DNA of 20,000 nucleotides from Conidiobolus incongruus B7586 (Eukaryota), in the NCBI GenBank assembly GCA_000697335.1, contig JNEM01013820.1, positions 50,221-70,220 of the forward strand, in the 5' to 3' direction. The notes below the pieces were generated by a model, which saw only the letters and a list, made by a program, of their open reading frames with translations, had not been told where the DNA came from and did no database searches. Made by a program: the position numbers and the translations under genes. Below are positions 1 through 20,000 of this stretch, piece after piece. Numbering within the stretch: position 1 is the stretch's first letter; every line of letters begins with the position of its first letter.

Positions 1-3000
1 ATTTGATATAAAATTACATTTGCTGTATTACATTTATATACCAGAATATCTAGATCTCAAAGATCCTAACCAAATAGCGCTTTTGGACACTTTATCTTCT
101 TTTAGTGGTAAATTCAAATTAAAATCCTTTGAGATAGTTTATCCCTTTCAATTTAAGCTAAAGCGCAATCTCTATGATCTCTGACGGATATGAATTTTTA
201 TTAATTGAATTAGATAATAATTTGCAAGATTTGAAAAAATATCTCTTGCTGCTGTTATTTAATAATTGTAATAGATTCAGCTCCTATTAGGTTTATTTTT
301 CATCTCGTTTATAATCTAAATTAATATTTGATAATTATTTGTTTCAATTACGTTTTATTTTCTACCTATACTTATGTTATTGGTTTAAATAAGCTCAAAT
401 TTATTGGTTTTAAATATTGAATGATGATATTGAGTTGAAAATTTTGATTTAAAATCAGCCACCCAAAATTCAAATAATATTTCAAAATTAAAATTAATGG
501 GTAATATCCAATAAACTTAATTTATTAGTTTAATATAATCAATAAAAACACCCCAAAATTTAAAAAATTTGATATGACATAATTCCTTATTAAGAAGTTT
601 TACAAAATTACTACAATCTTTTCATATATTTTTCAATATTACCAAATTAAGTAATGTTAATTTAATTTATCATTTTCAAAACATTAAAATTTTTATCCCA
701 AATTTGACCTGAATTATATTCAAGTTTCAATCTATTTGCCAATTTTCGAAAAATATTTGAATAGGGAGAATTTATTCGAATATAGTATAAGTTTTACCTG
801 TATAGCCTATACTATGTTAAATATTTATTTTATTGATAAATAATACCAGAAGACAGTAATCAATGTGAATAATAAAATGAAAAAGTATGGTGTTATAATT
901 ATCAAATTAGCATCCAAAATCCTTCTGCAACTTGTACAATATAACAAATATTAATCCTTAGCAATTAGACTAAGGTGAATATATTAATTAAAAGATAGGG
1001 TGGCAGTTCAAATTTATCCTTGAGTTATTTTTTACAAAAGCGTTTGTGCTGAAATTCAAGTTCAATTTAGTATTAATTTTACCGATTCTACAATATTTAG
1101 TAATGAATGAAATCATGTTGATATTGAGTACCAATTTGCGTATATTCTCAGGGATATTGAGTTGGATTCTAATCAAAGACATTGAACAATATACATTATA
1201 AGTACCAAATTGTTTATATTATTTTAAGGTAAATTAAGGGATTTCAAGTAAATAGTCATAGAATTGTCGATCAAATAATTTTATATACAATATAAATTCA
1301 TATCGGGATTATATTCCATAATAATTTCAAATATTATTTAGAATTATACCGTATTGCGGATATTTTTATTCAAACTCACTAGAATCTAATAAAAGGTAAC
1401 TTTATCGAATTTGGCAATCCTTGCCAAAAATGAACTCGTTTGTACTATATTTGGGTTTTAGCGACAATTTACTTAAAAACATTCTTTAAAATATTAAATA
1501 TAATATCAATTTTATCATTTTACATTAATATTTATTAAACAAATATAAGATTATCTCATTATAACAAAGAAAGTGATAATTAGCATCAAAGATTTAATAT
1601 GGTAATTTGTTAAAGCATCATACACACGATTAAATTTGAATCATGGTAATATTATATAATATTGAAAAAAAATATCAATCATAATAGGAATCATTAAATT
1701 TTATTAAGTAATTCTCATTGCAGTTATAGTGTTTACTATTATTAAAAATATTAATGGAATGGATATAGAATAATATTTATCAGGTAAATATTAATATATA
1801 TCACACCTTAACCTGACTTCTAGATTTTCACAGCCTGATTAAATGATTGTTTGAGTGCATCATGTTTGTATAGTTCTTTGGAATAATATTTCATATATAA
1901 TACTACTATGAAATGTAATTTTACTATTAAAAATTATTGGCTCCAATTTTCCTTTTCAAAATTTAAAGTTCTACTCATATGGAGTTTATTCTTGCTAAAT
2001 ATAAATATTTTCGACTAAGTAAATTAGAAATAGACTACCAGTTAATATCAACTCTCGACCAGTTAACTAGCCAAATAATGATAACAAGACTTGAATATCA
2101 TTTGATATATCTATGTACTAATCATTTTTTTAAAAACAATAATAATACTATTCAACCGATTATCTTTCTAAATCAAAATAGAAAAACAATTATCTAGTTT
2201 TATCATTCAAAAATTTTAATATCTATTCAATAAATAATAAGTTCCAAAAAGATTTATGAATCTTGTTTAATTAAATGGAATTGATATTACCAAATATTGG
2301 AATATATATCCAAAGATAGTTAATTTGATTGATATCATACTTTCAATTGAGTACAAACCAATCTACATTTATTGATATTTATTTCTATTAAGTATATATT
2401 TTTTATCCAATTATTTTAATGAATATATTAACATGCTAGTGTAATAATATCTATTTTAAAGTAGGTTAAATCTCTTATTTGGTTTAGGGTCCGAACTAAG
2501 ATTAACGAATAGGAAAAGAAATGGATAAATCCAAGCAATCTCTATATCCAGCCTTATATATCATTAAACAAAGCTTCCATTCTACTAATTAATAAATCAT
2601 GGCTATTGATTTAACAGTGTTTTTTCGGAATTTTTAGACTAATTTTCTATTTTTGATTTTTCGAAAATGAATAAAAATGTAAATTAAATTATTCAGTATA
2701 TATTTTGCCCACAAAATAATAGTTATCAATTAGCACTAGTTGTATTAAAGTTACTAAAGAATATATAGTAACATCATTGATGTCAACCTGTATAATATAT
2801 TATTTTCATTAAAATTAATTATATCATTTTTTCTGTGATGATAAACTGAATAAATTGAACTTATATCATTTGAATTAATATTCAATTTTTAATAAATATT
2901 AATTAGATTATATTTGAAATTTTAAAATCATTGATGTTTTCAACATGAATTCAAATATCATATATATCACTTTTAGGAAAAACTATACAGAATATTATAT

Positions 3001-4511
3001 CAAAATATATTTTGCATTGTTCGGAATTGATAGTTCAACCATTATGAAATATTAATTGTAAAGGGATTAAATGCTATATTCTTCAAAGCATAATATTCCA
3101 CTTTAAAAATACATGATACCTAACTATTTTAATTGATATTTCAACTATTTTGGAAGTGAAATAACTAGAATTTTCAATATTTTATAGTATTGTTCTTATA
3201 ATATTTCGAAAATCTAGCATTGAGGCCAAATTATCATACGATATACTAATATTATTAAATAATCATCCTTATTTTATTATAAATATTTAATTATCAAATG
3301 ATTAATCAATATTTGATTAAAATTTGTAAATTTATAAAATATTTTTGATTAATTTGAAAATATAAAGGGTGATATTAATAAAATCAAATAATTAATATTT
3401 TCATTATATCTCCATTAAACATAGAATTGATAATATCAACCCTCACATTTATTCAATCATTATTGGTGAATTGAATATTTTCATTTATGGATTCATAACA
3501 ATAACAATGCCTAATATTATATCAGTAATGAGTGTCTGTTAAATAGATATATAAGAATGATCAATAATTTAATCAACTTGAAATATATTGAAATAAAATC
3601 ATATTTTGAATACTGCGACCTAATTCATTTCTTTTAATATCTTCCTTGGTATATAAATTCACACAATGGCATTATTAAATATTTGTTAACATTACCTCAT
3701 AAGTGATTATAGCCAAGATGCTCCCATTTATCTATAAAATTTTCAATTTATTTCAATGGAATATATCAAAAATCAAAATCGGAAAATCAATAGCATTTGT
3801 CATTCAGCATATAAATATTGTATATAGCCAAATATCCTGATTATTGGTATTATTATCATAACTTATATGATTAGATACTATAAATACAAACTAAAGAAAT
3901 CCAAAAAAAATTAACAATATTTGAAATTTTATTAGAGTTCAAAAAGGGTAATACTTAGAATCTCTCATATTTTAAACTGATATGTCTGCTCACAGATTGT
4001 CATTTTGTATTCAATTTAAGTCAAATATCCATCATCGTTAAAATATACTTTGATTTTATTAAAGCATCAGTTCGTTTTATATAATTAATAACGAATATAT
4101 AAATTGTTGATGAATTTTCAATCAACAATAAAAACTAATAATAAACATTGATATGAATAAAGACTATCTCAATTGTTCAGGTAATTAAATCATTCTCATC
4201 AACTAAACCTGTAATATATAAATAGAACAATTTTAATATTACCCAGTTTATTAATTGATAATATATACCCTTAATTGCCAATTTATATTTTTTTTATTAG
4301 ATAATATTTTGTTGACTGTATTATTAAATATTTTTAACATATTGGCATTAGTGAATTCTTTCATAATTTTCCCTAAGTTGGAAATCCTTTCATTAAGCTT
4401 TATTGTTTAAAATACGTTTATAAACTGCCATTTTCAATATTGTTCAATTTAGTTTATTGATGTTTGAACAACTCATTTTCGCTTGTTAATAAATTTGGGT
4501 ATTTTTATTCA

Positions 4512-5485
4512 ATGAAAGAAAAATCTAAAGTTATTAAAAAGAAAAGTACTTTTATTCAAAAGTTGTATAGGTAATAAACTTAAAATTGGTGTAAGATTAT
4601 ATCAAATTAAATCAAATGGATTAGGTTGATCGAAGAGAATGCCAATACCAGACTAATATACTGGAATGAAAAGGGAACGGAAATTAAAATTGAAAATATT
4701 CCCAGATTTGAAAGAGAAGTATTGGATCAATATTTCAAGAACAGCTCTATCGCTTCTTTTATTCGTCAACTGAATGTAATAACCTATAGAAAACTTTATA
4801 CTTAATAATATCTGACATTTATTCTCTATAGATATATGGATTCAAAAGAACCAGCGATGGTCGAAGGCATAGGAAAGATGCTGGCAGATTGACATGCTCC
4901 TTCAAACATGAAAAATTCCTCAGAGACAGGCCAGATTTAAGGAGTCAAATCACTAGGCAAGTATTCGTTGGAAAGACTGTCTCTAATACAACCACAGGGA
5001 ATAGCTATTCCCCTAATTTCTCTGAAACAGATAGGCATGATACACCTTTACTGGCTTCTAACGCTTTTCAGTTTTCAGATATTATGCCAATGTGTAATGA
5101 TGATTTATATACGAACACTCTTTCCAATTTTGATTCCAAAGATCTCAATCCAATTCCTTCCAACTTTTCGAAAGACAACTATACTAATTTTTGTATCTCA
5201 AGGTTAGAACAGATAAATGCACAATTCACACAGCTGCAGGAAGAATTTGAACTCCTTAACGAACAATTACACAACTCCACCCATATTCCTACTCCATATA
5301 CCATCCATCACAATACGTATATCAATCTCAATTGGAAGCATGATTCCCCGACGGCCAACCAAATTGGATATGTTTATTCAATTCCAACTCTACCATCTTA
5401 TCACTGCTCACCTGATTCAATTAACCACCCAGAATACTCCCCTATCCATTTTAACTTGGATTTACACCCTGAAATGTATCCATAG
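4512..5485 (+). CDS. HSF-type DNA-binding domain transcription factor, 3 exons: join(4512..4570,4625..4775,4832..5485), 287 aa
   Basis: Manual splicing gives MKEKSKVIKKKSTFIQKLYR|LIEENANTRLIYWNEKGTEIKIENIPRFEREVLDQYFKNSSIASFIRQLN|IYGFKRTSDGRRHRKDAGRLTCSFKHEKFLRDRPDLRSQITR... This matches the HSF winged-helix signature (F..KLY, I.W...G, YFK.....SF.RQLN.YGF.K, F.H..F.R.RP.L). Exon 3 is in frame with track ORF 4889..5485, and the total of 864 nt is divisible by 3. A short heptad/coiled-coil segment (ISRLEQINAQFTQLQEEFELLNEQL) lies in exon 3. Confidence 0.92.
4571..4624 (+). other. Intron 1 of the HSF-type gene (54 nt, phase 2)
   Basis: GTAATAA...TAG boundaries. Removal joins AG+G (Arg) and continues the HSF domain in frame. 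Confidence 0.88.
4776..4831 (+). other. Intron 2 of the HSF-type gene (56 nt, phase 0)
   Basis: GTAATAA...TAG boundaries and a CTGAC branch-point-like motif at 4812-4816. Removal restores RQLN|IYGF. Confidence 0.9.
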
Positions 5486-8400
5486 CTGATACTTTCAAAT
5501 TGTATATTTACTATTTGTTATTAAAATATCAGATAAAATCCCTTGCACTCAAACATTAACAGTATTTTTGTCTATATAAAGTAACTACAACAAATAACTA
5601 ATATCCACTAATATATTGAACCAGTTTCAAAATTTGAGGATTATAATGTATTAGTATACCATGATAAACGTATGATTACATCAAATATTCAATTCCAACC
5701 CTATCTAAACTATTAGTCAATTGCTTTATTTAAGATAGAAATAAAATATTATGAATTAAAGTTATTCTTTGAATACCTATTATAGAATTATATTTTAATA
5801 TATTTCCCTTTCATCAATAAATTTTATTTTTTGTTAAAATCTTTTAATAAATTGTGAAATTTAATTTTAATTTTAATTTTAACAATGTGGTTTTATAGAT
5901 AGTAAACCGCCCGATCATCTTTGCCTCATCATCTATTTCCTTATGATGATGTTACCTCAGAAGGCAAATTACTCTAAAGGTTTCATTCTCTAGAAGGCCT
6001 ATCTCACCTCTAGACACTATCTTTAGCCAACGATTATACTATAAAAGAATTGATGCCATAAGTTTGACCATAGGAGGACAGTGGTCCGCTCACAAGATAA
6101 TAATATCCTTTTATCTTCTAAATAAAGCCTTTGATTTAGTACTGTCACTTACTAACAGTAGCTTACCTGCCTCAGCTACTTATTTTATACATTGCTAGTA
6201 ACTGGCATTGTAATAACATAATCACAAGGTACCAAATATAAGTAACAAATTTAAATGAACTTATCATATTTATATTCATTAAAAATATATTTAAATGAAC
6301 CATATTATATAAATATTTTATTATATACATGATTCAATTTTAATTAGTTTTTAAAATGATATCTTTTATTAGGAATTTTAATTAATTTTAAAGAATTTTC
6401 AAATATTATAAGTTAAAATTATAGATTTATAAAAGGTATGATTCAAGATTAACTGATTGGCATTATAAAATATTATGCAGAGATATACCTAATAATTCAT
6501 TATTAAAATAGATCTTTGACTAAGATATATTTAGCAATCAATGAGAGTGTAGTATTATCTAATGATATGAGGGATTGTTATAGTATTATTAATATTTTCA
6601 AATCAATACAAACAATTATGTAATTAAAAATTAAATTTTAAATTTAATAATTTAAATATTATAGATAATTTATCAATTTCTCCGAAAGATTAAAATTGTT
6701 CAAAATTTCAATTATAAAATTAGAAATTAAATTGAAATTACAGGCATAATTTAATTTGAAATATAAATGTCATTTTAATAAATGGTTGATTCAGGTTAAA
6801 AGTATAAAATCCGAATAGGTAATTAACATTTTTGAGGTGTATTTGATTAGGATTTATCATTTTAATTATTCCAAAAAAATCATTTCAGAAAATTATGAAC
6901 TCTAGAATTCAAGGTTTAATCGGATAAGGGCGTTGAATTCTTGATTATTATTTCATAGTAAATATAAGTATAATTGGTATGTAATTGAATAACTAATATT
7001 GTTTCATATTTTAATAGCATTGAAATTATTTTTCCAACTTTATACTTTACAATTCGCATATGCTATTAAAATGATTAATAAATTTATTCATATAAACATT
7101 GCTCTTGTTTATTTCAAGAAAGTATATAATATCCTCTATACATCATTAAAGTAATTTTTAAATACTATAATTTGGGTTTAATTCCACTATTGAGTAATGA
7201 CACAACTAGAATATCAAATTTTAAGTAATTTTGATTTTTATTAAAATTTATTACTATACTTTTAATAATTAATATTAAAAATTTTGAATATTTTAATTTT
7301 TTCTAATTCACTTATTAATATTATTAAAAAGTATATAATTTCAAAGCTATAATTCACATATTGATCAGTATATTTTTAGTTATATTATACTGTGATATAT
7401 TGATACACTAAATTTATATAATAATCCTTATCAAAATAAAACCTTAATTTTGTTAATCAATCAAATCAATCTAAAAAATGTACTTGATTTTATATCAATA
7501 AAGACATATATAAACTTCATTGATATTATATTTTAAATGCTTATAAAAGTTTAATTTAAAAAGTACAATAGAAAGAATAGATACGAACCAGGAATATTTT
7601 TGGTTATATTAATTGATACTTTGTTACATATAATAACTCATAAACCCCCCATCCACATAAAAATTTGAATTAAATTTTAATACTAATATATTATCAAATG
7701 ATATTTGTCACAAGTATTTCAAACTCTAATTATTACATTTAAATTTATAAATATAAGTATCACTTTTATCATATATTAATACCTGATATTATAATATTAT
7801 TTTTTGCAGAAATAGAATCAAGCAGTCTATATTTAATCTAATTAATTCAAAATTTTGTTTATTAAATATAAATCAAAATTCACTCAAAATTAATCAATTA
7901 TTCTCATTTATATTATTTTGATATTTTATTATAATTTTTTAAATGATTTTAATATATTATCTCACTTATAATAACAAAATATAAAACTTTTCTTTAATAA
8001 TATTTATGATTACTAATATCATACTTATTATTCATATCTTGATTTTTTTAAAGATACACCGATCATCGTTTTTAATATTATAATTGATTTCAGATCATAC
8101 AAATTATAATAATCAAGTTAAAGTGAATTTATATTTTCTATAAATTTCTAGTAGTTTAATAGTATATTAAATGTTTAATGATATACAAATAATACAAAGC
8201 ATTAAATTAAAAAAAATAATATTTAAATTAAATTTTTCATATATTAATAGTAATTTAGTTAATAAAAAAATTTTTTTAATGTTATATATTGAAAAGAAAT
8301 GATAAAACTACAATTAAAATATGGTTTGAATCAATAATATCAAGTAATATTTACTAAGATAACTGCATAAATATAACTTAATTAAGATATTTTACCTTTG

Positions 8401-9120
8401 TATTTAATAGAATCAACAGTATTATACAAATACAAAATTTCAAAAAAAAAATAATTTAAGTTTTGATTGTTATACTTTTTAAGAATCTCTTTAGTTTACG
8501 GATATGACATCTATATCAAACATTTAAAAGTTTATCTTGTGAAATGATAGTTTTCATTATGATCTTCATACATTATTAAATCAAATACATATATTAATTC
8601 TAACTTTGACTTAAGTTTGATTATGTCAAGTCGAATAAAATCAAATACAAAAATTAATGCATCTTGAAATAACATACTAACAATAACTAATAGATATAAT
8701 GATATTTGAAATTATACAATGTATTGATTTGAAATATAATTTAAATCATTAAATCTATTTGATCAATGTACCTATAAATATAGAATTTTATCTGTGTTAG
8801 ATTGAATAATTATTATATTAAAAATGATATCTTTAAGATAAAAAAATTCAAATATAAAATCATAAATTTGATAAAAAAAAATCTTTCAATAAATAAATAA
8901 AATATTTATAATGATACCTTGAAAAAAATCATATGTACAAAATTACTGAATTCATCATATAGCGAAACCCGTGGTAATATAAGTGGATATTACGAGTATA
9001 TAAAGTTATCACAAATATTGATACAAAAATTTCAAATTAATCAAATGTTCAAATTGAAATCAGATGCTCCTAAAATTTAATTAAAATTGAATATAATTTT
9101 TGTTTAGTTAATAAAATTGA

Positions 9121-9597
9121 TTAATAAAAGATAGGGTTCTTCTTTTCATGAATGGGTTCCAAATGTTCAGGAGCATCAGGAATAGTTTTAGTGAGGTTAA
9201 AAGCCTTCAAAACACAGCTATTAAATTTACGCTCAGCAGGTCTACAGTAATAAAATTCCATATTGTTCTTATCTAAACACTTCCAGTGTTCTTCGTATTC
9301 GGGACCACACTTTTCTTTTAATTTGGCGAGAAAATCGGTCGCACAGCGAGTAACGCGGCGGCCTTCTTTTAATGAGTGAGCTGGATCGGGATTTTCAGCT
9401 TTGCTCAACATGAAATCTTCAAAGTAGGGACGGCAGTATTCGCCCAAGAAAAAGGAAGCTGAGAGAAGGGGAGCGGAAGTGGCACCAACTTCATCAACGT
9501 GAGGGATGGTATTTGGCATAGGAGTAGGATCGACATGTTTGCCTTCAATACGGAAATCATAGGCTGAGGTACCGTGAGGAGAACTACCTGCTGACAT
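9121..9597 (-). CDS. NDUFA8: NADH:ubiquinone oxidoreductase (complex I) accessory subunit, NDUFA8 / fungal 20.8-kDa family, 158 aa, intronless
   Basis: Fungal-type motif DPTPMP..IPHVDEVGATSAPLLSASFFLG..C, the KEGRRVTRCA motif, and CX9C spacing (C97-C107, C118-C128). GC and CpG content are clearly higher than in the flanks. Confidence 0.95.
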   Translation of the reverse strand: MSAGSSPHGTSAYDFRIEGKHVDPTPMPNTIPHVDEVGATSAPLLSASFFLGEYCRPYFEDFMLSKAENPDPAHSLKEGRRVTRCATDFLAKLKEKCGPEYEEHWKCLDKNNMEFYYCRPAERKFNSCVLKAFNLTKTIPDAPEHLEPIHEKKNPIFY

Positions 9598-10014
9598 TTT
9601 TAATTAATCTATATAATTTATTTCATGATTAATAAATTATTATGATTTATTATATTGTAAAAATTAATTACTTTAATAATTTAATTTAATCTCACTTGAC
9701 TTTTATTTTTACAAATATAATTAAATATAAATATGGAATGAATTCTTATTAAAATTTGTGGGATTTGAGTTTAATCCATTTATCAATTTGATTTGTTTGA
9801 TTGATAAGATTGATCAAATTCTGAATACATTTAAAGTTGAACATTTAATAGAATATTCACATCAAATAAAATGAAAGCAACTCTACTATATGCGAATTAA
9901 TAATCCATATTAAACTTCAATAATTTCATATTGTATATTTATTATTATGTTAGGTTGAGAATGAAATAATGATCATTTTAGAACTTTTATTATGAATTGA
10001 ATTCTAAGTATATT

Positions 10015-10016
<2 letters not shown>

Positions 10017-10056
<40 letters not shown>
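10017..10056. repeat. (AT)20 microsatellite
   Basis: Perfect AT dinucleotide run of 40 nt, about 420 bp upstream of the NDUFA8 start codon. Confidence 0.95.
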
Positions 10057-10061
<5 letters not shown>

Positions 10062-11433
10062 ATCCAATAGCCTTCATAATTGAAAACTAATTCAGCCCAT
10101 ACTTTGTGAAAATATCTGAATCCAATATTCTACTTTTTTATTTAAGTTATATAATTTAACTTTCAATTAATATCAGTTAATTTTATAGCTTTTGACAATT
10201 AAAATACTTTTTCTATAATCCTAAAATAATGTTAGTAAAAATGATCATGATCAGGAGAATATTATAAACGTGATAGCCTTGACTACTTTTCAATTAATAG
10301 GTTTTTAACTAGTTTAGAGTTATGGTTACTTATATTACCATGCAAAATTATTGGCTTTTCAATTTAATATTAATTACCTTGAAATATAATACCTCAGAAT
10401 CAAAAAAAGATAAATTTTTCAATCACATTATTAGTCTCAGAAAAAAAACATATATAGATATATATAATGTTTTTTTTCTTTAAAAATTTACTTTTGAAAA
10501 TTTATTGTTTAATTTAATCATACTTAAATTAAAAAGTGATTTTCAAAAATTTTTATTTTAATATGAATAAAACTTAACCATAAACTTTTTAAAATTATTT
10601 AAGATTTATAAATAATATTTAAAAGTAGTACTTTATTTAAATTAACTGTTTATCATTAGATTAATTACTTTAAAGTCAAAACAAAAACTATTTAAAACTT
10701 GTTAAATTTTTTAATAAAAAATTAAATCAAGCTATCACTTATTTAATTATAATTAAAATAAACCAATATATTAAAAAACACCAGATTATTTTGGTTAAAG
10801 AGTTACTAAAATATTTCTGTACTAGATATACAAGTGTTGTATTTCAAAATTAATTATCTCTTCTAGTTTGATAGCTAAACCAATATTATTTCTATTTTAA
10901 GCTGACTTTGTCAGTCTATAATTAAAGGATACTCTTTGTTCTCTTTATTTTCTTTATTAGATTTTATCTAAATCCTATATCATTCATTGATTCAATTATT
11001 TAAACCCAACAGTGATAAAGATAAAGAGGAAGTTTTTTTTTCTTTTGGATATTTTGCTACAACACCTCAACAGTAAGTTTTCAAACCTACAGTCCCAATA
11101 TGTTAAAGAGCAGGATTAATAAATAATTTACTAAATTATATTTTGAGTATTTTTCTAACTACAATCTTTATTTATAAAACTTAATATAAAACACAACACA
11201 AGTATATTATATATATTTAAGTTAAAATTTAAATTAATTAACAAAGTTATATAATAGTTATCTTATAATTTAACTGAAGATTAAAAATAAGCTAAAGTAA
11301 TTATAATTAAACAAAGCTTATCAAAGTATAAGTATTTATTAAAGCTTTTATAATAAATTTTTATAATTGATAAATAATAAATCCTATTATATAATTCTAT
11401 ATTAAAATATAAATCAAAATGATAGGTCAAGAT

Positions 11434-11438
11434 AAAAT
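11434..11438 (+). repeat. Target-site duplication, left copy (AAAAT)
   Basis: Abuts the 5' LTR and is identical to 17156-17160. Low complexity, but it sits exactly at both homology boundaries. Confidence 0.85.
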
Positions 11439-11838
11439 TATTAAGAGACTAGTTCTCTAAATTCTTATATACACTTTCATATAATCTAATTAACTATTAA
11501 TTATATGATTAATTTATACTTCTATAGTTAAATTAATTGTATAAATAGTATTAAATCATTTAATAAACTAGGTTCTTTTTTTTTCTTCTCAATTCTTACT
11601 ATTTTTTACTTTTACATTATTTCTAAGATTGAGACTATATTCTATTAATATTATAAGATATTAGCACTACCTAATATAAATCTTAATATATTAGTGACTT
11701 ATCCTAGTTTAAAGCTTAATTAAACTTTGTTTACACTTGCACATTATAGCTATATTATATTACTATATTCTATACCACACTACTTTTATATTAAGTTTTC
11801 CTCTACACTATATTAGTTTAACTACCACTACACTTATA
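11439..11838 (+). repeat. 5' LTR (400 bp; termini TA...TA, inferred from TG...CA)
   Basis: Runs TATTAAGAGACTAG...CACTTATA. Aligns without gaps to 16756-17155 with 28 mismatches by eye. Confidence 0.95.
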
Positions 11839-11849
11839 TAATAACAGCA
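11839..11849 (+). other. Decayed primer-binding site, probably for initiator tRNA-Met
   Basis: TAATAACAGCA lies directly after the 5' LTR. It can be derived from TGGTAGCAGCG by G>A changes alone. The tRNA identity is an inference. Confidence 0.55.
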
Positions 11850-12103
11850 ATAAAACTGTTAAAAACCTACTAGATATTAATAACTATTTATATCAAACTT
11901 AATTATTGCTATTTTAAATTTTATCTATAATTTATTTCATTTAAGTTTAATACTATATATTATAATACTACTAAAAAAAAATACCTTTATATTATTTTAA
12001 TAATGATAATAATTTAATTACTAAGTAAATCTAAAACTTTAGTCTTTAAAAACTTACTACCCTCTAAGAAACTTATATTAGACAATTTTTGATAGAAAAA
12101 AAT

Positions 12104-12910
12104 ATGTCTTAAAGAGTTTAAATCTAACAAACCAGCTACTTTATTATAATTAATACATTAAACCACCTTTTTAGTGTTTTTAAAAACAAATTAACTACTT
12201 ATAATAGCTTAAAAAACCTTTACAAGCTTGAAAACTACCTTAAAAATATAAAGAATTATTTTAATTTGATTCTTAATTAAAATTTAAAGAATATCTTTAA
12301 ATTAGCTACTTTTTTTTTAGAAAAATTTGTTTATACTTGGTAATTAACTTATTATAAGTTTAATCCTAAAGAATTTTCAAGAGGATAACTTACTACAAAA
12401 ATACAAACTTTTAAACAATTGGAAAAAGCTTTTAAAGAGAGGTATTACCTAAAAAATCAAGTTTAATTAACAAGAGAAAAGTTTTCCTAGCTTAAATAAA
12501 AAACTTCTACAAAATAATTAATTGAGAAATTTAATGAGATATTTTTAAATATATTAAATATTACTAAAGAAGAATAAATCTACAAACTATTATAATACCT
12601 TAACTTTTAAGTAAAGCTTTAATTAGTTAGTAAGGAACACTTTGATAATATGTTTTTTTCTAATATTTATGATATAGTAATTATAATTGATGATATTTTT
12701 TACTTTATAACTAAATTTTCCTACCCTAAAAATTAATCTTTTAAACTTTACTTTAACCTACTTAAGTTTTAAATAATAGATGTTTCTGCTTTAAAGCTTT
12801 ATAAGAAAATCTTTAGTGAAGAAGCTAAAGCTTACTTGAAAATAAACAAAGGTTATTATTATTACTAAAGGACTTAAGTTAATTATAAAACTAACAAATA
12901 CCTTTTAAAA
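12104..12910 (+). pseudogene. gag region (retrotransposon Gag-like, with decayed zinc knuckle)
   Basis: Reads ATFFLEKFVYTW*...TFKQLEKAFKERYY.KNQV*LTREKFS*LK*, then IDVSAL, then GYYYY*RT*VNYKTNKY, in which the Cys/His positions now read Tyr. Confidence 0.75.
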
Positions 12911-13159
12911 AAGCAATATCTATTTAATTTTCAACAATCTTAACTTACCAACTATAAATTAAACTTGAATAATATTAATATAATTTTAGAATCACCCCTT
13001 TTATAATTAGTTAGTAGATTTTAATCTAATCTACAAAAGTTTTAATGAACCAATGATTCTATAAATTAAACTATGTATACTAAAGAAATCTAACTGATTA
13101 AACTATTAGAAACTAGAAATATTCTAGTAACTAATTTACCTTGTAATTTTTTACCTTTA

Positions 13160-13500
13160 ACTATTACCCTATTGTTTGTGTTAACTAATTTTTTTATAGA
13201 TATACTTGTTAGTGTTTTAATTAACTTTAGTTGTTTTAGTTGTATTATTTCTTTTTTTATTATTGTAAAGCTATCTTTACCTACTTAAAAAAGTAACTTA
13301 ATAATTAAATATACTAACAACTTAATAGAACAAACATCTAGTATTGTATTTAAATACTTATCACTACTTCTTAACTACTCTTAATATATTAAATTCCTAG
13401 TTAACAACATTAGTTATAATTTTATACTAGGTTAAAATTAGTTTGAATATCACAATTTTATATCTATAGATATTACCCTAGAAGGTTACAAATTTATTTT
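13160..13500 (+). pseudogene. Aspartic protease domain (decayed; boundaries approximate)
   Basis: VSVLINFSCFSCIIS restores to ..LIDSGC.. by transitions only (AAC TTT AGT from GAC TCT GGT at 13223-13231). Confidence 0.75.
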
Positions 13501-13769
13501 TTTCAGATTCTAAAAGAAATTAGTAGAATTAATCTTAAAAAATCTATATTACCCTACTATAAAACTATTAAATACTTTACTTAACACTAACTCTATAATT
13601 GTAGCAAATAATTTTATTATTATAAGTAAAAATTAATATAAAAAGCTAATTAAAAACTTAAATAATTTATAGGGATATATATTTGTTTATTATTCATCTA
13701 TTAACACTTTATCTATTGATTTTAATAAAGTTATATCTAATAACCACTTCTTATACAATATAGTGAGTT

Positions 13770-14480
13770 AATTTGCTAATGTTTTTAAACTTGTAAATAA
13801 ATTACCACTTAAATATAATATTAAACACAAAATTAAACTAATCCCTAGTATATAACTATATTTAAAACCTACTTACCATTTATCTCTTGAATAATACTAA
13901 ACCTTAAAAGAAGAAATCCAAAAACTATTTGAAAATAGGTATATTAGATTTTCTTCTTCACTATAAAAATCTCTAATCTTCTTTATATAAAAGGCTAATA
14001 GTAGTTAAAGATTATATATTGATAACTGTGTTTTAAACTCTAAAACTATTAAGGATAAAACTTTATTATTAAACCTATATAATGTTAAAGATAAACTACT
14101 TAGATCAACTATATTTATTAAACTAGATGTTAAGAATAAATATTACAACATTAAAGTTAGAGAAGATTCTATCCCTTTAACTATTTTCAACACTCTTTTA
14201 AGCTACTATAAATTTATTGTTATAAACTTTAAATTGTATAATACCCTTGTAACTTTTACTTAATTTATCAATTCCCTTTTTAACCTTGTTTTTAATAACT
14301 TTATTATCACCTACTTTAATAATATCTTAATCTATTTAAAAACTAAAGAAGAATATATTTAACATGTTAATTAGGTCTTATAAATTATTCAAGAATATAA
14401 ATTACCTTTGAAATTATCAAAATATATCTTTAGTGCCTCTTCTGTCTTTTTCTATAGTTATATTGTTTTCTCTTAAAGAA
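13770..14480 (+). pseudogene. Reverse transcriptase domain (decayed; boundaries approximate)
   Basis: FANVF..., YIRFSSSL*KSLIFFI*KANSS*RLYID (=YIRPSSSPW.SP.FFV.KADGS.RLCID), KLDVKNKYYNI and TYFNNILIY (=YLDDILIY). Confidence 0.92.
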
Positions 14481-14739
14481 TTAATATTGATTTAACTAAA
14501 CTCAATGGTGTTAAAGCTTTTACTATACTTATAAACAAAAATCAACTTATGTTTATATTTAAATTATTAAATTACTTTAAAGATTTCATTGATTCTTTTG
14601 TTGAATTTGTTACTCCTCTTACTAATTTTTTAAAGAAAGACTCTCTTTTTAAATAAACCCTACTATATACTTTCTACATAAATGCTTTAATTTTCTATAT
14701 TATTAATACTTTTGCTTTATCTATCTTTAATCTAAAACT

Positions 14740-15180
14740 ACCTACTATTATTTTTACTAACTCTAGTTTTTTTGCAATTAGTAAATAATTAACCTAGTTT
14801 GAATTTAATTTATATTTTACCTTATAACTATAGGATAAAATAATAAATAAAGGAAAATAAGTTGAGTTTAACTTTACAAATGTTACCTTAAAATTAATAA
14901 CATTCTGGTTAAGAAAAATAAAACCAGCTGAATTAAAATACCTAATTTATAAATAAAAACTCTTTGTTTTAGTAGAAATAATTAAAAATCACTTACATTT
15001 CTTATCCTACAATTTTTTTTTAGCACTTATAAATCATAAATCACTTATCTACTTAAATACTCAAAAGTATTTATTAAGAAGATAAGTTAAATAGATTAAA
15101 ACTATCCAAGCTTATTTTTTCTTTATTTAATATCTCTTAGGTTAATAAAACTATGTTGTAGATACTTTGTTAAAAAATCC
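14740..15180 (+). pseudogene. RNase H domain (decayed; boundaries approximate)
   Basis: IFTNSSFFAIS, FWLRKIKPAELKY (=FWSRKMKPAELKYP), INHKSL (=TDHKSL) and NYVVDTLL (=N.VADALS). Confidence 0.88.
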
Positions 15181-15449
15181 TACATATTTACCTTTTTATT
15201 CTAATTGTAAAAATCCAGCAAATATTAACTCAATAATTATTAATAAAGGAAATAAAAAATTTATTAAACTACTTTAAGAAACACTATTAAATAATAATTT
15301 CTTTATTTTTGTTAAAGAAAAACTCTTTAAACTATTAGAAAACCAACTAAAATATGTTAAAAAATTTAAAATTATCAATAACTTACTATATTATAATGAT
15401 TATCTATATATTCTTAACATTCTTAAAATTTAACAAACAATATTTAATG

Positions 15450-16480
15450 AATGTTATAACTTATTTGTTAGAGAACATCAAAACTAGTTAAAGACTGCTG
15501 AGAGAATTAAAACAAGGTATTACTAGCTTTCTTTAGTTAAATTAGTTTAGAAATACACTAATACCTGTGATATATGCTAAAGAATTAAATATAATACTCA
15601 ACTAAAATATGGTAAATTTATTCCCCTACAAGTCCCTAATGAAATTTAATAACAAATCCAACTTGATTTTATAGAAATCCTTAAATCAACAAATAGTTAT
15701 AATAACTTACTAATTACAATTGATTCATTTTCTAAATATGTTTATTTTATTCCTTGTTTCAAAACTTCTACAGCTAAAGATGTTACACAATTGTTATTCT
15801 CTAATATCTTTACCCACTATAAAATTCCACAAACTATTGTATTTGATAGAGATGTACAATTCAACTCTTAATTCTAAAAGTCACTATCTTTTTCTTTTAA
15901 AATTAACCTAGTTATATTTACTACTAATCATCACTAAACCAATAAACTTGTTGAAAAAACTATTAAAACCTTGAAGTAAATGATTAAAACTTATATTAAC
16001 ACTAATCAGTTAAATTAAGATACTTATATCTATTAACTCTAATATTCATTTAACACCTTTATTAATAAATCAACAGGTTTTAGCCTTTATTTTATTAATT
16101 ATAACAAATACCTTAACTTAATAATTACTCTAAAACTTCAAATCAACTTACCTTTAGACATTGTTGAATTTTAATCTAATATCAAACATATTAATTCTCT
16201 TGTTAAATTTAACTTAGAAGAAAATTAAAGGATCATAGAATAACAATACTTAAAGTTATTTAAAAACCCTCTTAAATATAAAACTGGTATGTTTATATAC
16301 TTAGAACAATTTACCCTTAAACTTACCTTACTTAAATCTAGCTTAAATCCCAAATACTTACTATTATATTATAGTCCTTATAAAATTTAATCTATTGATT
16401 TAAATTTTGAAAATATTACCTTAGAATTACCTTTAACTTTAAGGATCAACCCTACCTTTCATATATTTAAAATTAAACTA
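15450..16480 (+). pseudogene. Integrase with HHCC zinc finger, DDE core and GPY/F module (decayed; boundaries approximate)
   Basis: TCDIC*R, IQLDFI, IDSFSK, IPQTIVFDRDVQFNS, NHH*TNKLVEKT, YYSPYKI (=GPY) and INPTFHI. Confidence 0.92.
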
Positions 16481-16549
16481 TACTTTGAAAATTTTAACAC
16501 TTTTCTTAATTGATTAAAAACCCCAAAACTAGATTCAATTATTAATTAA

Positions 16550-16710
16550 GATAGAGAAGAAGAATACTATATTAATTATATAATTAAGTTTAAATTTGTT
16601 AGGAATAAACTTTATTTTTATATAAAATAGATAGGTTATTTTATTAAAGAAGCTACATAAGAACCTCTAGAAAATATTAAGAATACTTTAGCTTATTATA
16701 CCTATTTGTA
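16550..16710 (+). pseudogene. C-terminal chromodomain of integrase (decayed)
   Basis: DREEEYYINYIIKFKFVRNKLYFYIK*IGYFIKEAT*EPLENIKN corresponds to EEY.V..I....Y.VKW.GY...EATWEP.EN. Both Trp codons are converted to TAG/TAA. Confidence 0.9.
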
Positions 16711-16748
16711 AAAAAATTAAAGAGTATGTCTCCTTTAAAAAACCCACT

Positions 16749-16755
16749 AGGGGAG
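16749..16755 (+). other. Polypurine tract remnant
   Basis: AGGGGAG immediately precedes the 3' LTR and is a conspicuous G run in an otherwise G-poor element. Confidence 0.8.
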
Positions 16756-17155
16756 TATTAAAAGACTAGTTCTTTAAATTCTTATATATACTTTTATATA
16801 ATCCAATTAACTATTAATTATATAATTAATTTATACTTATATAATTAAATTAATTGTATAAATAGTATTAAATCATTTAATAAATTAGGTTCCTCTTTTT
16901 TCTTCTTAATTCTTATTATTTTTTACTTTTACACTATTTCTAAGATTGAAACTATATTCTATTAATATTGTAGGATATTAGCACTACCTAATATAAATCT
17001 TAATATATTAGTGACTCATCCTAGTTTGAAGCTTAATTAAACTTTGTTTACACTTGCACACTACAGCCACATTATATTACCACATTCTACACCACACTAC
17101 TTTTATATTAAGTTTTCCTCTGCACTATATTAGTTTAACTACCACTACACTTACA
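16756..17155 (+). repeat. 3' LTR (400 bp; termini TA...CA)
   Basis: Runs TATTAAAAGACTAG...CACTTACA. Starts immediately after the PPT and is followed directly by the TSD copy. Confidence 0.95.
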
Positions 17156-17160
17156 AAAAT
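17156..17160 (+). repeat. Target-site duplication, right copy (AAAAT)
   Basis: Abuts the terminal CA of the 3' LTR and is identical to 11434-11438. Confidence 0.85.
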
Positions 17161-20000
17161 AATCCTATTTATATATTTTAATAAATATTTTATTTATAAA
17201 AAAATCTTAATTTTTATAATAGATTATAATAATCTATATTATTTTAATTTAATATTTGAAATAAAACCAATTAATAATAAGTTTGATTATTTTAAATAAA
17301 AAAATACTTTTAATTGATATTTTTAATATAATTTAAAAATATCTGTTATTTTACATAATAATTATAAAATATATTTTAATTTATAAAAAATATTTTGTTT
17401 AAATATAATTAATAGAAATTAATATATTTAATTTATTTATAAGATTATTTTTTTTTAAAATATTATAAAATCAGCATATTAGACAGAAAATTTTTATAAT
17501 TATAATTAATTAATAAAATATAAAGTCAAGTTTTTAATAAAAAAAGGTTATTTTTCATTCGTTAGAAGTTTGCCAAAAATATTGCAAAAAATCATAAATA
17601 ATAATAAATAATATTGTTTTAAAATATATATTTATTTTTGTAATATATTTAGATTAAAACCTTTATTTATATTTAATATTAAGAAAATCTTATTATTTAA
17701 AATCCAAAGTAATTATTGAAAAATTATTTTTGAATTTTATAGTTCAATTATTAATTATAAATATTAATTTATCAAAAACTATAGTAAAGTAATCAATACT
17801 AATGAATAGCATGTTTTTTGATAATATTTGTTAATATAGAATAATTAAAAAAACTATCAAAAATCAATTAAAAATATATCTTAAATTTCAATAATAATGT
17901 ATAAATAGATATCCAAGATATATAAAACAATATAATAGTTATTATACCCTAGGTTTTCTATAAATAAAATATTTAATATTATTTGGGCTATAATTATTAT
18001 TTTAATTTTTTTATAAATTTTTTAAATATTATAAATATATTTCATTTTTTGGTTAAATAATATTTTTTAAATAATCAAATTAATTCTTGTTAATTAAAAT
18101 TTATTATTTAATTCCTAGAAAAATTTAATATATTAAACAAAATATTATTGAATCTTTTATATCAATTATTAACTTTTTTTGGTTGAGCAAATAATTTAAA
18201 TTTATCTTTAAATAATCATTTCCACCATTTTAAAAAATTAATTTAATCTTTTGTTATGGAATATTATAAATCATTTTCGCCATAAATTTAGGATATAACT
18301 TGATGGATAGAATAGATTAATTATATATTAATAAATAATAATATAACATTTTTTAATAAATATTGAATTTTAAAATTATTTTGTTTATAATTAATTTTAA
18401 AAATTAAATTAATATTAGAATATTATAAATAAAATTTATTATTTTAAAAACTTAAAATAATATCCAAACTTTTATTAAAAATATCAACTTTCAAATAAAA
18501 TATTAAATTTTATTTTAAAATTCACAAAATATTACTATTTTATGATTTATTTCTTAATTATTATATTATTATTAAAAAATTTACTTAATATATATATTAT
18601 AAGTTATATTGATTAAATCTTTCAATAATCAGAAGATAATTTAATAATTAATCTTAGTTAAATAAAATATATAATAAAATATAAAACAAATATCAAAATA
18701 TAATTAATTAATAATATATTAATCTTAACCAATATTTTACAAGCTTATTGTTTCCAAAGTTATTATTAAAGATAATAAAATTAATAAAATTTAATAATAT
18801 TAATTATGCAAACTTTTATAAATTATTAATAAATATATATTTATCAAAAGTATTTTTATTATTATAGACAAAATATATATCAAATTATATCAATCAAAGT
18901 GATAACATTATTGATTTTATTATTTGAGAAGGATCTTAAAAATTTTATAATATAGTTTGAGCCTAGCTTATTATTCATTTTAATTAATTTTACTAGAACT
19001 TAGCATTAATTGATTTTGTTTTTAAATTAATGTATTTTTTTCAAAAGATTTAATCTCAGTACTTTTCAAGTCTTATTTAAATTTGTGTAAATGTCGAATT
19101 GCAATATAGTTTAATACATATAAGTCATTTCTTTCATAGATAATATTTTATTAATCACGAATTATTGATATTATTATAAATGCTATTATTTACAAAGTTC
19201 ATGAAATAAATATATTTCTTCGGTTGAATCATGATATTTAACTGCACATTATCATATGATTAATTTCATGATTCAAATATTTTCTGAAAACTATTAGATA
19301 TATCAATTTTCTTGATATCTTTTCTAAAAACACTGATTCATCAATTTTGATTTAATAGTAGAGATTGGTGAAATTTAATGCTTTATTATCATTCTGTATC
19401 ATAAGATAGATATACAGAATTTTTATCTATTAATGGTCATAAATGGTGTTAATATTCTTATTGTAACTTGTCGCTATTCCATCATAGTTATTCAAAATCA
19501 TATATTGTTTAATAATTTTACATTTCAAGTATCATATTGAGCTGACGCTATCCGAATATGGAGATTCTAGTTAATCTATTAGAGTTCAATATTTTCGTAG
19601 CATATAACACAGCATTTGATTCAATAAAGCACATCATCACATTTGCTATCATAATCATTATATTTAACTTTTAGTGTCTTGGGCAATCTTAACTGAAATC
19701 AATTATCAATTTAAGGAATTGTGTGTGATTTTAAATGAACAAACTCAATAATCATAAGAGGGATCTATAATCAAATTTATTACCTCTTGAGTATTCACTG
19801 GTTTTATACAAGCTAAATTTGTAAAAAGAGCTTTCTTACTGCAAACTTACTGTTCTCACTAGGAATTTTATTAATACTATCAAGTTAACTGCACAAAATA
19901 TTTATAAGAAAGATATTTATATATTTTAAATTATTAAGATTCTATAATTATTGTAATATTATCTTAAACCAAATTTTAAAATATAAGGTTATATATTTAT

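Follow-up and report, generated by a model that had tools for sequence, protein, structure and literature searches.

Within a 20,000-nt stretch of Conidiobolus incongruus DNA, hereafter the window, lies a Ty3/Gypsy retrotransposon with a chromodomain (11439–17155, 5717 nt) that is structurally whole and coding-dead. Roughly half of the C and G residues that can be scored in it appear, from the sequence, to be T and A now, with almost no other damage. RIP-like, repeat-directed hypermutation had been the original prediction. Our analysis bears out a mutation that is repeat-restricted, directional (C:G>T:A), present on both strands and post-insertion. The homology-directed part of the claim fares less well, as duplicated HSF and NDUFA8 genes look undamaged and the taper of the load toward the element ends fits silent chromatin equally. 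The reading we favor, and consider moderately likely, is that DNMT1 and a DIM-2-like enzyme mutate silenced repeats without RID.

The LTRs, both on the forward strand and 400 nt long, have TA..TA termini at the 5′ end (11439–11838) and TA..CA termini at the 3′ end (16756–17155); the former are probably decayed TG..CA. The 5′ LTR carries TATAAATA at nt 102. A purine run, AGGGGAG (16749–16755, forward strand), abuts the 3′ LTR in the polypurine-tract position. An AAAAT target-site duplication of 5 nt, an addition to the earlier description, flanks the element on the left (11434–11438) and right (17156–17160), read on the forward strand. The LTR pair, the 5-nt target duplication, and gag followed by protease, reverse transcriptase (RT), RNase H, integrase and a C-terminal chromodomain in one frame are common to the chromoviruses, from which this element has no structural difference. 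The closest intact relative found is a protein at 34–35% identity (P0188/P0338). No locus related to P0338 was detected in metagenome contigs or viral contigs. The retrotransposon is a nested insertion inside another repeat, a second CpG-free, high-copy sequence whose left part (10470–11438, delimited by depth and variants) and right part (17156–17345) have approximate edges. The repeated, CpG-free block (~10470–17345) is thus broader than the element itself. Searches with blastn and tblastn gave the interrupted repeat no protein match and only AT-rich matches of 57–65%.

The gag-pol frame (12017–16708, forward strand) contains 83 stops (70 TAA, 11 TAG and 2 TGA), and only two TGG codons remain; conserved Trp was turned into a stop at 9/9 positions. 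Alignment to intact P0338 spans 1146 columns, over which the register shifts three times, always in frame, and no frameshift occurs. One frame carries everything from gag to the chromodomain; that the gag-pol frame holds had been proposed. All domain remnants are on the forward strand. The gag remnant (12380–12595) matches Retrotrans_gag at E 0.003, under the curated cut-off, and the chromodomain remnant (16565–16684) was placed by alignment to the PF00385 region of P0338 rather than by a direct Pfam match. Loss of catalytic motifs, also proposed, is partial. In the protease remnant (13217–13480), NFS at 13223 is in register with the D-S/T-G motif that it replaces (profile of 54 homologues), and in the RT remnant (13985–14467, mapped from P0338) YFNN replaces YLDD at 14312. 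Three acidic catalytic positions of the RNase H remnant (14729–15112) are altered by changes of the G>A type. However, the first RT Asp survives, as do the D, D and E positions of the integrase remnant, which retains its zinc-binding and core regions (15431–15960).

The direction of change is one-sided. Anchored on P0338, the comparison gives 173 conserved residues that have changed; C>T or G>A alone suffices for 125 of them, and the reverse alone for none (null 29.7 ± 4.7). This test supersedes an earlier one against 27 distant homologues, in which RNase H was misaligned and C>T/G>A explained 34/58 changes (null 9.7). Sequence context was counted at 12 fixed-context residue types, since Leu, Ser and Arg codons bias an all-residue tally, and the counts omit sites explained neither by identity nor by C>T/G>A (48/345 at the 40% threshold). 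CpA changed at 22/31 sites (0.71) and CpA/CpG-ambiguous sites at 50/76, compared with 21/67 (0.31) for CpC and 22/55 for CpT/CpC-ambiguous sites; purine-followed and pyrimidine-followed cytosines differ at p 9e-7. The contexts therefore rank as CpG, which is absent, CpA at ~0.7, and CpC/CpT at 0.3–0.4. Both strands are affected (C 46/105, G 69/127, p 0.12), in agreement with the earlier argument against one-strand deaminase editing during reverse transcription. APOBEC-type editing of that kind was rejected on this ground and because the LTRs differ from each other.

The LTR comparison was reproduced exactly: 400 nt each, ungapped, with 28 differences, comprising 27 transitions (19 C/T, 8 G/A) and a single C/A transversion (11522/16839). 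Because the pair differs, at least part of the changes arose after insertion. A process of this kind also makes dating by LTR divergence invalid for this lineage. CpA sites differ more often (16/32) than other sites (11/64, p 0.0014). The 27 transitions fall at 96 C/G sites, against one transversion per 400 nt, a ~100-fold excess per site that rests on that one transversion. Passive decay of 5mC gives a ~10-fold excess, and the C>T conversion was therefore probably enzyme-assisted.

The element has no CpG in 5717 nt, where 51 are expected from base composition, and no CpG occurs between 10270 and 17559. Host genes keep CpG, as first reported: 15 in the HSF region (O/E 0.52) and 18 in NDUFA8 (O/E 0.83). 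Intergenic O/E is 0.55–0.65. The composite RIP index rises above 0 solely in windows starting at 10501–16501, and the dinucleotide signature is reversed in intergenic DNA (TpA/ApT 0.83–0.90, substrate index 1.3–1.5).

Family copies have 1375 transitions to 126 transversions, compared with 99:81 in host DNA; excluding A/T swaps, the values are 1375:49 and 99:32. Hypermutation is therefore not a genome-wide bias, the outcome that would have undone the original prediction. Summed contig depth in X1 is ~45,000–95,000 over the element and 35–200 on host DNA, values that we do not read as copy number. The controls are an HSF-type transcription-factor gene (4512–5485, forward strand; start and introns read from sequence) and NDUFA8 (9121–9597, reverse strand). 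The latter also identifies the host: it is 91% identical to Conidiobolus coronatus, with next matches at 58–64%, which places the host outside Dikarya as anticipated. No locus related to NDUFA8 was found in metagenome contigs. Both genes have second copies, that of HSF being 87% alike across 4546–5170 and that of NDUFA8 occurring in the same sample. These copies show no sign of hypermutation; both are short, under selection and only partly listed. The listed NDUFA8 differences run in both directions (17 silent, 2 missense, 0 stop), and silent sites are transition-rich too (16/19 rows among those listed).

The load is unevenly distributed along the element. The inward-facing LTR halves hold 23/27 LTR transitions. 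Of the 5′ LTR changes, 16/17 fall at nt ≥138, downstream of TATAAATA, and all 10 of those in the 3′ LTR fall at nt ≤195, a polarity that was spotted first and tested afterwards. Within pol, the load is 0.59 before 15500 and 0.43 after, lower toward the end closer to unique DNA, a gradient that weakens to p 0.03 when limited to conserved sites. The CpA load is likewise heavier within, at 0.71 in pol compared with the ~0.33 implied by the LTR pair. Such tapering toward the ends fits a silent-chromatin process as well as pairing.

Under the favored DNMT1 and DIM-2-like reading, silenced repeats would be methylated by DNMT1 at CpG, and by a DIM-2-like enzyme at CpA and other contexts. The targeted cytosines would subsequently be lost to T on both strands after insertion, with adjacent host DNA spared. 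RID would probably not be involved, and targeting would follow the silent-chromatin domain rather than DNA–DNA pairing. The complete loss of CpG points to an added DNMT1-type component. The candidate enzymes are drawn from the relative C. coronatus rather than from the host genome. C. coronatus has DNMT1 (KXN74494), UHRF1 and HELLS and lacks DNMT5 and DNMT3, and its KXN73869 is sister of the Dim-2 clade with support of 99.9/97 (PMC10538959 supplements). Precedents are a mitotic, Dim2-dependent CpA>TpA mutator (PMC8016269) and CpG loss alongside DNMT1-type genes (PMC4352252). Several observations count against this reading: Dim2 is scored absent for C. coronatus in the table of PMC10538959, despite the position of KXN73869 beside Dim-2 in its tree; Zoopagomycota have been called poor in 5mC (PMC11258239); the Zymoseptoria mutator, unlike this process, spares CpG; and silent sites of the NDUFA8 copies are transition-rich as well.

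A true RIP analogue is possible but distinctly less probable. Here, DNA–DNA pairing, perhaps at zygospore formation, would trigger mutation by a DIM-2-like or an unrecognised RID-like enzyme. Speaking for it are a transition excess that is extreme while other decay is nearly absent, and the preference for CpA, a context that PMC4352252 links to RID. When RIP in Neurospora is triggered by pairing and depends on DIM-2, it favours DNA between direct repeats, including units of 401 bp (bioRxiv 10.1101/2021.04.05.438447), and pairing is thus compatible with the inner-heavy load; the excess of pol over LTR CpA changes resembles RIP of such a between-repeat linker. In addition, the fragmented C. coronatus assembly has no repeats of 1 kb at 95–100% identity, and RIP has been proposed in Zoophthora radicans (PMC11105155). 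Against it, the second HSF (625 nt) and NDUFA8 copies persist, although each is a short sequence under selection, and the NDUFA8 differences lack stops and run both ways. RID/Masc1 is reported from Dikarya only (PMC5751038), the LTRs, as the closest linked repeats, are mutated no more than pol, and nothing links the changes to sex. That Conidiobolus has a pairing-triggered, RID-independent mutator, as strong as RIP and driven by a DIM-2-like enzyme, is a tentative proposal. If true, homology-directed mutation predates the Zoopagomycota–Dikarya split or arose twice, and a pairing-triggered mutator could be tested in a culturable, zygospore-forming fungus. It also becomes testable whether RIP-like genome defence can come from DNMT1/DIM-2-type enzymes alone, and whether sex is required.

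Mutation guided by transcripts or linked to transcription is improbable, whether small RNAs direct methylation or a deaminase works on copies that are integrated and transcribed. The LTR polarity matches sparing of an untranscribed 5′ U3 and 3′ U5, with transcript ends that are themselves inferred. However, the interrupted repeat lies beyond the transcript and is equally CpG-free, the strand asymmetry is not significant, none of the runs listed as containing the sequence is RNA, and the pol gradient is not predicted. A very unlikely reading accepts the hypermutation but takes this copy to have been assembled as a mosaic from different family members, so that comparing its LTRs, and the polarity seen in them, would be misleading. 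In its favor, the family is very abundant, none of the contigs listed spans the element, and four runs contain 0.60–0.65 of sampled words; yet the flanking target duplications match, two variants (11498/16815 and 11557/16874) are common to both LTRs and unlike nearly all the other contig depth, and the family-wide spectrum and protein-based tests are independent of the LTR pair. Least probable is a genome-wide GC>AT transition bias acting through ordinary neutral decay, exposed as the element escapes selection, which the ~20% GC of the entire window and the reduced intergenic CpG favor, and which the host spectrum, the opposite intergenic signature and the lack of frameshifts have largely refuted already.

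A RIP-strength, CpA-leaning process in Conidiobolus conflicts with PMC4352252, which ties CpA-directed mutation to RID, and with a survey from 2025, covering 1,239 species, which found RIP-like signatures in ascomycetes only and scored C. coronatus as 'no_rip' (PMC12543289). In our approximation of that screen, based on a small coding sample, 18 non-coding tetramers are enriched >2-fold and 2 of these are also >2-fold in the element, a ratio of 2/18, under the cut-off of 0.3. With spacer DNA already ~80% AT, this small overlap suggests why a composition-based survey would miss the signal.

Compared with RIP in Neurospora crassa and other Pezizomycotina, which depends on RID and DIM-2, the element shares repeat-confined C:G>T:A change on both strands, CpA over CpC/CpT, a positive composite RIP index, and intact structure with dead coding. 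In contrast, the host is a zoopagomycete and not an ascomycete, CpG is all gone, duplicated host genes persist, and RID is unreported in the lineage of Conidiobolus. The Dim2 mitotic mutator of Zymoseptoria tritici is similar in its transposon C>T changes and CpA preference, and a DIM-2-like enzyme is plausible in the host's close relative; there, CpA takes >98% of changes and CpG escapes (PMC8016269), whereas here CpG is gone and 31–40% of CpC/CpT sites changed. The CpG/TpCpG-directed, RIP-like mutation of Pucciniomycotina, with DNMT1/Masc2-type genes (PMC4352252), resembles our case in the loss of transposon CpG with a DNMT1-type gene and without RID, and differs in that most changes scored here lie outside CpG. 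The original prediction called such a defence little described. RIP has in fact been proposed in Entomophthorales from dinucleotide indices, at 24.2% for Zoophthora radicans, 5.7% for Entomophaga maimaiga and 2.4% for Entomophthora muscae (PMC11105155), and it is Conidiobolus that lies outside that RIP panel. The two studies concern the same order, and the same composite index is positive over our element; that work used window indices only, whereas we measured the direction of change, its sequence context and its timing, together with a host-DNA control.

The element is a chromodomain Ty3/Gypsy retrotransposon. Its 5′ LTR (11439–11838, termini TA..TA) and 3′ LTR (16756–17155, termini TA..CA) are each 400 nt and align without gaps, with 28 differing sites (19 C/T, 8 G/A and one C/A), as originally observed, and AAAAT is found on both flanks. 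LTRs usually end in TG..CA at integration, as established for LTR integrases; if this was so here, three of the four terminal CpA sites changed after insertion. The two LTRs also share two variants (11498/16815 and 11557/16874), unlike ~99% of the family depth, and these are subfamily marks older than the insertion. The gag-pol frame (12017–16708) contains 83 stops and matches gag, RNase H and integrase families. A full HMMER search recovered an intact protein relative, P0188/P0338, and P0338 has RT, RNase H, integrase and chromodomain regions. The frame aligns to P0338 at 34% identity over 1146 columns, with three register shifts, all in-frame. Catalytic positions are altered in the protease, at the aspartates of YLDD in RT and at three acidic RNase H residues, whereas the first RT aspartate and the integrase D, D and E positions are retained.

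Contigs from four sequencing runs show that the element family is very abundant and delimit a repeated block from ~10470 to 17345. This block is wider than the element, which is therefore nested in another repeat. That second repeat, ~1.15 kb, high-copy and CpG-free, is split into 10470–11438 and 17156–17345; its copies vary by many indels near 10935–11132, and no protein match was found for it. By-eye comparison of contig loose ends at 14009, 14713, 15534 and 16715 revealed G/C in the family where the window has A/T, indicating that much less mutated copies are present in the sample. At 14009, another copy reads D-G-G-W and the window N-S-S-stop. The four runs all derive from a single sample, which is probably the source of the window itself, and thus describe copies rather than independent replication.

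To assess the direction of change, we used the 345 sites whose P0338 residue recurs in 40% or more of 23 further homologues. Of these, 172 were kept and 173 changed: 125 changes are explained by C>T/G>A only, none by the reverse only, and 48 by neither, P0338 being a relative of the element and not its ancestor. Random window codons gave 29.7 ± 4.7, with a maximum of 45 in 1000 draws, against the 125 observed. In a separate comparison of 327 sites that 41 other homologues conserve, 229 are retained by intact P0338 and 133 by the window. Both strands are affected (plus-strand C, 46/105; G, 69/127; p = 0.12), in line with the original argument against one-strand editing. For residue types whose codons fix the place of a C or G, 232 bases could be scored and 115 had changed: CpA 22/31, CpA-or-CpG 50/76, CpC 21/70 and CpT-or-CpC 22/55, with CpG entering only as total absence, from which a change rate is not derivable. 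The LTR pair differs at 16 CpA, 11 CpT and no CpC sites, implying change since insertion of ~0.33 at CpA and 0.12 at CpT, below the pol values of 0.71 (CpA) and 0.31–0.40 (CpC/CpT). Any one of four causes could account for this gap: a taper in load, heterogeneity among sites, gene conversion, or the copying of an element that was damaged beforehand.

CpG is absent from the element (0 versus 51 expected) and kept in host genes, as had been claimed, and also in spacers (observed/expected 0.52–0.83 over genes and spacers). TpA/ApT is 1.35 in the element and 0.83–0.90 in spacers, and (CpA+TpG)/(ApC+GpT) is 0.59 versus 1.3–1.5. The composite RIP index exceeds 0 in 13 of 39 one-kb windows, only those starting at 10501–16501. 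An (AT)n microsatellite lies at 10018–10056. The region 17350–19000 (11–13% GC) lacks a RIP-like index and has raised depth, which may be low-complexity cross-matching.

NDUFA8 (9121–9597, minus strand) is 91% identical to that of Conidiobolus coronatus, with next matches at 58–64% and no identical sequence in the collection searched, placing the host as a close relative of that species (Entomophthoromycotina, Zoopagomycota) and confirming the suspected early-diverging fungus outside Dikarya. A second, diverged copy of each host gene (4546–5170; 9121–9800) occurs in the same sample. The HSF-type copy has 81 differences and two gaps across 625 nt, and the NDUFA8 copy is diverged upstream. For the bulk of the intergenic DNA, by contrast, no second match exists at 85%; taken with the two gene copies, this hints at genome duplication or hybrid origin.

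Complete loss of CpG, heavy change at CpA and a moderate level at CpC/CpT fit DNMT1-type plus DIM-2-type activity, which would act on silenced repeats. Methyltransferase-linked mutation of silenced chromatin is the reading towards which we lean; which enzymes carry it out, what part 5mC plays and when in the life cycle it acts are inferred. Passages of PMC10538959 report DNMT1 (KXN74494), UHRF1 and HELLS in C. coronatus, with DNMT5 and DNMT3 lacking, and its tree places KXN73869 as sister of the Dim-2 clade (99.9/97), although its table marks Dim2 absent. Parts of other papers describe a Dim2-dependent mitotic CpA>TpA mutator in Zymoseptoria (PMC8016269), link RID to CpA and DNMT1/Masc2 to CpG signatures in ten Dikarya (PMC4352252), and describe Zoopagomycota as 5mC-poor and Linderina as having repeat methylation (PMC11258239).

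A pairing-triggered RIP analogue is possible but doubtful. Mutation load is inner-heavy: 23 of 27 LTR transitions lie in inward-facing halves (permutation p = 4e-5, a polarity spotted first and tested afterwards), and pol load is 158/268 before 15500 versus 65/152 after (p = 0.008 context-adjusted, 0.03 with conserved sites only). Unique DNA is ~190 nt from the 3′ end of the element and ~970 nt from the 5′ end. The Neurospora DIM-2 route, as described in part of bioRxiv 10.1101/2021.04.05.438447, is itself pairing-triggered and favors linkers and flanks, so this gradient cannot separate chromatin from pairing. Targeting guided by transcripts is improbable.

Bias or artefact, taken jointly, is very unlikely. 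Contig variants over 8500–20000 in X1, one of the four runs, comprise at least 1375 transitions and at least 126 transversions (80% cut-off), versus 99 and 81 over host DNA at 1–10440 (85% cut-off; p = 2e-32), an imperfect control that takes in a small repeat, with only a partial fit in 394 of 421 records and A/T swaps, possibly AT-rich mismatching, as 49 of its 81 transversions. With A/T swaps removed, the ratios are 28 and 3.1, and genome-wide bias is not supported. Among the 19 differences listed between the NDUFA8 copies, the 16 transitions to three transversions count against a repeat-specific reading; beside this stand 17 silent, two missense and no stop changes, running in both directions (nine G>A/C>T, seven A>G). 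A low-copy repeat fragment at 5917–6264 (~10 contigs, 34% GC, two CpG remaining), where transitions make up four of the five differences listed, is possibly a lightly mutated element.

Together, one full element copy and short contigs of the same family indicate that the hypermutation is real, repeat-specific and outside Dikarya. Alignment-level evidence for Conidiobolus was not found in titles, abstract openings and some passages, with subscription journals thinly covered, nor were Conidiobolus data in the passages covered of two reviews (PMC7862722, PMC13297926). As far as the relevant sections of PMC11105155 go, index-level RIP is 24.2% in Zoophthora radicans and low in three relatives, with 'major caveats', from a panel without Conidiobolus or Neoconidiobolus. 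Parts of PMC12543289 confine RIP-like signatures to ascomycetes and score C. coronatus as no_rip; our approximation of that screen gave 2/18 tetramers and would leave the element unflagged. We do not class the process as RIP, since its host lies outside Ascomycota and that name would also call for RID, premeiotic timing and content-blind recognition of repeats, but its outcome in the element is like that of RIP.
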